Assembly (NCBI GenBank): GCA_016176405.1 | Contig: JACOXG010000012.1 | Span: 2,217 to 66,216, forward strand | From: Candidatus Daviesbacteria bacterium | GTDB taxonomy: Bacteria > Patescibacteriota > Microgenomatia > Daviesbacterales > UBA10151 | Length of the DNA: 64,000 nt | Direction: 5' to 3' | Shown: piece by piece, positions 1 through 64,000 of the stretch | Numbering within the stretch: the first letter of the stretch is position 1 | Layout of the letters: each line of letters begins with the position of its first letter | The notes under the pieces: model-generated | Database searches by the model: none | What the model saw: the letters and a program-made list of their open reading frames with translations, nothing else | What the model was told of the DNA's origin: nothing | Position numbers and translations under genes: made by a program

Positions 1-3000
1 ATTTGTGATAAATGTGGAGTGGAAGTAACTCAATCCAAGGTGAGAAGGGAGCGGATGGGACACATTAATTTGGCCTCCCCAGTTGCTCATTCTTGGTTTG
101 TTAAGGGTGCTCCTTCAAAGTTATCCTTAATTTTGGATATTTCTCCTAAAAATTTGGAATCAGTGGTTTATTTTGCCTCTTACTTGATAACTGGTATAGA
201 TTCAGAGGGTAAAACAGCTGCCTTAAATAAATTAGAGGAAGATTTAAAGGAAAAGGTTAAAGAATTGGAAAAAGAATTGGATAAAAATATTAAAGGTATG
301 GAAGTACTTGTTAAAAAAGATCTTTCCCAGTTGAAAAAACGCACTAATAAAGAAAGTTTTGAATTGGAGGCAGCTGAGGTAGAACTGAAAAACAGACAGG
401 AGATACAAAAATTAAGAGATAATTTGGTGGTGGAGCAAGGTCAGCTGGAGGGTATTTTTAAGGTAGTATCTGAGCTGGTTAAGGCCACCGTGCCCTCAAA
501 GCTTTTATCAGAAGAAGAATATTCTAAGTTATCAGAGTATGGAGTTTCCGATTTTGTGACAGTGGACATGGGAGCAGAGGCCCTCTTGGAGGTTTTACAG
601 AAGTTGGATTTGGATAAGTTATCTGCTAGCTTAAGAGATGAGGTTCGCAAATCATCTGGCCAAAAACATATAAAGGCCACCAAAAGACTGAGAGTAATAG
701 AGGGGATGCGCTCTGCTGGGATCTCTCCCCAATGGCTGATTATGCGAATTTTGCCGGTGATTCCACCTGACCTTCGGCCAATGGTGCAGCTGCCAGGAGG
801 AAGATTTGCCACCTCTGATTTGAATGATTTATACAGAAGAGTAATCAACAGAAACAACCGCTTAAATAGACTAATTAATTTAGGAGCCCCAGAGATAATT
901 TTAAGAAATGAAAAAAGAATGTTACAGGAAGCTGTTGATGCTTTGATTGATACTTCATCACGCTCTTCAAGACGTGGTGGACCGGTAGTTTCTCATATGC
1001 TCAGATCTTTATCTGATATGTTGCGGGGGAAACAAGGAAGATTTAGACAGAATCTTTTGGGAAAAAGGGTTGATTATTCAGGTAGATCAGTGATTGTGGT
1101 TGGTCCAAATTTAAGATTGGATCAGGTCGGTTTGCCTAAGGAGATGGCGTTGGAAATGTTTAAACCATTTGTTTTGCGGGAAATGATTGCCAGGGGTTTA
1201 GCCTCCAATGTTAAAGGAGCCAAAAATGTTTTGGAAATGAGGCCTTCTGAGGTGTGGGATATTTTGGAAGAGATTATTACCGGCCACCCGATTTTGATTA
1301 ATCGAGCACCAACTCTTCATAGATTGGGTATTCAGGCTTTCTTCCCAGTTTTAGTTGATGGTAATGCTATCCAAATTCATCCTTGTATTTGTGCAGGTTT
1401 TAATGCTGATTTTGATGGAGATCAGATGGCAGTTCATGTACCCTTATCTCAAACTGCTCAAGATGAGGCCAAAAAATTGATGATGGCTCAGGAAAATATC
1501 TTTGGACCTGCCAATGCTCAACCAATTACTGTGCCAAATAGGGAAATGGCCTTAGGTTGTTATTATCTGACCCAGATTTTTGAATCTGACGAAAATATTA
1601 AATTTTTTATCAGTGAGGATGAGGCAATTATTGCTTTCAAGATTGGAAAGGTAGGTTTGCAGCAAAAAATTAAAATAAAAATAAATGGAGAAATTTTGGA
1701 AACAACTGTTGGTAGGATTATCTTCAATCAAGTTTTACCTGCGCAGTTGAGATTTATTAATAACCCCATCAAAGGTTTGACCATTAGAGACATTATTTTA
1801 AAAGCTTGTGAAATTTTAGATAAAGATCAGGTTACCAAGCTTGTTGATGATATAAAAACCATCGGTTTTTGGGGAGCAACCATGGCGGGTATTTCCATCT
1901 CCATTTTTGATGCCAAAATTGTGCCTGATAAGCAAAAATATCTGGATGAAGCAGAAAAAGAGATTCAAAAGATTGAATCTAATATGAATAAAGGCTTGAT
2001 TACTCCGCAAGAAAAATCACAGCTTTCACAGATGGTTTGGATTAAAACTACTGAAGATTTAGCCAACGCTACCTGGGATTATTTGGGAGTTGATAACCCC
2101 ATCAGAATGATGGTGGAGGCAGGAGCAAGAGGATCTCGGGATCAAGCTAAGCAACTATCTGCCATGAGAGGACTATCCACAGATCCAACTGGAAAAATCG
2201 TGGAACTACCTACCAAATCAAATTATCGCCAAGGTTTATCTGTTTTTGAATACTTTACTTCAGCCCGGGGAGCTCGTAAGGGTGTGGCTGATAAAGCCTT
2301 AAAAACTGCCGACGCTGGATACTTGACTAGAAGACTGGTTGATGTAGCTCACGATGTGATCATTAGGATTGAGGATTGTGGGACTAAAGAAAAATTGGAA
2401 TACTCAATTGCCAAAGCCACATTTACCCATGGTAGAGAAAAACTTTTGGGCAGAATGGTAAGTGATAATATTTTAGATCCTAATAGTAGAAAGGTAATTG
2501 TTAAATCTGGCGCCATTTTGATGGAGGAAGAGGTTGAAGATTTGATCAAAGCAGGGGTAGACACTGTCAAAGCCCGTTCTCCTCTTACTTGTGAGGCTAA
2601 GTTTGGTATTTGTGCTAGCTGTTACGGAGCAGATTTAACCACCAGACAGTTAGTGGAAATCGGTACACCTGTTGGAGTGGTAGCTGCTCAGGCCATTGGT
2701 GAACCAGGCACACAACTGACCATGAGAACTTTCCATACAGGAGGAATTGTGGGATTGGATATTACCCAAGGTTTGCCTAGAGTGGAGGAATTATTTGAAG
2801 TGAGAACTCCCAAGATAGTGGCACCTGTTTCAGAGATTGCTGGTAAAGTAGCTATTTTAGAAACTGAAACGGGAGTAAGGGTCAGAGTGAGAACAACTCA
2901 AAAACCTCATGAGGAAAGAGAATATCTGATCCCTGCCACCTCTCAGCTTTTGGTGGAAGAAGATCAGTTGATTGATGCAGGTACAGTTTTAGCCTCAGGT

Positions 3001-3468
3001 CATATCGACATCAAAGAAATTTTAAGAGTACAGGGATTAAAAGCTGCGCAGCGCTATATTGTGGATGAGGTTAGAACAATTTATGAGTCTCAGGGTGTAC
3101 CTATTAATGAGAAACATTTTGAGGTGATTGTTAGAAAAATGTCTGATAAAGTTAGGATTGAGACACAAGGAGATACTAATCTTTTACCAGGAGAGGTAGT
3201 TGATAAGATTCGTTTTGAAGAAGAAAATTTGCGAGTTTTAGCTTCAGGTGGGGAACCTTCCACTGCTGAGGTGGTAATTTTGGGAATTACTAGGGCCTCA
3301 CTTTTGACTGAAAGCTTCTTATCTGCTGCATCATTTCAGGAAACAACAACAGTATTATCTGATGCTGCCATCTCAGGTAAAGTGGATAGGTTGTTAGGAC
3401 TTAAAGAAAATGTTATTATTGGACGTCTGATACCCACTAGCAGTGAAAGGGCTAAGGTAGAATCATAA
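1..3468 (+). CDS. rpoC: DNA-directed RNA polymerase subunit beta' (5'-truncated by the window edge)
   Basis: Frame is open from nt 1 (ICDKCGVEV... N-terminal zinc-binding region). Motifs NADFDGDQM, GxKQGRFRQNLLGKRVDYSGRSVIVVGP and SFQETT tail are present. Length and order match rpoC followed by rpsL. Confidence 0.95.
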   Translation: MCDKCGVEVTQSKVRRERMGHINLASPVAHSWFVKGAPSKLSLILDISPKNLESVVYFASYLITGIDSEGKTAALNKLEEDLKEKVKELEKELDKNIKGMEVLVKKDLSQLKKRTNKESFELEAAEVELKNRQEIQKLRDNLVVEQGQLEGIFKVVSELVKATVPSKLLSEEEYSKLSEYGVSDFVTVDMGAEALLEVLQKLDLDKLSASLRDEVRKSSGQKHIKATKRLRVIEGMRSAGISPQWLIMRILPVIPPDLRPMVQLPGGRFATSDLNDLYRRVINRNNRLNRLINLGAPEIILRNEKRMLQEAVDALIDTSSRSSRRGGPVVSHMLRSLSDMLRGKQGRFRQNLLGKRVDYSGRSVIVVGPNLRLDQVGLPKEMALEMFKPFVLREMIARGLASNVKGAKNVLEMRPSEVWDILEEIITGHPILINRAPTLHRLGIQAFFPVLVDGNAIQIHPCICAGFNADFDGDQMAVHVPLSQTAQDEAKKLMMAQENIFGPANAQPITVPNREMALGCYYLTQIFESDENIKFFISEDEAIIAFKIGKVGLQQKIKIKINGEILETTVGRIIFNQVLPAQLRFINNPIKGLTIRDIILKACEILDKDQVTKLVDDIKTIGFWGATMAGISISIFDAKIVPDKQKYLDEAEKEIQKIESNMNKGLITPQEKSQLSQMVWIKTTEDLANATWDYLGVDNPIRMMVEAGARGSRDQAKQLSAMRGLSTDPTGKIVELPTKSNYRQGLSVFEYFTSARGARKGVADKALKTADAGYLTRRLVDVAHDVIIRIEDCGTKEKLEYSIAKATFTHGREKLLGRMVSDNILDPNSRKVIVKSGAILMEEEVEDLIKAGVDTVKARSPLTCEAKFGICASCYGADLTTRQLVEIGTPVGVVAAQAIGEPGTQLTMRTFHTGGIVGLDITQGLPRVEELFEVRTPKIVAPVSEIAGKVAILETETGVRVRVRTTQKPHEEREYLIPATSQLLVEEDQLIDAGTVLASGHIDIKEILRVQGLKAAQRYIVDEVRTIYESQGVPINEKHFEVIVRKMSDKVRIETQGDTNLLPGEVVDKIRFEEENLRVLASGGEPSTAEVVILGITRASLLTESFLSAASFQETTTVLSDAAISGKVDRLLGLKENVIIGRLIPTSSERAKVES

Positions 3469-3592
3469 AATTCGAATTTCGAATATCGAAGCTCTAAACA
3501 AATTCAAAATTCGAATGTTTAAAATTTTGAAAATTTGAATTTAGATATTGTTTCGGATTTCTTATTTCGAATTTACGACTGAAAAGGAGTAT

Positions 3593-4060
3593 ATGCCAAC
3601 CATTAACCAATTAGTCAGAAAAGGCAGAAAAAAGATCTATAAAAAAGTTAAAGCAACTGCCTTAAGAAGGAGCTTTAATGCTAAAGATCGAAGATACACT
3701 CTTGAGTTTAATCCCCAAAAGCGGGGAGTGGTCACTTTGGTTAAAACCATGACCCCCAAAAAACCTAATTCAGCTTTAAGAAAAGTAGCCAGAGTCAGAT
3801 TATCTAACAAAACTGAGGTGACTGCTTATATTCAAGGTGAAGGTCATAATTTGGCAGAACACGGCATAGTTTTGGTCAGAGGTGGTAGAGTTAAAGATTT
3901 ACCAGGTGTAAAATATCATCTGATTAGGGGTAAGCTTGATTTGGAAGGAGTGGTGGGTAGGAAAAAGGGCAGATCAAGATATGGTACTAAAGCAGGCGGA
4001 CCTGCAGCCGTACCAAGACCAGTGGCTCAACCTGCTCCAGCTCCGGAGGCAGCGTCATAG
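3593..4060 (+). CDS. rpsL: 30S ribosomal protein S12, with a ~20-aa Pro/Ala-rich C-terminal extension
   Basis: [12 protein letters not shown]...[19 protein letters not shown] is canonical S12. The ATG at 3593 sits 5 nt after a GAAAAGGAG SD. The upstream TTG at 3548 was rejected. The tail [20 protein letters not shown] is atypical. Confidence 0.9.
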
Positions 4061-4061
4061 T

Positions 4062-4535
4062 ATGCGTAGTGGTAAAGTAGAAAAAAAGGTACTTCCTTTG
4101 GACCCAATTTATAATTCCAGATTGGTCACTAGAGTAATTAATAAAGTGATGAGGGATGGTAAAAGGAGTATTGCTCAAAAATTAGTTTATATGGTTTTGG
4201 AGCAAATCAAGCAAACTAAACAAGATCCCATTGCTGTTTTGGAAAAAGCTATTTTGAATGTTTCCCCTAAAATGGAGGTCAGACCAAGAAGGGTGGGAGG
4301 AGCATCTTATCAGGTGCCATCTGAGGTGAGAGGTGATAGGAAAGAAGCTTTGGCTATTAGGTGGATTTTGGAGGGAGCCAAAAAAAGAGCCAATAGAGAG
4401 TTTCATACTTTTGATAAAAAGTTAATGGCAGAATTACTAGATGCAGCAAATAATACAGGAGCAGCTATCAAAAGAAGAGATGATATGCAAAAAGTAGCAA
4501 ATGCTAACCGTGCATTCAGTCATTTCCGCTGGTAA
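4062..4535 (+). CDS. rpsG: 30S ribosomal protein S7
   Basis: MRSGKVEKKVLPLDPIYNSRLVTRVINKVMRDGKRSIAQKLVY matches the S7 N-terminus. The ATG lies 1 nt after the rpsL stop. The longer ORF starting at 3936 overlaps rpsL in another frame and was rejected. Confidence 0.9.
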   Translation: MRSGKVEKKVLPLDPIYNSRLVTRVINKVMRDGKRSIAQKLVYMVLEQIKQTKQDPIAVLEKAILNVSPKMEVRPRRVGGASYQVPSEVRGDRKEALAIRWILEGAKKRANREFHTFDKKLMAELLDAANNTGAAIKRRDDMQKVANANRAFSHFRW

Positions 4536-4555
4536 ATCTTTGGTAAGATATAATC

Positions 4556-4798
4556 ATGATTTCTGATATTGTAGGTTGGATTGGGGCTGGTTTAGTAATT
4601 TCAGCTTATTTTTTAGTATCAACCAAAAAGCTCCCCCCCATCTCTGTGACTTATCAGCTTATGAATTTATTTGGTGCGTTAGGAGTGGGAATTAATGTTT
4701 TGGTGCAGGAAGCTTATCCTTCCTTGGCAATTCAAATACTTTGGGCAATGATAGCAGTATATGGTTTGTATAAAGCCTTCAAAACACGGACTTCTTGA
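4556..4798 (+). CDS. small hypothetical membrane protein (2-3 predicted TM helices)
   Basis: 80-aa ORF with hydrophobic segments (IVGWIGAGLVISAYFLV; LFGALGVGINVLV; AIQILWAMIAVYGLY). It is inserted between rpsG and fusA, where these genes are normally adjacent. Confidence 0.45.
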   Translation: MISDIVGWIGAGLVISAYFLVSTKKLPPISVTYQLMNLFGALGVGINVLVQEAYPSLAIQILWAMIAVYGLYKAFKTRTS

Positions 4799-4826
4799 CA
4801 GTACAACACTGTGCCACTATCATTTA

Positions 4827-4844
4827 AAATGATTCAAATCATTT
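4827..4844. promoter_or_regulatory. 18-bp inverted repeat AAATGATT-ca-AATCATTT (candidate operator), copy 1, overlapping the start codon of the YerC-like gene
   Basis: Two perfect 8-bp arms with a 2-bp spacer. The identical 28-mer ttaaaatgattcaaatcatttaaacaaa recurs at 5301-5328. Confidence 0.5.
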
Positions 4845-4850
4845 AAACAA

Positions 4851-5300
4851 ATGACACAGGTCTCAAGATACCCAATTTCCAAAGAGGTTTATGAAAGATG
4901 CTGGGAAATATTTGTAAAGACTTTAATAGGGATTCACAATGTCAAAGATGCTGAGATAGTTATTAATGATTTGCTAACCCCTACCGAACGGATCATGTTA
5001 GTAAAAAGATTAGCAACAGCATTACTTTTAATGCAGGGATATGAATATCGAGAAATTAGCAAAGTTTTAAGAGTCAGTCTGCCAACCATATCCGCAGTTA
5101 ACAGATCTTTAAGATATGGCAGTAATGGTTACAATAAAGCACTTTCTAAAATCTTAAAAGATGAACAGTTTGCAGAATTTCTTAATAAAATGATCCAAGG
5201 CATAATTGCTCTGCCAGCTCGAGGGGGGATAGGCTCGGGAACGTATAGGTATCTTAGACAAGAACTCCAGAAAAGGTCAAAAGACAGAAAAGCCTTCTAG
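4851..5300 (+). CDS. YerC/YecD (TrpR-like) family HTH DNA-binding protein
   Basis: LLTPTERIMLVKRLATALLLMQGYEYREISKVLRVSLPTISAVNRSL matches the Trp-repressor-like YerC family signature. The gene is bracketed by identical 28-bp repeats at 4824-4851 and 5301-5328. Confidence 0.6.
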   Translation: MTQVSRYPISKEVYERCWEIFVKTLIGIHNVKDAEIVINDLLTPTERIMLVKRLATALLLMQGYEYREISKVLRVSLPTISAVNRSLRYGSNGYNKALSKILKDEQFAEFLNKMIQGIIALPARGGIGSGTYRYLRQELQKRSKDRKAF

Positions 5301-5303
5301 TTA

Positions 5304-5321
5304 AAATGATTCAAATCATTT
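5304..5321. promoter_or_regulatory. 18-bp inverted repeat AAATGATT-ca-AATCATTT (candidate operator), copy 2, upstream of the histidine-phosphatase gene
   Basis: Identical to copy 1. It lies immediately after the YerC-like stop codon and 17 nt before the next ATG. Confidence 0.5.
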
Positions 5322-5338
5322 AAACAAAGTGAAAAAAA

Positions 5339-5878
5339 ATGATTGCCATAATATTTGAAGCGCATGGGACTTCTTTTGATAATGAGAATAATCTCTCTTC
5401 TGGACATTTTGATGTAGAACTATCCCCTTTAGGCATTAAACAAGCCAAAGAATTAGGAGAACGCTACAAAAATGAGCATTTTGAGGCTATTTTTGTGTCT
5501 GATTTACAAAGATCATATAAAACTGCAGAAATTGCTTTTGGAAATAAATTTCCTATTAGAAAAGATAAGAGACTTCGAGAATGTGATTACGGGGATTTAA
5601 CCAGACACCCAAGCAGTGAAGTGGAATCACTTAAAGTAAAGCATATTACAAAACCATTTCCAAATGGAGAATCTTATAAAGATTGTTTAAAAAGGATAAA
5701 GGACTTTTTAGATGAGTTAAGACAAAAATACCACGGCCGTGGGAAAAATGTTTTAATTATTGGTCACAGAGCAACTCAATATGGACTAGAACATTGGATA
5801 AATGGAATTGATATAAAAACTTTACTAACCACCCCCTTTAAATGGCAACCAGGTTGGAAGTATGAATTTGACTTTTAG
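5339..5878 (+). CDS. histidine phosphatase superfamily (phosphoglycerate-mutase-like) protein
   Basis: 179 aa. N-terminal IIFEAHGTS resembles the RHG motif, with E where the catalytic R is expected. A later IIGHRATQ histidine is present. Family assignment rests on motif resemblance only. Confidence 0.45.
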   Translation: MIAIIFEAHGTSFDNENNLSSGHFDVELSPLGIKQAKELGERYKNEHFEAIFVSDLQRSYKTAEIAFGNKFPIRKDKRLRECDYGDLTRHPSSEVESLKVKHITKPFPNGESYKDCLKRIKDFLDELRQKYHGRGKNVLIIGHRATQYGLEHWINGIDIKTLLTTPFKWQPGWKYEFDF

Positions 5879-5904
5879 GAGCAAAAAAATTAATATATAC
5901 TTCT

Positions 5905-5932
5905 GGCCTCCCAAATTCGAGGGAGGTTTTTT
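5905..5932 (+). terminator. Rho-independent terminator
   Basis: GGCCTCCC-aaattcga-GGGAGG followed by TTTTTT, directly after the phosphatase gene. Confidence 0.7.
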
Positions 5933-5953
5933 AAATTAAGGTAAAATTTAGAT

Positions 5954-6181
5954 ATGGACAAGAAATTGAGACAGGAAAAACTTAAAATGTGGAAGGAGAA
6001 TTTGGCAAAGCTGGAAAAAGAGCTGGAAGATGTCATGCTTAAAAAAGGAGAAGCAGCTCAGCAGGGAGATTTATCTGAAAATGCAGCCTATACCATGGCT
6101 GGGGAAGATGCAGAAACATATAGGGTACAGATAGAACAGGTGAAGAAAATTATTGGGGATTTAGAGAAAGGAGCAAATTAA
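5954..6181 (+). CDS. stand-alone GreA/GreB N-terminal coiled-coil domain protein (no FKBP-like C-terminal domain)
   Basis: 75 aa. LEKELEDV...GDLSENAAY...IEQVKKIIGDLE matches the GreA N-terminal coiled-coil signature (GDLxENAEY). An AGG-rich sequence lies upstream. The ORF ends after the coiled coil. Confidence 0.5.
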   Translation: MDKKLRQEKLKMWKENLAKLEKELEDVMLKKGEAAQQGDLSENAAYTMAGEDAETYRVQIEQVKKIIGDLEKGAN

Positions 6182-6256
6182 GAGATACGTAATACGTGAT
6201 AAGTGAGATGTTAGAAACTTATCTCATATCACATATCTCGTATCACAATTATCACC

Positions 6257-8368
6257 ATGGCAGTACTTAAGACTAAAAGAGACTTTCCCTTAGATAGAAT
6301 CCGCAACATGGGCATTATTGCTCACATTGATGCTGGAAAAACTACCACTACTGAGAGAATCCTTTTTTACACAGGTAGAACCTATAAAATTGGAGATATT
6401 GATGAGGGCACAACAGTCACAGATTGGATGGAGCAGGAAAGAGAAAGAGGAATTACTATTGTTTCTGCAGCCATTACCACTTTTTGGAAAGATACCAGAA
6501 TTAATTTGATTGATACCCCAGGTCATGTTGATTTTACAGCTGAGGTAGAAAGAAGTTTGCGTGTTTTGGATGGAGGAGTGATTGTTTTAGATGCCTCATC
6601 AGGAGTCCAATCTCAAACAGAAACTGTGTGGAGACAGGCCAATAAATATAAAGTACCACTTATTGCTTTTGCCAATAAAATGGATGTGGTAGGGGCAGAT
6701 TTTATGGGCACAATTAAATCTGCCAGGGATAAACTTGGTGCTAATGCTTTGGCCTATAACCTGCCTATTGGTAAAGAGAATGATTTTAAAGGAGTTGTAG
6801 ACCTTTTAACCCAGAAAGCTTTTATTTGGGAAGGGGATGAAACAGGAGCTAAATTTAGTGAGATAGAGATCCCCTCAGATATGGCTTCGCAAGTAAAAGA
6901 AGCCAGGGAAAAATTGGTTGAGGAAATTTCTGGCACAGATGATCAATTAATGGAAAAATTCTTGGGTGGACAGGAAATTTCCATAGAAGAGCTTAAAAAG
7001 GCTTTAAGAAAAGCAGTGATTGAGAATAAAATTGTGCCTGTTTTAGCAGGATCCTCTTTAAGAAATAAAGGTGTTCAACCAATGTTAGATTGCGTGGTGG
7101 AATATTTACCATCGCCTCAAGATATTGCTGAGGTAGTTGGCCAAAACCCTAAGACTTCTGAGCAAGAAACAAGAAAGGCTGATCCGGCTGCATCTTTGGC
7201 TGCCCTTTCTTTTAAAATTCAAGTTGATCCACATGTGGGAAAACTAACCTATATCAGAGTTTATTCAGGAACATTAAAGAGTGGTTCCTATGTTTACAAT
7301 GCCACCAAACAAATTAAAGAAAGAGTGGGCAGACTACTTTTAATGCATGCCAATGATAGGGAGGAAATTGAGGAGGCTTTTGCTGGTGAGATTGTGGCAG
7401 CAGTAGGTTTGAAAGATACTGTTACTGGGGACACTCTCTGTGATGAAAATGCGCCAATTATTTTGGAATCTATTACTTTTCCTGATCCGGTGATTTCTTT
7501 AGCCATTGAACCCAAAACAAAATCTGATCAGGAAAAATTGGGTTATGCTTTAAATAGATTATCTGAGGAAGATCCGACTTTTAGAGTCAAATCTGATGCC
7601 GAGACTGGGCAAACAATCATTGCTGGCATGGGTGAGCTGCAATTGGAAATTTTGGTGGAGCGGATGAGAAGAGAATTTAAGGTGGAGGCCAATGTTGGTC
7701 AACCCCAGGTGGCTTATAAAGAAACCATTACCCAAAATGCAGAGGGTGAAGGTAAATATATCAGACAGACTGGGGGAAGAGGACAATATGGTCACTGTTT
7801 GCTTCGAATTGAACCTTTACCTCGGGGACAGGGAAGAGAATTTGTCTCAGAAGTGGTTGGCGGTGCTATTCCCAGAGAATTTATTCCTCCAATTGAAAAA
7901 GGAGTGATTGAAAAAGAAGATACGGGAATTTTGGCTGGATATCCGGTGACTGATATAAAAGTAGTAGTTTATGATGGTTCTTTCCATGATGTTGATTCAT
8001 CAGAAATTGCTTTCAAAATTGCTGCTTCTTTAGGTTTATCAGAGGCTGCTAAAAAAGCAGAGTTAATACTTCTTGAGCCTATTATGAAGGTGGAGGTGAC
8101 TACTCCTGAGGATTTTATGGGAGATATTATTGGAGATTTGTCCTCAAAAAGGGCTCAGATTTTAGGGACAGAAAAAAGAGGAAATTACACAGTCATTTTA
8201 GCTTTAGTACCCTTGGCAGAAATGCATGGATATGCTACAGCTTTAAGATCAATGTCCGAAGGAAGAGCCTCATATTATATGGAAGCAGATCATTATGAAA
8301 CAGTGCCCCAAAATATCACTCAAAAAATAGTTGAGTCCTCAGGCTTTACAGGTAGAGTAGAAAGGTAA
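6257..8368 (+). CDS. fusA: elongation factor G
   Basis: 703 aa. [31 protein letters not shown] GTPase motifs and domains II-V are conserved. Confidence 0.95.
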
Positions 8369-8424
8369 GAGTTAACGCTTGCACTTTAACTGCGGCAATT
8401 ACTAAAGTTTTAGCCTCTAAAGGC

Positions 8425-9486
8425 ATGGCAGAGGAGAGAAGCGTTGATCAAATTGACAATGCTCCTGAGGAAAAAGCCCGCGGTATTACTATTAATATTT
8501 CTCACCAAGAATATGAAACACCATCTAGACATTATGCTCACATCGACATGCCAGGTCACGCAGATTACATCAAAAATATGATCACTGGTGCTGCTCAGAC
8601 TGATGGAGCAATTTTGGTGGTGTCTGCTCCAGATGGTCCCATGCCTCAAACCAGAGAACATCTTTTACTGGCTCGCCAAGTAGGAGTGCCAGCCATTGTG
8701 GTTTATCTCAATAAAATTGATCAGGTGTCTGATCCAGAGTTGATTGATTTAGTTGAGGAAGAAATTAGAGATTTACTAAAAAAATATGAATATGATCCGC
8801 AATCTCCTATTATTCGAGGTTCAGCTTTGAAAGCTTTGCAAGGTGATGCTGAGGCTGTCAAATCAATTGAGGAACTGATGGCCAAAGTGGATGAATGGAT
8901 TCCCACCCCAGTAAGGGATGTGGATAAGCCATTTTTGATGGCGGTAGAGGATGTTTTCTCAATCAAGGGTAGAGGAACAGTAGTCACTGGAAGAATTGAA
9001 AGAGGTAAGGTTAAAATTAATGAGGAAATAGAAATTGTGGGAATTAGACCTACCAAAAAGAGTGTGGTAACCGGAATTGAGATGTTTCATAAACTTTTGG
9101 ATGAAGGTCAGGCAGGAGATAATGCCGGAATTTTACTAAGAGGAATTGAAAAAGATGATGTGGAAAGAGGGCAAGTTTTGGCCAAACCTGGTTCAATTAC
9201 TCCCCACTCAGAGTTTGAAGCAGAAGTTTATGTGTTAAGTAAAGAAGAGGGTGGAAGACACACTCCATTTTTCAAAGGTTACAGACCACAATTTTATATT
9301 AGAACTACAGATGTGACTGGTGAGGTGCAATTGCCAGAAGGTGTGGAGATGGCCATGCCAGGAGATACTGTAAAGGTAGTGGGAAAATTAATTACCCCAG
9401 TGGCTATGGAAGAAGGATTAAGATTTGCTGTTAGAGAAGGTGGAAAAACAGTTGGAGCTGGAGTTATTACCAAGATAATAGCTTAA
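8425..9486 (+). CDS. tuf: elongation factor Tu, N-terminally truncated (G1/P-loop GHVDHGKT absent). Possible pseudogene or assembly artefact
   Basis: The frame upstream of the first ATG reads [47 protein letters not shown]. Homology begins at EF-Tu residue ~26, downstream of the P-loop. No in-frame start or GHVDHGKT occurs in any frame between the fusA stop (8368) and 8425. The remainder (DxPGHADY, NKID, domains II-III) is intact. Confidence 0.85.
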
Positions 9487-9512
9487 AGTGGTAAAATAGT
9501 TAGCACATTAAT

Positions 9513-9821
9513 ATGCCAAGAGGGAGAATTCGTGTCAAACTGAAAAGTTATGATCACCGAGTGCTGGATAGCACTTGTGAATCCCTTTTGGATACCGCCC
9601 TTAGAACCGGTGCTAAAATTGTTGGTCCCATTCCCCTTCCTACTAAAATTGAAAGAATTACAGTTTTAAGATCTCCTCATACAGATAAAAATTCCAGAGA
9701 AGCTTTTGAAATTAAAACTCACAAAAGATTGGTAGATATTGTTGAACCCACCCAAAAAACCATCGATTCCCTAATGCATTTAGAAATCCCAGCAGGAGTT
9801 GATATTGAAGTTAAGATGTAG
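9513..9821 (+). CDS. rpsJ: 30S ribosomal protein S10
   Basis: [19 protein letters not shown]...[38 protein letters not shown] is canonical S10. Confidence 0.93.
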
Positions 9822-9986
9822 CCTTGCATTCAGCCTCGAACTTGTGTTAAAATTCTGTAAGAACATGTTAATTACTTAAAGTTTATCTTTAAGAACTATC
9901 AGTAGATCGCGCGTCGGGGAACGATACGGCGAATCTTTAAGCGAGATACTGAGTGAGCGCTCCAGAAATGGGCCTCACTCTTTTTA

Positions 9987-10832
9987 ATGGGAAAAAACAT
10001 GATTAATACATTATTAGGAATTAAAAAAACTATGACTAGTACATATGACTCCCGCGGTAGAAGGGTAGGGGCAACTGTGGTTGAAATGAGTCCCAATTTT
10101 GTAACTCAAATAAAAACTATGGATGGGAAAGATGGCTATAATGGAGTTCAACTTGGGTTTGGCACAAAAAAATCTGTTAAGAAACCCCAACTTGGACTAG
10201 GGAAAAAACTAGGAATAGAAAAACCAATCAGATGGTTTAGGGAAGTAAGAATTAAGGGTGAAGGGGAAAGCGTAAAGGGTGAAGAAATGAAACCTGGAAC
10301 AGAAATGAGCAAGCTCTCTCCTGGACAGGAGATAAAACTGGACCAGGTTTTTTCAATTGGAGATGAAGTTAAAGTAACAGGAACTTCCAAAGGCAGAGGA
10401 TTTGCCGGAGTGGTTAAAAGACACGGCTTTCATGGAGGTCCTAAAACTCATGGTCAATCAGATAGACATAGAGCTCCAGGTGCTATTGGTTCTGGAACAA
10501 CTCCGGGTAGAGTTTATAAAGGTAAAAAAATGGCAGGGCATATGGGAAATGTTCAAGTTTCTACTAGGGGTTTAGAGGTAGTGGGAATAGATAAAGAAAA
10601 AAATTTATTAACAATTAAAGGAGCAGTTCCTGGAGCAACTGGGGGGTTAGTTACGGTTACCAAATTAGGCAGAATTAAGGGCTATACTCCACCTCCGGAG
10701 GAAAAGGTGGAAGAAAGTGATGAGGGAGAAGTGCAAAGTGCAAAGTCAGAACCAGCTGAATCAAATGAAGCACCGAAAGAGGCGCCTTCGCCAGAGGCTA
10801 CGGCGCCCGAAGGAGGAAAAGATGCCAGTTAA
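9987..10832 (+). CDS. rplC: 50S ribosomal protein L3 with an acidic ~60-aa C-terminal extension
   Basis: GIKKTMTSTYDSRGRRVGATVVE...GFAGVVKRHGFHGGPKTHGQSDRHRAPGAIGSGTTPGRVYKGKKMAGHMG matches L3. Alternative start ATG at 9999. The tail EESDEGEVQSAKSEPAESNEAPKEAPSPEA is lineage-specific. Confidence 0.9.
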   Translation: MGKNMINTLLGIKKTMTSTYDSRGRRVGATVVEMSPNFVTQIKTMDGKDGYNGVQLGFGTKKSVKKPQLGLGKKLGIEKPIRWFREVRIKGEGESVKGEEMKPGTEMSKLSPGQEIKLDQVFSIGDEVKVTGTSKGRGFAGVVKRHGFHGGPKTHGQSDRHRAPGAIGSGTTPGRVYKGKKMAGHMGNVQVSTRGLEVVGIDKEKNLLTIKGAVPGATGGLVTVTKLGRIKGYTPPPEEKVEESDEGEVQSAKSEPAESNEAPKEAPSPEATAPEGGKDAS

Positions 10833-11574
10833 AAAGAAAGTAATAAATAATAAGCGAAGCTTTCCTTCTACTAACGTAGAACGTAAGAAACAAGTAACAA
10901 GTAAAAAAGTTACCCCAAAAGCTAGTGGATTATCTATACCAGTGTATTCTCTAGCAGGCAGAGCATCTGGAAAATTATCTTTACCAAAAGAAATTTTTGG
11001 GCAAAAAGTTAATAAAACTTTACTGGCTCAAGCTTTAAGAGTTTATATGGCCAATGTAAAAGGTCATTTTGGATCAACCAAAACTCGGGGTGAAGTTAGA
11101 GGTTCCACTGCCAAAATTTACAGACAAAAAGGAACTGGTCGAGCCAGACACGGTGCAATCAGGGCACCGATTTTTGTAGGTGGAGGAATTACTTTTGGTC
11201 CAAAACCGCGCAAAGTTAGATTAGATCTGCCCAAAAAAATGAAAAAAGCAGCTTTAGTTTCTGCTTTATCTTCCAAAATAGCAGATAAACAAGCCATTGG
11301 TTTAACTGGTATAGATAAAGCTTCTGGTAAAACTAAGGAATTTGTCAGTCTTTTAGATAAAGTGAGGGGTAAAGGAAAAAATATCAGCTCTCTAATTGTG
11401 ACTGGAGACAAAACAGATAATGTGGTCAGGGCTGTGAGAAATATTCCAGGAGTGGATGCATTACCCATTAATTTAATAAATACTTATGAGGTGTTGAAGC
11501 ATGACATGTTGCTTATCACAAAAGAGGCAGTTGATATTTTAAGCGGAAAGGGTAAAGCGGAAAGGGTAAAGTAA
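10822..11574 (+). CDS. rplD: 50S ribosomal protein L4 with a basic N-terminal extension
   Basis: The ATG at 10822 lies 6 nt after an AGGAGG SD and overlaps the rplC stop. ...TKTRGEVRGSTAKIYRQKGTGRARHGAIRAPIFVGGG is the L4 core. The longer ORF starting at 10717 overlaps rplC and was rejected. Confidence 0.88.
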   Translation: MPVKKKVINNKRSFPSTNVERKKQVTSKKVTPKASGLSIPVYSLAGRASGKLSLPKEIFGQKVNKTLLAQALRVYMANVKGHFGSTKTRGEVRGSTAKIYRQKGTGRARHGAIRAPIFVGGGITFGPKPRKVRLDLPKKMKKAALVSALSSKIADKQAIGLTGIDKASGKTKEFVSLLDKVRGKGKNISSLIVTGDKTDNVVRAVRNIPGVDALPINLINTYEVLKHDMLLITKEAVDILSGKGKAERVK

Positions 11575-11576
11575 AT

Positions 11577-12011
11577 ATGCATATTGTTCTTAAAAGACCA
11601 CTTATTACAGAGAAATCAATGAAATTGGCAGATAAACATCTGTATACCTTTGAAGTGGATAAAAATGCTACCAAAGATGCTATTGCTAAGGCCGTTACAG
11701 ATAAATTTAGTGTCAAAGTTGTTGGAGTTAAAACAATCAATGTTAAGGGGGAGAGAAAATCTCAAAGAAGGGTCAGAAAGTTTTATCACACTACTGGTTT
11801 CAAAAAGGCTATTGTCCAGGTGGGTAAAACGCAAAAGATTGCCCTTTTTGAAACACCAAAAGAAGAGGAAGTGACTGTTACGACTGCCGAAGGAGAGCCA
11901 ATTAAATTAAAAGAGAAAAAAGATCTTTTGGGAAGAACCAAAGTGAGGGTTGAGAAAGGTGGAGCAGGCGCTGCTCCTACAACTCAGAGAAAGGTGATCA
12001 CAGGTAAGTGA
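11577..12011 (+). CDS. rplW: 50S ribosomal protein L23 with a C-terminal extension
   Basis: MHIVLKRPLITEKSMKLADKHLYTFEVDKNATKDAIAKAVTDKFSVKVVGVKTINVKGERK matches L23. About 50 extra C-terminal residues. Confidence 0.88.
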   Translation: MHIVLKRPLITEKSMKLADKHLYTFEVDKNATKDAIAKAVTDKFSVKVVGVKTINVKGERKSQRRVRKFYHTTGFKKAIVQVGKTQKIALFETPKEEEVTVTTAEGEPIKLKEKKDLLGRTKVRVEKGGAGAAPTTQRKVITGK

Positions 12012-12012
12012 T

Positions 12013-12768
12013 ATGGAACAAATGATGGCACCCAAAAACTTAAGAACTATTTTAAAAAAGCATTCAGGCAGAAGCCATGGTCAGGTGACTGTTAGAGCTC
12101 AGGGTGGAAGACACAAAAGATATTTTAGAGATATTGATTTTAAAAGAGATAAATTTGGGGTGGAGGGTGAGGTAGTTGGGTTGGAATATGACCCTAATAG
12201 AAATGTGGATATTGCCTTAATTAAATATGCTGATGGTGAATATAGATATATTTTGGCTCCTTCGGGGTTAAAAATTGGCGATAAAGTCATCTCAGATGAA
12301 AAAGTGGAGATTAAGGTGGGTAATGCCCAGAAATTGAAAAATATCTCAATTGGGACCATTGTTCATAATGTGGAACTGATTCCAGGAATGGGCGGCAAAT
12401 TGGGCAGAAGTGCCGGAGTAGGGATACAGGTTTTAGCCAGAGAAGGTGGTTTTGTCCATCTGAAAATGCCATCCTCAGAAATAAGAATGGTACCGGAAGA
12501 TAGTTTGGCCACGATTGGAAAATTGGGTCATGAAGAATTTATGCAAAGAGTTTTGGGTAAAGCTGGGCGTTCCAGACACATGGGGATAAAACCAACAGTC
12601 AGAGGAGTGGCGCAAGATCCTCATTCTCACCCACATGGTGGCGGAGAGGGTAGATCTGGAATTGGAAGAAAGCGGCCAATGACAGTTTATGGAAGGCCAG
12701 CGGTGGGGAAAACCAGAGCTAAAGATAAATGGACCAGTAAGTTTATTTTGAAAAGGAGAAAAGTCTAA
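12013..12768 (+). CDS. rplB: 50S ribosomal protein L2
   Basis: ...[17 protein letters not shown]...[23 protein letters not shown]...[25 protein letters not shown] is canonical L2. Confidence 0.93.
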
Positions 12769-13052
12769 TGTCCAGAAGTACAAAAAAGGGTCCGTATATT
12801 GATGAAAAATTGATGAAAAAGGTGCAAGCTCAAAAAGCTTCTGGCAAAAAGGAGCCAATTAAAACTTGGGCTAGATCCTCGCAGATTCCGCCAGAGTTTG
12901 TTGGTCATACTTTTTTAGTCCATCAGGGCAAAAATTTTGTTTCTGTATATGTCTCTGAATCTATGGTCGGACAAAGATTGGGAGAATTTGCCCCAACCAG
13001 AATTTTTAGAGCACATGGAAAAGTGACAGAAAAATCTACGGCGAAGACGTAA
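12768..13052 (+). CDS. rpsS: 30S ribosomal protein S19
   Basis: [19 protein letters not shown]...[30 protein letters not shown] is canonical S19. Confidence 0.93.
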
Positions 13053-13061
13053 GATTTATAA

Positions 13062-13116
13062 GGACCTGATGCCCTCGCAGTATGGGATATTATACTGCTC
13101 GGTCATCAGAACCTTG
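13062..13116 (+). repeat. family-2 hairpin repeat, copy A (intergenic rpsS-rplV)
   Basis: ggaCCTGATGccctCGCAGTATgggatattATACTGCtcggtCATCAGaacctt. Nested perfect inverted repeats. Shares termini ggacctg...cagaacctt and loop atatt with copy B. Confidence 0.7.
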
Positions 13117-13137
13117 TAATTTTGTAGGAACAAAATT

Positions 13138-13494
13138 ATGGAAGCACAAACAATACAAAAATATATACACAGTAGCCCTCGGAAATTGAGGTTAGTAGCA
13201 GATATGGTGAGAGAAATAGAGCCCGCAAGGGCTTTGGATATTTTAACAATCACCCCAAAATCTGCTGCCAAAGATTTGTCTTCTGCCATCAGAACTGCTT
13301 TGGCCAATGCTAAACAAAAGGGTTTAGATGAAAGTAAAGTCACTTTCAAAAAAATTGAGATTAATGAAGGAACCAAGATGAAAAGGTATCGAGCTGGTGC
13401 CAGAGGAAGGGCTAAACCATATGCTAGAAGAATGAGCCATATCAAAATAGTGTTGAGTGATGAGAAAGGAGAAGTAGGTGGGACAAAAGATTAA
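13138..13494 (+). CDS. rplV: 50S ribosomal protein L22
   Basis: MEAQTIQKYIHSSPRKLRLVADMVRE...ALANAKQKGLDESKVTFKKIEINEGTKMKRYRAGARGRAKPYARRMSHIKIVL matches L22. Confidence 0.92.
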   Translation: MEAQTIQKYIHSSPRKLRLVADMVREIEPARALDILTITPKSAAKDLSSAIRTALANAKQKGLDESKVTFKKIEINEGTKMKRYRAGARGRAKPYARRMSHIKIVLSDEKGEVGGTKD

Positions 13495-14119
13495 CCCGGT
13501 TGGTTTTAGAATGGGCATTGGTACAAGCTGGCAATCACGCTGGTTTGCTACTGATAATAAATACAAAGAATTTATTGCTGAAGATCTAAAAATTAGAGAA
13601 CTGTTGATGAAAAAACTTCGTCCAGCAGGGATTGGCAAGATAGAAATAGAAAGGTCAAGCAATAAAGTGAAAATAATTATTCATGTGTCTCGCCCAGGAG
13701 TATTGATTGGTAGAGGAGGTACTGGACTGGAGGAACTGAAAAATTTCTTGATGAAAAATTTAAACATTAAAGATAAGAATTCTTTGGAGGTAGTGCCTAT
13801 GGAAATTAGAGCTTCTGATTTATCTGCATATCTGGTGGCTCAATCAGTGGCTGAACAACTGGCCAAAAGAATGCCTGCTCAAAGGGTAATGAATCAAACT
13901 GTAGAAAGAGTAATGAGAGCAGGAGCCAAAGGAGTGAGGGTGGTTTTATCCGGCCGTATTGGTGGAGCAGAAATAGCCAGACGTGAGTGGAAGGCCAGAG
14001 GGACCATGCCCCTCCATACTTTAAGAGCAGATATTGATTTTGCTGTATATCCTGCCCTGACCAAATCCGGTTATGTGGGAGTAAAGGTTTGGATTAATAA
14101 GGGTGAGGTTGAGATATGA
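13478..14119 (+). CDS. rpsC: 30S ribosomal protein S3
   Basis: GTG start after an AAAGGAG SD. MGQKINPVGFRMGIGTSWQSRWFA...KH domain...LIGRGGTGLEELK. Overlaps the rplV 3' end by 17 nt. Confidence 0.92.
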   Translation: MGQKINPVGFRMGIGTSWQSRWFATDNKYKEFIAEDLKIRELLMKKLRPAGIGKIEIERSSNKVKIIIHVSRPGVLIGRGGTGLEELKNFLMKNLNIKDKNSLEVVPMEIRASDLSAYLVAQSVAEQLAKRMPAQRVMNQTVERVMRAGAKGVRVVLSGRIGGAEIARREWKARGTMPLHTLRADIDFAVYPALTKSGYVGVKVWINKGEVEI

Positions 14120-14182
14120 TAACCTCACCCTTGCCTTTTTGGCTTCGCCAAAAACGTAAAGGAGAGGTAGAAAGGTAAAATT

Positions 14183-14599
14183 ATGGCTTTATTGCAACCA
14201 AAAAGAACTAAATACAGAAAAACTTTTAAAGGTGTCAGAACTGGGATAGCCACCCGTAGTAATAAATTGGCCTTTGGTACTTTTGGCCTCAAAGTAATGG
14301 AAGCTGGTTGGATCTCAGCCAGACAACTAGAGGCAGCAAGAAGAGCCATGGCTCACTTTACTCAAAGAGGTGGACGTATTTGGATTAGAATTTTTCCTGA
14401 TAAACCCATTACCAAACATCCAGCAGAAAGTAGAATGGGTTCTGGTAAAGGTGATGTGGAAGGGTATGTGGCTGTGGTCAAAAGAGGACAATTAGTTTTT
14501 GAAATGGGAGCAATTGATAGAGGGGTAGCTCAGGAAGCATTAAGGTTGGCTGCCCATAAATTACCGGTAGCTACTAAATTTATTGAGAAAGGTGAGTAA
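14183..14599 (+). CDS. rplP: 50S ribosomal protein L16
   Basis: [56 protein letters not shown] matches L16. Confidence 0.93.
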
Positions 14600-14603
14600 T
14601 TTT

Positions 14604-14888
14604 GTGAAAAAACGAGAATTGACACAAATTAAAAGTTTACCAGTCAAAGAGCTAATTTTAAAAGCAAAAGCCATCAAAGGAGAAATAGCAAATTTAGTGA
14701 TTGATAAAAATATCAAAAAGTTAAAAGATACCAGATCTATTTTTAAAAAAAGAAAAGATTTGGCTCAGGTTTTAACAATTATCAGGCAAAAACAATTACT
14801 TGAAAAATTAGAATCTAGAGTCGAGAGTCAAGAGTCTAGTAAAGAAGTGTCAAAAGCTGAAACAAGAAAGGAGAAAACTAGTCTCTAG
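14604..14888 (+). CDS. rpmC: 50S ribosomal protein L29 with a C-terminal Lys/Glu/Ser-rich extension
   Basis: ELTQIKSLPVKELILKAKAIKGEIANLVID...LAQVLTIIRQK matches the L29 fold. A GTG start at 14604 follows a GAGAAAGGTGAG SD. An alternative TTG at 14583 overlaps rplP. Its tail contains a 35-nt repeat shared with recX. Confidence 0.75.
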   Translation: MKKRELTQIKSLPVKELILKAKAIKGEIANLVIDKNIKKLKDTRSIFKKRKDLAQVLTIIRQKQLLEKLESRVESQESSKEVSKAETRKEKTSL

Positions 14889-14911
14889 ACTCTAGCGACT
14901 AGTCACTACTT

Positions 14912-15307
14912 ATGATTGGTAGAGTTGTTTCAATAAAATCAAAATCAACTGCTACTGTTTTAGTGGAAAGACAATCCATGAGCAGATTATATGGGAAAAC
15001 TTTTGTGAGAAGTAAAAAATATTTAGTAGATGATCCGCTTAGAGTTAAAGATGGAGATATGGTAGAGATTGAACAAAGTCGGCCTCAGTCAAAAAGAAAA
15101 CATTGGAGAATCATTAAAGTTTTGGGGAAAAATATAGCTGAACTTGCTAAAGCTCATTTAAAGAAAAAGGGTGAGGAAGCGATTGCCCAAGTTATGCCAG
15201 AAGAAAAGGAGACTGAAGAGTCATCAGAACTCAGTCGTCAGACGGAAGGTGAAGTGAATAAGAAACAAAGAAAATCTAAGGTAAGAAAGGAGAAGTCTGA
15301 AAGCTGA
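14912..15307 (+). CDS. rpsQ: 30S ribosomal protein S17 with a C-terminal extension
   Basis: MIGRVVSIKSKSTATVLVERQSMSRLYGKTFVRSKKYLVDDPLRVKDGDMVEIEQSRPQSKRKHWRI matches S17. About 45 extra K/E-rich residues. Confidence 0.9.
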   Translation: MIGRVVSIKSKSTATVLVERQSMSRLYGKTFVRSKKYLVDDPLRVKDGDMVEIEQSRPQSKRKHWRIIKVLGKNIAELAKAHLKKKGEEAIAQVMPEEKETEESSELSRQTEGEVNKKQRKSKVRKEKSES

Positions 15308-15325
15308 TAGCTGAAGACTAATTTC

Positions 15326-15694
15326 ATGGTACAACATCGAACAATGTTAACTGTTGCTGATAATAGCGGAGCAAAAATATTGCAGGTTATTCAACCACTC
15401 GGTGGCTCTGGTAAAAGAAAAGCCAAGGTTGGAGAAATAGTTGTTGCAGTTGTTAAAGGAGCTGATCCAAATGGGCAAGTTAAAGATCATGAAAAAGTTA
15501 AGGTAGTAATTGTCAGGTGTAAAAAAGAGTTAAGAAGAGATGATGGATCATACATTAAATTTGATGATAATGCTGGTGTGGTTATTGATGATGAGAAAAA
15601 TTTACGAGCCACCCGTATTTTTGGCCCAATTGCCAGAGAAGTTAGAGATGTGGGGTTTTCCAAAATAGTTTCTTTAGCCCAGGAGGTATGGTAA
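15326..15694 (+). CDS. rplN: 50S ribosomal protein L14
   Basis: [44 protein letters not shown]...[12 protein letters not shown] is canonical L14. Confidence 0.93.
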
Positions 15695-16002
15695 AGGTGA
15701 AAATTAAAAAGGGAGATAAAGTCAAAATTTTATTAGGTAAAGATCGGGGAAAAGAGGGTACTGTTGAGTATGTCATGGCTAAGGATCAAAAGGTATTTGT
15801 AGGAGGGGCGAATATCTATAAAAGACATGTTAGGAAAATGGGTAACAGAGAGGGGGGTATTATTGATCTGCCTAAACCCTTGGATGTTTCTAATGTGGCC
15901 CTAATTTGCCCAAATTGCAAAAAGGTGACCAGGGTAGGTTTTAAAATGGTGGATAATGAGAAATCAAGAATTTGTAGAAAATGTGGAAAGGAGTTTAAAT
16001 GA
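15688..16002 (+). CDS. rplX: 50S ribosomal protein L24 with a C-terminal C4 zinc-ribbon
   Basis: [22 protein letters not shown] (KOW motif) followed by CPNC...CRKC. Confidence 0.88.
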
Positions 16003-16020
16003 GTTGAGCGGACTCATGAA

Positions 16021-16090
16021 GGAGATCCTTCGACTCGCTTCGCTCGCTCAGGATGACAACAAAAGTTTAGAAATTATACTTTTGTTGTCA
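16021..16090 (+). repeat. family-1 palindromic repeat element, copy 1 (intergenic rplX-rplE)
   Basis: ggagatccttcgactcgcttcgctcgctcaggatgaca + hairpin TGACAACAAAAGT-ttagaaattata-ACTTTTGTTGTCA. It ends 1 nt before the rplE start. See 22077-22181 and 47786-47854. Confidence 0.8.
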
Positions 16091-16091
16091 A

Positions 16092-16637
16092 ATGACCATG
16101 AACAGACTTAAAGACAAATATCTAAAAGAAGTACAGGCTAAATTACAACAAGAACTGGGACTAAAGAACAGATTGGCCATACCCCGTTTGGATAAGATAG
16201 TCATCAGTATAGGTCTGGGAGAGGCCAAAGACAACAGTGGCATTTTAGATAAAGTTAAAATTTATTTGGCTGCTCTGGTTGGACAACAACCTGTTATAAC
16301 TTATGCTAAAAAATCTGTTGCTACTTTTAAAGTTTCTAAAGGTCAACCTATTGGGATGATGGTGACTTTAAGAGGTGATAAAATGTTTGCCTTCTTGGAT
16401 AAGTTAATTAATATTGTTTTACCCAAGGTGAGAGATTTTAAAGGTATCTCGGAAAAGTCCTTTGATACTCAAGGGAATTTAAATATTGGACTAAAAGAAC
16501 AGATTATTTTTCCTGAGGTAGATTATAAAGCAATTGATAAAGTGAGAGGTCTGGCTGTTACCATTACCAGCACTGCCAAAAATAAAGAGGAAGGGAGAAA
16601 ACTTTTAGAGGCATTGGGAATGCCGTTTAGGAGTTAA
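16092..16637 (+). CDS. rplE: 50S ribosomal protein L5
   Basis: [42 protein letters not shown]...[31 protein letters not shown] matches L5. Confidence 0.93.
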
Positions 16638-16641
16638 AACC

Positions 16642-16821
16642 ATGGCTAAGGTTTCGAATATTGTTAAAAAGAAATTTAAATATGAAGTTCAAAAAAGAAA
16701 CAGGTGTATGCGCTGTGGTAGATCTAGAGCCTATCTTAGAAAATTTGGTCTTTGTAGATTATGCTTTCGGGAATTTGCTCATAAAGGGCAATTGCCTGGA
16801 GTAAAGAAAGCGAGTTGGTAA
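16642..16821 (+). CDS. rpsZ: 30S ribosomal protein S14, zinc-binding type Z (59 aa)
   Basis: Manual translation gives [59 protein letters not shown]. It is shorter than the ORF-track cutoff. It carries the CxxC...CxxC ribbon and sits in the canonical position between rplE and rpsH. Confidence 0.85.
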
Positions 16822-17195
16822 TGGATCCAATAGCAGATGCATTAATCAGAGTTAAAAATGGTTATCTGGTTGGTAAAAGTCAGGTAACTTTAAAATATTC
16901 AAAATTAATCCTGACACTAATGAAACTTTTGCAAAAAGAGGGCTTTATCTCGGAAGTTTCGAAAAAAGATAAAGAAATTATTGTCAGCTTAAAATATGTC
17001 TCAAGAAAACCTGCTTTAACAGATGTTAAAAGAGTATCAAAACCATCTCTAAGAATATATAAAGGAGTCAGGTCAATACCTCAAGTTTTAAATGGTCTAG
17101 GAATCGCCGTTATCTCAACACCCAAAGGAATTATGACTGATAAGCAAGCAAGAAAAGCCAATGTGGGAGGGGAGGTATTAGCACTAGTTTGGTAG
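16821..17195 (+). CDS. rpsH: 30S ribosomal protein S8
   Basis: [43 protein letters not shown] matches S8. The ATG overlaps the rpsZ stop (taATGg). The track's upstream TTG at 16815 was rejected. Confidence 0.9.
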   Translation: MDPIADALIRVKNGYLVGKSQVTLKYSKLILTLMKLLQKEGFISEVSKKDKEIIVSLKYVSRKPALTDVKRVSKPSLRIYKGVRSIPQVLNGLGIAVISTPKGIMTDKQARKANVGGEVLALVW

Positions 17196-17217
17196 ATCAG
17201 TGAGTTTAAAATAATCA

Positions 17218-17787
17218 ATGAGTAGAATAGGCAATTTACCAATTAATATACCTGATGGAGTGACCGTTAAGAAAGATGGGAATATTGTTGTGGTTAATGG
17301 CTCAAAAGGAACTTTGAAGATGGAGGTAACTCCAGCAATCAAGATAGAAATAGAAAATAACCAAGTAATTGTTAAAAGAAAAAATGACGAAAAGGCGATT
17401 AAATCTTTACATGGTTTAACAAGAAGTTTGATTGACAATATGATCAAAGGTGTAACCGCGGGTTGGGAAAAAAATTTAGAACTCTCAGGGGTCGGTTTTA
17501 GGGGCCAAACAAGTGGAGAGAAACTAATTTTAAATGTGGGTTTTTCTCATCCGGTGGAAATTGCTGCCCCAGCAGGAATTACTTTTGAGGTAATAGATAA
17601 TACCAAGATAAAAGTTTTAGGAATTAATAAGGAGTTAGTAGGACAAGTGGCAGCCAATATTAGAAAAGTGAAAGTGCCAGATGTTTATAAAGGTAAGGGA
17701 ATAAAATATGAAGGTGAGTATATCAGAAAGAAGGTAGGTAAGACTGGTAAGATAGGAGCCATGGGAGCAGCAGGAGGAGGAAAATGA
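17218..17787 (+). CDS. rplF: 50S ribosomal protein L6
   Basis: MSRIGNLPINIPDGVTVKKDGNIVVVNGSKGTLKMEV matches L6. Gly-rich tail. Confidence 0.92.
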   Translation: MSRIGNLPINIPDGVTVKKDGNIVVVNGSKGTLKMEVTPAIKIEIENNQVIVKRKNDEKAIKSLHGLTRSLIDNMIKGVTAGWEKNLELSGVGFRGQTSGEKLILNVGFSHPVEIAAPAGITFEVIDNTKIKVLGINKELVGQVAANIRKVKVPDVYKGKGIKYEGEYIRKKVGKTGKIGAMGAAGGGK

Positions 17788-17820
17788 GGGAAAAGCGATC
17801 CCCTTTTCACTAATTAATAT

Positions 17821-18156
17821 ATGAACAAAAGCTTGAGAGTCAAGAGACATAAAAAAATAAGGAAAAAGATTATGGGAACTAAAGATAGACCAAGGTTATC
17901 AGTTTTTAGATCCGGCAAACATATCTTTGCTCAGATTATCAATGATGCTGAGTCTAAAACGTTAGTCTCTGCCTCTGATTTAAACTTAGATAAATCAACC
18001 AAGAGCCAAAAAGCGTACGAGGTAGGGAAAAAATTAGCAGAAAAAGCTCTCAAGAAAAAGATCAAAGCAGTGGTATTTGATCGGGGAGGTTATCTTTATC
18101 ATGGTAGAGTATTAGAGCTAGCCAAAGGTGTCAGAGAAGGAGGGTTGGAATTTTAG
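17821..18156 (+). CDS. rplR: 50S ribosomal protein L18
   Basis: [39 protein letters not shown]...[27 protein letters not shown] matches L18. Confidence 0.92.
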
Positions 18157-18165
18157 GATAAGAAT

Positions 18166-18654
18166 ATGAACAATAAAAGACAAAACAAAGGATTGGAATA
18201 TAAAGGAGAAGAATCTGAATACTTTGAACGAGTAGTGCAAGTTAACAGGGTTTCTAAGAAAACCAAAGGAGGAGATAGAAGATCTCTTTCAGTGATTGTG
18301 GTGGTGGGGGATAGAAAGGGTAAAGTGGGAGTAGGTTTAGGTAAAGCTCAAGAAGTCCAATCAGCTGTCAAAAAGGCTACCAATTATGCCAAAAGACATA
18401 TGATAGATGTACCGTTAAAAGGGAGAACCATCCCACATCATATATTAGTTAAACTTGGGGCAGCCAGAGTCTTACTTAAACCTGCACCTGAGGGAACAGG
18501 AGTAATTGCAGGTGGGGCTGTCAGAGTGGTGGTTGAGGCAGCAGGAATTCATGATGTGGTTTCTAAAATTTTGGGTACAGAAAACCAGGCCTCAAATGTT
18601 TATGCCACACTAGAGGCTTTAAAAAGACTTAAAAAGGTAGAGGAGGTTGGATGA
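18166..18654 (+). CDS. rpsE: 30S ribosomal protein S5
   Basis: ERVVQVNRVSKKTKGGDRRSLSVIVVVGDRKGKVGVGLGKAQEV matches S5. It is followed directly by rplO with no L30 gene. Confidence 0.93.
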   Translation: MNNKRQNKGLEYKGEESEYFERVVQVNRVSKKTKGGDRRSLSVIVVVGDRKGKVGVGLGKAQEVQSAVKKATNYAKRHMIDVPLKGRTIPHHILVKLGAARVLLKPAPEGTGVIAGGAVRVVVEAAGIHDVVSKILGTENQASNVYATLEALKRLKKVEEVG

Positions 18655-19085
18655 AACTACATGAGGTAATCAAAGTAACTAGTAAACCTAAAAAACGTCT
18701 TGGCCGGGGGATAGGTTCTGGTAGAGGCAAAACTGCTGGTCGGGGCACCAAAGGACAAAAGGCGCGAGGCAAAATCCCTTTAAGATTTGCCGGTGGTTTA
18801 TCTTTATATAAAAAATTACCCTTAAGAAGAGGTTTGGGTAATCCTAAGCGCTCCCCTAGATATCATCTAATCACACTGAGCGATTTAAATTCATTTAAAA
18901 ATAAAGAAGTGGTGGGGATTGATGAACTGATCAAATCCAAAATAGTCAGTTCCAAAGAAGCAAAAAAGGGTGTTAAAGTTTTAGGAGTTGGAGAGATTAA
19001 AACCTCTTTAACTGTTAGACTGCCAGTGTCAAAAAGCGCCCAGGAAAAGATTGAGAAAAAAGGAGGCAAGATTGAATATGCCTAG
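18651..19085 (+). CDS. rplO: 50S ribosomal protein L15
   Basis: [40 protein letters not shown] matches L15. Confidence 0.92.
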
Positions 19086-20373
19086 TATATTACAACCAAT
19101 TTTAACTGCTTTTAAAATTGCCGAACTAAGAAGAAAAATTTTTATCACTATTTTGATTGTGGTAATTTTCAGAATTGTGGCTCATATTCCTGTTTCAGGA
19201 ATTGATTTGGTGGGACTGCAAGCGCTGTTTGCTTCTAATCAACTGCTAGGGCTTTTAGATATTTTCTCAGGTGGTACTTTGGTCAACTTTTCAGTAATTT
19301 CTTTAGGGCTTAATCCCTACATTAATGCTTCTATCATCATGCAACTTTTAACCATGATTATGCCCAAGCTGGAAGCTTTATCCAAAGAGGGAGAATATGG
19401 CAGACAAATTATTACTCAATACACCAGATATTTGACAATACCTTTGGCAGCTATTCAATCAATTGGGATGTTTGTACTTTTGAGAAATCAGGGATTACTA
19501 CCGGAAGTTTTACCTATTCAGATTGCGGCAATTGTGGTAGGGATGACTGCGGGAACTATTTTTTTAATGTGGTTAGGGGAACTTATCACTGAATATGGAA
19601 TTGGTAATGGCATTTCACTTTTAATTTTTGCAGGAATTGTCACCAGAATTCCAGTTGTTTTGACCCAGACTGCCACAGTTTTTGACCAGACTCAACTGTT
19701 TAACATTTTACTTTTTGCCATCTTTTCTATTTTGGTGATTGCCGCAGTGGTTTTTATTAATGAAGGCAGAAGACAAATTGCCGTGCATTATGCCAGAAGA
19801 TTTATGAGCGGTCGAGAGGGTATTGGTGATAAGACTTATTTGCCACTACGAGTTAATCAAGCTGGAGTCATCCCAATTATTTTTGCTGTTTCTTTGGTAT
19901 TAATCCCCTCGTTTGCAGGATCATATCTTGCTCAACTTCCCACCACTCAACTTAATTTTTTGGGAAGATGGCTCTCTCAAAACTTTACCCCCGATGGCTT
20001 CACTTATAATTTAGTTTACTTTTTATTAGTAGTTGGTTTTACCTTCTTTTATACGGCAGTCATTTTTAATCCGGCTAAAGTTTCTGAGGAAATTAAAAAA
20101 TATGGCGGATTTATACCCGGTATCAGACCGGGTACCCAGACAGCTGCTTTTCTAAGTTATATTATGGTCAGAATTACCTTGGCAGGAGCTTTATTTTTGG
20201 GCGCAATCGCCATCCTACCTTCAATTGCGGCTGGTCTGACTGGGGTAACAACTTTAATTTTAGGAGGAACAGGGCTTTTGATTGTGGTGTCAGTGATTAT
20301 GGATACTGCTAAACAATTTGAAAGTAAACTTGTGGAGAAAAGTTATGAAGTTTTTGCCAGAAGAAGGTTATAA
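19078..20373 (+). CDS. secY: preprotein translocase subunit SecY
   Basis: The ATG at 19078 lies 10 nt after an AAAGGAGG SD and overlaps the rplO stop. [26 protein letters not shown]. Ten TM segments. Plug motif [27 protein letters not shown]. Confidence 0.92.
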
Positions 20374-20406
20374 GGACTAAAGTCTTTGCGATCCTTCGGA
20401 TCTAAA

Positions 20407-20468
20407 GGACCTGCTCGCACTTCACTATGGAATATTATAGTTCGTGCTCGCAGAACCTTGCCTTTTTA
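20407..20468 (+). repeat. family-2 hairpin repeat, copy B (intergenic secY-adk)
   Basis: ggacctgCTCGCACTTCACtatggaatattataGTTCGTGCTCGCAGaaccttgccttttt. Matches 13062-13116 and the reverse complement of 49591-49645. Confidence 0.7.
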
Positions 20469-20507
20469 ATTCTAAGGCAATTATATTTTTAAGGAGGAAT
20501 TAAAAAC

Positions 20508-21038
20508 GTGAAAATACTTTTTATTGGTCCGCAAGGTTCAGGGAAATCAACTCAAGCCAAACTATTGGCTAAATATTTAAAGATTACTTATCTCTCAACT
20601 GGGGATATTTTCCGAAAGATATCTTTGGAGAAAAGTAGCGCAGAAGGACAAAGAATTAGACATCTTTTGGAATCTGGTCATTTGGTTGACGATGAAACAA
20701 CGGCTGAGATTGTTAAAAAAAGAGTCACAGAGGAAGATTGTCAAAATGGGTTTATTTTAGATGGTTATCCTAGAAATTTAAATCAAGTTCAGTTATTTGA
20801 TCCGGGTTTTGACCAAGCCATTTTTTTAAATGTACCAGCAGAACAAGTAATAGAGAGATTAACCAAAAGAGGAAGAGCAGATGATACCCCAGAGCTAATT
20901 AAAAAAAGATTAGAGCTATACTTTAATGAAACCCAACCTATCTTAAATTATTATCGAAAGCTAGGCAAGTTAATTGAGATTGATGGTCAAGGAGAAATAG
21001 ATCAAATACAAAATAAGATTAGAGATGAAATCTCGTAA
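20508..21038 (+). CDS. adk: adenylate kinase (short form without zinc LID)
   Basis: GTG start after an AAGGAGG SD. ILFIGPQGSGKSTQAKLLAKYL...FILDGYPRNLNQVQ. Confidence 0.9.
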   Translation: MKILFIGPQGSGKSTQAKLLAKYLKITYLSTGDIFRKISLEKSSAEGQRIRHLLESGHLVDDETTAEIVKKRVTEEDCQNGFILDGYPRNLNQVQLFDPGFDQAIFLNVPAEQVIERLTKRGRADDTPELIKKRLELYFNETQPILNYYRKLGKLIEIDGQGEIDQIQNKIRDEIS

Positions 21039-21780
21039 TAAGTATGAATTAAATTTGATGAGGAAAAGTGGTCTAATTTCGGCAAAAGCTTTAAAGAAGG
21101 TTTTGGATAATATCAGATTGGGAATCAGTGGACTTGAGTTGGATCGGGTTGCTGAAAAAACTATAACTCAATTGGGAGGGGAGGCATCTTTTAAAACAGT
21201 GCCTCAGTATCATTGGACGTCTTGTATCACCATCAATGAACAAGTGGTACACGGTATCCCCACTGAAAGAAAGATTAACAAGGGAGATTTGGTCAGTATT
21301 GATTTGGGAGCAGTCTATAAAGGTTGGCACACGGACTGCGCCTGGACAGTATTGGTGGGAAAGGATGGGCAAGAAAAAAGGAAATTTTTACAAGTAGGAG
21401 AGCAGGCTTTATGGGATGGAGTAGAACAAGCAGTAGATGGAAAAAGAATTGGTGATATTTCATCTGCAATTCAAAATAGGGTAGAAAGTGCAGGATATTT
21501 TGTAGTAAGAGCATTGGTAGGGCATGGAGTGGGAAAAAGTTTACATGAAGAACCAGAGGTGCCAGGTTATGGAAGTCAAGGAACGGGTCTTAAATTAAAA
21601 AAGGGGATGAGTTTGGCAATTGAGACCATTTATGCTAAAGGTACCTCGGAGGTAGTTTTAGAAAAGGATGGATGGACTTATTCTTCTGCGGATGGCTCTT
21701 GGGCAGGACTTTTCGAGATGACGGTGATTGTAGGGAAAGAAAGGGGGGAAGTTTTAACAGATTGGCGAAACATCCCATAG
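21025..21780 (+). CDS. map: type I methionine aminopeptidase
   Basis: CITINEQVVHGIP...DLVSIDLGAVYKGWHTDCAWT...HGVGKSLHEEPEVP...ETIYA are metal-ligand motifs. Confidence 0.9.
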   Translation: MKSRNKYELNLMRKSGLISAKALKKVLDNIRLGISGLELDRVAEKTITQLGGEASFKTVPQYHWTSCITINEQVVHGIPTERKINKGDLVSIDLGAVYKGWHTDCAWTVLVGKDGQEKRKFLQVGEQALWDGVEQAVDGKRIGDISSAIQNRVESAGYFVVRALVGHGVGKSLHEEPEVPGYGSQGTGLKLKKGMSLAIETIYAKGTSEVVLEKDGWTYSSADGSWAGLFEMTVIVGKERGEVLTDWRNIP

Positions 21781-21825
21781 TTGACGGATTGAACATAATT
21801 TGTTAAACTAACAGTTTATAAATAA

Positions 21826-22068
21826 ATGATACAAGATGTAATTGAAATAGAGGGTAAGGTTGTGGAAGTTTTACCTAATACTTTATTTAGAGTTGAAATT
21901 GAGGAAAGTCGCGATCTGCCTGAACTGGTAGGCAGAGTCATCTTGTGTCATATATCAGGCAAGATGAGAATGCACTATATTAGGCTTTTGGAAGGAGATA
22001 AAGTTAGAATAGAGATGAGTCCGAAATATGATTTGGATAAAGGAAGGATAACATTTAGAATAAAGTGA
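21826..22068 (+). CDS. infA: translation initiation factor IF-1 (with a ~12-aa internal insertion)
   Basis: [18 protein letters not shown]...[36 protein letters not shown]. An [12 protein letters not shown] insertion lies in the S1-like fold. Confidence 0.88.
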
Positions 22069-22076
22069 CACGAAGT

Positions 22077-22181
22077 GTCATCCTGAACGAAGTGAAGGAT
22101 CTGATTACGAGGGAGATCCTTCGACTCGCTTCGCTCGCTCAGGATGACAGAAAAATTTAAGAAATTATAATTTTTCTGTCA
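22077..22181 (+). repeat. family-1 palindromic repeat element, copy 2 (intergenic infA-rpmJ), long form with extra inverted arm
   Basis: tgtcatcctgaacgaagtgaaggatc ...gatccttcgactcgcttcgctcgctcaggatgaca + hairpin TGACAGAAAAATT-taagaaattata-AATTTTTCTGTCA. Confidence 0.8.
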
Positions 22182-22188
22182 ACTAACA

Positions 22189-22305
22189 ATGAAAGTACAA
22201 GCAAGTATTAAAACAAGATGTAAGTTTTGCAAAATCGTTAAACGCGAGGGTATCTTGTACGTGATCTGTCCAAGAGATCCAAGACACAAGCAGAGACAAG
22301 GATAA
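22189..22305 (+). CDS. rpmJ: 50S ribosomal protein L36
   Basis: Manual translation gives [38 protein letters not shown] (38 aa). It is below the ORF-track cutoff. Canonical position between infA and rpsM. Confidence 0.88.
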
Positions 22306-22340
22306 AATACTTGTCCTGAGCGACTGAAAGGAGTCGAAGG

Positions 22341-22802
22341 ATGGCTAGAATTGCAGGAGTTGATTTACCAGAAAATAAAAGAGTTGATATTGGTTTAACC
22401 TATATCTTTGGGATAGGTAGATCCAATGTGATTCAGATTATAAAAAAAACAGGTATTGATGAAACAAAAAGAGTAAAAGATTTAACAGAGGAAGAAATTA
22501 ATAAATTACAAAAGGCTGTTGAGGAATTTAAAGTAGAGGGAGATTTATCCAGAGAAATTGAGCAAAATATTAAGAGATTAGAAGAAACTGGAAGCTATAG
22601 GGGAATCAGACATAGAAGGGGATTACCTGTCAGAGGGCAAAGGACTAAATCTAATGCTAGAACAAAACGAGGTAAAAGAAAAACAGTTGGGACAGTCAGG
22701 AAAGAGGCTGCGGCCAAAATGGGCGCTCCATCTGTTGTAGCTGGACCGACTAAAGAGGCTCAACCTCAAGTGAGCAAAGAAGTGGCCAAGGAAGGGGTAT
22801 AA
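22341..22802 (+). CDS. rpsM: 30S ribosomal protein S13 with a C-terminal extension
   Basis: [30 protein letters not shown]...[24 protein letters not shown] matches S13. The RBS and ATG are embedded in a family-1 repeat arm. Confidence 0.92.
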
Positions 22803-22848
22803 TCGCAAGATTACATCTTGCTCTTGTAACTCAGAAAGTTATAAAACT

Positions 22849-23241
22849 ATGGCAAAAAAAATAAAAAAGATAACTAAAAAGGTAGGAGAGAAAAAACTCA
22901 CATCAGGTAGAGTCTATGTAACAGCTACCTTCAACAATACCCTGGTCACTTTAACAGATAGTGCTGGAAATACTCTGGCTTGGGGATCTTCTGGAAACTC
23001 CGGTTTTAAAGGGGCCAGAAAAGCCACTCCATTTGCTGCAATTTCTGCCATGGAAAATGTCGCCCAAAAAGCTAAGGGTTTAGGCATGAATAGTTGTGAA
23101 GTTTATATTAAGGGACCAGGACCTGGACGAGATGCCACTATTAGGGCTTTAAGAAGTGCTGGTATTAATATTACCATGATTGCTGATGTGACACCTATTC
23201 CGCATAATGGTCCCAGACCTAAGAAAAGGAGACGCGTCTAA
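22849..23241 (+). CDS. rpsK: 30S ribosomal protein S11
   Basis: GRVYVTATFNNTLVTLTDSAGNTLAWGSSGNSGFKGARKATPFAA...GPGPGRDATIRAL matches S11. Confidence 0.93.
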   Translation: MAKKIKKITKKVGEKKLTSGRVYVTATFNNTLVTLTDSAGNTLAWGSSGNSGFKGARKATPFAAISAMENVAQKAKGLGMNSCEVYIKGPGPGRDATIRALRSAGINITMIADVTPIPHNGPRPKKRRRV

Positions 23242-23843
23242 TGGCCCGCTACATCGGTCCAAAAAGAAGATTATCTAGAAGAGAAGGATTGGCTCTTTTT
23301 GGAAAAGATGCCAAGATCTTAGAGAGAAAAGGAGCTATTCCACCTGGTCAACACGGACTGCGAACAAGAAGAAGAGTATCAGAATATGGTTTGCAACTTC
23401 GGGAAAAACAAAAGGCCAAAAGAATGTTTGGTATTTTAGAAAAACAATTTAAGAAATATTTCAATGAGGCCTCCCGCTTTAGAGGGTCAACCGGCTTGAA
23501 AATACTTGAGCTTTTGGAAAGTAGATTGGATAATATAGTATATAGGTTGGGATTTACCCAAAGCAGAATGCAAGCCAGACAGCTGATTTCACACGGGCAT
23601 ATTAGATTAGACGGCAAGAAAATCAATATTCCCTCTCATCATGTTAAAGAGGGACAAACTATTGCATTATCCGAGAAATTAAGCGATAATACACAGATTA
23701 AAAAGGCTCTTTCGGATAATCAAACCTTGCCAGAGTGGCTAAAAAGAGAAGCTACTTTAGGCAAGGTTTTAAGAATGCCTGAAAGGAGCGAGATGGAACA
23801 ATCAATTGATGAACAGTTGATTGTAGAATATTATTCTCGTTAA
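23241..23843 (+). CDS. rpsD: 30S ribosomal protein S4
   Basis: MARYIGPKRRLSRREGLALFGK...LDNIVYRLGFTQSRMQARQLISHGHIRLDGKKINIPSH matches S4. Confidence 0.93.
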   Translation: MARYIGPKRRLSRREGLALFGKDAKILERKGAIPPGQHGLRTRRRVSEYGLQLREKQKAKRMFGILEKQFKKYFNEASRFRGSTGLKILELLESRLDNIVYRLGFTQSRMQARQLISHGHIRLDGKKINIPSHHVKEGQTIALSEKLSDNTQIKKALSDNQTLPEWLKREATLGKVLRMPERSEMEQSIDEQLIVEYYSR

Positions 23844-23848
23844 TTATT

Positions 23849-24751
23849 ATGTTTAAAATTAAGACAGAAAACGAAAAAGAAAATTATGCCAAACTTTCAA
23901 TTGAACCTTTAGAGGCGGGTTTTGGTCATACTTTGGGAAATAGTTTAAGACGAGTGCTCTTAACAGCCCTGCCTGGCTCAGCGGTTACCTCAGTCAAAAT
24001 TGATGGAGTAGCCCACCAGTTTTCTACTATTGAGGGAGTTTTGGAAGATGTGATAGGAATAATTTTGAATATTAAAAAAATCAGACTGAATGTTTTTTCG
24101 GATGAACCAATTAAATTAGTACTGAAAGCTTCTGGCAAAAAAGAAATTAAGGCTAAAGATTTTGATATTGTAGGTGATGGTGAAATTGCCAATCCCGAAT
24201 CTCACATAGCCACTTTGACAAATTCTTCATCAAAACTAAATATGGAACTAACCGCAGAAAAAGGTAAAGGATATTCCATATCTGATGAGCGAAAAGGAGG
24301 AGAGATAGGAGTGATTGCAGTCGATGCCCTATTTACTCCGGTTACGGCTGTCAATTATGCAGTAGAACCAACCCGGGTGGGTAGAAGAAGTGATTTTGAT
24401 AAACTAATTTTGGAAATTACCACTGATGGAACTATTACTCCACAGGATGCTTTAAATGAGGCTTCGAAAATTTTATCTGAGACCTTCCATAAGGTTTATG
24501 AACCAGATAAGGAAGAAGAAGTTGAAGCAGCTCCAAAAATTTCCGATGAAGTTTTGAAATTGACAGTTGAAGAACTTGATCTACCGGTTAGAATTACCAA
24601 TGCCTTAAAAGCCATTGAAATAAATTCTGTGGAAGATTTAATCAATATTCCAAAAAGCCAACTTTTGAAGGCCAAAAATTTGGGTGTCAAATCTTTAAGT
24701 TTAATCTCCGAAAAGCTTTTGGAGAGGGGGTTGTCTTTGCGTGAGGCATAG
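23849..24751 (+). CDS. rpoA: DNA-directed RNA polymerase subunit alpha
   Basis: IEPLEAGFGHTLGNSLRRVLL NTD and alpha-CTD ...LDLPVRITNALKAIEINSVEDL. Confidence 0.93.
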   Translation: MFKIKTENEKENYAKLSIEPLEAGFGHTLGNSLRRVLLTALPGSAVTSVKIDGVAHQFSTIEGVLEDVIGIILNIKKIRLNVFSDEPIKLVLKASGKKEIKAKDFDIVGDGEIANPESHIATLTNSSSKLNMELTAEKGKGYSISDERKGGEIGVIAVDALFTPVTAVNYAVEPTRVGRRSDFDKLILEITTDGTITPQDALNEASKILSETFHKVYEPDKEEEVEAAPKISDEVLKLTVEELDLPVRITNALKAIEINSVEDLINIPKSQLLKAKNLGVKSLSLISEKLLERGLSLREA

Positions 24752-25247
24752 AGTTTATGGCAAAAAACTTGGCAGAAATAAAGATGAAAGAGATACACTA
24801 TTTAAAAGTTTAGTGCGCTCCCTTTTTACCTACGGAACTATTCAAACATCTGAAACTAAAGCAAAAGCCATTAAAGGATTAGTTGATAAGGTGATTAATT
24901 TGGCAAAGGAAAAAAATGAGCAAAGGCTTCAATCCTTTTTAATAGATAAAAACTTAAGGGAAAGACTCATTAAAGAAATTGTCCCCAAGGTTGGGAATCG
25001 TTCTTCAGGTTATACTTCTTTGGTGAAATTGGGTACTAGATTAGGAGATCAAACCATGATGGTGAAAATGAGTTTGATTGGAGTAGAGGAATTGGAGCCA
25101 GTTAAGGTAGAGGTATCAAAGGAAACAAAGGTATCAAAAGTATCAAAGGTGAAATCAGTTAGCAAATCGTCTAAAGAAAAGGTAGAAAAACAAAAAATAA
25201 ATAATAGAAAACCTATGAAAAGAGTTGCAAAAAGGATTAAAAAATAA
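24741..25247 (+). CDS. rplQ: 50S ribosomal protein L17 with a Lys/Val/Ser-rich C-terminal extension
   Basis: MRHRVYGKKLGRNKDERDTLFKSLVRSLFTYGTIQTSETKAKAIKGLVDK matches L17. The tail KVSKVSKVKSVSKSSKEK is encoded by tandem gtatcaaag repeats. Confidence 0.9.
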   Translation: MRHRVYGKKLGRNKDERDTLFKSLVRSLFTYGTIQTSETKAKAIKGLVDKVINLAKEKNEQRLQSFLIDKNLRERLIKEIVPKVGNRSSGYTSLVKLGTRLGDQTMMVKMSLIGVEELEPVKVEVSKETKVSKVSKVKSVSKSSKEKVEKQKINNRKPMKRVAKRIKK

Positions 25248-25250
25248 AAT

Positions 25251-25679
25251 ATGGGAACTAATGTATTTTCAGCAAAAGATATAAAAAGAGGGTGGTATCT
25301 GATTGATGCTAAAGACCAAATATTGGGCAGGTTAGCCACACAAGTAGCCCGCCTTTTGATGGGCAAACAAAAACCCCAGTTCGTCCCCTATTTAGATACT
25401 GGTGATTTTGTGGTGGTGGTGAATGCAGGTAAAGTTAAGGTGAGTGGTAAAAAGGCCATGCAAAAACAATATGTTCACCATTCAGGCTATCCAGGTGGCT
25501 TAAAACAAGAGAGTTTTGATAAACTTCTTCAAAGAAAACCCAACTTTATTATAGAACATGCTGTTAAAGGGATGTTACCTAAAAATAAATTGGGAAAAAA
25601 AATGATAAAAAAGTTAAAGGTTTTTGCAGATGAAAATCATCCCTTTAAAAAACAACTGGAATTAAAGGAGAATAAGTAA
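25251..25679 (+). CDS. rplM: 50S ribosomal protein L13
   Basis: [54 protein letters not shown] matches L13. Confidence 0.93.
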
Positions 25680-26098
25680 TGGAAGAAGTTAAAAAAATCA
25701 AAAACAATGGAGAGATTGTATATGCTGTAGGAAGGAGAAAAGAGGCTTTGGCTAGAGTCAGATTGTCAAAGGGTAATGGCCAAATTATGGTTAATGGTAA
25801 ACCAATTGGTGAATATTTTTCCTCTTTTATTTCTCAAAAAATTTACTCAAAACCTTTAGAGATTACCAAAACTTTAAATAAGTATCATATTTCTATTAAA
25901 GTTGAAGGTGGGGGAAGGAATGCTCAGTTGGAAGCAGTAGTTCATGGAATTTCCAGAGCTTTATCCAAAACAGATGGCAGTTTAAGACCAATTCTTAAAA
26001 AAGAAAAGTTTCTAACCAGAGATGCCAGGGTTAAAGAAAGAAGAAAATATGGTAATGCAGGAAAAGCCAGGGCCAAAAAACAATCTCCAAAACGTTAA
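25679..26098 (+). CDS. rpsI: 30S ribosomal protein S9
   Basis: YAVGRRKEALARVRLSKGNGQIMVNGKP...GGGRNAQLEAVVHGISRAL...RDARVKERRKYG matches S9. Confidence 0.93.
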   Translation: MEEVKKIKNNGEIVYAVGRRKEALARVRLSKGNGQIMVNGKPIGEYFSSFISQKIYSKPLEITKTLNKYHISIKVEGGGRNAQLEAVVHGISRALSKTDGSLRPILKKEKFLTRDARVKERRKYGNAGKARAKKQSPKR

Positions 26099-26129
26099 TC
26101 GAACTTCATGGTAAAATAAATAGCAATCT

Positions 26130-27542
26130 ATGGATTTACCCCCTGAGAAGATTTTTAAAAGTTATGATATTAGAGGAATTTATCCTGATCAGTTAAATGA
26201 ACAATTTGCCATCCCCATTACCAAAGCCATTTATAAACTTATTTCTGATCAACTAAATACCACTAAACCTCTCACTATTGCCGTAGGACGTGATATGAGA
26301 TTATCTTCTCCTGCTATTTTTGAGGCAGTTTCTAAAACTTTGGTGGAATTAGGTACAGAAGTGATTGATTTAGGAATTGTTTCCACCCCCACTTTTTATT
26401 TTGCAGTTTATAAATTTGGATATGACGGTGGGATTCAAATCACTGCCTCGCATAATCCCAAAGAGTATAACGGTTTAAAGATTGTTAGAAAATCGAAAAG
26501 TGGACTTATCAAAATTGGTAAAAATACTGGTATGGAAGATATTAAGAAAATGAGTAGAGAAGGGGTGGATATTGTTGCTCGAGGAAAAGGCAGTATTACC
26601 AAAAAAGAAGGGGTAGCTGAAGAAGAGGTACAAAATGCTTTAAAAATTGCAGGCTATCCTAATATTAAAAAATTTAAAATTGTGGCGGATGCAGCAAATG
26701 CCTTAGGAGCTTTATATATTGATGCTTTATTTAAAGCTATCCCTGGGGATTTAATAAAAATGAATTTTGAGCTAGATGGTACTTTTCCAGCTCACCCGGC
26801 AGATCCACTTATACCAGAAACTTTAAAAGATTTACAAAAAAAAGTTTTGGAGGAAAAAGCAGATTTTGGACTGGCCCCGGATGGAGATGGGGACAGATTA
26901 ATTTTTATTGATGAAAAAGGCCAAATCATTCCTGCCTCTTTGATCACTGCTTTGGTGGCCAAAGAGATACTATCCGAGAAAAAAGGGGAAACTATTCTTT
27001 TTGATATTCGCTATATTTTAACTCCTAAAAAAATTGTTGAGGAATACCAAGGTAAATATGAAATTACCAAAGTGGGACATGCTTTTATTACAGAAAAAAT
27101 GCACCAAACAGGTGGGATTTTTGCCGGTGAATCATCCGCCCATTATTTTTTTAGAGAGACTGGTAATGCTGAATCACAACTACCAATAATTTTAATAGTT
27201 CTTAAAGTAATGAGCCGCGAAAATAAATTAATTTCAGAGATTGTCGGATCGCTAAAGAGGAGTCATGAATCAGGGGAGATTAATTTCAGGGTGAAAAATG
27301 GCTTGGAAATAATCGAGGCTTTAAAGGAGAAATATTCGGATGCAGAAATTAGTGAATTGGATGGGATAGCAGTATCTTATAAAGACTGGCGATTTTCCAT
27401 TAGAACATCTAACACCGAACCATTGCTTCGTCTTAATGTTGAACATATTGGAAAAGAAGATTTGGAGGGTAAAACTCAAGAGATAATTGAGGAAATCAAA
27501 AAGCATGCAGTGTTTGAGGGTCCTTCGACAAACTCAGGATGA
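26130..27542 (+). CDS. phosphoglucomutase/phosphomannomutase family protein
   Basis: YDIRGIYP...ITASHNPKEYNGLKIV (active-site Ser)...APDGDGDRLIFID...GESSAHYFF. The last 8 codons and the stop lie inside a family-1 repeat copy. Confidence 0.88.
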   Translation: MDLPPEKIFKSYDIRGIYPDQLNEQFAIPITKAIYKLISDQLNTTKPLTIAVGRDMRLSSPAIFEAVSKTLVELGTEVIDLGIVSTPTFYFAVYKFGYDGGIQITASHNPKEYNGLKIVRKSKSGLIKIGKNTGMEDIKKMSREGVDIVARGKGSITKKEGVAEEEVQNALKIAGYPNIKKFKIVADAANALGALYIDALFKAIPGDLIKMNFELDGTFPAHPADPLIPETLKDLQKKVLEEKADFGLAPDGDGDRLIFIDEKGQIIPASLITALVAKEILSEKKGETILFDIRYILTPKKIVEEYQGKYEITKVGHAFITEKMHQTGGIFAGESSAHYFFRETGNAESQLPIILIVLKVMSRENKLISEIVGSLKRSHESGEINFRVKNGLEIIEALKEKYSDAEISELDGIAVSYKDWRFSIRTSNTEPLLRLNVEHIGKEDLEGKTQEIIEEIKKHAVFEGPSTNSG

Positions 27543-27560
27543 CGAATTAGGAAATTTGTC
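27516..27560 (+). repeat. family-1 repeat element, short copy overlapping the pgm 3' end
   Basis: gagggtccttcgacaaactcaggatgacgaattaggaaatttgtca. Hairpin TGACGAAT/ATTTGTCA. The stop codon TGA lies within the conserved caggaTGAca. Confidence 0.65.
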
Positions 27561-27597
27561 ACTTGCCAAAATAATTTGATTATGATTTAATAATAAA

Positions 27598-27700
27598 TAC
27601 ATCAAGAGTTCCCGCACCAAACTGGTGCGGGACGGCAACCGGAAAGTAACGGTGCCAAATTCCAACTGCCAATAGGCAGAACGAGAGGAAGATGTGTCCC
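27598..27700 (+). ncRNA. SAM-I-family riboswitch aptamer (possibly a SAM-I/IV variant)
   Basis: AUCAAGAG...P2 hairpin CCCGCACC-aaac-UGGUGCGGG...GGCAACC-loop-GGUGCC AAAUUCC ...P4 CUGCC-aaua-GGCAG ...AGAUG. The P3/J3-4 core matches the SAM-I consensus GGCAACC...GGUGCCAAUUCC. Sits upstream of metK. Confidence 0.6.
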
Positions 27701-27725
27701 GAGCTTGTCGAGGGAAAACTTTAAG

Positions 27726-27748
27726 CCTCTCGATTAGAGAGGTTTTTT
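27726..27748 (+). terminator. riboswitch expression-platform terminator
   Basis: CCTCTC-gatta-GAGAGG followed by TTTTTT, 2 nt before the metK ATG. Confidence 0.65.
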
Positions 27749-27750
27749 AA

Positions 27751-28863
27751 ATGATAAAAAACGGTAATACATCTTTCACTTCCGAATCAGTCTGCGCTGG
27801 TCATCCAGATAAAATTTGTGACCAAATCTCTGATGCTATATTAGATGCAGTTTTAACTCAAGATTCTCAAGGCAGAACTGCCATTGAATGTTTAGCAGGA
27901 CATAATAGACTAATTATTGCCGGAGAAGTAGGTGCCAAAGCCAAAATCAATTTTAAAAAAATTGCCAGAGATCAAATAAAAAGATTAGGTTATACTAATT
28001 CTGAATTTAATTTTTCAGACAAATCTCCAATAGAGGTATTTGTTCACGAACAATCCCCGGAAATTGCTGTTGGGGTAAAGAAAAAAGGAGCAGGGGATCA
28101 GGGAATGATGTTTGGTTTTGCCTGTAAGGAAACTGACTCACTGATGCCTCTTCCTATTACTATTGCCCATGCCTTAGTTAAAAGAATGGATCAAGTCAGG
28201 GAGGAAAAAATTGTTAAATATTTAAGGCCTGATGGGAAATCGCAGGTCACTGTGGAATATAGAAATGGCAAGCCCTATCGAGTAACTCAAGTTGTAATAG
28301 CAATACCACATGAAGAATCAGTGGATCTAAGTCAGGTGAAAGATGATGTATATAAAAATATTGTCATACCAGTTTTGGATGTTTTTGGATTTAAAATAAA
28401 AAAGGATCAATTAATTGTAAATGGTACAGGTATCTGGCATAACGGAGGGCCGGCATCAGATTGCGGGTTAACTGGTAGGAAAATTGTGGTTGATACTTAT
28501 GGAGGTATGAGTAGGGTAGGTGGTGGTTGTTTTTCTGGAAAAGAACCTTCAAAAGTTGATAGGGGAGGAGCATATGCTGCCAGATTTTTGGCCAAAAATA
28601 TTGTGGCTTCTGGTTTGGCTGATAAAGCAGAAGTGAGACTAGCCTATTTTATTGGGGCTAAAAAACCAACCATGCAAGATGTGGAAACATTTGGTACTGC
28701 TAAAAAATCTCATAAAATTATACTTTCTTTTATGAATAAAATTTTAGATACTTCAGTTTCAGGGATTTTACAAGGATTAGATTTACAAAGACCAATATAT
28801 TTACCAACAGCCTCATATGGACATTTCGGTAGAGAAGAATTCCCTTGGGAAAGAATAGTTTAA
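27751..28863 (+). CDS. metK: S-adenosylmethionine synthetase
   Basis: SESVCAGHPDKICDQISDAILDA...GAGDQGMMFGFA...GGGCFSGKEPSKVDRGGAYAARF are MAT signature blocks. Short 370-aa form. Confidence 0.88.
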   Translation: MIKNGNTSFTSESVCAGHPDKICDQISDAILDAVLTQDSQGRTAIECLAGHNRLIIAGEVGAKAKINFKKIARDQIKRLGYTNSEFNFSDKSPIEVFVHEQSPEIAVGVKKKGAGDQGMMFGFACKETDSLMPLPITIAHALVKRMDQVREEKIVKYLRPDGKSQVTVEYRNGKPYRVTQVVIAIPHEESVDLSQVKDDVYKNIVIPVLDVFGFKIKKDQLIVNGTGIWHNGGPASDCGLTGRKIVVDTYGGMSRVGGGCFSGKEPSKVDRGGAYAARFLAKNIVASGLADKAEVRLAYFIGAKKPTMQDVETFGTAKKSHKIILSFMNKILDTSVSGILQGLDLQRPIYLPTASYGHFGREEFPWERIV

Positions 28864-28870
28864 ATATAAC

Positions 28871-29734
28871 CTAAAGATATTTTTCAAAAAATTCTTCAAT
28901 TAATTTTTGATAATTAGTACCAGATAAATATCCGTGAGGCCCTCGGTCTAAAATTACTACTTGAGAATTTTTATTATTTTTTAAAACCTCTTTAAACCTT
29001 TGACTGTTTTTAATTGAGACTACATCATCAGCTGGGCTGGCAATTATCAAAATAGGTGTTAATAAATTTGCAAGAATTCTATCTGGGGCAGCATCCTTTG
29101 CATCTAAATTATAAATTAATTTTGCCCAAAATTTAGTAAGGGACATTAAAGGTTTTTGTAAATATGGAAGATGACCATAATAAACCTCTCCCATTAAATC
29201 TAAATTAGCAAAGGCAGAATCTGCAACAGAAGCTTTAACATCTTGAGTATGTGGTAGTGTTAAAAGCCCCACCGATCCTCCAAAAGAAAAGCCCATCAAC
29301 CCAATGCTTTCTATCTTTTTATTCTCCTTTAAAAATTTTATAGCTGCTAAAACATCTTTTGTTTCATTTACTCCTAAAGTAGTGTAGGCACCCTCGCTTC
29401 TACCAAAATATCTAAAGTCTATAAATAAAAGATGATACTTTTCCTTTAGAAAGGCTGACCAATCTAGCAAATCTCCTTTATCTGCAGGATAACCATGAAG
29501 TAAAATCACAGCTTTGTTACTACTTTTATCATCTGATAATACAAACCAAGTAGAAAGTTTGACAGAATCTGAAGTTTTTAGAGTAATTTCCTCAAACTGC
29601 CAGCCTAGATCTTTAGGGCTAACTCTAGAGATAATTTTAGGAGGGTGAGTGGCTTGCCAAAATCCTAAAAAAGAAATCACAAGCATTAGAATAACAGGAG
29701 TTAAAATAAGGTAAACTAACATTCTTGTTTTCAT
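28871..29734 (-). CDS. alpha/beta hydrolase (membrane-anchored; GxSxG nucleophile GFSFGG)
   Basis: N-terminal TM helix. VILLHGYPADKGD...GLMGFSFGGSVGLL...D...H pattern. Confidence 0.6.
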   Translation of the reverse strand: MKTRMLVYLILTPVILMLVISFLGFWQATHPPKIISRVSPKDLGWQFEEITLKTSDSVKLSTWFVLSDDKSSNKAVILLHGYPADKGDLLDWSAFLKEKYHLLFIDFRYFGRSEGAYTTLGVNETKDVLAAIKFLKENKKIESIGLMGFSFGGSVGLLTLPHTQDVKASVADSAFANLDLMGEVYYGHLPYLQKPLMSLTKFWAKLIYNLDAKDAAPDRILANLLTPILIIASPADDVVSIKNSQRFKEVLKNNKNSQVVILDRGPHGYLSGTNYQKLIEEFFEKYL

Positions 29735-29742
29735 TTTACAAT

Positions 29743-30012
29743 CTATCTAATATAAAAATCAGAAAAGTTTTGCACCTTACCTTCATTTACCAAAACAGAT
29801 TCCACATTTGCTAAATTAGGGCCTTCATGGCACCAGCTTAAAAATTGGTCTAATTTATTCTCCTCTCCTTCAATCTCAATATAAACCGAACCATCCGGCA
29901 TATTTTTGGCAAAACCAGTTAAATTTAGCTTGTCAGCCTCTTCCTTGCTACTTACTCTAAAAAACACTCCCTGAACACTACCATAAATTTTTATATTTAA
30001 ATGTTTGTACAC
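29743..30012 (-). CDS. acyP: acylphosphatase
   Basis: IYGSVQGVFFRVSSKEEADKLNLTGFAKNMPDGSVYIEIEG matches the V-x-G-x-VQGV-x-FR signature. 89 aa. Confidence 0.8.
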   Translation of the reverse strand: MYKHLNIKIYGSVQGVFFRVSSKEEADKLNLTGFAKNMPDGSVYIEIEGEENKLDQFLSWCHEGPNLANVESVLVNEGKVQNFSDFYIR

Positions 30013-30060
30013 TTTATTGGCAAAATATGTTGTTTAAATGATTTAAATCAATGGAACAAT

Positions 30061-30654
30061 TCAATGTCGCCATTTAATAGAACAACCGATACTGGGTTTC
30101 TGATTGGATGCGGGTAATTGGCCGGATAAAATGGCATCAATTGCGGCCCTCAAGTCTTTACCTGTGACAGGAATATTATTTCCTGGTCTTGAATCATCAA
30201 GTTGTCCTCGATAAACTAACTTTCTATCAGCATCAAAGAGAAATAGATCAGGAGTGCAGGTAGCTGAATAATCTTTGGCTACCTCTTGAGTTCCGTCATA
30301 CAAATAAGGAAAGATAAACATTAACTTAGTAGCTTGTTCTTTCAAGGATTCCGGAGCATCCTCAGGATAAGAGGTTATATCATTTGAAGAAATTGCCACA
30401 ATTGCTATATCTTTTTCCTGATAATCTTTACCAATTTGGGAAAGTTCTTTTTGAACATGCTGAACATAAGGGCAATGTCTGCAGATAAACATAATAAGAA
30501 ATGCTTTTTTATTTTCAAAATCAGAAACTGAAACAGTAGTGCCTGAGGTAACATCAGTCAATGAAAAGTTTGGAGCTTTAGTCCCCAGTGGTAACATTGA
30601 AGATTCAACAGCCATAGAAGAATAAATATTATTCCAAATATTAGGAAAATTCAA
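30061..30654 (-). CDS. thioredoxin-fold thiol-disulfide oxidoreductase (CxxC: CRHC)
   Basis: KAFLIMFICRHCPYVQHV...DIAIVAISSND. Confidence 0.55.
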   Translation of the reverse strand: MNFPNIWNNIYSSMAVESSMLPLGTKAPNFSLTDVTSGTTVSVSDFENKKAFLIMFICRHCPYVQHVQKELSQIGKDYQEKDIAIVAISSNDITSYPEDAPESLKEQATKLMFIFPYLYDGTQEVAKDYSATCTPDLFLFDADRKLVYRGQLDDSRPGNNIPVTGKDLRAAIDAILSGQLPASNQKPSIGCSIKWRH

Positions 30655-31429
30655 GGATTATGGGTAGATGATCAGAAATTTGAATATTGGGTACTTGGAA
30701 GTTTTTAACTTCAATACCTTTTGAGACAAAGGTATAATCAGCAAACTTTTGAAAATCAGAGCTTTTAAAATAAGGACTTAAATTACTTCTGGTTCTTTTT
30801 ATGTTAAACTCTTTAATTAAATTCCTAAAATCTTTTTCTAATGTTTTAATTAAATATGTATTTGGCAATAAATTAAAATCTCCCACCAATATTTTGGCCC
30901 CCATTGTTCTGTTAAGAATGCTCCATACCCTTTTTGCTTCCCTTAAGCGATTATCTGAATCAAGTTTATCTGGAGGATAAGCAGAACCATGAAAATTAAA
31001 AATATGGAAATTTTTGCCATTGATACTAATTTGGACATGATGGAGGGGAGTGGCTAAATTTGAAAAATCTTTTTTAAGAAAATATAGCGACTTAGGTTTA
31101 TAAATAAAATAATTTTTATAATCTGCTATTTTAATATGATTCTTAAGAAAAATGGCTATTCCATAAGATAAATCAAAGTTAACTTTCTTTGCTTCATCAT
31201 CAAATCCAAACAGGGTGGGAAAATAAAATACTTGAAAATCTTTTAAGATATTTTTAAGTTCATCTAAAAGATTAGCCCTAATAATATTTTTATATTGTTT
31301 AACATTAGAATTAGTATCATAAATTTCTTGTAAACAGAAAATATCTGTGTCATCAGCCTGACTTTGAATAAATTCTATTAAAGGTTCAAAAACTTTGCCA
31401 CCCCAGGTATTTAGAGATATAAGTTTCAT
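30641..31429 (-). CDS. endonuclease/exonuclease/phosphatase (EEP) family protein
   Basis: ISLNTWGG...DIFCLQEI...ILVGDFN...SDHLPIILEF are EEP catalytic motifs. Confidence 0.7.
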   Translation of the reverse strand: MKLISLNTWGGKVFEPLIEFIQSQADDTDIFCLQEIYDTNSNVKQYKNIIRANLLDELKNILKDFQVFYFPTLFGFDDEAKKVNFDLSYGIAIFLKNHIKIADYKNYFIYKPKSLYFLKKDFSNLATPLHHVQISINGKNFHIFNFHGSAYPPDKLDSDNRLREAKRVWSILNRTMGAKILVGDFNLLPNTYLIKTLEKDFRNLIKEFNIKRTRSNLSPYFKSSDFQKFADYTFVSKGIEVKNFQVPNIQISDHLPIILEFS

Positions 31430-31501
31430 ATTTAGTTTATCACTTGATTCTATCTGAATAAATTAAGTCATTCAACTACAGAAAGATGCTATGATTAAAT
31501 T

Positions 31502-32713
31502 ATGCAAAAAGGTTTCACGCAAATTATTTTTATTATAATAATTCTCCTTGCTTCTGGTGGTATTGTTGTTGGATCATATCTGATTAAAAATAATTTAAAG
31601 AATGTTTCTTCTAATAGTGCTAAAAATGTTGAGTTCAATCACCAACAAACTTCCCAGAAAACTCCAGAAAGAATTGATTTTGATAGTTCTTGTTTTCCCC
31701 AAGATATTTATAAGGATAAAGCTGTTTGTATAGATGAGGCAGGACAAGTTAATTTATTAGAATTACCTTCTATGAAGAAGACCCAAATTACTAATGTTAC
31801 TTCAAGGAAATATTTTGCTCAAATTGAAGGAAATTATATAGCCTGGTTAGATGAACGAGCACAAGTTGTAGGTAGTACATCAACTAGAAATGGAGTTAGT
31901 GGTCCAGTTCGACAAGATAGAATAGGACAAGATATCTTTCTATATAATTTAACAACTAAAGAAGAAAAGAAAATAACTACCACACCCGCAACAAGAACTG
32001 AACTTCAACTAAATGAAAACTATATTGTCTGGACTGAACAAAGAGGCGATATAACTTTAGAGAACTATAGAAAGAATGAAATTCACATCTTTGATATTTC
32101 ACTATCAAAAGAGATTTTTTCTTCTACAGTAAGTAGCACTAAAAAACAGTTGCGTTTATGGAAAGATAAACTGGTGTGGGCTGATAGTAGGAATGGAAAA
32201 GATACTGGTTGTGATAATTGTGCAAACAATAGATTTGATATTTATTTATATGATTTTAAAACTGGTCAGGAAAAAATTTTAGTAGAAGGTCCTTATCTTA
32301 AAATAGATCCTGATATAGAAGAAAATAGCTTAGTATGGATAGATTACAGAAACAAAATGTCAGATGTTTACTTAATGGATATTTCTACTGGTAAGGAAAA
32401 GCAAATTACTAATGCTAATGACAATGAGGTGAATTCACGAATAGAAAATGGTAGGGTATTTTGGTCTGTCAGATGGGCATGTGATGTTGGGCCCATTAAA
32501 ATTGCCACTGGATCGGGGTCACAAATAAAATCCCCCAGCTCCCAATTTGGCGATTTGGATACTGGTGTATATGTTTATAATTTGTCTACTCAAGAGAAAA
32601 AGAAACTGACAGATTATGTAGAACCATCATTTATAGTTTCTGGTAACTTAGTGGTTATTGGGGAAGGTTGTCATGGTGTTAAGCCCAAAGTTTATGGAAT
32701 ATATGTAGATTAA
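31502..32713 (+). CDS. secreted/membrane-anchored PD40 (TolB-like) beta-propeller repeat protein
   Basis: N-terminal TM helix. Repeated Y-I/V-x-W-x-D/E-x-R blades (YIAWLDERAQ, YIVWTEQRGD, KLVWADSRNG, SLVWIDYRNK, GRVFWSVRW). Confidence 0.45.
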   Translation: MQKGFTQIIFIIIILLASGGIVVGSYLIKNNLKNVSSNSAKNVEFNHQQTSQKTPERIDFDSSCFPQDIYKDKAVCIDEAGQVNLLELPSMKKTQITNVTSRKYFAQIEGNYIAWLDERAQVVGSTSTRNGVSGPVRQDRIGQDIFLYNLTTKEEKKITTTPATRTELQLNENYIVWTEQRGDITLENYRKNEIHIFDISLSKEIFSSTVSSTKKQLRLWKDKLVWADSRNGKDTGCDNCANNRFDIYLYDFKTGQEKILVEGPYLKIDPDIEENSLVWIDYRNKMSDVYLMDISTGKEKQITNANDNEVNSRIENGRVFWSVRWACDVGPIKIATGSGSQIKSPSSQFGDLDTGVYVYNLSTQEKKKLTDYVEPSFIVSGNLVVIGEGCHGVKPKVYGIYVD

Positions 32714-32822
32714 ACTTCGTTCAGTTGACCTTTTTAAAAAAATCCGACTCACATTAGGTTAAATTGGCTATTTATTTTCAGATGGAATTATATTTTCCCT
32801 GATGATAAAATACCACAAGTTA

Positions 32823-32894
32823 CGGGGATTAGTTCATCGGTAGAACGCTCGTATGGGGTACGAGAAGTAAAGAGTTCAATTCTCTTATCCCCGA
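32823..32894 (+). tRNA. tRNA-Pro (anticodon GGG), no encoded CCA
   Basis: Manual fold. Acceptor CGGGGAT/ATCCCCG (7 bp). U8. D stem GTTC/GAAC. Anticodon stem CTCGT/ACGAG with loop aT-GGG-Gt. T stem AAGAG/CTCTT with loop TTCAATT. Discriminator A. Confidence 0.7.
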
Positions 32895-33017
32895 CTATAG
32901 GATCTTAAGAGGATAATTCTCTACCCTATCTTTATAACTTATGATGTATGGATACATCCAAACAAGAAGCTATTTTGGGGTATTGACATTCGGTAAATAT
33001 ATGGTTATAACACTTGT

Positions 33018-34079
33018 ATGGTTCAAGATAATGGTGATGCAAAAAAGGCAGCAATCTCCGCAGCTTTAGCTCAAATTCAAAAACAATATGGTATGGGTTC
33101 AATCATGAGGCTGGGTGAGAGAACAGAGAAACTAACTATGCAGGTTATTCCTACAGGTTCCATAGCCTTGGATCTTGCTTTAGGAGTTGGGGGTCTGCCC
33201 AAAGGTAGAATTGTAGAAATTTTTGGCCCTGAGGCATCAGGGAAAACCACAGTTTGTCTTCATATTATTGCTGAGGCTCAAAAAAAAGGAGGAGTGGCAG
33301 CCTTTATTGATGCAGAACATGCCCTAGATCCCCAAAGAGCTCAAAAAATAGGAGTTAATTTAGATGATTTACTTATTTCTCAACCAGATACCGGCGAGCA
33401 AGCATTAGAGATTGCTGAAGCTTTGATTAGATCAGGAGGAATTGATGTTTTGGTAATAGATTCGGTGGCAGCTTTAGTACCAAGGGCGGAACTGGAAGGT
33501 GAGATGGGAGATGCTGTTATGGGAATGCAAGCAAGGCTTATGTCTCAAGCTTTACGTAAGTTAACAGGTGCAGTTTCCAATACTAACACGATTATTATTT
33601 TTACCAATCAGCTCAGACAAAAAATTGGAGTGATGTTTGGAAATCCAGAGACTACTCCCGGTGGATTGGCCCTAAAGTTTTATACTTCCATCAGATTAGA
33701 TATTAGAAAAATTGAAAATATTAAGTCAGCGGACATAGTCGTTGGGTCAAGACACAGAGTAAAAGTTGTTAAAAATAAAGTTGCTCCCCCATTTAGAATT
33801 GCTGAGTTTGATATGGACAATCAAGGTATTTCTCACGAAGGAGAACTGTTGGATGTAGGGATTGAACTGGGGATTATCCAAAAGAGCGGAGCATTTTTAA
33901 AGTGGAATGATGTCATGTTAGGGCAAGGTAGAGCTGCAGCTATAGAATATCTGAAGACCAATAAAAAAGATGCCCTGGCTTTGGAAAAAGAAATCAGAAA
34001 CTCCTGGGGAAAAGAGAAAAAATCTGATATGGTGGTGGGTCAAGAAGAAGACGCAGGAGCAATTCAAGAAGCAGTTTAG
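33018..34079 (+). CDS. recA: recombinase RecA
   Basis: [29 protein letters not shown] (Walker A)...[10 protein letters not shown]...L1/L2 loops. Confidence 0.95.
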
Positions 34080-34096
34080 TTTATGTAACTTTTTAG

Positions 34097-34774
34097 ATGC
34101 CCAAAATTACCTCAGTTGAACCTCAGAAAAAAACCCTTAGACTTCGCTCAGGGCAAGGTCCGCACAGATTTAATATTTTTTTAGATGGAGTGTTTGCTTT
34201 TGGGGCAGATGAGGATTTGGTGGTAGAAAATAGGTTAGTGGAGGGAAAATTACTTGACACATCCGATGTGGAACAGCTGTTATTTGAGGCAGAGGTAGGA
34301 AAATTGATGGAGAAGATGTATGGACTTTTTAATATCAGACAAAGATCTGAAAGAGAAGTCAGGAATTATTTTAGAGTCAAGAATCTAGAATCTAGAATCA
34401 AGGGTAAAGAAGAAATAAGCGATTTAGCAATTGAGTTAGTTATTAAAAAGTTAAAACAAAAAAATCTAATAAATGATGAGGAATTTGCCAAAGCTTGGGT
34501 AGAATCAAGATCCAGAAAGTATGGCATAAATAGAATAAAACAGGAACTTTTTCAAAAAGGGATTAATAGAGAAATTATAGAGGAAGTGACTAGAGTCGAG
34601 AGTCTAGAGTCTAGTGAAGAAGTGGCCCAACAACTTTTGGAAAAGAAGATGAGAGTATGGAAAGATTTACCAATTTTAGAATTTAAAAAGAAAGCTTATG
34701 AGTTTTTAATGAGAAGGGGTTTTGAGTTTGAAGTAGTTAAGGCTGTTGTTGAAAAATATCTTAAAAAAGAGTAA
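34097..34774 (+). CDS. recX: recombination regulator RecX
   Basis: Lies immediately downstream of recA. Three-helix repeat architecture ...INDEEFAKAWVESRSRKYGINRIKQELFQKGINREIIEEV...KAYEFLMRRGFEFEVVKAV. Confidence 0.75.
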   Translation: MPKITSVEPQKKTLRLRSGQGPHRFNIFLDGVFAFGADEDLVVENRLVEGKLLDTSDVEQLLFEAEVGKLMEKMYGLFNIRQRSEREVRNYFRVKNLESRIKGKEEISDLAIELVIKKLKQKNLINDEEFAKAWVESRSRKYGINRIKQELFQKGINREIIEEVTRVESLESSEEVAQQLLEKKMRVWKDLPILEFKKKAYEFLMRRGFEFEVVKAVVEKYLKKE

Positions 34775-34887
34775 AATATTTATAGAGAATCACAAAAAGA
34801 GTGAGCGAAATTATGAAGAAACTATTCTTCCAAATTAAACTTTCTCCCAGCTTCGAGTAATCGAAGTTTTTTCTGATTCTCCAAAAA

Positions 34888-35742
34888 ATGGCACAGCACT
34901 CATTTGGTCCTAAAAATTTTGGTTCCCAACCCAGCCAGTCTTCCAGTGGAGATTTCTCAAGTAGTGAAGCAGAACTTGCCAAAAGAGAGGGAATTTTAGA
35001 GGAAAGAGAAAGGCAAATTTCAGAAAAACAAAAGCTAGTTGATGAAAAGTTGGAACAACTGGAAAAGACAAGAAAAGATTTAGTTGCAAAATTAGAAAAG
35101 TCTGCCAAGATGTCTTCTGATGATGCAGGTAAGATTCTTTTAGAACAAGTAGAAAAAGATTTAGCAGTTGAAATATCTAAAAAGATTACAGAGGCAGAAG
35201 AGGAGATAAAAGTTACTGTAGCTGAGAAAAGTAAGGAAATATTGGCAGATGCAATAGTACACGGATTTACAGACTATATTTCAGAATTTACCACCTCCAG
35301 AATAAATTTACCTGATGAAGAAGTGAAAGGGAGAATTATTGGTAAAGAAGGTAGAAATATTAGGACATTTGAACAAGCCACTGGGGTGGATGTCATTATG
35401 GATGATGAAATTCCCAACAGTTTAATTTTATCATCTTTTGATTCTGTCAGAAGAGAGATTGCCAAAGTTTCTTTGGAAAGACTTATGCTTGATGGTAGGA
35501 TTCAGCCACAAAGAATTGAGGAAATTGTTAAAAAAACCGAGGAAGATTTTGAAAAATTGATGCTGGAAGCAGGAGAAAAACTTTGTCGGGATGCAGGAGT
35601 GTTTAATCTGCCGGCAGAATTGGTTCAGATTTTAGGCAGATTCAAATATAGATTTTCCTTTGGGCAAAACTTAATTCAACATACACTGGAGGAAACCAGA
35701 ATTGGAGTGGCTTTAGCAAAAAATGATTGGAGCAGATGCTAA
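34888..35742 (+). CDS. rny: ribonuclease Y, N-terminal fragment (KH domain), interrupted by a frameshift
   Basis: GKEGRNIRTFEQATGVDVIMDD (KH)...GRFKYRFSFGQNLIQHTLEETRIGVALAK, then a stop. The continuation is in the +1 frame at the A6 tract (35718-35723). Confidence 0.75.
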   Translation: MAQHSFGPKNFGSQPSQSSSGDFSSSEAELAKREGILEERERQISEKQKLVDEKLEQLEKTRKDLVAKLEKSAKMSSDDAGKILLEQVEKDLAVEISKKITEAEEEIKVTVAEKSKEILADAIVHGFTDYISEFTTSRINLPDEEVKGRIIGKEGRNIRTFEQATGVDVIMDDEIPNSLILSSFDSVRREIAKVSLERLMLDGRIQPQRIEEIVKKTEEDFEKLMLEAGEKLCRDAGVFNLPAELVQILGRFKYRFSFGQNLIQHTLEETRIGVALAKNDWSRC

Positions 35743-36235
35743 TATTGTTCGTTTAGGGTGTTTATTACATGATGTTGGTAAAGTGGTCACTGAAGGTGAT
35801 GAGGGCACACATGTAGAAAAGGGTGTGCAAATTGCCAAAAAATTTAAGATGCCGGAGGAGGTTGTTAATTGTATTGCCGAACATCATGAAGATAAACCAT
35901 TCTCTTCTGTTGAGTCAGTTTTAGTATATGTGGCAGATGCTATTTCCGGTGGCAGACCTGGAGCCAGACATGAAAATGTGGAGGATTACATAAAGCGGTT
36001 GGATGACATAGAAAAAATTGCCACCTCTTTTGAGGGAGTGGATAGGGCTTTTGCAGTTCAAGCCGGTAGAGAAGTTAGAGTGATAGTGACACCTGAGAGA
36101 ATCTCTGATGATGAGTTGCCAAAATTAGTTCATGATATTGGGGAGCGGATTTCTAAAGAAGTGATGGTACCGGGAGCTGTTAAAATTACAGCGGTCAGAG
36201 AAACCAGAGCCACAGAGACAGTCATGAGCCAGTAA
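35723..36235 (+). CDS. rny: ribonuclease Y, C-terminal fragment (HD domain)
   Basis: LLHDVGKVVTEGDEGTHVEKGVQIAKKFKMPEEVVNCIAEHHED...VADAISGGRPGARHE...FAVQAGREVRVIV matches the RNase Y HD domain. Confidence 0.75.
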   Translation: MIGADANIVRLGCLLHDVGKVVTEGDEGTHVEKGVQIAKKFKMPEEVVNCIAEHHEDKPFSSVESVLVYVADAISGGRPGARHENVEDYIKRLDDIEKIATSFEGVDRAFAVQAGREVRVIVTPERISDDELPKLVHDIGERISKEVMVPGAVKITAVRETRATETVMSQ

Positions 36236-36293
36236 AAAAGCAAAATGCGAAATGGGTCTTTACAAAAGCCTAAACTTCTGCTAAGTTGGTTTC

Positions 36294-36566
36294 ATGACTA
36301 AAAACGAGTTGATAGAAAAGGTTGCTAAGAAAGCTAATTTAACCAAAAGAGCCTCAGCTGATGCAGTTAATTCTACATTTAATTTAATCAGGGATGGATT
36401 AATTAGAGGAGAAAAAGTAGTTATAACAGGTTTTGGGACCTTCTTAATAAGATCTAGAGCAGCAAGAAGAGGTAGAAATCCACAAACCGGAGAAACAATC
36501 CAAATCCCTAATAAAAAAACTCCAGGTTTCACAGCAGGTAAAACCCTTAAAAGATTAATTAAGTAA
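36294..36566 (+). CDS. hup: DNA-binding protein HU
   Basis: MTKNELIEKVAKKANLTKRASADAVNSTFNLIRDGLIRGEKVVITGFGTFLIRSRAARRGRNPQTGETIQIP matches HU. Confidence 0.92.
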   Translation: MTKNELIEKVAKKANLTKRASADAVNSTFNLIRDGLIRGEKVVITGFGTFLIRSRAARRGRNPQTGETIQIPNKKTPGFTAGKTLKRLIK

Positions 36567-36598
36567 TCTCCAATAATAGTTTGTGATATATTTATTAT

Positions 36599-36850
36599 AT
36601 GAGCAAAAAAGCTTTTATAATTATTTTAATTTTAAGTGTGGTGGTAACATATGGAGCATCATTGCTAGATGCATTGATGGGTAACACTCTGCTTGCAGGT
36701 GAGTCTGGAATTCCATTTAAATACAGCAGGAGCACTTTATTTGGAAGGGGAAGTATAAACTATACGATGATGTTACTAAATATAGCATTCTGGTCTGTGG
36801 TTATTTGGGGAGCTTGGAAAGTTTTACAGAAGGTTATATCTAGAAGATAA
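36599..36850 (+). CDS. small hypothetical membrane protein (2 TM)
   Basis: 83-aa ORF with two hydrophobic helices. No recognisable family. Confidence 0.35.
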   Translation: MSKKAFIIILILSVVVTYGASLLDALMGNTLLAGESGIPFKYSRSTLFGRGSINYTMMLLNIAFWSVVIWGAWKVLQKVISRR

Positions 36851-39433
36851 TTAGTTACTATCACTTTGATCATGAGGAACAATAACTTCTTGGGTAGATA
36901 GCGAGGTATTTCCTGCTAAATCTGTAACTAATATTTTTATTATATATTTTCTTCCATCTTTATCCCCTCCTTTTCTTGATGCCTCTAACTGAATAATCTG
37001 ATTAATATTTGTTTGATTTAAAATTGTAACCTCAGGTTCTACTAAGTTATATTCATCATCAACAATAATTTTTGTTAAATATGGATTCTCATCATTAATA
37101 TTACCGGTTACATTAACATCAACCAGCTTCCCATTAGGTGGCCAGATAGTTTTAGGAGTTACATCAAATGAGATATCCGGAGGAGTATGGTCATAATTTG
37201 CATTTCCTTCTAAAATACTGAAATTATTTACATTAAAATCAATTATTCCATCTCCATTTTCATCAACCTCTATAATTGGTGATTGAGTTGATCCCGTATC
37301 AAAAGTTGTTTCTGCTTTTGTATCATTTGTTAAAGGCACCTCTTTATATAAAATAGTTTGAGTAATTTCATCATTTTCATATTTTCTAATTTTAAAATCA
37401 AAACTACCCTCTCCGGTTGCATTAAATTTAATAGTATAAACACCATCCTCTGGAAGAAAGGTAAATTTGGCATCATCTAAAGTATTATAAGAACTGCCAG
37501 GAATATTGGTTTCAAAATGTCCATCTTCTGTTGGCCCAGTATGATTACCACCTTCATCATATACATGAAGATTCACTGGTGAATGGACAGATAAAATATG
37601 GCCTCTCAATTTGCAGGGTTGATTGTAAGTTCCCTCAGGAAGTTGATTATTCCCATCCAAAATATTTTTAGTCAAATTTAAAGCCGGACCATCAGATACT
37701 AATCCACCATGCTCAGAATTCGCATAATATATTTTGGCATCGCCTAAAAGTGACAAGTTCTTGTGAGTATCAACAAGTGAAGCACTCAATAATGGTACAG
37801 TTCCATCTCCATTGATATTAATTTCATCTTTATAAATCCTATTGCCATTAAAACTACTAACAGTTTTTTCAACAATTTGACCTAAAGTTTCAATACCACA
37901 CCCTGCAATAACAGTAATATCCACCCCATTTGTACTTAAAAGAGAGTTATCCAAATTATGAAAGGTTTCACTAGGCATAAAAAGAGAAGTATTATGCCCG
38001 AAATTTGTAAGAAGACTTTTAATTTCACCATAATTTAAAGATCCTTTTTCAGTTCTGTAAGGATAGGGATGAAAGTTATCTTCATCTGAATAGAAATTAA
38101 AATATTCTTGGGATGGAGCTAATTCATAACCACCAATCATATTCTGAATAACATCCTTCACTTCAGAATTAGCTAGGCCAATACAGACTGGTAGGTTTTT
38201 GAATTCAGGTTTAGTAAAACATCCTCCATATCTCAAGAATTTTAAAAATTCTACTGCCCCTAAATGAGGAGTTCCTAAGGTGAATAATTTTCTGACATTT
38301 TGGGCTCTATCTATATCTGCTATATAATTTCTGGCAACTAGTCCTCCCATGGAATGAGAGACTATATCTACCTTTTCTGCTCCTGTTTGAGATTTTATTT
38401 CACTGATCTTTTGGTCTAAAAGAGAAGCTGTTAAAGAAATATCTTTTCTCCAGTCATATGGAAAGACGAATAAATCTTGGTTTAAGCTATAACCATTGGT
38501 AGTAAAAAAATCTATCATTGGCTGATATGCCCCCGCATATAAACTTCCAGTAGTTTCAATATTTGCTTCCGAATTTATTCCATCTGTTTTCATCCTTAAC
38601 ACATCAAAATAATCATCATCCCCCGGGTTTCCTGCTTCTCCTTCATTAACCCAAACTTTTTCGTCCTTTGCATATGCCCTGGTATATACTCCACCATGCC
38701 CATCCTCTTTGGACCAAAAAGTATCTTCTGCAACTTTAAACTCTGATCCACCTATTCCCGGAATTAAAATTAAGGGGGTTTTTAAAGATTTTACCCTAAC
38801 ATAATCCACATTAAATTTAGTCCAATCACCTGCAGGCACTGTTACATAATTACCCATCCAAATATATTTAACTTTAGTTTCAGTATCCTCTGAGGTAAAA
38901 ACTAAAACATCATCTAAATAAACCAAATATTTTAACCCCCTCCTATCTACTTTAAAGACATGACTATCTAAATTAATAGGGATAGTAAAAATAATTTGGC
39001 CAAAATATTCCAGCCTCATATTAGTTAAAAACAGGTCCTGCCAGACATTAATCCGAATCAGCTCCGGAGCAGTGGGGTCTTGGATGGGATCTTTATCAGT
39101 TAAAGCTATCCCCGTACCATAACCTGTGATTTGGGTATATTGAAATTTAATATCTGTTACCCAATCACCATTTGGAAAAACTTGACTGTTGGAAATGACA
39201 AAGGGGAATTTATCAGCAGTTACCTGAGATAGAATTAAATTTCCTCCAGTTTCTTGTATGGTAGTTATCCCAGAAGAATTATTTGGATAAACATTCCATT
39301 TATTAGTATCCAAAGTATTTGCCGCTCTTTCTTGATTAAATTCCTCCTGAAAATAGTATTCCTCTGCAAAGATAGGACTATTGAAAGATAGAAAAACTAT
39401 AGACCATGTAAGTGTAGAAATGATTAATCTCAT
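36851..39433 (-). CDS. large secreted multidomain protein with a class-2 lipase-like alpha/beta-hydrolase core (nucleophile elbow SHSMGG)
   Basis: Signal peptide MRLIISTLTWSIVFLSFNSPIFA. LILIPGIGGSEF...VDIVSHSMGGLVARNY...LGTPHLGA resembles the Bacillus LipA AHSMGG family. N-terminal lectin/jelly-roll-like domain and C-terminal Ig-like beta domains. Start placed at the internal Met (39433). The upstream Met at 39481 would abut the divergent gene. Confidence 0.55.
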   Translation of the reverse strand: MRLIISTLTWSIVFLSFNSPIFAEEYYFQEEFNQERAANTLDTNKWNVYPNNSSGITTIQETGGNLILSQVTADKFPFVISNSQVFPNGDWVTDIKFQYTQITGYGTGIALTDKDPIQDPTAPELIRINVWQDLFLTNMRLEYFGQIIFTIPINLDSHVFKVDRRGLKYLVYLDDVLVFTSEDTETKVKYIWMGNYVTVPAGDWTKFNVDYVRVKSLKTPLILIPGIGGSEFKVAEDTFWSKEDGHGGVYTRAYAKDEKVWVNEGEAGNPGDDDYFDVLRMKTDGINSEANIETTGSLYAGAYQPMIDFFTTNGYSLNQDLFVFPYDWRKDISLTASLLDQKISEIKSQTGAEKVDIVSHSMGGLVARNYIADIDRAQNVRKLFTLGTPHLGAVEFLKFLRYGGCFTKPEFKNLPVCIGLANSEVKDVIQNMIGGYELAPSQEYFNFYSDEDNFHPYPYRTEKGSLNYGEIKSLLTNFGHNTSLFMPSETFHNLDNSLLSTNGVDITVIAGCGIETLGQIVEKTVSSFNGNRIYKDEININGDGTVPLLSASLVDTHKNLSLLGDAKIYYANSEHGGLVSDGPALNLTKNILDGNNQLPEGTYNQPCKLRGHILSVHSPVNLHVYDEGGNHTGPTEDGHFETNIPGSSYNTLDDAKFTFLPEDGVYTIKFNATGEGSFDFKIRKYENDEITQTILYKEVPLTNDTKAETTFDTGSTQSPIIEVDENGDGIIDFNVNNFSILEGNANYDHTPPDISFDVTPKTIWPPNGKLVDVNVTGNINDENPYLTKIIVDDEYNLVEPEVTILNQTNINQIIQLEASRKGGDKDGRKYIIKILVTDLAGNTSLSTQEVIVPHDQSDSN

Positions 39434-39503
39434 AGTGATCACGTAAGTGCTTATATTAGAATGACATTTAGATAAAGTCAAGTTGATGTGTTACTATTTC
39501 CCT

Positions 39504-40484
39504 ATGGCTGTTATCTTAGTTAAAAATTTAAAAAAATATTACCGGGTTAATCAAAAAGAGCCAGGGCTCTGGGGATCAATCAAATCTTTAATTGCCAGAA
39601 AATATTACGATGTCAAAGCAGTTAATGGGATTTCTTTTGAAATTAAAGAGGGGGAACTGGTGGGTTTTATTGGACCAAATGGGGCTGGTAAAACTACCAC
39701 CTTAAAAGTTTTATCAGGACTTCTCTATCCCACATCAGGTAGTGTGAGAGTTTTAGGATATGAACCATTTAAGCGTCAAAGTATTCTTCAAAAACAATTT
39801 TCTCTAATTATGGGACAAAAAAATCAACTCTGGTGGGATTTACCGCCTTTGGAAAGTTTTCTACTTAATAAAGAAATCTATGAAATAGAAGATAGTCAGT
39901 TTAAAAAAAAAGTCAATGAACTTTCTGAAATGTTGGAAGTTTCGGATATTTTAAAAATCCAAGTGAGAAAATTATCTTTAGGACAAAGAATGAAATGTGA
40001 ATTGATTGCTGCTTTGCTTCACTCACCAAAGGTTTTATTTTTGGATGAACCAACCATTGGACTGGATGTGGTGGCTCAAAAAACTATGAGGGATTTTATC
40101 AAAGAATATAATAAAAAATTTAAGGCCACCATAATTTTGACTTCTCATTATATGGGTGATGTTAAAGAATTGTGTAAAAGAGTGATTATCATCAATCAGG
40201 GAAAGATTGTCTATGATGGACTTTTGGAAAAAATAGTTAACAGGTTTGCTCCTTTTAAAGTCATCAGTATTGATTTTGAAAAAATGGCAGAAAAAGAGGA
40301 ATTGGCAGAATTTGGTAAATTAGATGAGTTTGATGGGATTCATGCCAAGATTCAAGTTAATAAAGATGAAGTTCCTGATAAGACTTCCAGATTGCTGTCT
40401 AAGTTTGAGGTGGCAGATCTAACTATAGAAGATCCCTCGATTGAAAGTATTATTAGAGAAGTTTTTAGTAATGGGAGGGTGTGA
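39504..40484 (+). CDS. ABC transporter ATP-binding protein
   Basis: GPNGAGKTT (Walker A), LSLGQRMK (signature), LFLDEPTIGLD (Walker B), H-loop. Alternative start at 39483/39486. Confidence 0.88.
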   Translation: MAVILVKNLKKYYRVNQKEPGLWGSIKSLIARKYYDVKAVNGISFEIKEGELVGFIGPNGAGKTTTLKVLSGLLYPTSGSVRVLGYEPFKRQSILQKQFSLIMGQKNQLWWDLPPLESFLLNKEIYEIEDSQFKKKVNELSEMLEVSDILKIQVRKLSLGQRMKCELIAALLHSPKVLFLDEPTIGLDVVAQKTMRDFIKEYNKKFKATIILTSHYMGDVKELCKRVIIINQGKIVYDGLLEKIVNRFAPFKVISIDFEKMAEKEELAEFGKLDEFDGIHAKIQVNKDEVPDKTSRLLSKFEVADLTIEDPSIESIIREVFSNGRV

Positions 40485-40658
40485 TAATATTGTATCCATA
40501 CATAGGATTAATAGCTTATAACCGCTTCGCCAAAACCCCGCTTCTTTAGAGCGGGGATGAAGGCGAAGTAGGTTACACACTTTTGCGATTAATGAGCTGC
40601 GAAGCGGATGTAAACTTAAGATGAAAGAAAACCGCGGCTTTTCAAGCCGCGGAAGTTT

Positions 40659-40925
40659 ATGAGTAAACCAACCAGAGATAAAAATATTCAAATACCTGCT
40701 GACATTTTAAAAGATCTCTTGACTGTTTCAGAATGGCGCATGTTAAAAAATCGTTTCCAAATAATGAATCTTTTAGAGGAAGGGTTACCAATTAGGAAGG
40801 TGGCGGAAAAAGTCAGGGTGGGAACTGATACTGTAGTCAGAGTTGCCAGAATGGTCAAAACTTCTCCCAAAGTCAAAAGAATTAAAACTTCAACTCCCTG
40901 GATCTTTGGTAAATCCGATGAGTAG
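40659..40925 (+). CDS. YerC/YecD (TrpR-like) family HTH protein embedded in the ABC transporter operon
   Basis: LTVSEWRMLKNRFQIMNLLEEGLPIRKVAEKVRVGTDTVVRVARMV. Same family as the regulator at 4851-5300. Confidence 0.55.
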   Translation: MSKPTRDKNIQIPADILKDLLTVSEWRMLKNRFQIMNLLEEGLPIRKVAEKVRVGTDTVVRVARMVKTSPKVKRIKTSTPWIFGKSDE

Positions 40926-41715
40926 TAAATATTGGGCTGTTTTTAAAATTTCTTGGGAAAATGGTTTGGTCTATAGATTAAATTTTACTCTTTGGAGGGT
41001 CAGATCAGTACTTCAACTTTTATTGGTTTATTTTATCTGGTGGACAGTGTTTCAAACTCAGGATCAGATTTTTAACTATACTAAAGTTTCTATTTTAACT
41101 TATGTGATGGTGGCTTCTTTAATTAGGGCCATTATCTTATCATCAAGAGCAGTTGACGTTTCAGCTCAAATCAATGATGGTTCAATTGTTAACTTTCTGG
41201 TTAAACCGTTAGGCTTTATTAAATATTATTTTGCTAGAGATTTAGCTGATAAATTACTCAATATTTCTTTTGTAATTTTTGAGATCATACTACTGGTTAT
41301 AATTCTCAAACCACCCCTACTCATACAGCAAAATTTTGAAATTTTGCTATTCTTTACTTTAGCAACTATCTTAGGTTTATTTTTATATTTTGCCATGGCT
41401 TTTTGTATTGGCATGCTGGCCTTTTGGGTGGAGAATGCCTGGGGTCCGCTATTTTTGGTGACGATCATTTTAGAGGGATTTGGTGGGGGACTTTTTCCAA
41501 TCGATATTTTACCCAAAAATATTTATGATTATGTCATGTTGACTCCCTTCCCCTATTTAATTTATTTTCCCGCTAAATTATATTTGGGAAACTTACCTAC
41601 CATGGAAATTTTTAAAGGTTTCATCATTTTAATTAGTTGGGTTTTTATTGGTTGGTATTTAATGATGGCCATATTACAGCAAGGATTAAAAAGGTATACA
41701 GCCTTTGGGTATTAG
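40918..41715 (+). CDS. ABC-2 type transporter permease
   Basis: Six hydrophobic helices. The start overlaps the stop of the HTH gene (gATGagTAG). Confidence 0.7.
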   Translation: MSSKYWAVFKISWENGLVYRLNFTLWRVRSVLQLLLVYFIWWTVFQTQDQIFNYTKVSILTYVMVASLIRAIILSSRAVDVSAQINDGSIVNFLVKPLGFIKYYFARDLADKLLNISFVIFEIILLVIILKPPLLIQQNFEILLFFTLATILGLFLYFAMAFCIGMLAFWVENAWGPLFLVTIILEGFGGGLFPIDILPKNIYDYVMLTPFPYLIYFPAKLYLGNLPTMEIFKGFIILISWVFIGWYLMMAILQQGLKRYTAFGY

Positions 41716-41717
41716 AA

Positions 41718-42500
41718 ATGAAAAAATATTTTTTAGTCTGGTTAAAATTTGCCATCTTAGGTTTTCAAACTCAACTAGCTTTGCCTTCTGCCCTATTTAT
41801 TTTTCTTTTGGGAAAATTGTTAAGATTTTCAGTTTTCACCTTTTTTATAATTATTTTGGTTGATAAAACAAAGGCTCTAGCAGGCTATAATTTGGATCAA
41901 ACAATTTTTTTCTTTTTAAGTTTTAATTTAATAGATACTGTTTCTCAGCTTTTATTTAGAGAGGTTTATCGTTTTAGACAGGCCGTGGTCTTGGGAAATT
42001 TTGACTTTTACTTAATTAAACCAATCCATCCACTTTTTAGGGCTTTGATGGGAGGACCTGATTTAATTGATTTTATAACATTAATTCCTTTAGTTTTGGC
42101 AACTATTGTTTTCATGAATCGTCTCGAAATAAATAATTTGTTGAGTATCATGATTTATATTTTGCTTTTGATATCTGGCTTTATTATTGCCCTAGCATTT
42201 CATATCTTGGTTTTAGCACTAGCTGTTATCACCACAGAAATTGATCATGCTATTATGATGTATCGAGATGTGGTAGGAATGGGAAGATTTCCAATCGATA
42301 TTTATAGAGAACCCTTAAGGGGGTTTTTAACTTTTATTATTCCGGTTGGGATCATGATGAGTTTTCCTACAAAAGCCATCTTGGGTTTATTGTCTTGGCA
42401 GGCCATTGTTTATGCTTTGATTTTTTCTCTAATAATGCTCTATTTATCATTTAAAGTTTGGGATTATTCATTAAAACAATATTCATCTGCCTCTTCTTAA
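41718..42500 (+). CDS. ABC-2 type transporter permease (second subunit)
   Basis: Polytopic. The ATG lies 2 nt after the previous stop. The track start at 41637 overlaps the upstream permease. Confidence 0.7.
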   Translation: MKKYFLVWLKFAILGFQTQLALPSALFIFLLGKLLRFSVFTFFIIILVDKTKALAGYNLDQTIFFFLSFNLIDTVSQLLFREVYRFRQAVVLGNFDFYLIKPIHPLFRALMGGPDLIDFITLIPLVLATIVFMNRLEINNLLSIMIYILLLISGFIIALAFHILVLALAVITTEIDHAIMMYRDVVGMGRFPIDIYREPLRGFLTFIIPVGIMMSFPTKAILGLLSWQAIVYALIFSLIMLYLSFKVWDYSLKQYSSASS

Positions 42501-43708
42501 AAAGGATTTTTGGTAAAATTCGTTGCAAAGAAAAGATTGACAAATTGTTTAGGGATATGGATGGCAGTTAAGAATGGAAAAATAAAAATAAAACTTAGGA
42601 TAATTAAGATCACTAATGCTATGGCCAACTTTTTGGTTTGTCGATCTGACAAAGCTTTACTTAGCTGATAACCTAGGGAGAGTGCCAAAAAAGGGATCGA
42701 GGGAGCATAGTGGTATAAAAACATAATTCTGGGGGAGATAGACCAAGGCAGCCAAAAAATTAAAAATCCCAAAACAATAATGGTTAAATTTCCAGCCCTT
42801 TTCTTAGCTGCCTCCCAAAAAGTTAATAACAAACTGGCTGCTCCCATCCAAAAAAGTGCTGGATTTCCTGAAGCGAAAATGTTGGCTATGGTGTTTTCTC
42901 CATAATCAACGAAATACCAAACAGGTTTTAAATTAATAGGCCAAGACCACCAAGCTGAAGTATAATCATGAGTGGCTTTAAGTCCGGTATGATACCACCA
43001 CATTTGTTGTTGCACTTCAATAAATTGCAAGGGAGTATGACCCAATAAGAAAAATGGGATATAAGTTAACAAATAAATTATGGGTGCAACAATTACAAAA
43101 AAAGACAGTTTGATCAGTTGCTTATCTTTAAAGAGTAATACGGCATACATAGCAATTAGATAGATGGCTGCCCATTTACTAGAAATAGATAATCCAAAAA
43201 AAATTGCTGATATAAAAAATTTTTTATTTAAGAAAAATAATAGGCTTAACAGCATAAAAGTTATAAAATAAATATCATTCATGCCTATTCTTGATTGAAC
43301 AAAATTTAAGCCATCTAGAGAAAAAATAAAGCTACTTAGAAGTGAGATAAGTTGATTGTTAAAAAGCTTCATCCCAATAAGATAAATTAGATAAATTGAT
43401 AAAACCCCCAATAGAGCTCCGGGTAATCTCCAAGCCCAACCATCTTCTGAGCGAAATGTAAACATAGAAGAAGCCATGATCTCTTTAGCCAAGGGAGGGT
43501 GAGTCCATTCATAAGCTACTCCAGGTGGAGGAGTGGTCCAATATTCCCAAGCCTCTTTTGATCCATGAAGATATTCTTTGGCAGTGAAAGCATGATAAAC
43601 TTCATCGAAGATAAATTTGTTTGGGTAATCAATACGAAAAAGCCTTAGAAATAAAGCGAGAACCAAGATAGTAATTAATAGATATGTTGGTTTAATTTTT
43701 AGAGACAT
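42497..43708 (-). CDS. GT-C fold glycosyltransferase, PMT/GT39-like (dolichyl-phosphate-mannose protein mannosyltransferase family)
   Basis: N-terminal loop FDEVYHAFTA (DE motif of PMT/ArnT-type GT-C enzymes). About 11 TM helices. Confidence 0.65.
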   Translation of the reverse strand: MSLKIKPTYLLITILVLALFLRLFRIDYPNKFIFDEVYHAFTAKEYLHGSKEAWEYWTTPPPGVAYEWTHPPLAKEIMASSMFTFRSEDGWAWRLPGALLGVLSIYLIYLIGMKLFNNQLISLLSSFIFSLDGLNFVQSRIGMNDIYFITFMLLSLLFFLNKKFFISAIFFGLSISSKWAAIYLIAMYAVLLFKDKQLIKLSFFVIVAPIIYLLTYIPFFLLGHTPLQFIEVQQQMWWYHTGLKATHDYTSAWWSWPINLKPVWYFVDYGENTIANIFASGNPALFWMGAASLLLTFWEAAKKRAGNLTIIVLGFLIFWLPWSISPRIMFLYHYAPSIPFLALSLGYQLSKALSDRQTKKLAIALVILIILSFIFIFPFLTAIHIPKQFVNLFFATNFTKNPF

Positions 43709-44930
43709 CTTTATTCTTAATAATATAAAAAGTGATTATAACAAACAAAATGGTTGAAATAAGAGAGAGAATTTTGGTTTGAGCCTCTAATAGACTATAA
43801 AGAATTGCATTATATAAAATTTTTGCTGAATTTAAATAAAGCTCATTATAGTAAACATAGACGTGATAAAGATTTAAAAGATGAATAAGGTTTAAAACGA
43901 TCAAAGCTACTAAAAATATTTTGGATTTTATTTGTGGCAAACATAAAATGAGAAAAATTAAGGCGGGATATAGATATCTTTCATGAACACGGGTTGGTAA
44001 AAAGAAAAAACTTAAGGTAGCCAAAGCTGCCAGAGAATAAATAGATAATCCTTTATGCGTAAATAATACAATTAGCCAAAAAATTCCCAGTAAAATTAAA
44101 CCAAAGCTTTGGTATGAGAATGAAAACCATTGATCGCTATCGGAAATCCAAAACCCTACTATCCCCCAAAGATTATAAGCAAAAGCTGAAGTATAAGAAT
44201 AATCACTGATCATTTTTAAAATTAATTCCAAAATTCCCCTGATAGGAGTACTAACAAAAAAGGGCAAGGATAATAAAAAGACTATTAGGATAGTTGGTAA
44301 ACTAAGTTTTAGAAGATTAGTCACTGAAAATTTTTTTATTAAAATTAATACCACAACAGGTAAAATAGCGATTGCTTGAGGCTTTATTAAGAATGCTAAT
44401 CCCAAAAATATTGAAGATAAAATTGATCTCTTTTTATTTAAATAATAAATTGTCAATAACATAAATAAAGTTAATAAGCCGTCTATCTGTCCCCAGACAG
44501 CACTATTAAAAATAAAAGCGGGATTTAGTAACACTAAAGCGGCTGAAAATCTGGCTGTAAATATCGAATAATTTTTTCGCACTAAGCAGTAAATAAAGTA
44601 CCCAAGAATTATTTCGGAGAAAATTGCAGGGAGCTTTAGAATTAGATAGAAAATTTGATCAGGAAATTTAAGAAGGTTTTTTAGAAATCCTAAGATTTTT
44701 AAAATATATAAATATCCAGGAGTATAATTTGTCCATATTTGATCAGAGTAAAATTGAGAAAGTCCAACTTCATTTAACCTAATGGCCCAGGCAAACCAAG
44801 TGCCAATATCAAATTTAAAGCCAGGTAAAAAGGATAGATAGATACGGATAAAAAAACCTAGTAAAATTATAATTAAGAAAATGTTATCCAAATTAGTAAT
44901 TCCCTTTTTGATTTTTTCAATTACTTGCAT
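43692..44930 (-). CDS. GT-C fold membrane glycosyltransferase-like protein
   Basis: 412 aa, polytopic. FKFDIGTWFAWAIRLNE periplasmic loop. No closer family call possible. Confidence 0.5.
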   Translation of the reverse strand: MQVIEKIKKGITNLDNIFLIIILLGFFIRIYLSFLPGFKFDIGTWFAWAIRLNEVGLSQFYSDQIWTNYTPGYLYILKILGFLKNLLKFPDQIFYLILKLPAIFSEIILGYFIYCLVRKNYSIFTARFSAALVLLNPAFIFNSAVWGQIDGLLTLFMLLTIYYLNKKRSILSSIFLGLAFLIKPQAIAILPVVVLILIKKFSVTNLLKLSLPTILIVFLLSLPFFVSTPIRGILELILKMISDYSYTSAFAYNLWGIVGFWISDSDQWFSFSYQSFGLILLGIFWLIVLFTHKGLSIYSLAALATLSFFFLPTRVHERYLYPALIFLILCLPQIKSKIFLVALIVLNLIHLLNLYHVYVYYNELYLNSAKILYNAILYSLLEAQTKILSLISTILFVIITFYIIKNKDVSKN

Positions 44931-46047
44931 AGTTTATTTTTTGTCTTCACCAGGAGAGACTCACTATAACTATTTTACTAGATTATCAGATAGCATGGTT
45001 AAGGGAAGATTATATCTTACTGAAAACCCTCCTCATCTGAATGAATTAATACCAATTGGGGATAAGTATTTTGTAGTCTATCCGCCAATGCCCGCCATAT
45101 TAATGATCCCATTGGCTGCTATTTTGGATAATAATCAATTTCAAACTAGAGTCTCAATAATATTGGGGGCGCTTAATGGAGTTTTGGTATATTTACTTTT
45201 TTTAAAAATGGGTTTTTCTCAAAAAATTTCGATACTTATTACTATATTGTTTGCCTTTGGTACAAACCACTGGTATTTAGCATCTGTTGGATCAGCTTGG
45301 TTTATAGCTCACATAGTAGCTATTTTTTTTATGCTACTAGCTTTGCTGGAAACATTTGGTAAACAAAGATTATTTCTGATTGGATTTTTAATAGGTTGTG
45401 CATTTTGGGCTAGAAGTACTACCATTTTTACATTGCCATTTTTTTATATCATTTTGGGGAAACAGCTTTGGCCAATCAGTAAAAAAAATGTTTTAAAGTT
45501 TGTCTTATTAAATATGGGGATTGGGATTTGGATTCTAATAGATATTTGGTATAACTTTGTAAGATTTGGTAGCCTAAATCCCTTAATACCTTATCATTTG
45601 ATTCCTAATATAGATAGGGACCTTGTTTTTAAGGATGGATTTATGAGTATTAAATTTATCCCAAGACACATCGAGGCAGCATTTTTAAAGTTACCAATCT
45701 TTTCAGATCGCTTTCCTTATATTTTACCCTCCCTTTATAGCTTGGCTATTTGGTTTACTACGCCAGCCATATTTTATATTTTTAAAGCCAAAAAATCCTT
45801 ATTAGTCTTGGCATCATGGGCAGCCATTTCAACTACTTTTTTTGTCATCATGTTATGGGCAGGTGTTGGATACTCCCAGTATGGTTATAGATTTGTCCAG
45901 GATTTTATACCTTTTATATTAATCTTAATATCAATCGGAATTGGATCTAAACCTAATATAATGGCTTATTTATTAATAATTTTAAGTATTATTGTTAATT
46001 TATGGGGGATAGTGATGATTAATAAATTAAATACTTGGGTGATTTAA
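44881..46047 (+). CDS. GT-C fold membrane glycosyltransferase-like protein (paralog of 46056-47231)
   Basis: 388 aa, polytopic. GDKYFVVYPPMPAILMIPLAAI resembles DGKYFWPQGPFPSLILIPFQLIYG of the neighbouring gene. Confidence 0.5.
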   Translation: MLSKLVIPFLIFSITCIVYFLSSPGETHYNYFTRLSDSMVKGRLYLTENPPHLNELIPIGDKYFVVYPPMPAILMIPLAAILDNNQFQTRVSIILGALNGVLVYLLFLKMGFSQKISILITILFAFGTNHWYLASVGSAWFIAHIVAIFFMLLALLETFGKQRLFLIGFLIGCAFWARSTTIFTLPFFYIILGKQLWPISKKNVLKFVLLNMGIGIWILIDIWYNFVRFGSLNPLIPYHLIPNIDRDLVFKDGFMSIKFIPRHIEAAFLKLPIFSDRFPYILPSLYSLAIWFTTPAIFYIFKAKKSLLVLASWAAISTTFFVIMLWAGVGYSQYGYRFVQDFIPFILILISIGIGSKPNIMAYLLIILSIIVNLWGIVMINKLNTWVI

Positions 46048-46055
46048 AGCAATCC

Positions 46056-47231
46056 TTAATTTTTAAAGGTAAAAAATTTCCCTATTAATAAATATATATT
46101 CAGAAGAGAGCTTAAAATAATAAATATGATTTGATTTTGAGTGAGTCTCGGAGCCTTTAAACTCACCAAGAGCAACAAATACAGTATTGGCATCACATCG
46201 GATAAAAAACGGGGACCGAATTGGACCCAACCATTACTATAATAAGAGAGCAGAATTAACAGAGTCAGTAAAATTACTAACCAATAAAGTCTGATTATTA
46301 TTTTTTGGCTTTTAAGACTTTTAAATGCATATAAGAAAAAGGGAGCCACAATAAAAAAACTTAGGCCATATGGACTATATGTTAAAAAAGGATAAACTAA
46401 ATGGGTTGAATATCCTATGACCGGTTGTACAGAAATAAGAAAATAGTAATAAAAGTTAGAGGGGATATGTTGAATACTAAATACTCCGATATTTCTTAAT
46501 CCCGCTAAATAATCACCAACATTATTTGTAGCATAGCCGTTATCAAAAGGATTTTGAAAGCGGACCTGATTAAATATTAACAGTAAAAAAATTGACAAAA
46601 GTATGGGGTTTATAAAAAGTGTGATATTCATAAATCTGGAAGTATTATTATTTTTGGAATAGAAATAATAAATTATGGGTATAAAAATTAGACTGGCAGA
46701 AATTCTGGTGGCTATAATTGCCGCGAGTAATAATCCTAAAAATAGTGGTCTTTTTTTGCTTTCAAACTCCAGCAAAAGGGCAGTTAATAAAACCATGGTG
46801 ACAACATGAGCAAAATAGGAATAACAAGGTTCTACGATGATGCGGACTATTTGTGAGGCAAATAAAAAGACATATGTTAAAAAAATTGCACTTGATGGTT
46901 CAAAATTCTTTAGCCGAGCTAATTGATATAACAGTAGGCTAAGTATTATTACTAAAATTGGTTGCATGACAAATTGATCAAAATTAGGACCATAAATAAG
47001 CTGGAAAGGAATTAAAATAAGGGAGGGGAATGGTCCCTGGGGCCAAAAATATTTACCATCTTTATAAACTGTATCCCAATATGCTGAGATATCTAATTTG
47101 CCACCTATAAAGCTTTGAGCTTGTTGGGAAAATTGTTGACAATAATTTGAGGGCATATGAATATAGATTAAAATGGATAAAAAAATTACAGCCATGGGGA
47201 CAAATATTTTAAAAATCTTTAAAGAAATCAT
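46056..47231 (-). CDS. GT-C fold membrane glycosyltransferase-like protein
   Basis: 391 aa, polytopic. Paralogous to 44881-46047. Confidence 0.5.
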   Translation of the reverse strand: MISLKIFKIFVPMAVIFLSILIYIHMPSNYCQQFSQQAQSFIGGKLDISAYWDTVYKDGKYFWPQGPFPSLILIPFQLIYGPNFDQFVMQPILVIILSLLLYQLARLKNFEPSSAIFLTYVFLFASQIVRIIVEPCYSYFAHVVTMVLLTALLLEFESKKRPLFLGLLLAAIIATRISASLIFIPIIYYFYSKNNNTSRFMNITLFINPILLSIFLLLIFNQVRFQNPFDNGYATNNVGDYLAGLRNIGVFSIQHIPSNFYYYFLISVQPVIGYSTHLVYPFLTYSPYGLSFFIVAPFFLYAFKSLKSQKIIIRLYWLVILLTLLILLSYYSNGWVQFGPRFLSDVMPILYLLLLVSLKAPRLTQNQIIFIILSSLLNIYLLIGKFFTFKN

Positions 47232-47233
47232 GA

Positions 47234-48226
47234 GTGAATACTAAAATATTAACTATTTTAGGTCCTACTGCAACAGGTAAAACTGACCTAGCCTTAATGG
47301 TGGCAAAAAAATTTAATGGAGAGATTATTTCTTGTGATTCCAGACAAGTTTATAAGGGCTTGGATATCGGCACGGGAAAAATGCCAAATGCCAAATTACA
47401 AATTACAAAAGGAGATAGCTTTTGGGAAATAAACAGCATAAAAGTTTGGATGTATGATATGGTGGATCCAAAAAAAATATATTCTGTGGCGGATTATGTT
47501 AAAGATGCAAATAGGGTAATTGGGGAAATTAAGGATAGAGGAAAGTTGCCAATTATAGTTGGAGGTACAGGACTTTATTTAAGAGCCTTACTGGAAGGAT
47601 TAGATAGTCTTTCAATACCAATTGATAAAAAATTAAGAACTGAGCTACAAAAACTTTCATTAGTTGAGCTTCAAGAAAAATTACAGGAGGTAGATGCTAA
47701 AAAATGGAAGAAAATGAATGACTCTGACAGACAGAACCCAAGAAGGTTGGTAAGAGCTATTGAATTGGCTTTGTCAAATCATGTGGGAGATCCTTCGGTC
47801 GCTACGCTCCCTCAGGATGACAAACTGCGTTTAGAGATTATACGCAGTTTGTCAAATGTGCTAAAGGTTGGTCTAACTGCGCCAAGAGATGTCCTTTATA
47901 AAAGAGTTGATGAGCATGTGGTTTTTAGAATTAACCAAGGCATGATTGATGAGGCAAAAAGACTTTATAAAAATAGTTTAAGTTTAAAAAGGATGAGACA
48001 GCTTGGTTTGGAATATGGAGTTTTGGCAGATTATTTAGAGGAAAAAATTAAAAGTAAAGAGGGCCTAATTAAAATCTTGCAGCATAAAATTCATGGCTAT
48101 GTCAGACGTCAACTGACTTGGTTTAAAAAAGAAAAAGAGGTAAATTGGTTTGATATTTCTGATCAAGATTATATTAAGAAAATAGAAAAATTAGTCAGCA
48201 TTTGGTATGATCAATCCATAGAATGA
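47234..48226 (+). CDS. miaA: tRNA dimethylallyltransferase, carrying an in-frame family-1 repeat insertion
   Basis: LTILGPTATGKTDLALMVAKKFNGEIISCDSRQVYKGLDIGTGK P-loop. Residues GDPSVATLPQDDKLRLEIIRSLSN are encoded by repeat copy 3. Confidence 0.88.
   Translation: MNTKILTILGPTATGKTDLALMVAKKFNGEIISCDSRQVYKGLDIGTGKMPNAKLQITKGDSFWEINSIKVWMYDMVDPKKIYSVADYVKDANRVIGEIKDRGKLPIIVGGTGLYLRALLEGLDSLSIPIDKKLRTELQKLSLVELQEKLQEVDAKKWKKMNDSDRQNPRRLVRAIELALSNHVGDPSVATLPQDDKLRLEIIRSLSNVLKVGLTAPRDVLYKRVDEHVVFRINQGMIDEAKRLYKNSLSLKRMRQLGLEYGVLADYLEEKIKSKEGLIKILQHKIHGYVRRQLTWFKKEKEVNWFDISDQDYIKKIEKLVSIWYDQSIE
47786..47854 (+). repeat. family-1 palindromic repeat element, copy 3, in-frame inside miaA
   Basis: ggagatccttcggtcgctacgctccctcaggatgaca + hairpin TGACAAACTGCGT-ttagagattata-ACGCAGTTTGTCA. 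The stem is fully compensated relative to copies 1 and 2. Confidence 0.8.
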
Positions 48227-49191
48227 TCAAAAAAATTGATATTTCTCACAGGACTATTATATTTGTAACAATCTTTTTAATTGGTCTTTGGTTACTTTAT
48301 TTAATCAGAGATCTAATCTTAATTCTATTCGTGGGACTGATTTTAATGTCTGCTTTAAATCCTTTAGTCAATTTATTTGCCAGAGTGAAAATTCCTAGAT
48401 CCTTAGGTATCGCCATTACTTACATTATTATAATAGGAATAATCTCCGGCATGTTAGCAATCATTTTGCCACCTTTGGTGGAACAAACTACTAGACTAGT
48501 GGTGGCTATGCCTCCTGTGATTGGACAAGTTTTTAATATTACTGGAATTGATAAGTCCATCTTTCAATCACAACTGGCTGATCTCTCCACCAACCTCTTT
48601 TCTATTACCTTATCAATCTTTGACAATATTTTAACACTGATTTTTCTTTTAGTTCTGACCTTTTATCTACTTTTAGAGCGTGATAATTTGGAAAATCGTG
48701 CAGCTATCTTATTGTTAGGAAGAGAGGCTAGAATGAAACAGCTAATTACCAAGATAGAAGAAAAATTGGGAGCTTGGCTAAGAGGACAGATGCTTTTAAG
48801 TTTAATTATTGGTTTAGTCACCTACATTGGACTGTTAGCTTTAAATATCCCCTATGCCTTATCATTGGCTGTGATTGCGGCGATTTTAGAAGTAATTCCA
48901 GTGATCGGACCAATCATTGCCGCCTTACCTGCCATTGTAGTAGCACTGACTATTTCTCCTATTTTGGGTTTGGGAGTCACTGCCATGTATTTTGTAATAC
49001 AACAGCTGGAAAATCATTTGATAGTGCCACAGGTGATGAAGCGGGCAGTTGGTTTAAATCCACTGGTGGTAATTTTGGCAATTGCCATCGGTTCACGTTT
49101 GTTAGGAATAGCAGGAGCACTACTGGCTGTGCCTATTGCGGTGGTTTTACAAATTGTGGTGACTGAGATAATTGAAGAAAGAAAAATTTAG
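48223..49191 (+). CDS. AI-2E family transporter (PerM/UPF0118)
   Basis: 8 TM. ...QQLENHLIVPQVMKRAVGLNPLVVILAIAIGSRLLGIAGALLAVP matches the family signature. Confidence 0.75.
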   Translation: MIKKIDISHRTIIFVTIFLIGLWLLYLIRDLILILFVGLILMSALNPLVNLFARVKIPRSLGIAITYIIIIGIISGMLAIILPPLVEQTTRLVVAMPPVIGQVFNITGIDKSIFQSQLADLSTNLFSITLSIFDNILTLIFLLVLTFYLLLERDNLENRAAILLLGREARMKQLITKIEEKLGAWLRGQMLLSLIIGLVTYIGLLALNIPYALSLAVIAAILEVIPVIGPIIAALPAIVVALTISPILGLGVTAMYFVIQQLENHLIVPQVMKRAVGLNPLVVILAIAIGSRLLGIAGALLAVPIAVVLQIVVTEIIEERKI

Positions 49192-49206
49192 ATGTATAAT
49201 GAGTGA

Positions 49207-49565
49207 GCCTAGGAAGAAGGATGATCACCCCGCACCAATCTGGTGCGGGGAGGAAAGTCCAGACAGCACAGGGCAGGGTGGTTCGGGTAACCGGACTCGG
49301 GTAACCGCAAGTAAAGAGTAACAGAGACGATCTGGGTGACGCCAGGTGAAACGACCAAGTGACTGGGTATTCGATAAGCAAAGGGCTATCAGTCCTGAGC
49401 GAAGTCGAAGGACAATCCTCCCCGCTGCAATCCTAGAAACAATCGAGCTGCTCGCTCAATGATTGAAGTCAGGAGCAGTCGCCTAAGGCGACTCAGGATG
49501 ACAAAAATCATACTGAAGATAAATGATCATCTAGAAACAGAATCTGGCTTACTTTTTTCCTAGGC
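49207..49565 (+). ncRNA. rnpB: RNase P RNA (bacterial type A-like)
   Basis: P1 GCCTAGGAAG...CTTTTTTCCTAGGC. P3 CCCCGCACC-aatc-GGTGCGGGG. P4 GGAAAGTCC. ACAGGGCAGGGTG. ...ACAGAATCTGGCTTAC 3' P4 strand. Contains a ~130-nt segment with family-1-like arms. Confidence 0.75.
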
Positions 49566-49590
49566 AATTTTTTTGCCGACGGAAAAAAGC

Positions 49591-49645
49591 AAAGTTCTGC
49601 GAGCGTGAAGTAAAATATTTAATACTGAAGCGCGAGCAGGTCTTT
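49591..49645 (-). repeat. family-2 hairpin repeat, copy C (minus orientation, downstream of rnpB)
   Basis: The reverse complement aaagacctgctcgcgcttcagtattaaatattttacttcacgctcgcagaactttgc aligns with copies A and B. Confidence 0.65.
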
Positions 49646-49700
49646 ACTATCTTCCTAGGCATTCGCATTAGGTTTAGCGCTGCCCCGTATATACTACTCA

Positions 49701-51230
49701 ATGTTAGCCAAGATTTTTTCTGGAGCCAATATTGGCTTAGACAGTATACCTATCACCGTGGAGGTAGATGTTTCAGCCACGGGTTTACCCTCTTTTATCA
49801 TTGTGGGTTTGGCTGATCGGGCAGTTGAGGAAAGTAAGGAGCGGGTTCGCTCTGCCATTAAAAATTGCGGGGCAGAATTTCCAGATCATAAAATTACCAT
49901 AAATTTAGCACCAGCAAATTTGCCCAAAGAAGGACCAATTTTTGATTTACCAATAGCCCTTGGATTACTTTTGGCATCAGGACAAATTCCCCAAAAACAA
50001 TATCTTGATTTGAATGATACTTTAGTGGTGGGAGAACTGGCTCTAGATGGTCAATTAAGAAGAACTAATGGTATCTTACCCCAGGCGTTACTTACCAAAA
50101 AATTAAATTTTAAAAATATGATTGTGCCCAAAGACAATGGAGGAGAAGCCAGTATTGTTGATGATATAAAAATTTTTGCTCCCGCCACTTTACAAGAAGT
50201 AATGGAAGTATTAATTGGTCAAAAAGAGTTGAAGAAAGTTAAAAAAACCACTATCAATTTAGAGGAAGAAATAGATTATGAATATGATTTTGCTCAGATT
50301 AAAGGACAAGAACAAGCCAAAAGAGCTTTAGAGATTGCTGCTGCAGGTGGACATAATGTTTTATTAAAAGGTCCACCTGGTGCAGGTAAAACTTTACTGG
50401 CTAGATCTTTCTCCTCAATTCTACCTCCCTTTAGTTTGCAGGAAGCTTTAGAAGTGACCAAGATTTATTCCATTGCTGGACTGTTACAAAATGGGCAGGC
50501 TTTAATTACCCAACGCCCATTTCGCTCACCTCATCATTCAGCCTCCCACATTGGGCTTTTGGGTGGAGGTAACTCGATTCGGCCCGGAGAGATTTCCTTA
50601 TCACACCGAGGGATCTTGTTTTTGGATGAATTGCCGGAATTCCCCAGGCAAGTTTTGGAAGCTTTGCGTCAACCCTTGGAAGATCATAAAATTACCATTT
50701 CCCGGGCTTCTGGCTCTTTAACTTTTCCGGCTCAATTCACACTTTTGGCTGCCCAAAATCCCTGTCCTTGTGGATTTCTAGGAGATAGAAGAAGGAATTG
50801 TTCTTGCATGCCAGGACAGATTGCCAAATATAAAAGAAGAATCTCTGGACCACTTTTGGATAGAATTGATATTTATTTGGAAGTTCCGGCAGTAGAGGTG
50901 GATAAATTGGCGCAAACCACAGCTGCCGAAAATTCAAAAAATATCAGAGATAGAGTTATTAAGGCTAGAAAGATTCAAATAGGTAGATTTAAGGGAAAAA
51001 TTTTATCCAATTCCGAAATGACTAATCAGGATATCAAGCAGTTTTGTGCCGTGACTGCCGATGGTTTAGAACTTTTAAAAATGGCCATCTCTTCTTTGAA
51101 TTTATCTGCCAGAGGTTATCACAGAGTTTTAAAGGTATCTAGAACTATTGCTGATTTGGCTCACTCTGAAAATATTTTAACAGAACATATTGCTGAGGCT
51201 TTGCAGTATAGATCTAGAGAGGAACTCTAG
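49701..51230 (+). CDS. comM: YifB/ComM family Mg-chelatase-like AAA+ ATPase
   Basis: N-terminal Lon-like domain. LLKGPPGAGKT Walker A. ILFLDELPEF Walker B. C-terminal ComM helical domain. Confidence 0.85.
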   Translation: MLAKIFSGANIGLDSIPITVEVDVSATGLPSFIIVGLADRAVEESKERVRSAIKNCGAEFPDHKITINLAPANLPKEGPIFDLPIALGLLLASGQIPQKQYLDLNDTLVVGELALDGQLRRTNGILPQALLTKKLNFKNMIVPKDNGGEASIVDDIKIFAPATLQEVMEVLIGQKELKKVKKTTINLEEEIDYEYDFAQIKGQEQAKRALEIAAAGGHNVLLKGPPGAGKTLLARSFSSILPPFSLQEALEVTKIYSIAGLLQNGQALITQRPFRSPHHSASHIGLLGGGNSIRPGEISLSHRGILFLDELPEFPRQVLEALRQPLEDHKITISRASGSLTFPAQFTLLAAQNPCPCGFLGDRRRNCSCMPGQIAKYKRRISGPLLDRIDIYLEVPAVEVDKLAQTTAAENSKNIRDRVIKARKIQIGRFKGKILSNSEMTNQDIKQFCAVTADGLELLKMAISSLNLSARGYHRVLKVSRTIADLAHSENILTEHIAEALQYRSREEL

Positions 51231-51381
51231 CTCTCTTTTTTGAAAAAAAGAACGTTAAAGAGAGGAACTCTAATTCCAGGGTGAACTCAAATATTATATT
51301 CCACGAAAATCCCGCACCGCATGGTGCGGGACTATCGAGAATGGTGAAACGATCACCATAAAATTTTCTATTAAGCAGATT

Positions 51382-51519
51382 TTAGCCGCCAATCTTAAAC
51401 ATTTTGGTGCCGCAAACTGGGCAAGTTCCTTTTGAAGCTTTTTTACCATTTTTCATGGTGACTTCTTCAACGTTTTCAGCATCTCTCTTGGTACGGCATT
51501 TGACACAATACATTTGCAT
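51382..51519 (-). CDS. small zinc-ribbon protein (45 aa, CxxC...CxxC)
   Basis: Manual translation gives MQMYCVKCRTKRDAENVEEVTMKNGKKASKGTCPVCGTKMFKIGG. A GGGAGGTG SD lies 7 nt upstream. A hairpin terminator CCCGCACC-atgc-GGTGCGGG lies downstream on the minus strand. Confidence 0.5.
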   Translation of the reverse strand: MQMYCVKCRTKRDAENVEEVTMKNGKKASKGTCPVCGTKMFKIGG

Positions 51520-51538
51520 TTTATAGATTCACCTCCCT

Positions 51539-51868
51539 TCAGAATATATTTATTTTTAAAAGATTGTTTTGCATGAGAAAAAATAAGATGATTTGAGCTC
51601 CGAAGGCCAATGCGGCCAGCATGGTAATTTTGGTCAGGTCTTGACGAAGATAGGTGATATCGGTTCGGAAAGACTGAGAGTTTGATGTGGGATGTAAGAC
51701 GTGAGACGTGAGATTTTGAGATGAGAAGTTAGATTTTTCACTTCCCATTTCTTTTTCCATCTTCTCATTTCTCACTTCCCATTTCTTTCCTGTTCCGTAA
51801 ACTTGCAGTCTAAGTAGCCTTAAGCGTTTTTCCAGATCCGATTGTTTTTTGGTTTGTTGGATAGCCAT
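51539..51868 (-). CDS. hypothetical protein with a C-terminal hydrophobic tail (low-complexity middle encoded by short direct repeats)
   Basis: 109-aa ORF, weak SD. The region contains a 2x tcacttcccatttcttt direct repeat and a gacgtgagacgtgag tandem. May be spurious. Confidence 0.25.
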   Translation of the reverse strand: MAIQQTKKQSDLEKRLRLLRLQVYGTGKKWEVRNEKMEKEMGSEKSNFSSQNLTSHVLHPTSNSQSFRTDITYLRQDLTKITMLAALAFGAQIILFFLMQNNLLKINIF

Positions 51869-51976
51869 ACGAGCTCAACAAGCGTAAAACTCTACGCTCA
51901 ATTGAGCCTAACACGCACGAGCACGCTTGTCAAGCACCAATTGAACCTAAAACTATGGGGTGGAAATTAATTGTGG

Positions 51977-52006
51977 TTGACAAAGTTTGTGCGTATCAAT
52001 TATGAT
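51977..52006 (+). promoter_or_regulatory. sigma70-like promoter (TTGACA-18-TATGAT) for the DUF4446 gene
   Basis: Perfect -35 hexamer at 51977-51982 and TATGAT at 52001-52006, 14 nt before the ATG at 52020. Confidence 0.5.
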
Positions 52007-52019
52007 AAAAGAGTAACTT

Positions 52020-52487
52020 ATGTATTCGGATTGGTCCGTCTTGACCTTAGGATTGGCAGCGACGGTTTTTATTTGGCTGGGAATTTTAACAATCATTATT
52101 TGGAAGCAGGGAAATTTTATAAAATCTCTTTTTCCAAAATCTGGGGAGAGGGATATCAGAAAAAAATTTGAAGAGGTTATTGAAACTGTTGATAAGTTTA
52201 ATTTAAGTTTAGATAAGTTACACTCTAAACTTAATCATTTGGAGGGGGCTTCTTTGGGCCACATCCAAAGAATAGGACTTATTCGTTTCAATCCTTATGA
52301 AGATACCGGGGGAAATATTAGCTTTTCAATAGCATTATTAGATCAAAAAGGAAACGGGCTGGTTTTGACTAGTCTACATGGTAGAGCTGGCACTAGAGTT
52401 TTTGCCAAAGGGGTAGTTGAGGGGAAGGCACAAAAATATGAGCTGTCTAAAGAGGAGATAGAGGTGGTTAAGAAAGCAATGGAGTAG
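52020..52487 (+). CDS. DUF4446-family membrane protein
   Basis: N-terminal TM then GLIRFNPYEDTGGNISFSIALLDQKGNGLVLTSLHGR...RVFAKGV, typical of DUF4446 proteins. Confidence 0.5.
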   Translation: MYSDWSVLTLGLAATVFIWLGILTIIIWKQGNFIKSLFPKSGERDIRKKFEEVIETVDKFNLSLDKLHSKLNHLEGASLGHIQRIGLIRFNPYEDTGGNISFSIALLDQKGNGLVLTSLHGRAGTRVFAKGVVEGKAQKYELSKEEIEVVKKAME

Positions 52488-52503
52488 AGAAGTTTCAAAA
52501 ATT

Positions 52504-53700
52504 ATGACAAATACATTAAATAATATTTCACAAACATATTCAAACTTAACCAATTTACAGAGAATTTTGGTTTTAATTATTGTGGCTGTGGTAACTTACA
52601 GTTTATCCACCTCTGCCTCCTTCTCATTATTTTCCCGCTCAATCGGTGGTCCGACTTCTTTAGGAGAAGATGGTGCCCCAGCTCTACCTGGTCCCTCAAC
52701 TGCTTTTGAAGAAGACCCCAATGAGCCCAGAACTGAAGAGTGTCCTTTGGATGGAGATAAACATACCAAAAAAGCTAAAGAATTTTGGGAAAAAAGACGA
52801 CCGCTGGCTATAATGATTGAAAATCATCAGGAAGCCAGGCCCCAGTCAGGTTTATCCTATGCGGATATTATTTATGAGGCAGTGGCTGAGGGAGGAATTA
52901 CCCGTTTTATGGCCATTTATTATTGTAATATGTCGGATGCTCAGGTGGGGCCGGTTAGATCTGCCAGGACCTATTATTTAGATTGGTTATCTGAATATGA
53001 TGCCCTCTATGCTCATGTTGGTGGAGCCAATACTCCAGGACCTGCAGATGCACTCAGTCAAATTATCAAATATGGCATTAAAGATTTAAATCAATTCTCA
53101 ATCGGTTATCCGGTCTTTTGGAGAGACTATCAAAGATTAGGTCATCCGGTAGCCACAGAACACACCATGTATTCCACCACCCAAAAGCTTTGGGCAATCG
53201 GTGAAAAAAGAGGTTGGACAGCCAAAGATGAGGATGGCATTGCTTGGGATAAGAATTTTATTCCCTGGAAGTTTAAAGACCCAAAGCCAAGCGGTCAAAC
53301 AACCAATATCAAGGTCAGTTTTTGGAGTAATCAACCCAACTATGATGTGGCATGGGCTTATGATTCATCAACTAATTCATATAAAAGAAAAAATGATGGA
53401 GAGGATCAGAAAGATTTAAACAATAATATTCAACTGGCTCCTAAAGTGGTGATTGTACAATTTCAGAGAGAATCAAATGCCAATGATGGATATCCTGGTA
53501 ATGTCCATCTACTTTATGGAACAACTGGTTCTGGCAAAGCTTTAGTCTTCCAAGATGGCCAGGTGGTTGAAGGAAGATGGATCAAATCCTCAAGAGTGGC
53601 CAGGACAAAATTTGTTGACCAAAACAGTAAAGAAATAGAACTGAACAGAGGTCAAATTTGGATCCAGACTGTCCCGGAGGGGTCCAAGGTTGAATATTAA
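52504..53700 (+). CDS. DUF3048 (YerB-like) secreted/lipoprotein-type protein
   Basis: Signal/TM. ...RPLAIMIENHQEARPQSGLSYADIIYEAVAEGGITRFMAIYY... matches DUF3048 N- and C-domains. Confidence 0.5.
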   Translation: MTNTLNNISQTYSNLTNLQRILVLIIVAVVTYSLSTSASFSLFSRSIGGPTSLGEDGAPALPGPSTAFEEDPNEPRTEECPLDGDKHTKKAKEFWEKRRPLAIMIENHQEARPQSGLSYADIIYEAVAEGGITRFMAIYYCNMSDAQVGPVRSARTYYLDWLSEYDALYAHVGGANTPGPADALSQIIKYGIKDLNQFSIGYPVFWRDYQRLGHPVATEHTMYSTTQKLWAIGEKRGWTAKDEDGIAWDKNFIPWKFKDPKPSGQTTNIKVSFWSNQPNYDVAWAYDSSTNSYKRKNDGEDQKDLNNNIQLAPKVVIVQFQRESNANDGYPGNVHLLYGTTGSGKALVFQDGQVVEGRWIKSSRVARTKFVDQNSKEIELNRGQIWIQTVPEGSKVEY

Positions 53701-53747
53701 ATCTTCTGCCTGAAAGGTGGTGAACAGACAAAGGTCTGTCCAAAAAA

Positions 53748-54335
53748 ATGTTAGAAGAACTTTTTGTATCACGTGTCCGGGTTAAAATACTGCAACTTTT
53801 TTTAACTTCGGAAGATTCACTTTTTCATGTCCGTGAGATAGTCAGGCGAGTTGATGAGGAAATTAATGCTGTCAGACGTGAGCTGGCTCGGATGGAAAAA
53901 TATGACATGGTTTCCTCGGAATGGCGGGCCAACAGAAGACTTTATAGATTTAGAAAGGATTATATTTTTTACCGGGAACTTCTAGGGTTGGTGGCTAAAA
54001 CCTCTGGATTGGGAGGTAATATTATCAAAAATCGCGCTAAGCTTGGTAGAATAAAATTTGCTTTTATATCAACGAGATTTCTAAAAGGAGGGCAAGCAAC
54101 AGCCTCTGATGTTGATTTGCTTTTAGTTGGCAGTTTAATATTGCCAGAACTGCAATCCGTCATTGCAGATGAACAAGCCAAAAGGGAAACAGAAATAAAT
54201 TATTCATATATGGATGAGGCGGAATTTAAATTTAGAGTGAAAAGGCGCGATCCGTTTATTTTAAGAGTTTTAATTCAACCGAAAGTGATGCTTTTGGGAG
54301 ATGAGGATGAGCTGTTGGAGGGAGTAATTGCTTAA
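53748..54335 (+). CDS. winged-helix DNA-binding domain fused to a minimal nucleotidyltransferase (Pol-beta-like) domain
   Basis: N-terminal wHTH (RVKILQLFL...LFHVREIVRRV). C-terminal GRIKFAFISTRFLKGGQATASDVDLLLVGS (GS...SDxDLL NTase motif). Confidence 0.45.
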   Translation: MLEELFVSRVRVKILQLFLTSEDSLFHVREIVRRVDEEINAVRRELARMEKYDMVSSEWRANRRLYRFRKDYIFYRELLGLVAKTSGLGGNIIKNRAKLGRIKFAFISTRFLKGGQATASDVDLLLVGSLILPELQSVIADEQAKRETEINYSYMDEAEFKFRVKRRDPFILRVLIQPKVMLLGDEDELLEGVIA

Positions 54336-55633
54336 TGCGTTCCAGGTATGTTTTATGGATTATTGTCATCCTCACTCTTTTGGCGATACTGATCGACTCT
54401 CCCAAACTCCCTGCCCTAAATTTATTGGGCAAAACATATCAGCTGGAATTTCCTCTTAAATTAGGTTTAGATCTGCAAGGTGGCACTCAACTAATCCTGT
54501 CAACTGAGATGGATCGGATTGATTCTGAAAATAGAGATACGGCCTTGGAATCAGCTAGAGAGGTGATTGAAAGAAGAGTCAATTTATTTGGAGTATCTGA
54601 GGCGCAGGTGATATCTTCCAAAATTGGGGAACAAAGAAGGATTGTGGTGGAACTGCCAGGACTTCAGGATGCATCAGCTGCTGCCGAGCTGGTGGGTAAG
54701 ACCGCCCAACTTGATTTTAGGGAAATGGTGGGAACTCCTTCGGCTGAGGCCACCCAATCAGCCCAGGCTCTTTTTGATACATTTAAACCAACAGGGTTGA
54801 CTGGGGCAGATTTGAATAAAGCCCAAGTCACTTTCGGTGCAGTACAAGGTGGCAGAAGTGGTCCTCAGGTGGCCATAGAATTTACTGCTGAAGGAGCTGA
54901 AAAGTTTGCAGAAATAACTAAAAGAAATGTTGGTAAACCTTTGGCCATGTTTTTGGATGACGTACCAATCAGTTGGCCACCTCCCACAGTAGAACAAGAG
55001 ATCGTTGGAGGCAGTGCAGTGATTACTGGACAATTTAGTGCAGAGGAGGCCAAGAATTTGGCTGTGCAACTTAATGCGGGAGCCTTACCAGTACCTATCA
55101 AAATCTTAGAACAGCGTCATATTGGACCAACTTTAGGTCAGGAGTCTGTCAACAAATCTCTGATAGCAGGAGGTATTGGGTTGCTGGTGGTGGTAATTTT
55201 TATGGTTTCATATTATGGTTTATTGGGACTGACAGCATCTGCAGCTTTAGTTATTTATACACTTTTGGTCTTGGCCATTTTTAAAACCGGTCTTTTTATT
55301 TTGCCACCTATTACCTTAACTTTGGCAGGAATTGCCGGATTTATTTTATCAATTGGTATGGCAGTTGATGCTAATATCTTAATTTTTGAAAGAATGAAAG
55401 AAGAAATCAGATGGGGTAAAGGTAAGATGGTGGCTTTGGAGTTAGGATTTAAAAGAGCCTGGACTTCTATTTGGGCTTCAAATGTTTCATCACTTATTAC
55501 AGCAATCATTTTATATACGCTTGGAACATCAATAGTACGTGGTTTTGCCGTTACTTTGGCAATTGGGGTGTTAGTATCAATGTTTACAGCTTATGTGGTG
55601 ACCAGAACATTTTTGCGATTGATTATTCGTTGA
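54335..55633 (+). CDS. secD: protein translocase subunit SecD
   Basis: LGLDLQGGTQLIL...periplasmic P1 head...six C-terminal TM helices with MAVDANILIFERMKEE. Confidence 0.88.
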   Translation: MRSRYVLWIIVILTLLAILIDSPKLPALNLLGKTYQLEFPLKLGLDLQGGTQLILSTEMDRIDSENRDTALESAREVIERRVNLFGVSEAQVISSKIGEQRRIVVELPGLQDASAAAELVGKTAQLDFREMVGTPSAEATQSAQALFDTFKPTGLTGADLNKAQVTFGAVQGGRSGPQVAIEFTAEGAEKFAEITKRNVGKPLAMFLDDVPISWPPPTVEQEIVGGSAVITGQFSAEEAKNLAVQLNAGALPVPIKILEQRHIGPTLGQESVNKSLIAGGIGLLVVVIFMVSYYGLLGLTASAALVIYTLLVLAIFKTGLFILPPITLTLAGIAGFILSIGMAVDANILIFERMKEEIRWGKGKMVALELGFKRAWTSIWASNVSSLITAIILYTLGTSIVRGFAVTLAIGVLVSMFTAYVVTRTFLRLIIR

Positions 55634-55648
55634 AAGAGGAGTTAAAAG

Positions 55649-56548
55649 ATGAAATTTAAATCCAGAAAGCCACATTATGAACATTTAAGAAAAAAATGGA
55701 TTGCCCGCCATAGAGCAATTCAAAATCAGCTTTGGACCAAACATAAGTCATCTTTGGAGTGGTTAGGTAAAAATATTTCGCCTAAACAGCTGGCCTTGGG
55801 ATCTCTGGGAGGGCTCTTACTGCTATCAGCTCCTGCTCAACCAACTTTACCACAACCAACATTGGCACAAAACAGGGATGATATTTTGGCAGGCTTTGAT
55901 CAAAATATTATTTTGGCTGAGCAACTGCAAAAAATACTGCCCAAGGAAGTGAGATCATTAGGTCCAACCGAGGAAAGTGAGATTACCAATATACTCTCTC
56001 AAAATTTTGGTTTTAAGGTGACGGCCCAAATTGAAGGAATTAGGCTGAATAGAAACTATGGCTTAATCGGAGGGGAGCAACATTTATATCGTTATCCGGG
56101 CGATCATTTATATGCCCATGCTGACAATACTGCTGAATGGGCCAAGTATGGTTCTTCTGGGATTGCTCCGGGCTTAGGAGCATGGGGATATTTTGCTCCC
56201 TCAAAAGCAGACTTTAGTGAGAAAGATAAGATTAGAGAAAAATATTATCTGGCCATCCAAACTTTTTTAGCTCCAGGATTTGCTGAAAATGTAGGAAAAT
56301 ACAGAGATTTTTTTAAGTATAGAAAGATGTTGGTGGTTAATCCAAAAACTGGTCAGGCTGTGGTGGCAGTAATTGGTGATGCAGGGCCTGCTTGGTGGAC
56401 AGGTAAACATTTGGGAGGCTCACCCGAGGTCATGGATATACTTGGACTGGCCACTGGTCCCAGAAAGGGAGAGGTATTATATTTTTTTATTGATGATCCA
56501 AATGATCCAATTCCTTTGGGTCCAGTGACCGTACAATCTAAAGCATAA
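55649..56548 (+). CDS. membrane-anchored RlpA-like double-psi beta-barrel (DPBB) domain protein
   Basis: TM anchor. C-terminal LVVNPKTGQAVVAVIGDAGPAWWTGKHLGGSPEVMDILGL resembles the RlpA/3D DPBB signature. Confidence 0.45.
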   Translation: MKFKSRKPHYEHLRKKWIARHRAIQNQLWTKHKSSLEWLGKNISPKQLALGSLGGLLLLSAPAQPTLPQPTLAQNRDDILAGFDQNIILAEQLQKILPKEVRSLGPTEESEITNILSQNFGFKVTAQIEGIRLNRNYGLIGGEQHLYRYPGDHLYAHADNTAEWAKYGSSGIAPGLGAWGYFAPSKADFSEKDKIREKYYLAIQTFLAPGFAENVGKYRDFFKYRKMLVVNPKTGQAVVAVIGDAGPAWWTGKHLGGSPEVMDILGLATGPRKGEVLYFFIDDPNDPIPLGPVTVQSKA

Positions 56549-56567
56549 GGACTATGAGGAACAAATT

Positions 56568-56900
56568 ATGAAAAAACAATTTTACACACATTTAGTTGAG
56601 ATAGAATCTATCATAGTTGAATTAGATAAAATGGATTTATCTGAGGAAGAAAAGATGCACCTTGCATCTTTGGTTGATTCCTCTCTGCATCACACAATTT
56701 TGGATGCCATACTTTCTGAACTCTCTGAGGATGATAAAAAAATATTTTTAAGACATGTTCATGAAGATGATCATCAAAAAATTTGGCAGTTTTTAAATGA
56801 AAAAACAAATAATATTGAGGAAAAAATTAAAAAAGCAGCAGATGATTTAAAAATAGAACTTCACAAAGATATTAAAAGAGCAAAACAGGAAAAAGGATAA
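56568..56900 (+). CDS. hypothetical acidic helical protein
   Basis: 110-aa ORF between secD and secF. No family recognised. Confidence 0.35.
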   Translation: MKKQFYTHLVEIESIIVELDKMDLSEEEKMHLASLVDSSLHHTILDAILSELSEDDKKIFLRHVHEDDHQKIWQFLNEKTNNIEEKIKKAADDLKIELHKDIKRAKQEKG

Positions 56901-56904
56901 ACAC

Positions 56905-57789
56905 ATGAACTTAATGAAATACAAACTATTTTATTTTGTATTCTCAATGCTATTGATTTTACCAGGGCTATATTTTTTGTTGACTTCAGGACTGAAGCTG
57001 GGAATAGATTTTACAGGAGGGGCATTACTGGAATATAAATTTGAAAAAAGTTTAGATAAAAATGAATTAAGAGAGGTGGTTGAAAAAAATGGGGTGGAGG
57101 TGGGGCAGATAAATGATAGTGGAGATAAGACCTATATTATCCGGACCAAGCCTTTAGATCAAGAAAAAATTAAAGAAATTAAAAAAAGTTTGAATGATAA
57201 TTTTGGAAAACTAGAGGAAAGGAGAGAAGAGTTTGTCGGCCCCGTGATTGGAAGCGAAGTTTCTCAAAAGGCCATTTATGCCTTGGCTTTGGCGTCTTTA
57301 ATGATAGTTTTGTATATAACTTTTTCTTTTAGAAAAGTACCCAAACCTGCCTCATCTTTCAGGTTTGGTATTGCTGCTATTGTAGCATTATTACATGATG
57401 TATTATTGGTAATTGGGGTTTTTGCCATACTGGGAAAATTTTTAGGTGTAGAAGTAGATACTCTTTTTGTGACAGCTCTTTTAACAATTATTGGATTCTC
57501 GGTTCATGATACTATTGTGGTCTTTGATAGAATCAGAGAAAATTTTTTAAAAAATTTGGGAGGAAAATTTGAAACTGTGGCCAATATTTCAGTTACCCAA
57601 ACTTTAGCCAGATCTTTAAATACTTCTTTAACAGTAGTATTTGTGTTGGTGGCTTTACTTTTATTTGGAGGGGAAACTATTAAGTGGTTTGTGGTAGCAC
57701 TTTTGGTAGGAATAATTTCTGGAACTTATTCTTCAATCTTTAATGCTACAGCTCTCCTGGTATGGTGGGAAGAAAAATTAGGACATTAA
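56905..57789 (+). CDS. secF: protein translocase subunit SecF
   Basis: LGIDFTGGALLEYKFEKS...six TM...VHDTIVVFDRIREN. Confidence 0.88.
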   Translation: MNLMKYKLFYFVFSMLLILPGLYFLLTSGLKLGIDFTGGALLEYKFEKSLDKNELREVVEKNGVEVGQINDSGDKTYIIRTKPLDQEKIKEIKKSLNDNFGKLEERREEFVGPVIGSEVSQKAIYALALASLMIVLYITFSFRKVPKPASSFRFGIAAIVALLHDVLLVIGVFAILGKFLGVEVDTLFVTALLTIIGFSVHDTIVVFDRIRENFLKNLGGKFETVANISVTQTLARSLNTSLTVVFVLVALLLFGGETIKWFVVALLVGIISGTYSSIFNATALLVWWEEKLGH

Positions 57790-59132
57790 ATTTGCTTAAT
57801 TCTCTCCAATAAATATTTCTGATTATTCTTACTAGAATCTTCTAAGACTTCTTCAAAAAGTTTTTGGAGGATTTCACCGATCTTTGGTCCTGATTTGATT
57901 TTGAGTTCTTTCATGACATCGTTGCCATTAACTTTTAAATCAGTGATAGAAAAGGGTTTTTTTAGAACTTCCTTAATTCTTTGCTGAAACTTTTCCATTC
58001 TCCAGGAAGTTTCTGTTTGAGTACCACCACCTAATCTATCACCAATTCTTACTGCCGTCATATCCTCAATGTTCTCTAATCCGACATTTTTTATAAACCT
58101 TCTGATAGCTGAATCTGTTTGGTCTTCTGAAACTGTAAACATATGCCACCTGACTAATTTATATAATTTATCAGTTTGTTTTTTGGATAAATTAAACCTT
58201 TTAGCAATATCTAAAACAATTTTTCCCCCAGCTACATCGTGATTATAAAAAGTGACATTTTTATCTGCTTGGGTAGCTACTGTATCTGGCTTGCCCACAT
58301 CGTGAAGTAGGGCAGCAAACCTGACTAAGGGATCCTCAGATGGCGTATGTTTTAGGGTGAGTAGAGAGTGCTCTCCAATATCATAAATTCGATCATGTTT
58401 AGGGCCTTCTTGTTGTAATCCAAAGCATCTTTCTAACTGAGGTAAAATAATTTGTAGTATCCCCGACTCCCTAAGTTTTATTATACCCATGTATGGATTC
58501 ATAGATTCAAGTATTTTAAAAAGTTCATCTCTGATTCTTTCATTGGCAATTTTTTTAATTAATGAAGCATTTTTTTTAATAGCCTGAAATGTTACCGCAT
58601 CTGTTTTAAATTCCAATTCTGTGGCAAATCTGATAGCCCTAATCAGACGTAGGGCATCTTCTTGAAATCTTTTGGTAGGATCACCCACAGCTTTGATCAG
58701 TTTATGATCTAAATCGTCTTGACCTTGGAATGGATCAACAATCTGACCATCTTCAGACAAGGCCAGGGCATTGATGGTAAAATCACGACGAGCCAAATCA
58801 TCTTCAATTTGATTGGTCCAAGAAACTTTGGTGGGGTGGCGAAAGTCTTTGTAGACCCCTTCCTTTCTCATGGTGGTAATTTCAAAAATGCCATCACCTA
58901 CTGCTAAACCAACAGTGCCAAATTTATTGTCATAAAATCCCTCAGGAATAATTTTTAAAATCTCCTCAGGTTTAGCATCAGTGGTAAAATCCCAATCCTT
59001 GACCTCTTTACCCATTAACAGATCACGCACTGCCCCTCCCACAATATAAATTTGATGTTGGGCTTTTTGAAATTTATCTAAAATAATTTTTACCTCATTG
59101 GGTAATTGATACTTCATGGTGACATTGTACAC
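57786..59132 (-). CDS. cca: CCA-adding tRNA nucleotidyltransferase (PolyA-pol head + HD domain)
   Basis: IYIVGGAVRDLLMGKEVKDWDFTT...RDFTINALA...HD domain ALLHDVGKP. Confidence 0.85.
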   Translation of the reverse strand: MYNVTMKYQLPNEVKIILDKFQKAQHQIYIVGGAVRDLLMGKEVKDWDFTTDAKPEEILKIIPEGFYDNKFGTVGLAVGDGIFEITTMRKEGVYKDFRHPTKVSWTNQIEDDLARRDFTINALALSEDGQIVDPFQGQDDLDHKLIKAVGDPTKRFQEDALRLIRAIRFATELEFKTDAVTFQAIKKNASLIKKIANERIRDELFKILESMNPYMGIIKLRESGILQIILPQLERCFGLQQEGPKHDRIYDIGEHSLLTLKHTPSEDPLVRFAALLHDVGKPDTVATQADKNVTFYNHDVAGGKIVLDIAKRFNLSKKQTDKLYKLVRWHMFTVSEDQTDSAIRRFIKNVGLENIEDMTAVRIGDRLGGGTQTETSWRMEKFQQRIKEVLKKPFSITDLKVNGNDVMKELKIKSGPKIGEILQKLFEEVLEDSSKNNQKYLLERIKQI

Positions 59133-59160
59133 TTAAAGATGTGGTGGTACAATTGCGCCC

Positions 59161-60732
59161 ATGCAATGGAAAATTCTGCCTAAAAGATCTGATGATTTAG
59201 TAGAACAACTTTTATTTAATCGTGGTATTAAGGATAAAGAACAATTTTTTCACCCCAAACTTTTAGATTTTAAAAGAGATTTAGAAATCACCGGAATAGA
59301 AAAAGCTCAAAAGAGAATTCATCAAGCTATTAGAGATAATGAACTAATTATAATTTATGGGGATTATGATGTGGATGGAATTTGTGGGTCTGCCATTTTA
59401 TATAAAGCTCTTACATCATTAGGTGCTAAAGTTTTACCCTATATTCCACACCGACAAAAAGAAGGCTATGGCTTATCAAAAATTGGTTTAGATGCTGTTA
59501 AAAATTCTGGAGCATATTTGGTTATCACTGTTGATAATGGCATTGTGGCCTTAGAGCAAGCAAAATATGCTAAAGAGATTGATTTGGATTTAATTATTAC
59601 TGATCATCATCTGCCTTTGGATAAAAAACCAGATGCTTTGGTAATTGTTCATTCCACCAAAATGTGTGGAGCAGCGGTAGCTTGGTGTCTGATCAGAGAG
59701 ATGGTGAAAAGGGAAATCAAAGAGGAGTTATTGCAGTTTGTGGCACTGGCTACTGTTTGTGATTTAATTCCACTGATTGGTTTGGGTAGAGCATTTGTTT
59801 CAGAAGGTTTAAGAGTTTTAAACAGAACGTCTAATATTGGATTGCTTTGTTTAATTAATGAAGCAGGTTTAATGCTTGGTCATATTGACACTTACGATAT
59901 TGGTTATATTATTGGACCAAGATTAAATGCTATTGGTAGATTAGAACATGCTATTGATGCTTTAAGGTTACTTTGTACAAAGGATGTTGTCAAAGCCAAA
60001 AAATTGGCAAGGTTTTTATCAGAAACAAATACCACTCGTCAGCAAATGACAACTGATGCCATAGAACAAGCAAGGGTAATGGTAGATTCTAAAAAAAAGA
60101 TTCATATTTTAACTTCGCATGATTGGTCACCAGGAATAATTGGTCTGGTGGCTGGCAGAGTTTGTGAGGAATACTCAAGACCTGTAATTGCTATCTCAGT
60201 GGGTGAGGAAATTTCTAAAGGATCTGCCAGATCTGTTGATGGGATAAATATAGTTGAAGTGATTAGAAAATGTTCTGATTTTTTAGTAGATGTAGGAGGT
60301 CATCCAGGGGCAGCAGGATTCTCTATCAAGACTAAAAATATAGATAAGTTTAAAAAAAGATTAGAGGAATTAGTGATAACTTTGCCAGACGAGGTGGAAT
60401 CTGTTTTAGAAATTGAGGCAGCAGTGGATGGAAACAGATTAATTAAAGATTTATTAGAGGATTTAGAAAAATTTGAACCATTTGGGTTTGGAAATCCTAG
60501 GCCAGTTCTGGCCACATATAATATGGAAGTTACAGATATTAGAACTGTAGGAGAGGGTAAGCATTTAAAATTTAAGGCAAATAACATTGATGCCATTGCC
60601 TTTGGTATGGGAGATGTAAAAGATTTACTCCAAAATGGTCAACTAATTAGTCTAGCTTTTACTCCAGAATTAGATATTTACAATGGCTTTGAAAAATTAC
60701 AATTAAAGGTAAAAGATATTAAGTTAATTTAA
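59161..60732 (+). CDS. recJ: single-stranded-DNA-specific exonuclease RecJ
   Basis: DHH domain IIYGDYDVDGICGSAILYKAL...ITDHH...DHHA1 GGHPGAAGFS. Confidence 0.85.
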   Translation: MQWKILPKRSDDLVEQLLFNRGIKDKEQFFHPKLLDFKRDLEITGIEKAQKRIHQAIRDNELIIIYGDYDVDGICGSAILYKALTSLGAKVLPYIPHRQKEGYGLSKIGLDAVKNSGAYLVITVDNGIVALEQAKYAKEIDLDLIITDHHLPLDKKPDALVIVHSTKMCGAAVAWCLIREMVKREIKEELLQFVALATVCDLIPLIGLGRAFVSEGLRVLNRTSNIGLLCLINEAGLMLGHIDTYDIGYIIGPRLNAIGRLEHAIDALRLLCTKDVVKAKKLARFLSETNTTRQQMTTDAIEQARVMVDSKKKIHILTSHDWSPGIIGLVAGRVCEEYSRPVIAISVGEEISKGSARSVDGINIVEVIRKCSDFLVDVGGHPGAAGFSIKTKNIDKFKKRLEELVITLPDEVESVLEIEAAVDGNRLIKDLLEDLEKFEPFGFGNPRPVLATYNMEVTDIRTVGEGKHLKFKANNIDAIAFGMGDVKDLLQNGQLISLAFTPELDIYNGFEKLQLKVKDIKLI

Positions 60733-60781
60733 CTAGATCAAAGGCACCTCACCTTAGGTTCTTCCTTTTGGACATCCTCCG

Positions 60782-61003
60782 TTATTGATTGCCATTATGT
60801 ATTATATCTTTTGTTCCATAAATAGATTGATTAGGTTCCACCTGGATACTCATACCACCATATTCGATTGTTCTACCAATTGGATGATTAGCTTCTTGAC
60901 CCAGATCCATGTCCCATCTGGAACGATTCACAACTTTTTCCATAGTTGCCTGATCACCATTTCGTGCAGCTCTTGCAACAATATCAGCAATTTTTTCGAC
61001 CAC
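60782..61003 (-). CDS. hypothetical small protein
   Basis: 73 aa. GTG start with an AGGAGGTGAAG SD. Confidence 0.4.
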   Translation of the reverse strand: MVEKIADIVARAARNGDQATMEKVVNRSRWDMDLGQEANHPIGRTIEYGGMSIQVEPNQSIYGTKDIIHNGNQ

Positions 61004-61034
61004 TTACTTCACCTCCTCTCATAAATTTTCCATT

Positions 61035-61062
61035 AAAAAACCTCCCTTGTGGGAGGCTTATT
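61035..61062 (-). terminator. Rho-independent terminator (minus-strand orientation; stem CCTCCC/GGGAGG)
   Basis: The minus-strand transcript reads GCCTCCC-acaa-GGGAGG then TTTTTT. Sits downstream of the 61223-61591 gene. Confidence 0.6.
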
Positions 61063-61222
61063 CCTTTCTTTTCTAGGTTAAATTTTACCTAAAAAGACCT
61101 CCCTAAAAACGCTCCTAAAAGGAGCACCAAAAGGAGGCCTAACAAGCTTTCAATTTTTCTTAAATCTAATGCTTCCAGTTTTGACATATATTATGGGGCA
61201 GCTCCTATTAGTATAAAACTAA

Positions 61223-61591
61223 TTATTTAACTTTGTCAACTGGAGCTTTGGGCACTTGAATAGTGAATTCATTACATACCACACAAGGACCCAGAGTTGG
61301 ACCTTTTATTCCTCGATCTTGCTTTAACCATTGTAGATTAGCAGGAAGTAGTGAAGTCAAATCATAAGCTTGATAAGTAAAGTTTTGGATGGTGCATGTG
61401 GGATTATTACAACATACATCTACCAATTCACTAAGAGGTTTTTTCAGTTCTTCTCGAAGAGAACGATTCCACCAAATCTCATGTCCCTTCCTTCTTAAAT
61501 AATCAGGAATCTCAAGGGGTGATCTGATAGGTAATTCCATTCCATGGAAAGACCAAATACTTTTTGTTTCAGTTTTAATTTCTATTGCCAT
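61223..61591 (-). CDS. hypothetical Cys-rich protein
   Basis: 122 aa. AGGAGG SD upstream. C-x-C...CxxC pattern. Confidence 0.45.
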   Translation of the reverse strand: MAIEIKTETKSIWSFHGMELPIRSPLEIPDYLRRKGHEIWWNRSLREELKKPLSELVDVCCNNPTCTIQNFTYQAYDLTSLLPANLQWLKQDRGIKGPTLGPCVVCNEFTIQVPKAPVDKVK

Positions 61592-61801
61592 ATTTCCTCC
61601 TTTCTAACCCACTAAAAAACCTCCGCTTCATAAAAATCTACGGAGGTTAGCTTATTTAGTTAGTTTTTATCAACAAAAACCAACCTCCGCTTTAAGCGAA
61701 GGTAAAGAAGAACTTAAATGTTCTACTTGGTTTTTGCATACTTTGAAAATATATCAATTATTCTCATTCTTGTCAACTGATGAACTTCCCTGCTATTATT
61801 C

Positions 61802-63193
61802 ATGAAGATGAAAAACCGTACCCTTATCCTAGATTGCACTAAAAAAATTGGGGAGAATGTCACCATTTATGGGTATATTCAAACCAGGAGAGACCATGGA
61901 AAAATTTTATTTTTGGATGTTTTAGATAGATCAGGCTTAATTCAGGTGGTAGTTTCCAAAGGTGCACACCTCCGAGGTGTGGGCCAGACGGAATCTAAGT
62001 CTCACCTCGGAGGTGAAATAAGCCCCCAAGATGTAGTCACAATTTCAGGTAAAGTTAATAAGAGGCCCCCAAATTTAGTTAACAAAAATATTCCCACAGG
62101 TGAAATAGAAATTGCTGCAGAAAAGATTGAGGTTTTATCAAAAGCAGAAGAGTTGCCTTTTGATATGGGAGGTAAAGATTTAGATTTACAACTCCCAACG
62201 CTTCTAGATTATCGTTCACTTACTCTTCGTCATCCTAAAGTTAAACAAATTTTTAAAGTTCAAGCAACAATTTTAGAAGGCTTTCGTAAAATTTCTAAAG
62301 AATTAGGTTGTGTTGAGGTGGTTGTTCCAGAGATTGCTGTATCTTCAACCGAAGGAGGTGCAGAAGTTTTCAAAGTTGATTATTTTGATCATAAGGCATT
62401 CCTTACCCAATCACCACAACTTTATAAACAAATGTTAGTCCCTGTTTTTGAGCGGGTCTTTACAATAGCCCACGCATATCGCGCAGAGCCTTCTGTTACC
62501 ACAAGACACCTGGCAGTTGCAACGCAACTGGATTGTGAGTTTGGATTTGTAGATTTTGAGGAGCTTTTAGATCTTTTGGAAAAAGCTGGTACAGAAACCT
62601 TAAAATTTGCCGAAGCAGAAAGTAAAGATGTATTTAAAGAATGGAATTTGGAAACTATTGCTTTTGGCTCGTCTCGCGGAGCGGGCGAAGCGGGAAAGAT
62701 TCCTAGACTGACCTTAAGAGAAGCCCAGGAGCTAATTTTAAAAGAATTTAAAAGAGATAATACTAAGGAGAAAGATTTAACTCCCCAAGATGAGATAGAT
62801 TTGTGTACATGGGCAAAAAATGTGCACAAGAGTGATTTTGTAACTATTACTCATTTTCCCACTCAAGCCAAACCATTTTATACAATGCCTGATCCAAAAA
62901 ATTCTGAGTACTCATTAAGCTATGATCTTTTATTTAGAGGGGTAGAGGTAATGAGTGGTTCTCAAAGGATTAATGATTATTTTCAACTTGTGGACTCAAT
63001 AAAATCTAGGGGAATGGATCCTAAAAATTTTGAAATGTATCTTCAGGCATTTAAATATGGAATGCCTCCTGAAGGCGGATTTTCTTTTGGGTTAGAGAGA
63101 ATGACAATGCATGTTTTTAAACTTGCCAACATTAGGGAAGCAGCACTTTTTCCCAGAGATATGGAAAGAGTGGATATCAGATTAAATAAATAA
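61802..63193 (+). CDS. class IIb aminoacyl-tRNA synthetase (archaeal/eukaryal-type aspartyl- or asparaginyl-tRNA ligase)
   Basis: N-terminal OB anticodon-binding domain. Motif 2 FRAEPSVTTRHL. Motif 3 GGFSFGLERMTM. 463 aa. Confidence 0.8.
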   Translation: MKMKNRTLILDCTKKIGENVTIYGYIQTRRDHGKILFLDVLDRSGLIQVVVSKGAHLRGVGQTESKSHLGGEISPQDVVTISGKVNKRPPNLVNKNIPTGEIEIAAEKIEVLSKAEELPFDMGGKDLDLQLPTLLDYRSLTLRHPKVKQIFKVQATILEGFRKISKELGCVEVVVPEIAVSSTEGGAEVFKVDYFDHKAFLTQSPQLYKQMLVPVFERVFTIAHAYRAEPSVTTRHLAVATQLDCEFGFVDFEELLDLLEKAGTETLKFAEAESKDVFKEWNLETIAFGSSRGAGEAGKIPRLTLREAQELILKEFKRDNTKEKDLTPQDEIDLCTWAKNVHKSDFVTITHFPTQAKPFYTMPDPKNSEYSLSYDLLFRGVEVMSGSQRINDYFQLVDSIKSRGMDPKNFEMYLQAFKYGMPPEGGFSFGLERMTMHVFKLANIREAALFPRDMERVDIRLNK

Positions 63194-63211
63194 TTTTCAC
63201 AAATACTTTTA

Positions 63212-64000
63212 ATGGAAATTTCAAAATATCATATTTATTCTGGAATACTTATCCTGATTGCCATTGTAATTTCCAGCTTGACCAGCCAATTGATTAATTC
63301 TGCTGATCCCTTCCTCGCCAGTCTACAGATTCCTCAAAATAGCTCCAATGTAGCAGGAATTCAAAAATATAACCGTCCTCCTGCTTCTCAGAATTTAGCT
63401 GTTCCAGAACTTTCAGCTCGGGCTATTTTAATCAAAGATCTTTCCACAGATACCATACTTTATGAAAAATATGCCAGTATTGCTTTACCAATTGCCTCCA
63501 CCACCAAAATTATGACTGCCCTGGTGTCTTCTGAATATTTTAAACCTAATTCTCCTTTAACAGTCAAAGAGGGATCTAATATATCGGGAGCCAGAGTAGG
63601 ATTATCTTTTGGAGAAAATTTATCTTTTAGATCTTTACTTTATGGCATGCTGCTCTCTTCTGGAAATGATGCTGCTTATGCTATTGCCGAAAACTATCCT
63701 GGTGGAGTTTTGGGATTTGTTTCTGCCATGAACAAAAAAGCAGATGATTTGAAACTAATTAATACTCATTTTGATAATCCGGCAGGTTTTGATTCTCCTA
63801 ATCATTTTTCTTCAGCTGCGGATTTGGCAAAGATTACCGAGCGAGCCCTCAAAGATTATCAACTGGCTAGGATTTTTGCCACCAAAGAAACCAGTATCGT
63901 CTCTTTAGATAAGAAATATAATCATGAAGTATTAAATCTAAACAAACTTTTATCTTCTGTTAAGGGAGTGTTGGGAGTAAAAACAGGTTATACAGAGGGA
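63212..64000 (+). CDS. D-alanyl-D-alanine carboxypeptidase (PBP5/DacA-like), 3'-truncated by the window edge
   Basis: Signal/TM, SxxK (ASTTKIM), SGN (LLSSGNDAA). The open frame continues to nt 64000. Confidence 0.75.
   Translation, partial: MEISKYHIYSGILILIAIVISSLTSQLINSADPFLASLQIPQNSSNVAGIQKYNRPPASQNLAVPELSARAILIKDLSTDTILYEKYASIALPIASTTKIMTALVSSEYFKPNSPLTVKEGSNISGARVGLSFGENLSFRSLLYGMLLSSGNDAAYAIAENYPGGVLGFVSAMNKKADDLKLINTHFDNPAGFDSPNHFSSAADLAKITERALKDYQLARIFATKETSIVSLDKKYNHEVLNLNKLLSSVKGVLGVKTGYTEG

Follow-up and report, generated by a model that had tools for sequence, protein, structure and literature searches.

The rpsG and fusA genes of the str operon in a Candidatus Daviesbacteria metagenome-assembled genome (MAG) are separated by four ORFs, all on the + strand, and this arrangement probably has two layers: an ancestral unit consisting of a promoter, a leader hairpin, a half-length greA gene (greA-N, ORF4), and fusA, and a variable cargo (ORF1–ORF3) lodged at the rpsG/greA-N junction, which would work by the mechanisms proposed below. 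The sequence analyzed was a 64-kb stretch of this MAG, hereafter called the window (Table 1). Daviesbacteria are a clade of tiny groundwater bacteria. Because a half-length greA always precedes fusA and the genes in the gap are optional, the layout is a clade-wide design rather than a one-off insertion, and the ancestral order in Daviesbacteria and near relatives would be rpoB-rpoC-rpsL-rpsG-[promoter + leader hairpin]-greA-N-fusA-...-tuf. Gene identities, synteny, conservation, covariation, and repeats were determined directly, and from these we infer promoter use, termination, repressor binding, and GreA-N activity.

Table 1. Features of the rpsG–fusA interval and of a distant related site (positions in the window)
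Feature	Position	Strand	Description
rpsG	4062–4535	+	5′ neighbor of the four-ORF interval
ORF1	4556–4798	+	80 aa; CBU_0592 family small membrane protein, NCBIfam NF047864, E 2.5e-18
ORF2 promoter	4795–4823	+	sigma-70-type, TTGACA-17-TATCAT; predicted; overlaps ORF1 stop codon
O1	4824–4851	+	28-nt repeat TTAAAATGATTCAAATCATTTAAACAAA; covers predicted +1, ends at ORF2 ATG; putative operator
ORF2	4851–5300	+	149 aa; Trp_repressor PF01371, E 1.1e-14; YerC/HisR-type, TrpR family
O2	5301–5328	+	identical second 28-nt copy; putative operator gating ORF3
ORF3	5339–5878	+	179 aa; His_Phos_1 PF00300, E 7.8e-32, 110.9 bits
greA-N-fusA promoter	5868–5896	+	TTGACT-17-TAATAT; predicted; overlaps last ORF3 codons
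Leader hairpin + T6	5905–5932	+	GGCCTCCC-8 nt-GGGAGGTT, then T6 run; stem 5905–5912 / 5921–5928, 8-nt loop
ORF4 (greA-N)	5954–6181	+	75 aa; GreA_GreB_N only: PF03449, E 7e-8; TIGR01462, E 1.1e-8
greA-N/fusA spacer	6182–6256	+	75 nt, window-specific; long imperfect inverted repeat, arms 6179–6204 / 6217–6242
fusA	6257–8368	+	3′ neighbor of the four-ORF interval
Acylphosphatase gene	29743–30012	-	Pfam Acylphosphatase, E 2.6e-23
Third near-copy of ORF2 site	30030–30053	-	21/24 nt; 17 nt upstream of acylphosphatase gene

The four ORFs and the hairpin lie where the original prediction had placed them, and its statement that transcription-related genes part rpsG from fusA was borne out. It had also read the interval as one lineage-specific, accessory 1.7-kb insertion that split a canonical str operon. 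This reading, in which the insertion could also have been acquired horizontally, is favored by the adjacency of rpsG and fusA in most bacteria and by the four-gene set in precisely this form, headed by ORF1, having been seen in this genome only. However, greA-N was present between rpsG and fusA in every related locus recovered (more than 50 loci), always as a 73–85-aa gene for the GreA N-terminal domain only, and ORF1–ORF3 recurred individually at the rpsG/greA-N junction, in varying combinations and orders. Moreover, relative to the window's genes, the GC z-scores of the interval ORFs ranged from -0.9 to +0.8 and the GC3 z-scores from -1.35 to +2.0, and a foreign origin by composition was rejected because the base composition is host-like. 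Integrase genes, tRNAs, and flanking repeats were all absent from the interval, in which the one long repeat brackets ORF2 alone, and the profile matches of the four ORFs included no mobility domains. For greA-N, uniform presence in relatives is the very outcome that the original prediction had named as counting against it. The single-insertion reading is largely refuted, and we regard it as very improbable; greA-N is an ancestral member of the str operon, and ORF1–ORF3 are variable cargo.

Across related loci, the gap between rpsG and greA-N varied from 17 to 5136 nt. Among 39 distinct related loci, 12 were cargo-free, the phosphatase (ORF3) was the commonest cargo gene (12/39) and often overlapped the rpsG stop codon, the TrpR-like gene (ORF2) occurred in 8, and the membrane protein gene (ORF1, which in the window begins 20 nt past the rpsG stop) occurred in only 3 (L089, L095, and L106). 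Further cargo in relatives included GNATs, PlsY, and an RHH/RelE-like pair. The rpsG/greA-N junction is a hot spot for optional genes. That the arrangement arose from a chimeric join during metagenome assembly is hardly credible: there is a suspicious junction nearby, where the window's tuf lacks its first 27 codons, but three other sequencing runs yielded short contigs that repeat the order ORF3-ORF4-fusA, one of them also including ORF2, and the same architecture occurs in dozens of independent loci, both metagenomic and MAG. For the tuf junction, exact copies of fusA and of the truncated tuf were sought in other assemblies, with nothing on record. The str and S10 operon junctions of this clade are hot spots at which assemblies may break.

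The promoter and hairpin preceding greA-N were conserved together. The hairpin lies 27 nt after the ORF3 stop codon, and the element is separated from the ORF4 ATG by 21 nt. In the predicted transcript, it starts at approximately +2/+3; its folding energy is about -13 kcal/mol, and it was the best terminator-like site in positions 3000–10000. Terminator-like matches numbered 7 against 5.7 expected, so a single match is not above chance; the hairpin is real because it is conserved and covaries in 55 related sequences. About 50 of 60 distinct sequences contained the promoter TTGACTTTT-17-TAnnAT, with a GC hairpin beginning approximately 8 nt beyond it and then a T-tract. In 56 related sequences with unrelated upstream flanks, the TTGAC and TAnnAT positions were at least 90% conserved and the 17-nt spacing was fixed; the distance from TTGAC to the stem was 38 ± 2 nt in most sequences. 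The promoter motif occurred only once in the window, and a covariance model scored 83 bits at 5858–5935 and matched nowhere else in the window, while in relatives it gave one match per related locus, just before greA-N. In the leader stem, 89.6% of cells pair, compensatory changes were found in five of the seven pairs, and none of 500 shuffles reached the observed score; 44 leaders contained 22 distinct stems (mean dG -12.4 kcal/mol). RNAalifold on the 56 sequences predicted the hairpin core as the only structure, and an alternative antiterminator pairing was rejected on that ground. An Rfam scan of 3300–9600 (E ≤ 5) returned two chance miRNA matches and no GraL match. The 8-bp stem with T6 has the features of an intrinsic terminator, namely, a GC-rich stem-loop followed by a U-tract, with conserved structure.

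The original prediction had described this hairpin as a terminator implying that fusA-tuf are transcribed apart from rpsL-rpsG or depend on antitermination. The hairpin and T-tract are indeed conserved, but the hairpin lies 3′ of a conserved promoter with its stem at approximately +2/+3, which makes it part of a leader and more than a terminator closing an operon; because the conserved promoter sits just before the hairpin, separate transcription of fusA remains plausible. A proposed link between the aattcga in the loop and an array of the same motif upstream of rpsL is attributable to chance (7 occurrences in the window versus 7.5 expected) and was rejected: relatives vary in the sequence of the loop, and most of them have almost no rpoC-rpsL spacer. 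Both promoters in the interval and the perfect 28-nt repeat flanking ORF2 (Table 1) had been overlooked. In the mechanism we propose, the hairpin and T-tract would halt transcripts coming from rpsG and the cargo, and the conserved promoter, 9 nt before the hairpin, would start greA-N-fusA transcription anew. With its start at approximately +2/+3, the hairpin would form the 5′ end of the greA-N-fusA mRNA, where it may attenuate transcription close to the promoter and/or stabilize the 5′ end, setting greA-N/EF-G output.

If the hairpin terminated transcription only approximately 30 nt from the promoter, transcripts initiated there would be aborted; it may therefore act mainly as a 5′ stabilizer or Shine-Dalgarno (SD)-sequestering element. 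In its strict form, this explanation holds that the hairpin and T-tract terminate only incoming transcripts and that, for transcripts from its own promoter, the hairpin is a 5′ protective stem-loop and/or an SD-sequestering translational element; we consider this possible, though somewhat unlikely. It accords with the strictly conserved distance from the -35 element to the stem, which lies approximately 2–3 nt from the predicted 5′ end, and with the two stem arms, which in most sequences form an anti-SD/SD pair (CCUCC/GGAGG). The ATG is 3–8 nt past the T-tract in 22 of 50 leaders, where the sole GGAGG, 10–15 nt from the ATG, lies within the 3′ stem arm. Copies of the module also precede other small ORFs in loci L122 and L126, so it is not greA-N-specific. 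In contrast, a GC stem followed by T5–7 is a canonical intrinsic terminator, the T-tract is conserved, and promoter-proximal termination before a gre gene occurs in E. coli (PMC2836576). The attenuator and stabilizer/SD roles are not mutually exclusive. Four lineages (L096, L105, L115, and L143) contain neither promoter nor hairpin, with greA-N 17–23 nt from rpsG, indicating that the module is dispensable. The promoter-hairpin module provides a compact, testable candidate for promoter-proximal termination or 5′-end control in a ribosomal protein/elongation factor operon.

ORF4 matched PF03449 with a score of 33 bits (GA 24.5). The C-terminal globular domain (PF01272) had no match anywhere in the 64-kb window, and no coding remnant of it was found 3′ of ORF4. 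The AF2 model (pLDDT 86.6) contained two helices (residues 3–36 and 44–71), and its best PDB match was 1grj (rmsd 1.2 Å over 60 columns); the fold search ranked GreA first, yet with an E-value of 0.15 and amid generic coiled coils, and a PDB profile search with the GreA-N alignment gave nothing at E ≤ 0.01. The tip motif GDLSENAAY was invariant in both 16 and 23 aligned sequences, and D39 and E42 are the counterparts of E. coli GreA D41 and E44, catalytic acidic tip residues whose roles have been described (PMC7527559). Of the transcript-cleavage factor GreA, ORF4 thus encodes the coiled-coil finger only, and the globular domain for docking on RNA polymerase (RNAP) is missing.

All matches with at least 48% identity were 73–85-aa ORFs sited between rpsG and fusA, and the weaker matches were full-length GreA proteins of roughly 130–170 aa (mostly approximately 150 aa) encoded elsewhere. 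In a ranking among 1.84 billion representatives, approximately 25–30 clusters of short proteins (about 50–125 aa, 50% identity) ranked above every full-length GreA. A greA homology search with a Wildermuthbacteria query gave Parcubacteria-type matches only. The short greA-N genes (74 aa) are mostly annotated as “hypothetical protein.” ORF4 has no C-terminal domain, a part considered necessary for RNAP binding (PMC4598747), which might suggest that it is a decaying fragment of a full-length greA with no function of its own, but we judge this extremely improbable: it has 247 homologues, and the 120 of them listed are 73–88% identical and almost all 72–85 aa long (three are 94–97 aa); 23 aligned sequences agree at 31 of the 75 positions, among them every position of the catalytic tip; the usual overlap of its stop codon with the fusA start is conserved; and no C-terminal coding remnant follows it, as noted above. 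The gap between greA-N and fusA was at most 6 nt, or the genes overlapped, in 54 of 65 related loci. In the window, the inverted repeat of the spacer folds at -22.5 kcal/mol (z -4.7) and its sequence is unique. Because greA-N is translationally coupled to fusA, its product should be made in large amounts.

Among the cargo genes, ORF2 scored 54.6 bits against PF01371 (GA 27) and only just exceeded the cutoff of TIGR02531 (YerC/YecD; 42.7 versus 42.2 bits). A profile of its family matched PDB entries 3frw, 3kor, and 3g1c over residues 11–106 (E 5e-11 to 6e-10); its 131 homologues are all about 146–150 aa long, and a C-terminal extension of approximately 45 aa is conserved. The predicted ORF2 promoter matches the consensus at 11 of 12 positions and was the best site in 3000–10000; the five closest relatives have TTGACx-17-TAtcAT directly before the palindrome. 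O1 contains the palindrome AAATGATT-CA-AATCATTT (4827–4844), and O2 starts 1 nt after the ORF2 stop codon, with the ORF3 ATG 11 nt past its end. In relatives, both copies change together with their dyad symmetry kept. Flanks sharing at least 12 nt were found at 56 of 78 Patescibacteria homologue loci, compared with at most 4.4% of control ORFs; the twin-palindrome layout is common to these 56 loci, and the palindrome sequences are lineage-specific. The twin palindromes are probably operators. The ORF2 repressor would bind both, leading through O1, which lies over its own transcription start, to autorepression, and O2 would gate expression of, or read-through into, the phosphatase gene. The third site may control the acylphosphatase gene 25 kb away, a possible further member of the regulon.

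The genes downstream of ORF2 homologues are heterogeneous (an unannotated, apparently secreted or membrane-anchored family at 11 loci, RecA-like genes at 3, phosphatase genes at 3, and the rest mostly singletons), and extra site copies occurred within 10–20 kb at only 5 of 45 loci; a common regulon was therefore rejected, and the heterogeneity leaves O2 a candidate role as a target-gene operator. The correlation between helix-turn-helix (HTH) residues and palindrome type is suggestive but confounded by phylogeny and was left out of the argument. Perfect 28-nt direct repeats in the window, repeats around a single gene in most homologue loci, heterogeneous neighbors, and a location within the str operon in one subclade only could also be expected if the palindromes were recombination or mobility sites of a small hopping gene cassette, which would explain why ORF2 homologues occur in unrelated contexts. 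We consider this improbable, because the 149-aa HTH protein has no catalytic domain, the upstream copy overlaps the -10/+1 region of a conserved promoter, in several lineages the downstream copy is spaced from the ATG that follows it just as the upstream copy is, and extra copies are as rare as stated above. In addition, YerC (= HisR) and related TrpR-family proteins bind approximately 20-bp palindromes with a lineage-specific consensus and are commonly autoregulated (PMC9413887). With the operator reading retained, the 56 loci supply ready operator predictions for an uncharacterized regulator family.

A broader reading, which we put forward tentatively and consider rather doubtful, joins these elements: GreA N-terminal domain (NTD)-only proteins as working factors, the promoter-hairpin module as an insulator, and the YerC-like genes as twin-operator cassettes. 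The natural NTD-only GreA would be a secondary-channel factor in Daviesbacteria, possibly the main Gre factor, and expression at EF-G levels, achieved by translational coupling to fusA, would make up for the lost docking domain, or the finger would have been repurposed to tie transcription to translation elongation. The promoter-hairpin module, with its fixed 38-nt spacing, would stop incoming polymerases and let freshly initiated ones pass, and Patescibacteria YerC-like repressors would form self-contained cassettes whose specificity coevolves with their sites. Gre factors are thought to need the C-terminal domain to hold RNAP, and a catalytic finger that stands alone and is strongly conserved throughout a clade is a natural test of this view; the presence of greA-N in the most highly expressed operon, coupled to EF-G, is also a lead on transcription fidelity and arrest in genome-reduced CPR bacteria.

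Compared with known systems, ORF4 shares with GreA/GreB the GreA_GreB_N domain, a predicted antiparallel helical hairpin, and two acidic tip residues, and it differs in lacking the C-terminal domain, regarded as the RNAP-binding part (PMC4598747, PMC7527559); the Gre activity of an NTD-only protein is accordingly putative. A laboratory E. coli GreA-NTD construct stops after codon 75, the same length as ORF4 (PMC7527559). ORF4 also differs in its fixed, fusA-coupled position within the str operon, whereas full-length GreA genes of other CPR lineages are sited elsewhere. The leader resembles that of E. coli greA (GraL) in layout only: in both, a gre gene is preceded by a promoter and, within tens of nucleotides of it, an intrinsic terminator. 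No relationship was found in sequence or through Rfam. In E. coli, two-thirds of transcripts stop at the leader terminator, and GreA autoregulation needs the leader (PMC2836576, PMC6829880). With the stem at approximately +2/+3, the terminated RNA is predicted to be approximately 30 nt here versus 40–60 nt in E. coli, the stem is 6–10 bp versus 11 bp, and the element here also meets read-through from rpsG and the cargo.

ORF2 shares with HisR (YerC)/TrpR the PF01371 fold, its closest solved structures including 3g1c, the HisR of E. eligens (PMC9413887), and lineage-specific palindromic sites (putative operators), one of them at -10/+1 of its own promoter. It differs in its length and C-terminal extension, members of that family being under 100–110 aa, in the second identical site just past the stop codon, and in its neighbors, which are a phosphatase gene and a distant acylphosphatase gene, with no his or trp genes nearby. 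ORF3 resembles branch 1 histidine phosphatases (PhoE/CobC/PspA-like) over the full length of PF00300, with the nucleophilic His9 and R58, E81, and H143 aligned to catalytic residues, and reached no NCBIfam equivalog cutoff. Its signature reads E7-A8-H9 in place of x-R-H; alignments to solved phosphatases (9mmh and 4ij5) place A8, not E7, at the Arg of RHG, so that this Arg is replaced by Ala, with a conserved Glu before it, and not by Glu as had been proposed. Relatives have E-[AT]-H at this position. Finally, the canonical str operon order rpsL-rpsG-fusA-tuf and its linkage downstream of rpoBC are kept in the window; what distinguishes the locus is the additional conserved greA-N with an internal promoter and hairpin before fusA, and variable cargo at the rpsG/greA-N, fusA/tuf, and rpsJ/rplC junctions of its relatives.

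Profile searches bore out the original prediction's gene calls for the four ORFs between rpsG and fusA (see the table). The identical ORF2 protein is on record from a Candidatus Daviesbacteria MAG. Three further sequencing runs yielded short contigs with ORF3, ORF4, and fusA in the same arrangement, in one case together with ORF2, so the gene order did not arise by misassembly. The underlying observation was confirmed, and its interpretation was partly supported.

Gene order and leader elements of the str operon region in the window
Feature	Position	Strand	Assignment or remark
rpoC	19-3468	+	
rpsL	3593-4060	+	
rpsG	4062-4535	+	
ORF1	4556-4798	+	CBU_0592-family membrane protein (profile search)
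ORF2	4851-5300	+	Trp_repressor / YerC-YecD protein (profile search)
ORF3	5339-5878	+	His_Phos_1 protein (profile search)
greA-N-fusA promoter	5868-5896	+	Overlaps the end of ORF3
Hairpin and T6	5905-5932	+	
ORF4 (greA-N)	5954-6181	+	GreA_GreB_N only, 75 aa (profile search)
fusA	6257-8368	+	
tuf	8425-9486	+	
rpsJ	9513-9821	+	

For comparison, we used 80 genome loci obtained via ORF2 homologues, 80 metagenome loci obtained via ORF4 homologues, and several contigs obtained via exact ORF4 relatives, and mapped the window proteins onto all of them. All matches to ORF4, which encodes only the N-terminal domain of GreA (greA-N), with at least 48% identity were stand-alone ORFs of 73–85 aa, always situated between rpsG and fusA where the contig included those flanks; matches below 48% identity were all full-length GreA proteins (approximately 130–170 aa, mostly approximately 150 aa) and never adjoined fusA. 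Of 65 loci, 54 had the greA-N stop codon overlapping the fusA start or no more than 6 nt away from it, and the simplest relatives (L082–L084) had the order rpsG, 91 nt, greA-N, and fusA. The proposal that ORF4 belongs to an insertion was thus refuted by the presence of greA-N at the same rpsG/fusA position in related loci. Homologues of greA-N numbered 247, and the 120 listed showed 73–88% identity, with lengths of nearly always 72–85 aa (94–97 aa in three). Invariant positions amounted to 31 of 75 and included the entire tip, GDLSENAAY, in which D39 and E42 are the counterparts of two catalytic residues in E. coli GreA, D41 and E44 (PMC7527559). The AlphaFold model was a confident two-helix hairpin (pLDDT 86.6), and its best PDB match was E. 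coli GreA (1grj; rmsd 1.2 Å over 60 columns), with an E-value of only 0.15; coiled coils of this kind are generic. The GreA C-terminal domain was found neither in ORF4 nor anywhere in the 64-kb window. Among 1.84 billion representatives, approximately 25–30 clusters of short proteins (approximately 50–125 aa, 50% identity) ranked above all full-length GreAs; greA-N is a compact, clade-restricted family.

The gap between rpsG and greA-N ranged from 17 to 5136 nt among 39 distinct loci. It was free of optional genes (cargo) in 12 loci, and contained an ORF3-type phosphatase (frequently with overlap of the rpsG stop codon) in 12, ORF2 in 8, ORF1 in 3, and unrelated genes only in 11, these classes overlapping because one locus can hold several genes. 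The unrelated genes included GNAT acetyltransferases, PlsY, an RHH/RelE-like pair, and unknowns. ORF1–ORF3 are cargo at a hot spot. In the composition check, the GC and GC3 values of ORF1–ORF4 fell inside the range of the window's genes. Homologues of ORF2 occurred in the str operon in the closest subclade only, and elsewhere in the other 75 loci of the genome-contig scan. The ORF3 protein had been thought to carry Glu in place of the catalytic Arg of the RHG motif, which did not survive alignment: Ala8, not Glu7, aligned with that Arg. Relatives of ORF3 carry E-[AT]-H at this position, and ORF3 retains H9, R58, E81, and H143. Relatives also had variable genes between fusA and tuf and between rpsJ and rplC, and the str and S10 operons of the Daviesbacteria clade have cargo hot spots at several of their junctions. 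The genes seen there were those for GpsA, a GIY-YIG nuclease, and a DUF433/DUF5615 pair in the fusA–tuf spacer, and for a Sigma70_r4-like protein and a DUF3276 protein in the rpsJ–rplC spacer; variable junctions were located at L085 9372-10830, L087 2887-4508, and L082 11117-11807.

Approximately 50 of 60 distinct sequences upstream of greA-N had a common layout, consisting of TTGACTTTT(AGGATC), 17 nt, TAnnAT, approximately 8–9 nt, a GC stem (usually GCCUCCC/GGGAGGU), T5–7, and an ATG 3–40 nt further on. Sequences further upstream were unrelated between loci, because the cargo differs from locus to locus. The TTGAC and TA..AT positions were at least 90% conserved with constant spacing, and TTGAC was separated from the stem by 38 ± 2 nt in most sequences, which places the stem at approximately +2/+3 of the predicted transcript. 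A covariance model of the promoter and hairpin matched once per locus, directly 5′ of greA-N, with no further match in the window and none in distant Microgenomates loci. Over 55 distinct sequences, 89.6% of cells were paired (at most 69% in slid controls), compensatory changes occurred at five of seven pairs, and none of 500 shuffles attained the observed covariation score. RNAalifold, run independently on the leaders, predicted this hairpin alone; an Rfam search of the leader gave no match. The element originally regarded as a terminator is therefore a real hairpin, but its position is that of a conserved leader directly behind a conserved promoter. Three findings restrict this reading. The 3′ arm of the stem was the sole Shine–Dalgarno (SD)-like sequence in 22 of 50 leaders. 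Four lineages had no promoter-hairpin module, and the rpsG–greA-N gap there was 17–23 nt. Second copies of the module preceded other small cargo ORFs (L122 1218-1293 and L126 1140-1219), and cargo may have been gained together with duplicated modules or inserted beside them.

ORF2 is flanked by a perfect 28-nt direct repeat (O1, 4824-4851; O2, 5301-5328) with the palindromic core AAATGATT-CA-AATCATTT. O1 lay directly 3′ of the best promoter match of the region (TTGACA-17-TATCAT, 4795-4823) and ended at the ORF2 ATG; O2 started 1 nt past the ORF2 stop codon, with ORF3 downstream. In the five closest relatives, both palindrome copies varied jointly with dyad symmetry kept (e.g., TAATTCAAATTA, ATGATACGTATCAT, and ATGATTTAAATCAT). 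Among Patescibacteria ORF2 homologues, the 100-nt flanks had at least 12 identical nt in common in 56 of 78 loci, and the shared sequence was nearly always a palindrome of lineage-specific sequence, up to 36 bp in length; among 1335 control ORFs of these loci, no more than 4.4% had such flanks, a figure that counts the ORF2 genes themselves. Palindrome types differing by lineage (loci L007–L081) included ATGTTTTAAAACAT, ATGTATTAATACAT, and CGATATATCG. The solved structures nearest to ORF2 were of the YerC type (3frw, 3kor, and 3g1c). YerC is identical with HisR, a repressor of the TrpR family that is frequently autoregulated and whose 20-bp palindromic operators are lineage-specific (PMC9413887). 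The site recurred a third time as a near-copy, with 21 of 24 nt identical and none expected by chance, at 30030-30053 on the minus strand. This near-copy lay upstream of an acylphosphatase gene (29743-30012, minus strand), at a distance of 17 nt, and that gene is followed by an alpha/beta-hydrolase-like ORF. The ORF2 regulator may have its second target here, in which case both predicted targets would be phosphatases. Genes 3′ of ORF2 homologues were otherwise heterogeneous; the commonest belonged to an unannotated, apparently secreted or membrane-anchored family (11 loci), and RecA-like genes occurred in three Curtissbacteria loci. In a Woesebacteria MAG (L060 4239-4880), the ORF2 homologue matched in two pieces approximately 190 nt apart (query residues 1–53 and 48–146), which may reflect an insertion or frameshift inside the gene. 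Upstream of ORF2 in L004 (approximately 9880-9910), the TTGACTTTTAGGATCA promoter motif was present in part.

The aattcga motif had been proposed to link the hairpin loop with the array before rpsL; AATTCGA was not enriched in the window and was not conserved in the loop. The rpoC–rpsL spacer (3469-3592, 124 nt) is AT-rich with many TTCGAA-type palindromes and a predicted fold of −27.5 kcal/mol (z −2.4); the array is an insert specific to the window, since this gap was only 3–26 nt in most relatives. At the greA-N/fusA junction, where overlap is normal elsewhere, the window has a 75-nt inverted repeat (6182-6256; −22.5 kcal/mol, z −4.7), and L087 (603-722) and L088 have an unrelated, repeat-rich insert of 120 nt. 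Small palindromic inserts thus seem to recur at this junction. RpsL (155 aa) bears a Pro/Ala-rich C-terminal extension of approximately 25 aa (3980-4060); its Pfam S12 domain stops near residue 129. The window's tuf ORF, from 8425, lacks the first 27 codons (MAE..GHVDHGKT, P-loop), and the reading frame upstream reads ..VRVNAC|... The fusA stop codon is at 8366-8368, and the fusA–tuf spacer of relatives (0.16–2.7 kb) is wholly missing (8369-8425). No second tuf was found in the window. The 5′ loss of tuf reflects either an incorrect join at a hot spot that varies between strains or a pseudogene.

We propose that rpsL–rpsG transcripts would continue through ORF1 into ORF2–ORF3. The ORF2 repressor may well shut down its own promoter when bound to O1 and restrict phosphatase expression when bound to O2. 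The hairpin and T-tract are likely to end all transcription from upstream, and greA-N–fusA is very probably transcribed from the leader promoter. In transcripts from this promoter, the hairpin would form the 5′ end, where the chances are about even that it acts as an attenuator; a role as a stabilizer or SD-masking element, besides or instead of attenuation, is about as probable or rather less so. GreA-N might feed back on its own leader, by analogy with E. coli (PMC6829880), but this idea has no support and is unlikely. GreA-N probably still enters the RNAP secondary channel, and an abundant, EF-G-coupled GreA-N would offset the missing docking domain.

We found no description in the open-access literature of an NTD-only GreA in the str operon, its leader hairpin, or the twin-palindrome cassette. 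The novelty lies in variants of what is already known: a GreA that consists of the N-terminal domain alone and has a fixed place in the str operon, a promoter-proximal hairpin conserved upstream of greA-N, and a YerC-like cassette with twin palindromes that occurs widely in Patescibacteria.

Follow-up and report, generated by a model that had tools for sequence, protein, structure and literature searches.

A TrpR-family regulator gene bracketed by identical repeats

The stretch of DNA analysed here (64 kb, hereafter the window) belongs to a Candidatus Daviesbacteria MAG and carries, in this order, rpoC, rpsL, rpsG, a gene for a CBU_0592-family membrane protein, a gene for a regulator, a His_Phos_1 phosphatase gene, a gene for a 75-aa protein with only a GreA_N domain, and fusA (Table 1). 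Intergenic spacers are very short in this setting, here inside the rpoC-rpsL-rpsG-fusA cluster. The regulator gene lies between two copies of one exact 28-mer, TTAAAATGATTCAAATCATTTAAACAAA, on the forward strand, of which the first has as its final A the A of the regulator ATG, while the second begins at the base right after the TAG stop codon (5298-5300), leaving a gap of 0 nt. Exact repeats around a YerC/TrpR-like gene had been reported in the initial annotation of this DNA, and they were confirmed: a search of the window allowing up to 3 mismatches found no match besides the two copies, and 100 shuffles gave 0 matches, with none expected by chance.

Table 1 Features of the locus and of the candidate third site (window coordinates)
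Feature	Position	Strand	Details
σ70-type promoter, regulator gene	4795..4823	+	-35 TTGACA at 4795-4800, 17-nt spacer, -10 TATCAT at 4818-4823
Operator copy 1 (putative)	4824..4851	+	Centre between 4835 and 4836; starts 1 nt past the -10 hexamer
TrpR-family repressor gene, HisR/YerC-type	4851..5300	+	149 aa; GenBank HYS94_02635; source Candidatus Daviesbacteria MAG (Microgenomates, CPR)
Operator copy 2 (putative)	5301..5328	+	Identical to copy 1; centre between 5312 and 5313; without own promoter
His_Phos_1 histidine-phosphatase-superfamily gene	5339..5878	+	Pfam E 7.8e-32; under every NCBIfam equivalog cut-off
Intrinsic terminator	5905..5928	+	GC-rich stem and T-run
Acylphosphatase gene (acyP), candidate regulon member	29743..30012	-	NCBIfam acylphosphatase matches at about E 1e-22, all under equivalog cut-offs
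Third operator-like site	30029..30056	-	23/28 identity to the 28-mer; centre between 30044 and 30045; in the 48-bp spacer upstream of acyP

Each copy contains the 18-bp inverted repeat AAATGATT-CA-AATCATTT that had been noted before (4827-4844 and 5304-5321), and the mirror symmetry actually reaches about 26 bp in both, so that the dyad of the window reads GTTAAAATGATT-CA-AATCATTTAAAC. Three mirror pairs are mismatched in the dyad of copy 1 (4823-4848) and two in that of copy 2 (5300-5325), where the G of the stop codon forms part of the dyad.

The promoter assigned to the regulator gene, TTGACA-17-TATCAT, is the top promoter-like site within positions 3400-6400, agrees at 11/12 positions and ends 1 nt ahead of copy 1, which spans the predicted transcription start and the entire leader up to the ATG. 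The same promoter layout is found in the orthologous loci L002, L004 and L006, with the -10 ending 11-12 nt ahead of the dyad centre. Copy 2 occupies the 38-bp spacer that separates the stop codon of the regulator gene from the phosphatase ATG, which follows 10 nt past the copy; its top promoter-like score is 8/12, and no -35 or -10 lies ahead of it. The only terminator-like site within 3400-6400 is located behind the phosphatase gene. With the regulator promoter on the 5′ side and this sole terminator on the 3′ side of the phosphatase gene, the two genes look like a single operon with copy 2 in an intercistronic position; the terminator would close the two-gene unit, and the phosphatase is probably co-transcribed with the regulator. 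The phosphatase gene also comes after the regulator gene in L004, L005 and L006, three of the five closest relatives.

The encoded protein belongs to the TrpR family, matching Pfam PF01371 (Trp_repressor) with 54.6 bits over residues 18-100 (cut-off 27, E 1.1e-14). Its membership of the YerC/YecD subfamily is marginal, at 42.7 bits to NCBIfam TIGR02531 (cut-off 42.2), and it is far below the cut-off for the TrpR equivalog TIGR01321 (22.6 bits, cut-off 67). The nearest solved structures are the HisR-type 3FRW, 3KOR and 3G1C, which cover residues 11-106 only, and a Foldseek search with an AF2 monomer model ranked 3G1C, 3FRW and 3KOR best, followed by 1ZT9 and 1TRO, indicating a TrpR-like all-helical fold. 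Block-mean pLDDT values exceed 90 for residues 10-100 of the model; confidence is low for two helices at the C-terminus, 105-120 and 130-144. The protein thus modelled has a C-terminal extension of about 45 aa, with residues 107-149 outside every solved homologue, which is conserved among the aligned CPR relatives and contains the motif GKGSGxWRYLKxELEK...KPF. No catalytic domain was found by Pfam or in the AF2 model, and this HTH protein is the only protein encoded between the repeats.

Conservation of the bracket among related regulators

A homologue scan with one genome per species yielded 80 loci, and the named phylum-level groups among them are all Microgenomates or other Patescibacteria. 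Several TPA records in the collection are labelled 'Gammaproteobacteria', and their str-operon genes are 60-90% identical to those of the window. For each locus, a bracket score was taken as the best ungapped segment common to the upstream and downstream flanks of the gene, with a threshold of at least 12. A bracket was detected in 67/79 homologous loci, versus 6/355 control ORFs of the same loci (medians 20 and 7), and in almost every locus the palindrome lies just 5′ of the ATG with a matching copy just 3′ of the stop codon. The comparison of orthologous loci suggested in the initial annotation bore out the layout, and the position of the regulator gene between rpsG and fusA was also kept in L002-L006. 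The centre of the dyad is mostly 15-21 or 28-31 nt 5′ of the ATG and 11-17 nt 3′ of the stop codon, and the centre-to-centre distance is 420-548 bp, mostly 470-500 bp. Helical phasing was absent from these spacings (Rayleigh p 0.56-0.94), a result that speaks neither for nor against a loop of about 480 bp, for which phasing is weak.

In 62 loci both dyads scored at least 6, and this set was used for the symmetry, hairpin and promoter counts. Mirror symmetry amounted to 76-99% at positions 1-13 from the centre (84% at position 1 and 98% at position 2) and dropped to 58%, 39% and 40% at positions 14-16; as symmetry is lost from position 14, the site measures about 26 bp. The half-site consensus of the family is RYTTnAATGATTy; among the 248 half-sites, 99% have T at position 6. 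A literature search for the regulator family or the bracket layout in Patescibacteria found no description of either and surfaced only the HisR paper (PMC9413887). The layout is recurrent in most of the related genes from the sampled Microgenomates and other Patescibacteria, and is apparently undescribed so far.

Co-variation of regulators and palindromes, and a probable operator role

The dyad sequence varies between lineages and paralogs, and the dyad type sorts with the recognition-helix motif of the adjacent regulator. Dyads with GATTYRAATC go with the helix motif VSxPTIxxVN, GATATATATC with VTPPTIAxVS, TACTATATAGTA with SPPTIAK, and both TACAGCGCTGTA and TACTTTAAAGTA with VSEATI. With the rest of the protein controlled for, distances between dyads remained correlated with distances between recognition helices (inner core, partial Mantel r 0.25; outer arm, r 0.20; p = 0.001), shared phylogeny being a caveat to these values. 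Two regulator-dyad pairs per genome occur in several MAGs, and where a genome has two paralogs (30-52% identical), their dyads differ from one another.

A strong precedent within the family is YerC, characterised as HisR, a histidine-dependent repressor that is often autoregulated and binds in vitro to a palindrome with the consensus cacTTTAnnnnnnTAAAgtg; about half of the hisR genes have an upstream site that implies autoregulation (PMC9413887). The palindrome of the window had initially been read as a dimeric HTH operator for the gene's own product, and this reading is now supported by the overlap with the promoter, the symmetry through the centre and the co-variation with the recognition helix over about 60 loci. 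We consider it likely that the repressor encoded between the 28-bp copies uses both of them as operators, the 5′ copy for autorepression and the 3′ copy as a promoter-less auxiliary operator. The anatomy of the locus, its conservation throughout the family, the symmetry at the DNA level and the co-variation with the helix are features of the sequences themselves; from these we infer actual binding, its regulatory sign and an effector.

The repressor would bind each dyad of about 26 bp, presumably as a dimer. Since copy 1 covers the start and leader right behind the -10, bound repressor would block its own promoter and thus cause autorepression, and copy 2, which is promoter-less and located at the stop codon, would serve as the auxiliary operator. 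The two copies may be paired by protein-protein contact, which would place the gene inside a loop of about 480 bp, or copy 2 may present a roadblock to polymerases exiting or entering the gene.

Proposed role of the 3′ copy and alternative explanations

The 3′ copy is kept in 41/49 loci with a co-directional next gene and in 23/28 with a convergent one, and the convergent cases with a 3′ copy include intergenic gaps of just 50-62 nt (L057-L059). A σ70 promoter scan at a threshold of at least 10/12 detected promoters at 13/62 of the 5′ copies, where the distances between -10 box and dyad centre fall into a few clusters, versus 0/62 of the 3′ copies. As the 3′ copy is kept in both orientations and lacks a strong promoter in all 62 loci, it is part of the regulator module and, as a rule, an operator without a promoter. 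A loop between bound sites or a roadblock at the end of the gene are, we infer, the most economical mechanisms for it. Either would also cut read-through into the phosphatase gene of the window, and with copy 2 inside the regulator-phosphatase operon, that gene would be throttled by the same protein. Control of the phosphatase gene by copy 2, as envisaged in the initial annotation, is retained in the form of such gating, but the idea of a site that is primarily a phosphatase operator was not upheld by the convergent loci and the promoter scan.

A more elaborate form of this proposal, which we put forward tentatively, is a self-enclosing module of CPR bacteria. The two identical operators would be bridged via the C-terminal extension, so that the gene, in some loci together with a neighbouring gene, sits in a closed loop of about 480 bp or an insulated domain and is shielded from read-through, and operators and recognition helices would have co-diversified into orthogonal pairs. 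Oligomerisation via the C-terminal extension is a guess, this region being of low confidence in the monomer model.

The 3′ copy could instead be the promoter and operator of the next gene, which would make the bracket a by-product of two independent promoter-operators. In the window the phosphatase ATG follows closely upon copy 2, and the next gene begins 30-38 nt past the regulator stop codon in L004-L007, L016-L018, L023, L049 and L055. The repeats of L016-L018 and L023 are 31-32 nt long and reach the start codon of both genes (in L016 they take in the ATG), and they bear an extended-minus-10-like TGTTAAAAT or TGTTATCAT; L016 and L017 also have third sites ahead of further genes. In about a dozen loci the next gene is as far from the 3′ copy as the regulator gene is from the 5′ copy, and there this simpler reading also fits. 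As a general explanation it is nevertheless doubtful, since the 3′ copy is equally frequent with convergent and co-directional next genes, including those across the shortest gaps, no 3′ copy reached 10/12 in the promoter scan, copy 2 of the window has no preceding -35 or -10, and in L007 a third site marks the 3′ end of the next gene and faces a convergent one. The site of L016-L018 and L023 appears also to serve as a portable operator-leader.

The proposal of the initial annotation that the direct repeats mark a small mobile cassette was not supported. According to this explanation the repeats would be the ends or recombination sites of a mobile or exchangeable HTH cassette, comparable to pdif modules, integron cassettes or REP-flanked RAYT genes, and the palindromic nature of the ends makes them inverted repeats of one another as well. 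Neighbouring genes differ at nearly every locus (66-71 Pfam families over 77 loci), the module of L043 lies between rpsG and fusA in reverse orientation, and L007 and L022, with 94%-identical regulators and syntenic flanks, differ by a one-gene indel with its ends in the repeats. However, the order rpsG-regulator-(phosphatase)-GreA_N-fusA has been kept in L002-L006, where the regulators are 58-70% identical to the window protein, and the 30-52% identity of paralogs within one genome argues against recent copying. No recombinase, transposase or integrase was found as a recurrent neighbour in the 77 loci, the bracketed protein lacks a catalytic domain, and co-variation of dyad and recognition helix is what a chromosomal repressor-operator pair is expected to display. 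Deletion between 28-bp direct repeats accounts for the L007/L022 indel without mobility, and recombination between short direct or inverted repeats covers both this case and L043 with no dedicated mobility. A mobile cassette is thus very unlikely.

It is hardly credible that the palindromes act in RNA, be it as 5′ and 3′ hairpins for stability or termination or as a duplex of the 5′ and 3′ copies forming an RNase III processing stalk, even though the arms co-vary, changes between copies often keep pairing, and the copies are mutually complementary in a read-through transcript. The symmetry includes the centre, the very place at which the loop of a hairpin would vary freely; mismatched mirror pairs on the sense strand are 31 of G:T type versus 52 of A:C type, and thus give no G:U excess; the hairpins are weak (median -7 kcal/mol over the loci, -3.6 and -5.8 kcal/mol in the window); and a T-run follows only 7/62 of the 3′ copies. 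Taken together, these four properties identify a DNA site and not an RNA element, and an RNA element or intrinsic terminator was rejected on these grounds and for want of any Rfam match to the repeats. In addition, the -10 lies within the 5′ dyad or immediately ahead of it, or else the left arm of the dyad, TTGATT, forms the -35, with predicted starts inside or downstream of the dyad, and much of the dyad is therefore absent from the gene's own transcript.

A third site at acyP and a candidate regulon

The initial annotation had pointed to a partial third site, a 12-bp palindrome, near the acyP gene. The site is statistically real and fuller than claimed, matching the 28-mer at 23/28 positions including the non-palindromic flank TTTAAACAA; a match of this quality occurred in 0/300 first-order Markov simulations of the window and in 3/300 simulations at 75% A+T. 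The bare core is not enriched beyond the two copies of the 28-mer and this third site: searches of the window with the 14- or 18-bp core at 2-3 mismatches gave only chance-level extras. The left arm of the third site, TTGATT, is a possible -35, with TATTTT 18 nt further on, and a -35 within the dyad is a layout shared by the regulator genes of L007, L010, L011, L022, L026 and L029. Through this site, acyP may be under the control of the same repressor.

Additional dyad sites occur in the fetched loci at about 15 per Mb, the third sites of L007, L016 and L017 being described above. A scan of metagenomes with the exact pattern retrieved 23 loci, with a regulator gene nearby in only one, and several of them are full solitary dyads beside unrelated genes on contigs without a regulator nearby. 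Some of the matches lie in contigs of very different G+C and are probably due to chance. The solitary dyads and the density of extra sites fit a small and heterogeneous regulon. No common functional theme was found among target and neighbour genes, which include LTD proteins, TsaB-like proteins, SDR, recA, a glycosyltransferase and many unknowns. The small regulon surmised in the initial annotation is therefore plausible, given the statistically real third site and the solitary sites by other genes in related genomes.

Comparison with known systems

The CPR regulators share with HisR (YerC) of Firmicutes the Pfam family and the fold, a palindromic operator and, in many CPR dyads, the outer half-site CACTTTA/TAAAGTG (PMC9413887). 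In contrast to HisR, which has <100 aa, they are about 148 aa long (149 aa in the window) because of the extra conserved C-terminal region. Their dyad measures about 26-28 bp, with the arms 14 bp apart, compared with 20 bp and arms 6 bp apart for the HisR operator, and whereas HisR sites are found at genes for histidine biosynthesis and transport, the neighbours of the CPR regulators and the genes with extra sites are unrelated to histidine metabolism. The window protein thus departs from HisR proper in all three features compared, namely protein length, operator geometry and association with his genes. The CPR loci also have a second site 3′ of the stop codon, whereas in a Blautia hisR locus (L082) the stop codon is followed by an ordinary terminator, with no second site; this single Firmicute lineage is the basis for regarding the bracket as absent outside CPR bacteria. 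We also considered whether the 28-bp dyad consists of two 20-bp HisR sites that overlap with a shift of 8 bp, and rejected this as the inner half-sites of L028, inspected by eye, are unlike CACTTTA.

The TrpR protein of E. coli is likewise a dimeric HTH repressor with an operator over its own promoter, and the window protein matches its fold with a TM-score of about 0.7-0.8 on the target. The E. coli TrpR operator is 18-20 bp in length, and no second, downstream operator is known for this repressor.

Looping between a main and an auxiliary operator is established for lac (O1-O2, 401 bp apart), gal (OE-OI) and deo, and the lambda OL and OR operators enclose cI. The CPR loci resemble these systems in having a promoter-proximal operator and a promoter-less second one a few hundred bp away, the two copies being identical in the window and 0/62 of the 3′ copies having a strong promoter, and the lambda operators likewise flank the repressor gene. 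The repressors of lac, gal, deo and lambda have proven tetramer or octamer interfaces, whereas bridging by the CPR protein is hypothetical. Unlike in these systems, the second CPR site lies exactly at the stop codon, has the same sequence as the first and is conserved over a radiation of paralogs.

In REPtrons, RAYT genes are flanked by REP palindromes; their products, nucleases of the HUH/Y1 type, have as substrates single-stranded hairpins of which there are tens to hundreds of copies. The similarity lies in a gene bracketed by a palindrome that its product recognises (putatively so in CPR bacteria), with more copies elsewhere in the genome. The CPR protein differs in being a non-catalytic HTH protein, its extra sites are as few as about 15 per Mb of the fetched loci, and the symmetry extends across the centre. 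What appears to be new is a putatively autoregulated repressor of the TrpR/HisR type with a conserved promoter-less second operator at the stop codon, widespread in CPR bacteria.

Transcriptional regulation in CPR bacteria (Patescibacteria) is almost uncharted, and these organisms cannot be grown alone. The module is a compact and sequence-defined candidate repressor-operator pair, open to direct tests in vitro or in E. coli. Its dozens of natural specificity variants, in which the helix is matched to the dyad, are of use as orthogonal parts and for deciphering the recognition code of TrpR/HisR proteins. If the 3′ operator is a loop anchor or a roadblock, the module would be a conserved example of a regulator insulating its own gene, and would hint at how ultra-compact genomes with rare terminators at these positions delimit their transcription units. 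The annotation 'YerC/HisR' in CPR genomes should not be taken to mean histidine regulation.

Symmetric changes between the copies of a locus

A comparison of the two copies within each locus gave 37 symmetric changes of mirror pairs that preserve the dyad, versus about 12 double changes expected if the half-sites drifted independently, and these symmetric changes are concentrated at the poorly conserved positions 9-10. Simple binding by a dimer does not predict symmetric changes between copies, whereas hairpin-templated repair in long palindromes, or use of a cruciform, would do so.

Genes bracketed by predicted operator copies

Two operator copies (predicted dyad sites of about 26 bp) can also bracket genes other than the TrpR-family regulator, for example in L087 and L007, loci fetched from other genomes and metagenome contigs, where the enclosed genes encode proteins without a Pfam match (see table). 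L007 can be compared directly with L022, since the two loci are syntenic and their regulators are 94% identical; they differ by one gene, the bracketed gene of L007, which carries operator copies at both its ends. L022 has a single site, which corresponds to the third one of L007, and thus both ends of the indel lie within the repeats.

Bracketing of the regulator itself also occurs in the opposite orientation. The window and locus L043 (VMGE01000002.1, 722-8440) both have the bracketed regulator between rpsG and fusA; in L043 it is encoded on the strand opposite to the str genes, convergent with rpsG. In the window, the products of both candidate target genes are small phosphatases, namely an acylphosphatase and a member of the histidine-phosphatase superfamily, which may hint at the physiological signal of the regulator or may be a coincidence.

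Coordinates of features in the window and in the compared loci
Feature	Locus	Position (nt)	Strand	Details
Bracketed non-regulator gene	L087	operator copies at 5294 and 6084		238 aa, no Pfam match
Bracketed non-regulator gene	L007	operator copies at 4464 and 5250		258 aa, no Pfam match
Region compared with L022	L007	4464-5264		
Single operator site	L022	4449-4478		
Histidine-phosphatase gene	window	5339-5878	+	candidate target
Acylphosphatase gene (acyP)	window	29743-30012	-	candidate target
GreA/GreB N-terminal-domain gene	window	5954-6181		75 aa
Repeated element, three copies	window	16018-16102, 22109-22193, 47782-47866		85 nt; arm pairs GACAACAAAAGT/ACTTTTGTTGTC, GACAGAAAAAT/ATTTTTCTGTC, GACAAACTGCGT/ACGCAGTTTGTC
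Direct-repeat regions	window	14676-14849, 34406-34624		two pairs

Other repeats and neighbouring genes

The three copies of the 85-nt element share a conserved, GC-rich 5′ part (GATCCTTCG...CTCAGGATGAC), followed by an inverted repeat with arms that vary in sequence from copy to copy while retaining their complementarity; this may be another operator or a hairpin element. Two direct-repeat pairs spaced about 19.7 kb apart (51 nt with 75% identity, and 35 nt with 94% identity, CTAGAGTCGAGAGTC[A/T]AGAGTCTAG) suggest a duplicated gene segment.

Directly upstream of fusA, the window encodes a protein made up of the GreA/GreB N-terminal coiled-coil domain alone, and the position of this gene is kept in the related Daviesbacteria loci L002, L003, L005 and L006. 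In many TPA MAG records that bear the title 'uncultured Gammaproteobacteria' or 'Pseudomonadales' (L002-L004, L006 and other loci), rpoC, rpsL, rpsG and fusA show 60-90% identity to the Daviesbacteria window, and these taxonomic labels look wrong.

What the first reader, a model, noticed from the sequence alone, without database searches (positions are those of the whole stretch)
8356..8470. tuf lacks its N-terminus including the GTP-binding P-loop
EF-Tu homology begins abruptly at ...[18 protein letters not shown], equivalent to residue ~26 of canonical EF-Tu. A stop codon lies only 11 codons upstream, and no ATG/GTG/TTG occurs before Met-8425. The G1 motif GHVDHGKT and the ~25 residues before it are not encoded in any frame between the fusA stop (8368) and the tuf body. 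The local sequence gttaacg-cttgcac-tttaact looks like canonical gttaacg[...VGTIGHVDHGKTT...]tttaact with ~33+ nt excised. A P-loop-less EF-Tu cannot bind GTP. This is either a collapsed or mis-assembled region, a recent deletion producing a pseudogene with a second intact tuf elsewhere, or an engineered lesion.
Basis: seen in the sequence. Interest (0 to 1): 0.8.

Follow-up and report, generated by a model that had tools for sequence, protein, structure and literature searches.

The report
Truncated tuf gene in a MAG
The EF-Tu gene in this uncultured groundwater bacterium's draft genome really does lack its start and its GTP-binding loop, but the rest of the gene is flawless, so this is most likely a local assembly error (or a very recent deletion) and not new biology.

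Summary
fusA ends at 8368. Fourteen bases later, EF-Tu homology starts at codon 28 (TLTAAIT, 8383). The tuf frame has no ATG/GTG/TTG before 8425, and nothing in the 64-kb window encodes GHVDHGKT or a second tuf.

The lesion was not engineered into the window. The 362-aa product read from the ATT codon at 8398 is exactly GenBank MBI2020299.1 "elongation factor Tu". It sits between FusA MBI2020298.1 and S10 MBI2020300.1 on a 73,713-bp Candidatus Daviesbacteria MAG contig.

Close relatives all have 392–394-aa EF-Tu behind a conserved leader. The window keeps only the first box of that leader (GCTTGCA). The simplest reading is one deletion of about 150–181 nt, from that box to codon 27.

The remaining 367 codons show no decay. 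dN/dS is about 0.04, and no highly conserved column deviates. tuf is encoded at one place on a 1.1-Mb relative contig.

The site is a strain-variable integration hotspot in an uncurated short-read MAG. Best explanation: a local assembly error or a non-representative allele (about 0.6). Main rival: a real recent deletion with an unseen second tuf (about 0.25). Interest is low.

The parts
6257..8368 (+). fusA (EF-G), complete, 703 aa; identical to GenBank MBI2020298.1
   Evidence: ORF and Pfam domains. 703/703 identity to P0121. The C-terminal tail is homologous to relatives up to the stop codon.
8353..8355 (+). TAG stop in the tuf reading frame, lying inside fusA; it closes the tuf frame upstream
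   Evidence: Three-frame translation.
8369..8382 (+). 14-nt fusA-tuf spacer, GAGTTAACGCTTGC; all that remains of a spacer that is 0.9-3.3 kb in relatives
   Evidence: Sequence. Relatives' spacers.
8377..8383 (+). GCTTGCA, a remnant of the conserved -35-like box (CTTGCAT) of the tuf leader; proposed left edge of the deletion (junction at 8382/8383-8384, with CA possibly shared as microhomology)
   Evidence: The box is present 73-104 nt upstream of the tuf ATG in 6 of 7 relatives, and the 7-mer is identical in L002.
8383..9486 (+). tuf remnant, codon 28 (TLTAAIT...) to the stop; 367 codons with domains G (minus beta1 and the P-loop), 2 and 3
   Evidence: tblastn, Pfam and PDB alignments. dN/dS about 0.04. 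No deviation at columns that are >=98% conserved.
8398..9486 (+). CDS as annotated in GenBank: ATT start, 362 aa, MBI2020299.1 'elongation factor Tu'
   Evidence: Exact-sequence lookup.
8425..9486 (+). Longest ORF with a canonical start (ATG, 353 aa); this product is not in any public collection
9513..9821 (+). rpsJ (S10), intact; identical to MBI2020300.1; shows the synteny fusA-tuf-rpsJ

Best explanation
The contig carries a single deletion of about 150-181 nt. It runs from just inside the conserved -35-like box of tuf's own leader to codon 27 of tuf. It removes the -10 element, the leader hairpin, the start codon, strand beta1 and the P-loop (G1). As written, the gene cannot produce a GTP-binding EF-Tu. 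GenBank's 362-aa 'elongation factor Tu' with an ATT start is an annotation rescue and not evidence of function. The other 367 codons are untouched, tuf is essential, and relatives encode it at one place. The site is also a strain-variable integration hotspot in an uncurated short-read MAG. For these reasons the lesion most likely does not represent the living organism's genome. It is probably a local assembly or consensus error, or a minority deletion allele that the assembler followed, and the real population probably carries an intact tuf here. What is shown: the truncation, its presence in the deposited record, the intact state of relatives, and the absence of decay. What is inferred: the exact breakpoints and the artefactual origin.
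For: The truncation and missing G1 are shown. It is in the deposit: the ATT-start product equals MBI2020299.1, and accessions run consecutively (295-300, then 304 and 305) along the 73,713-bp contig. All listed close homologs are 392-394 aa or longer apart from two start-call or contig-end cases, and all carry the P-loop. There is no decay: window-versus-relative dN/dS is 0.02-0.05, the same as between intact relatives, and all 13 deviations at >=98%-conserved columns lie in the 9 junction residues, with none afterwards. tuf is encoded at a single place on a 1.1-Mb Daviesbacteria contig, and L002's tuf is also in the tuf-rpsJ context. The spacer is a hotspot: cargo differs in every relative and is bracketed by direct repeats of the fusA 3' end. 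Contigs of relatives and of this same strain break around here (L086 starts 97 nt upstream of tuf; the Logan contigs all end about 195 nt into fusA). The likely source study used MEGAHIT plus IDBA-UD scaffolding, describes no local-error curation, and reports about 87-88 Daviesbacteria genomes. Chen et al. 2020 (PMC7111523) report 13 local assembly errors in one 1.13-Mb CPR genome and warn that such errors put incomplete genes into databases.
Against: No reads could be examined, so the artefact is inferred and not shown. There are no Ns or scaffold gap at the junction. The two flanks share only about 2-6 nt (CA, or CAYTTT if the ancestor resembled the relatives). A de Bruijn assembler with k>=21 should not join them without read support, whereas short microhomology is typical of real deletions. 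The contig runs uninterrupted through the junction for tens of kb, which suggests the deletion path was dominant or unique in the assembly graph. The link to He et al. 2021 rests on accession neighbourhood and run numbers; it is not an explicit table entry (one search found no SRR match).
Confidence: 0.6

Rival explanations
1. The deletion is real, recent and dominant. This str-operon tuf is a fresh pseudogene, perhaps created by imprecise loss of an integrated element at the fusA-tuf hotspot through microhomology. The cell lives on a second, intact tuf elsewhere in the genome.
For: The junction sits in a contiguous contig with no Ns. There may be CA/CAYTTT microhomology at the breakpoints. 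Unlike all six relatives where the spacer is visible, the window has no island between fusA and tuf, which is consistent with a deletion that removed the island and overshot. Many bacteria do carry tufA and tufB (established knowledge).
Against: There is no second tuf in the 64 kb. tuf is encoded at one place on a 1.1-Mb Daviesbacteria contig, and each large contig appears only once among the EF-Tu hits. The remnant shows no decay, so a recent gain of a second copy and a very recent deletion would both be needed. The other EF-Tu with a nearby accession (MBI2019579.1) sits with an 86%-identical FusA and lies outside the accession range inferred for this MAG.
Confidence: 0.25
2. One reading: GTTAAC (8371-8376) is codons V14-N15 of tuf, and a short in-frame excision of about 30-33 nt removed only the P-loop. 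A separate event removed codons 1-13 and everything upstream.
For: MAFFT places a clean 30-nt gap and aligns GTTAACGCTTG with GTTAATATTGG. GTTAAC is in frame with tuf.
Against: It needs two deletions plus 4 of 6 bases changed in the highly conserved codons I16 and G17, whereas the other 367 codons have no change at conserved columns. The fusA stop lies 2 nt before GTTAAC, so no N-terminus could exist in any case. GCTTGCA is better explained as the conserved leader box. An in-frame GTTAAY arising by chance in a 14-nt AT-rich spacer is about as improbable as a chance CTTGCA, so one of the two matches must be coincidental, and parsimony favours a single deletion.
Confidence: 0.08
3. The truncated protein is made (from AUU 8398, as annotated in GenBank, or from AUG 8425 by reinitiation after the fusA stop) and has a GTP-independent function.
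For: It would be co-transcribed with fusA, since no terminator follows fusA. The reading frame is intact. GenBank annotates it as a normal CDS.
Against: Strand beta1 and G1 are missing. The P-loop Lys and Thr bind the phosphates and Mg2+ (established knowledge of P-loop GTPases), so the G domain should neither bind nucleotide nor fold normally. The body is conserved exactly like canonical EF-Tu, with no sign of a new function. The 353-aa and 362-aa forms occur nowhere else in about 15 billion proteins apart from this one record.
Confidence: 0.03
4. The lesion was introduced into this window artificially (an engineered or planted deletion).
For: None beyond the abruptness of the junction.
Against: The deposited GenBank protein MBI2020299.1 equals the ATT-8398 translation of the window exactly. 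It lies between FusA ..298 and S10 ..300 on the same contig. Twelve full-length reconstructions are not on record.
Confidence: 0.01

Closest known systems
Canonical bacterial tuf (tufA) in the str operon, fusA-tuf-rpsJ
   Same: Same synteny. 69% identity to E. coli EF-Tu over residues 27-394 and 95% to the closest Daviesbacteria EF-Tu. Domains 2 and 3 and motifs G2-G5 are intact.
   Different: It lacks the promoter -10 element, the leader, the start codon, residues 1-27, strand beta1 and G1 (GHVDHGKT).
Local assembly errors in uncurated metagenome-assembled genomes (Chen et al. 2020, Genome Res, PMC7111523)
   Same: A short-read CPR MAG in a strain-rich sample, with an incomplete protein-coding gene passed into a public database. 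The reported rate of 13 errors per 1.13 Mb makes about one per 64 kb unsurprising.
   Different: The defining criterion, consensus sequence lacking perfect support from any read, could not be tested here. There are no Ns and no long shared k-mer at the junction.
tufA/tufB duplicate pairs in which one copy is dispensable (for example E. coli and Salmonella; from my own knowledge)
   Same: Would explain how a truncated str-operon tuf could be tolerated.
   Different: No second copy was seen in the window or in relatives. A 1.1-Mb Daviesbacteria contig encodes EF-Tu at one place.
Genes with an AUU start codon, such as infC (from my own knowledge)
   Same: GenBank's CDS for this gene starts at ATT 8398.
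   Different: Here ATT is just the Ile codon of the conserved TLTAAIT helix, present in all homologs. Nothing marks it as a start, and the product would still lack the P-loop.

Membership tests
EF-Tu (translational GTPase; Pfam GTP_EFTU + GTP_EFTU_D2 + GTP_EFTU_D3) | G1 / P-loop GxxxxGK[ST] (GHVDHGKT) | tested here: not met
   Absent from the product and from all six frames near the gene. The Pfam match starts at profile position 18 of 188.
EF-Tu (translational GTPase; Pfam GTP_EFTU + GTP_EFTU_D2 + GTP_EFTU_D3) | G2 (RGITI), G3 (DxPGH), G4 (NKxD), G5 (SAL) | tested here: met
   RGITI, DMPGH, NKID and GSAL are all present.
EF-Tu (translational GTPase; Pfam GTP_EFTU + GTP_EFTU_D2 + GTP_EFTU_D3) | Domains 2 and 3 complete | tested here: met
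   D2 covers profile positions 1-73 of 73 and D3 covers 1-105 of 106.
EF-Tu (translational GTPase; Pfam GTP_EFTU + GTP_EFTU_D2 + GTP_EFTU_D3) | Complete ORF with a canonical start and the N-terminal ~27 residues | tested here: not met
   No ATG/GTG/TTG between TAG 8353 and ATG 8425. Homology starts at codon 28.
EF-Tu (translational GTPase; Pfam GTP_EFTU + GTP_EFTU_D2 + GTP_EFTU_D3) | Orthologous position fusA-tuf-rpsJ | tested here: met
   Window. Relatives L001, L083, L087 and L092.
Decaying pseudogene | Frameshifts or internal stops in the remaining body | tested here: not met
   The frame is open from 8356 to 9486.
Decaying pseudogene | Relaxed selection (raised dN/dS, substitutions at invariant sites) | tested here: not met
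   dN/dS is 0.02-0.05, as between intact relatives. No deviations at >=98%-conserved columns after the junction.
Decaying pseudogene | A functional paralog elsewhere in the genome | not testable with these tools
   Only 64 kb of the genome is available and the source contig cannot be fetched. Relatives show tuf at a single place.
Local assembly error in a MAG (Chen et al. 2020) | Consensus sequence at the site lacks perfect support from any read | not testable with these tools
   There is no access to reads. Runs that contain the strain are identified (SRR12113420, SRR12113424 and SRR12113430).
Local assembly error in a MAG (Chen et al. 2020) | Uncurated short-read assembly from a strain-rich community | tested here: inconclusive
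   The likely source study used MEGAHIT plus IDBA-UD scaffolding, describes no local-error curation, and reports about 87-88 Daviesbacteria genomes. The link between this MAG and that study is inferred.
Scaffold-gap artefact | Run of Ns at the join | tested here: not met
   The window contains no N.
Integrated element at the fusA 3' end (as in relatives) | Cargo flanked by a direct repeat of the fusA 3' end | tested here: not met
   Present in L001, L083 and L087/L088. The window has no such repeat and no cargo.

The most novel reading that the evidence does not exclude
The deletion is real and dominant in this Daviesbacteria population. On that reading, an ultra-small CPR bacterium has lost the P-loop of its only str-operon tuf, probably through microhomology-mediated loss of an integrated island at the fusA 3'-end hotspot that overshot into tuf. 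It would then survive on an unlinked second tuf, which has not been seen in this clade. Much less likely, it would use a P-loop-less EF-Tu made by reinitiation after fusA.
Probability: 0.15. Interest if true: 0.45.

Novelty: not a real feature. Interest (0 to 1): 0.15.

Why it matters
The main value is as a data-quality flag. A public GenBank protein (MBI2020299.1, 'elongation factor Tu', 362 aa, ATT start) is a truncated EF-Tu without a P-loop. It should be marked as a pseudogene or assembly error, because tuf is widely used as a phylogenetic and completeness marker. If the deletion were real, it would mean a second tuf in a clade where only one is seen, and it would record an island-loss event damaging an essential gene. 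The more reusable biological observation is the side finding: in Daviesbacteria the last 24-49 nt of fusA behave as an attachment site, and the fusA-tuf spacer is a cargo hotspot holding toxin-antitoxin pairs, a helicase and a Band_7 gene.

Tried and rejected
- **Source contig.** Exact-product lookups for FusA, the 353-aa Tu, S10 and P0121 found nothing in the contig index. The source contig is simply not retrievable there. The protein-cluster lookup did identify it.
- **Exact DNA pattern.** A 27-nt pattern from the fusA end had no hits in genome contigs or metagenome contigs.
- **Full-length reconstructions.** Twelve reconstructions (relatives' N-termini joined to the window body) were looked up to test whether the deposit holds an intact tuf. 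None is on record. The ATT-start truncated form is.
- **Dispersed second tuf.** L002 at first looked like a tuf outside the operon. This was rejected because its downstream ORF is S10, cut by the contig end.
- **Repeat collapse through a partial tuf duplicate.** No relative has a tuf fragment in the spacer, only repeats of the fusA end, so the idea is unsupported.
- **fusA-tuf fusion by -1 frameshift.** The tuf frame is -1 relative to fusA and is open from 8356. There is no slippery X XXY YYZ heptamer in 8356-8368 (G-AGT-AGA-AAG-G), and the product would still lack the P-loop, so this was rejected.
- **Leader hairpin covariation.** The 5-bp core is invariant, so the test is uninformative.
- **N-terminal segment search.** A search with only the tuf N-proximal 130 aa, looking for same-strain fragments from independent assemblies, returned nothing above 94% identity.
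- **Promoter and terminator scan.** It found nothing between fusA and tuf, as expected for a 14-nt spacer.
Full report
**1. The observation**

fusA (6257-8368, 703 aa, all EF-G domains) ends with TAA at 8366-8368. Its C-terminal tail [11 protein letters not shown] is homologous to relatives up to the stop codon ([11 protein letters not shown] in L001), so fusA is intact.

The tuf frame is closed by TAG at 8353-8355, inside fusA. It then reads [24 protein letters not shown] with no ATG, GTG or TTG before ATG 8425.
- E. coli EF-Tu residues 27-394 align to 8383-9483 at 69% identity.
- Pfam GTP_EFTU matches from profile position 18 of 188, and domains 2 and 3 are complete.
- Solved EF-Tu chains align from about residue 24-25.
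- G1 is absent, while G2 (RGITI), G3 (DMPGH), G4 (NKID) and G5 (GSAL) are present.
- Nowhere in the 64 kb is there a second tuf or an N-terminal fragment.

The in-frame stop is 9 codons upstream of TLT, not 11.

**2. Where the sequence comes from, and whether the lesion is in the public record**

The closest EF-Tu proteins are from Candidatus Daviesbacteria (Patescibacteria/CPR). They are up to 95% identical, almost all are 392-394 aa, and all carry MAD..KPHVN.GTMGHVDHGKTT.

The window's FusA is 703/703 identical to GenBank MBI2020298.1 on a 73,713-bp contig. S10 is MBI2020300.1 on the same contig. The upstream genes are MBI2020295-297 (locus tags HYS94_02635 and HYS94_02645), and L2 and S19 are ..304 and ..305. 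Accessions are therefore consecutive along the contig, and exactly one lies between FusA and S10.

That protein is the window's own truncated gene. 'M' plus the translation of 8401-9483, that is a start at the ATT codon 8398, gives 362 aa identical to MBI2020299.1 'elongation factor Tu'. The 353-aa product from ATG 8425 and twelve full-length reconstructions are not on record.

So the truncation is in the deposited MAG. NCBI's pipeline worked around the missing start with a rare ATT codon, and the 'engineered lesion' reading is refuted.

**3. Anatomy of the lesion**

Eight loci from relatives were fetched. In 6 of 7 distinct relatives tuf is preceded by the same leader:
- a CTTGCAT box;
- 17 nt;
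- a TGTATATT-type element;
- a CCAGC...GCTGG hairpin followed by a T-run;
- the ATG, 73-104 nt downstream of the box.

The window's 14-nt spacer GAGTTAACGCTTGC, plus the next base A, contains GCTTGCA. This is the identical 7-mer found in the closest relative, L002, and it is followed directly by CTTTAACTGCGG, which is codons 28 onward.

One deletion from inside the box to codon 27 accounts for everything. Its length would be 150-181 nt on the relatives' coordinates, possibly with CA or CAYTTT microhomology at the breakpoints.

MAFFT also produces this alignment. It needs a second deletion for codons 1-13 and the leader, plus four substitutions in two highly conserved codons. Either motif match could be chance, at roughly 10^-3 each before allowing for post-hoc choice. 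Parsimony favours the single deletion.

**4. State of the rest of the gene**

dN/dS between the window's tuf and relatives is 0.02-0.05, the same as between intact relatives. dS is above 1, so only a short recent period of relaxed selection could be hidden.

Against 133 homologs, the window deviates at 13 columns that are >=98% conserved. All 13 lie in the 9 junction residues, and none lies after TLTAAIT. There are no frameshifts or stops.

The lesion is therefore either extremely recent or not biological.

**5. Context**

In every relative where the spacer is visible, fusA and tuf are separated by 0.9-3.3 kb of differing cargo:
- a 118-aa ORF (L001);
- a 176-aa ORF, a PhdYeFM/ParE pair and a 390-aa ORF (L083);
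- a DEAD/ResIII helicase, an antitoxin and a DUF218 protein (L087);
- a Band_7 protein (L092);
- ParE and a 174-aa ORF (L085);
- a PhdYeFM/ParE pair and a DUF5674 protein (L002).

In L001, L083 and L087/L088 the cargo is bracketed by a 24-32-nt direct repeat of the fusA 3' end; in L083 the whole 49-nt tail is duplicated with divergence. This is the signature of site-specific integration. The window has no cargo and no repeat.

Assemblies fragment around this locus. L086 begins 97 nt upstream of tuf. Three independent Logan assemblies of this very strain (SRR12113420, SRR12113424 and SRR12113430) are 100% identical to window 4821-6454, and all stop about 195 nt into fusA.

tuf is encoded at a single place on a 1.1-Mb Daviesbacteria contig. 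L002's tuf, which at first looked dispersed, is followed by S10. Nothing in the clade points to a second tuf.

**6. Explanation**

As written, the gene cannot give a functional EF-Tu. Strand beta1 and the P-loop are gone, and the P-loop's Lys and Thr bind the phosphates and Mg2+ (established knowledge of P-loop GTPases). The gene's own -10 element, leader and start codon are gone as well.

The gene would still be transcribed with fusA, since no terminator follows fusA. Ribosomes could reinitiate at AUU 8398 or AUG 8425, but the product would be inert.

I consider a local assembly or consensus error, or a minority deletion allele followed by the assembler, the most likely origin (about 0.6), for these reasons:
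- The gene is essential and single-copy in relatives, and the remnant is flawless.
- The site is hypervariable between strains.
- The likely source study (He et al. 2021, PMC7906910) used MEGAHIT with IDBA-UD scaffolding, describes no local-error curation, and reports about 87-88 Daviesbacteria genomes.
- Chen et al. 2020 (PMC7111523) report 13 local assembly errors in one 1.13-Mb CPR genome and note that such errors put incomplete genes into databases.

Against this:
- There are no Ns at the junction.
- The flanks share no k-mer long enough for a false join.
- The contig runs uninterrupted through the site.
- Short microhomology is typical of real deletions.

These points keep a real, recent deletion with an unseen second tuf at about 0.25. 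A functional P-loop-less EF-Tu is very unlikely (about 0.03).

**7. Comparison with what is known, and novelty**

By homology and synteny the locus is the orthologous str-operon tuf, but it fails the defining G1 and N-terminus tests. It matches what is described as a local assembly error in MAGs, although the defining criterion of missing read support could not be tested.

It is already annotated in GenBank, though misleadingly. Nothing suggests a new kind of system, and interest is low.

The fusA 3'-end attachment site and the fusA-tuf cargo hotspot in Daviesbacteria are the more interesting by-products.

**8. What would decide it**

Map the reads of the source sample, or of SRR12113420, SRR12113424 and SRR12113430, across 8360-8400 and against a reconstructed intact allele. 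Also search the full assembly and the reads for GHVDHGKT followed by [19 protein letters not shown].

Noticed in passing
L001 4069-4100 / 4479-4510; L083 734-782 / 2049-2097; L087 and L088 141-170 / 2438-2467: In three independent Daviesbacteria relatives, the cargo inserted after fusA is bracketed by a 24-32-nt direct repeat of the fusA 3' end. In L083 the whole 49-nt tail is duplicated with divergence. The fusA 3' end therefore behaves as an attachment site for integrative elements.
   Followed up: partly
fusA-tuf spacers of L001, L002, L083, L085, L087 and L092: The fusA-tuf spacer is a cargo hotspot with different content in every relative: PhdYeFM/ParE toxin-antitoxin pairs, a DEAD/ResIII helicase, DUF218, DUF5674, Band_7 and hypothetical ORFs, 0.9-3.3 kb in all. 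The window has only 14 nt.
   Followed up: partly
L001 4921-5000, L002 1841-1927, L085 1351-1423, L086 24-97, L092 3921-4000, L083 3397-3500: A conserved tuf leader: a CTTGCAT box, 17 nt, a TGTATATT-type element, then an invariant CCAGC/GCTGG hairpin followed by a T-run just upstream of the ATG. A terminator-like hairpin between a promoter-like site and the start codon suggests an attenuator or processing site. The stem never varies, so covariation could not be tested.
   Followed up: partly
window 4824-4851 and 5301-5328: An exact 28-nt direct repeat, TTAAAATGATTCAAATCATTTAAACAAA, which contains a palindrome (AAATGATT..AATCATTT). It flanks the 149-aa Trp_repressor-like gene (4851-5300) and sits just upstream of both that gene and the 179-aa histidine phosphatase gene. 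It could be a shared operator or an insertion footprint.
   Followed up: no
L083 5264-6057; L085 3213-5005; L086 2230-2626; L002 3203-3538: Relatives also carry small insertions at other boundaries of this region. Between rpsJ and rplC there is a GIY-YIG protein (L083), an HSP70-like protein with a 110-aa ORF (L085) and a DUF2283 protein (L086). Between tuf and rpsJ there is a 111-aa ORF (L002). The whole str/S10 region is riddled with accessory genes in this clade.
   Followed up: no
window 5954-6181: A 75-aa protein with only the GreA/GreB N-terminal coiled-coil domain lies immediately upstream of fusA. It is conserved at the same position in L001 and L092, and is annotated 'hypothetical' in GenBank (MBI2020297.1).
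   Followed up: no
window 49209-49567 (+); window 32823-32895 (+); window 41716-42496: RNase P RNA (class A, 116.6 bits) and a single tRNA-Pro(GGG). There is also a 781-nt stretch with no ORF of 60 aa or more and no Rfam or tRNA hit.
   Followed up: no
window 6451-6454 (ends of L089, L090 and L091): Three independent Logan assemblies of this strain all end at the same point about 195 nt into fusA, in the conserved G-domain region. This suggests that k-mers shared with co-occurring Daviesbacteria break assemblies of this operon.
   Followed up: partly

Follow-up and report, generated by a model that had tools for sequence, protein, structure and literature searches.

The REP and BIME elements of enterobacteria are short, imperfect extragenic palindromes, dispersed through the genome and transcribed within operons, where they can protect the upstream mRNA. 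REPs come in hundreds to a genome, clustered and in either orientation; their position bears no fixed relation to start codons, and RAYT transposases go with them. The Correia/NEMIS repeats of Neisseria, ERIC and the pneumococcal BOX, RUP and SPRITE repeats are small, non-autonomous and co-transcribed with the genes beside which they lie; they form long hairpins and can alter RNase III or RNase E processing or mRNA stability, or supply promoter elements, and they have terminal inverted repeats, fixed short target duplications (TA for Correia) and either orientation. Other hairpins, namely the RNase III sites of T7 early mRNAs and the 5' stabilisers of ompA, ermC and cryIIIA (STAB-SD), set mRNA ends and half-life. 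RNA thermometers of the fourU and ROSE types, together with leaders that present or mask the Shine-Dalgarno sequence (SD), have a U-run that pairs near the ribosome-binding region. Finally, attC sites have the core consensus R''/R' RYYYAAC / GTTRRRY and are found in cassette arrays with an integrase nearby.

The element analysed here, referred to as family 2, was found in a stretch of 64,000 nucleotides from a Candidatus Daviesbacteria genome (the window). Like REP and BIME elements it consists of short, imperfect, dispersed extragenic palindromes, but it is low-copy, strand-specific and two-part, and it can carry an SD and a start codon. Unlike Correia, ERIC and BOX repeats, it follows the orientation of the downstream gene, and compensatory change keeps its structure across species. 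By structure alone, its first hairpin can be likened to the T7 and 5'-stabiliser hairpins, being irregular, about 50-60 nt long, interrupted by internal loops and intercistronic or 5'-terminal, whereas its sequence signature is unrelated to theirs. With intrinsic terminators it shares a hairpin followed by a U-run, and one variant in the window looks like a terminator, but the base of the stem is weak, a GCC spacer intervenes and the U-run pairs with a downstream A-run. A weak AU-rich helix beside the start codon also recalls fourU and ROSE elements; in family 2, however, the partner of the U-run is not the SD itself but an A-run on its 3' side, tRNA genes are served too, and no temperature logic is evident. 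We know of no counterpart in which a stabiliser hairpin is coupled to a U-run/A-run hairpin with an SD and a start codon.

Results

Three full copies and a variant in the window

A preliminary description, made from the letters of the window, had reported three intergenic hairpins with a shared framework. All three were recovered at the places given, with adjustments of a few nucleotides, and each proved to be the first hairpin (HP1) of an element that continues 3' into a second one (HP2). The parts, with the kind of evidence in brackets, are as follows.

13060-13115, + strand: HP1 of copy A, AAGG / AC / CTGATG .. CATCAG / AA / CCTT (sequence, fold, covariance model)
13116-13140, + strand: degenerate HP2 of copy A, TAATTTTGT-AGGA-ACAAAATTA (UAAUUUUGU-AGGA-ACAAAAUUA) (sequence, fold)
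14099-14157, + strand: variant D, hairpin AAGGGTGAGGTT/AACCTCACCCTT (18.5 bits, termini only)
20371-20404, + strand: partial copy of the element's 5' end (TTATAAGGAC) 5' of copy B, containing the secY stop codon, and the 27-nt insert behind it
20405-20459, + strand: HP1 of copy B, AAGG/AC/CTGC/TC/GCAC/TTC/ACTAT-loop-ATAGT/TC/GTGC/TC/GCAG/AA/CCTT (sequence, fold, covariance model)
20460-20510, + strand: long-class HP2 of copy B, GCC-TTTTT-AATTC ... AAGGAGG GAATT-AAAAA-C-GTG
49645-49591, - strand: HP1 of copy C, with an AAAG/CTTT base (sequence, fold, covariance model)
49567-49590, - strand: short-class HP2 of copy C, GC-TTTTTT-CC-GTC-GG-C-AAAAAAA-T, without the usual CGT tail
49644-49661, - strand: left flanking direct repeat of copy C (TGCCTAGGAAGATAGTAA), a duplicate of the 3' P1 strand of RNase P RNA (z 5.3)

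Chance would give 0.07 occurrences of the framework GACCTG-N25-50-CAGAAC in the window; there are three, a number reached by none of 100 dinucleotide shuffles. A covariance model of 25 family members (R1) likewise found exactly three full copies, scoring 77.6, 76.2 and 77.0 bits for A, B and C, with the next forward-strand match at 18.5 bits. The flanking genes had also been named correctly: S19 and L22 for copy A, SecY and Adk for copy B (Pfam), and RNase P RNA at 49209-49567 for copy C (Rfam).

Copy A starts 8 nt past the rpsS stop codon (13050-13052); the loop of its HP2 is a Shine-Dalgarno-like AGGA and the 3' foot is the ATG of rplV (13138; L22 ORF 13138-13494). The HP2 of copy B provides both the SD of adk (20491-20497) and its GTG start (20508-20510), and its distal pairing has a z of -2.6. 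A T-tract behind copy B and a GATCC-TTC-GGATC mini-hairpin before it are present as had been described. The mini-hairpin sits in a 27-nt insert that follows TTATAAGGAC and precedes the real AAAGGACCTG; read from the sequence, AAGGAC on either side of this insert suggests a secondary insertion into copy B. The mini-hairpin also has a likeness to the beginning of another repeat of the window, family 1. Copy C converges on rnpB (49209-49567, + strand) and has no co-oriented downstream gene.

Membership of the three copies stands, and a fourth locus with a short hairpin, variant D, had been overlooked. The conserved coding end of rpsC (..NKGEVEI*) forms the 5' arm of its hairpin, behind which come a canonical short HP2 (GCC-TTTTT-GGCTTCGCC-AAAAA-CGT), an SD and the rplP ATG at 14183. 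Relatives without the variant D insert have an identical S3 C-terminus, ..VKVWINKGEVEI*.

HP1 is a covarying hairpin folded on the written strand

HP1 is an irregular hairpin of about 55 nt. Its 4-bp base, AAGG/CCUU, is followed by an invariant AC/AA internal loop (2x2) and then by a CUG(C)/(G)CAG helix. The middle helices are variable, covary and are parted by pyrimidine (UC/UC) internal loops, and the AU-rich apical loop ends in AUUnUA, which is nearly invariant also where the search pattern left the loop free. Copies A, B and C fold alike, at -30.3, -19.1 and -18.0 kcal/mol (z of -6.7, -3.6 and -3.2 against dinucleotide shuffles), and the AAAG/CUUU base of copy C is a compensatory G-C to A-U change.

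Covariation was assessed on a plain MAFFT alignment of 75 sequences, not fitted to the structure. The stems contained 90 double-change cells against 34.3±4.4 in shuffled data, a value reached by none of 500 shuffles; the covariation score was 0.209, compared with 0.107 in shuffles and at most 0.10 in slid controls, and 85% of cells were paired in the named structure against at most 48% with the partners slid. The variable inner 36 nt, whose mean pairwise identity is 63%, folded better than dinucleotide shuffles in 74 of the 75 sequences (mean z -2.5). The preliminary description had proposed a structured repeat family whose termini and loop are conserved and whose stems covary; covariation and the folding of the inner part now support this statistically.

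Single subfamilies provide further examples of compensation. Three HP1 copies of one subfamily lie 5' of epimerase-family genes in different genomes, and their apical stems are set apart by compensatory changes (GAGUU/AACUC versus GAGAU/AUCUC; L100, L123); these genes may be paralogues rather than orthologues. At L057 (165-234) the otherwise invariant CUG/CAG is replaced by CCG/CGG, again in a compensatory manner. G-U pairs number 73 on the written strand and 22 on its complement, which argues that RNA of the written strand is what folds, and not a DNA cruciform. The structure of HP1 is under selection, on the written strand.

Several other ideas about HP1 were discarded. A pairing between UAUAA in the 5' flank and UUAUA in the loop showed no covariation, the flank being invariant while loop position 44 varies. 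An ATG is frequent in the loop and unconserved, and any reading frame is broken by the unequal lengths of the copies, which speaks against coding potential. By-eye comparison with the GUAUAUUAC loop of the hairpin ribozyme, the K-turn, attC and SRP/4.5S RNA found that their defining sequence features misfit, and Rfam returned nothing for them. For attC in particular, GACCTG/CAGAAC does not agree with the core consensus, and the copies stand singly among core housekeeping genes.

A second hairpin carries translation signals

Directly behind HP1, a flank alignment of related copies revealed HP2, composed of GCC, U4-6, a stem-loop, A4-6 and CGU. The family is therefore a two-hairpin element of about 85-115 nt, and the extent first assigned to it, while correct for the hairpin, missed the second conserved hairpin, which extends as far as the following gene's start codon. 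The U-run is as long as the A-run in 61 of 65 copies (4/4 in 13, 5/5 in 43, 6/6 in four and 3/3 in one), and the inner stems of HP2 vary between copies yet stay complementary, that is, they covary.

HP2 falls into two discrete size classes. The 44 short-class copies (22-30 nt) have loops of three or four bases or, in a few cases, an AAAGGA loop; a start codon follows 3-39 nt further on, or else a tRNA gene. Many of these copies lack a recognisable SD close to the start. The long class (46-53 nt, n=18), to which copy B belongs, holds an SD (AAGGAGG or AAAGGAA) in the loop in 17 of 18 copies, and its distal pairing is significant in 17 of 18. The codon at its 3' foot is GTG in 16 of 18 copies and opens a long ORF in 12 of these, compared with 5 GTG starts among 130 called genes (4%) in four related ribosomal-protein (r-protein) regions (p about 3e-21), so that the start codon is part of the element. 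An alternative proximal fold or pseudoknot in the long HP2 was significant in 6 of 18 copies only and is left as a possibility.

HP2 was also considered as an independent module. A pattern scan for it gave 70 matches, 57 of them family-2 copies by pattern and one the variant copy at L057, which that pattern had missed; beyond family-2 copies and variant D, the matches were scattered and chance-looking (11 of 70), and the idea was dropped.

Distribution and novelty

The family is not confined to the window: about 75 further distinct copies occur in related genomes. A pattern scan with one genome per species yielded 99 stretches, of which about 65 are expected by chance; the full signature (TATAAGGACCTG..CAGAACCTTGCCTTTTT) was present in about 30, all of them from Candidatus Daviesbacteria/Patescibacteria MAGs or evidently mislabelled MAGs. 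A metagenome scan with the loop unconstrained gave 63 stretches, from groundwater-type samples. Together, Daviesbacteria-type genomes and groundwater metagenomes provided 75 distinct HP1 sequences. Several MAGs with the full signature (CAYLXC01, CAZXEW01, CAZWRN01, CAZZHC01, CAZKCV01 and OZ246414) are titled 'uncultured Gammaproteobacteria bacterium', and CAYLXC010000001 appears to encode an S19 that is 89% identical to that of the window; these labels are probably wrong and the MAGs Daviesbacteria-like.

Copy number is low, with three copies and one variant in the 64 kb of the window; the covariance model added only three copies, L057 among them, to those known from the patterns in 633 kb of related DNA and detected none in four r-protein regions of relatives, each of 14-20 kb. 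Sequence and structure are kept across species whose less conserved proteins are 54-78% identical. Two pattern matches on viral contigs were chance-like, GC-rich and without HP2, and a stricter pattern on viral contigs and BLAST of phage genomes gave nothing credible, so a viral or phage origin was rejected.

At the gathering threshold, Rfam 15 recognised only RNase P RNA and tRNA-Pro in the whole window. Searched in E-value mode, copy B had no match in HP1, the best hit (caiA, E = 0.46) covering the SD/start region only, and literature searches did not turn up a description of the element. We conclude that it is a lineage-specific, previously undescribed structured intergenic repeat or leader; its two-part design, element-borne translation signals and conservation across species through compensatory change are unusual.

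Orientation towards the downstream gene

Gene orientation around 76 distinct copies was scored with ORF heuristics rather than curated gene calls. The downstream ORF is co-oriented with the element in 58 and opposite in 7 of the 65 scorable copies, the upstream ORF co-oriented in 46 and opposite in 20 of 66; a downstream gene that is co-oriented, with an upstream one that is often opposite, argues that the element is not simply a terminator or a typical REP. The seven copies without a co-oriented downstream gene include copy C and L041, which converge on rnpB, and L158, which converges on a tRNA.

The upstream stop codon is the TAA of a conserved TAAGG in 10 copies. A gap of 4-14 nt parts the element from a canonical GC-rich terminator before it at L119, L144 and L112, leaving no room for a promoter. 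Strong sigma-70-like promoters lie just upstream of 9 of the 76 copies, compared with 3.5 in shuffles (examples are L065, L077, L031, L096, L084 and L140); the -10 hexamer of six of these nine ends 7-13 nt upstream of the first A of AGGACC, so that the transcription start would fall close to the base of HP1.

Downstream genes encode ribosomal proteins L22, L27 and L36, Adk, ATP synthase a, SerRS, a pilin, MiaB, PyrG, RecJ, NusA, NusG and an SbcD-like protein, and tRNA genes lie behind three copies (L130, L146, L157). Such diverse proteins, and tRNAs besides, do not form the one downstream gene class of a riboswitch, and this variety of functions argues against a gene-class-specific one.

Gain, loss and traces of insertion

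In relatives, the secY and adk genes either overlap (ATGA; L024, L167 and L169) or are 3 nt apart, and L167 and L168 have 6 or 20 nt between rpsS and rplV. Relatives thus lack copies A and B at the same junctions, which marks A and B as lineage-specific gains. Positional orthology, with A-type copies always at rpsS/rplV and B-type copies after secY, was rejected: related copies lie in quite different contexts, and four relatives have no copy at all in their r-protein operons. The same HP1 subfamilies recur in different gene contexts and genomes, and different HP1 subtypes are joined to the same HP2 subtype.

Flanking direct repeats accompany a few copies (3-4 loci) and end at the element's 5' boundary; most copies have none. 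The repeat at L094 matches in 15 of 15 nt and takes in the serS start codon, that of copy C and its L041 counterpart is 18 nt long and duplicates the 3' P1 strand of RNase P RNA (its partner in the window lies at 49549-49566, and the layout in L041 is the same), and those at L123 and L131 are 27-35 nt long and span the first 12 codons of the downstream gene. This variable length does not fit a classical transposase. In both Logan contigs with the window's adk (L165, L166) the first base lies 25 nt upstream of the GTG, within the long HP2, as would be expected of a repeat that breaks assemblies.

The stretches concerned around copy C, where the 3' P1 strand is duplicated on either side, are 49208-49221, 49549-49566 and 49644-49661 in the window and 3200-3640 in L041. 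With respect to the IPP-transferase and AI-2E-transporter genes, the block of rnpB plus element has opposite orientations in the window and in L041. An inversion between the GCCTAGGAAG inverted repeats would explain the flipped block.

Other repeats and genes nearby

The window contains further repeats. Family 1 (GATCCTTCGACTCGCTTCGCTCGCTCAGGATGAC plus a GACA..TGTC hairpin) is found at 16018-16102, 22109-22193 and 47782-47866, and in L169 at 3564-3697, 5172-5264 and 6615-6719; the rpsS/rplV, rplP/rpmC and rplX/rplE junctions of L169 hold a family 1 element instead. Family 1 has two hairpins that end just before an ATG at the same kind of intercistronic junctions, its second stem covaries, its apical loop (..AGAAATTATA..) is similar to that of family 2, and within it, on either strand, a consensus scan picks out strong promoter-like hexamers (10-11 of 12). 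Units of the CTAGAGTC/GAGAGTC type build up a third repeat, which occupies 14794-14849 and 14877-14907, near rpmC/rpsQ, as well as 34364-34624 (94% identity between 14815-14849 and 34590-34624), and a similar sequence fills the infA/rpmJ spacer of a relative (L170 20125-20193). The palindromic TTAAAATGATTCAAATCATTTAAACAAA forms a perfect 28-nt direct repeat at 4824-4851 and 5301-5328, immediately upstream of the consecutive ORF starts 4851 and 5339, with a 79% copy at 30033-30060.

Relatives also have extra genes within the conserved str/S10/spc cluster: a PhdYeFM/ParE toxin-antitoxin pair between fusA and tuf (L167 4643-5157), a gene for a 23S-rRNA-intervening-sequence protein before rpsJ (L170 6023-6403) and an unannotated ORF of 215 aa between secY and adk (L170 17669-18316).

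Discussion

The reading that we favour, to which we give a probability of about 0.45 with its mechanism inferred, takes the element for a portable module, a transcribed 5' leader or intercistronic segment, in which HP1 stabilises or processes the message and HP2 serves translation start. Either transcription starting just upstream or endonucleolytic cleavage of a polycistronic RNA would put HP1 at a message end, 5'-terminal in the downstream message or 3'-terminal in the upstream one, where it would act as a stabiliser, as a site recognised by a dedicated RNase or RNA-binding protein, or as both. HP2 would be transcribed together with the downstream gene and would organise translation initiation, the long class and some short copies presenting the SD in the HP2 loop and a GUG or AUG start at its 3' foot. 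The module would spread in cassette-like fashion between gene junctions through a process at the DNA level. Invariant nucleotides in the internal loops and the apical loop argue for a specific partner; mRNA stabilisation alone, which is common to any hairpin, leaves AC/AA, UC/UC, AUUnUA and GCC..ACGU unexplained. Against the leader reading stand the resemblance of HP1 plus GCC-U5 to a weak intrinsic terminator, the short-class copies without an SD, the seven copies without a co-oriented gene and the copies that abut a terminator.

That resemblance leads to the view that HP1 and the U-run act as a leaky intrinsic terminator or attenuator, throttling transcription and thereby tuning the downstream gene, which we regard as unlikely. 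A U4-6 run does lie 3 nt past HP1 in nearly all copies, the upstream stop codon is the element's own TAA in 10 cases, and variant D, a perfect 12-bp stem over the rpsC stop followed by GCC-U5, is the only copy flagged by a terminator consensus scan, which passes over A and B. The stem, however, has a weak base, 4 bp of AAGG/CCUU and a 2x2 loop, the GCC lies before the U-run, and the U-run, including the T-tract noted behind copy B, is the 5' strand of HP2, whose A-run matches it in length (61 of 65). Of 66 scorable copies, at least 20 follow a gene that points away from them, many such genes being ORFs of more than 550 nt, and 58 of 65 precede a gene in their own orientation; stops at rpsS/rplV or secY/adk would split conserved operons, and ordinary GC-rich terminators of a different design already precede the copies at L119, L144 and L112. 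The label 'terminator-associated' given in the preliminary description is weak in this light. A stand-alone small RNA gene, with the HP1+HP2 transcript as product, had been its other suggestion. The compact conserved structure would suit such a gene, as would the seven copies without a co-oriented gene behind them (copy C, L041 and L158 among them), and for these few it is possible; the majority do not fit, with 58 of 65 copies leading within 0-40 nt and no terminator into a co-oriented gene, a long class that contains the next gene's SD and start codon, and many copies that start at the upstream stop codon and leave no room for a promoter of their own. As an account of the family we hold it very improbable.

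Mobile DNA without a role at the RNA level, a selfish non-autonomous element of the REP, MITE or PATE kind whose conserved ends would be recognised by a transposase or recombinase and whose hairpins would reflect DNA structure, is also doubtful. It would account for the variable presence at orthologous junctions (secY/adk, rpsS-rplV), for HP1 subfamilies shared across contexts and genomes and combined with the same HP2 subtype, for the flanking direct repeats (L094, copy C/L041, L123/L131) and for contigs that break inside HP2. Yet the asymmetry of G-U over A-C, 73 to 22, is unexpected for DNA structure, and sequence and structure are conserved across species. The likeness to REPs extends to dispersal and to gain and loss between relatives; it ends with a low copy number (three extra in 633 kb and none in four r-protein operons), a fixed orientation (58 to 7 towards the downstream gene) and the tie to start codons, none of which is found in classical REPs. 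Nor do the ends (TAAGGACCTG.. and ..AAAAACGT) form inverted repeats as in a MITE, HP1 and HP2 being unrelated in sequence and not mutual inverted repeats, and the significant flanking repeats, at 3-4 loci, measure 15, 18 and 27-35 nt. Least probable of all is a promoter or operator at the DNA level, in which the ATTnTA loop and TTGCC would supply -10 and -35 elements or the arms would bind a dimeric regulator. On the opposite strand the loop motif reads TAnAAT and fits the most conserved -10 positions, and TTGCCT-N17/18-TATATT occurs inside the HP2 of some long-class copies; but no -35 is properly spaced from the loop motif, and covarying stems with a G-U bias indicate a folded strand rather than a protein-binding duplex. 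An internal promoter of the form TTGCCT .. TAnnnT was rejected, the distance from TTGCCT to the next TA.. (18-24 nt) tracking HP2 length and the presumed -10 being unconserved. The small-RNA and promoter or operator readings may still apply to single copies such as C.

A joint reading, a lineage-wide cistron punctuation signal with an unusual insertion process, is conjectural and has, in our estimate, a low probability. A dedicated Daviesbacteria RNase or RNA-binding protein would read AC/AA, UC/UC and AUUnUA, polycistronic RNAs would be cut or protected at gene boundaries, and translation would begin from the element-borne SD and GUG. Spread would take place by insertion, possibly of an RNA intermediate, into TAA-type sites such as stop codons, and would leave target duplications of variable length.

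Post-transcriptional control is scarcely known in bacteria of the candidate phyla radiation, which are uncultured. A covarying motif, absent from Rfam, now stands 5' of many essential genes of one such lineage, a group of ultra-small groundwater bacteria, for ribosomal proteins, ATP synthase, NusA, NusG and tRNAs among others. For annotation, the element predicts adjoining GUG starts and gene boundaries, and it would account for assembly breaks. It offers a testable handle on mRNA processing, mRNA stability and translation initiation in these bacteria; if mobile, it would be a rare insertion element that carries its own translation signals.
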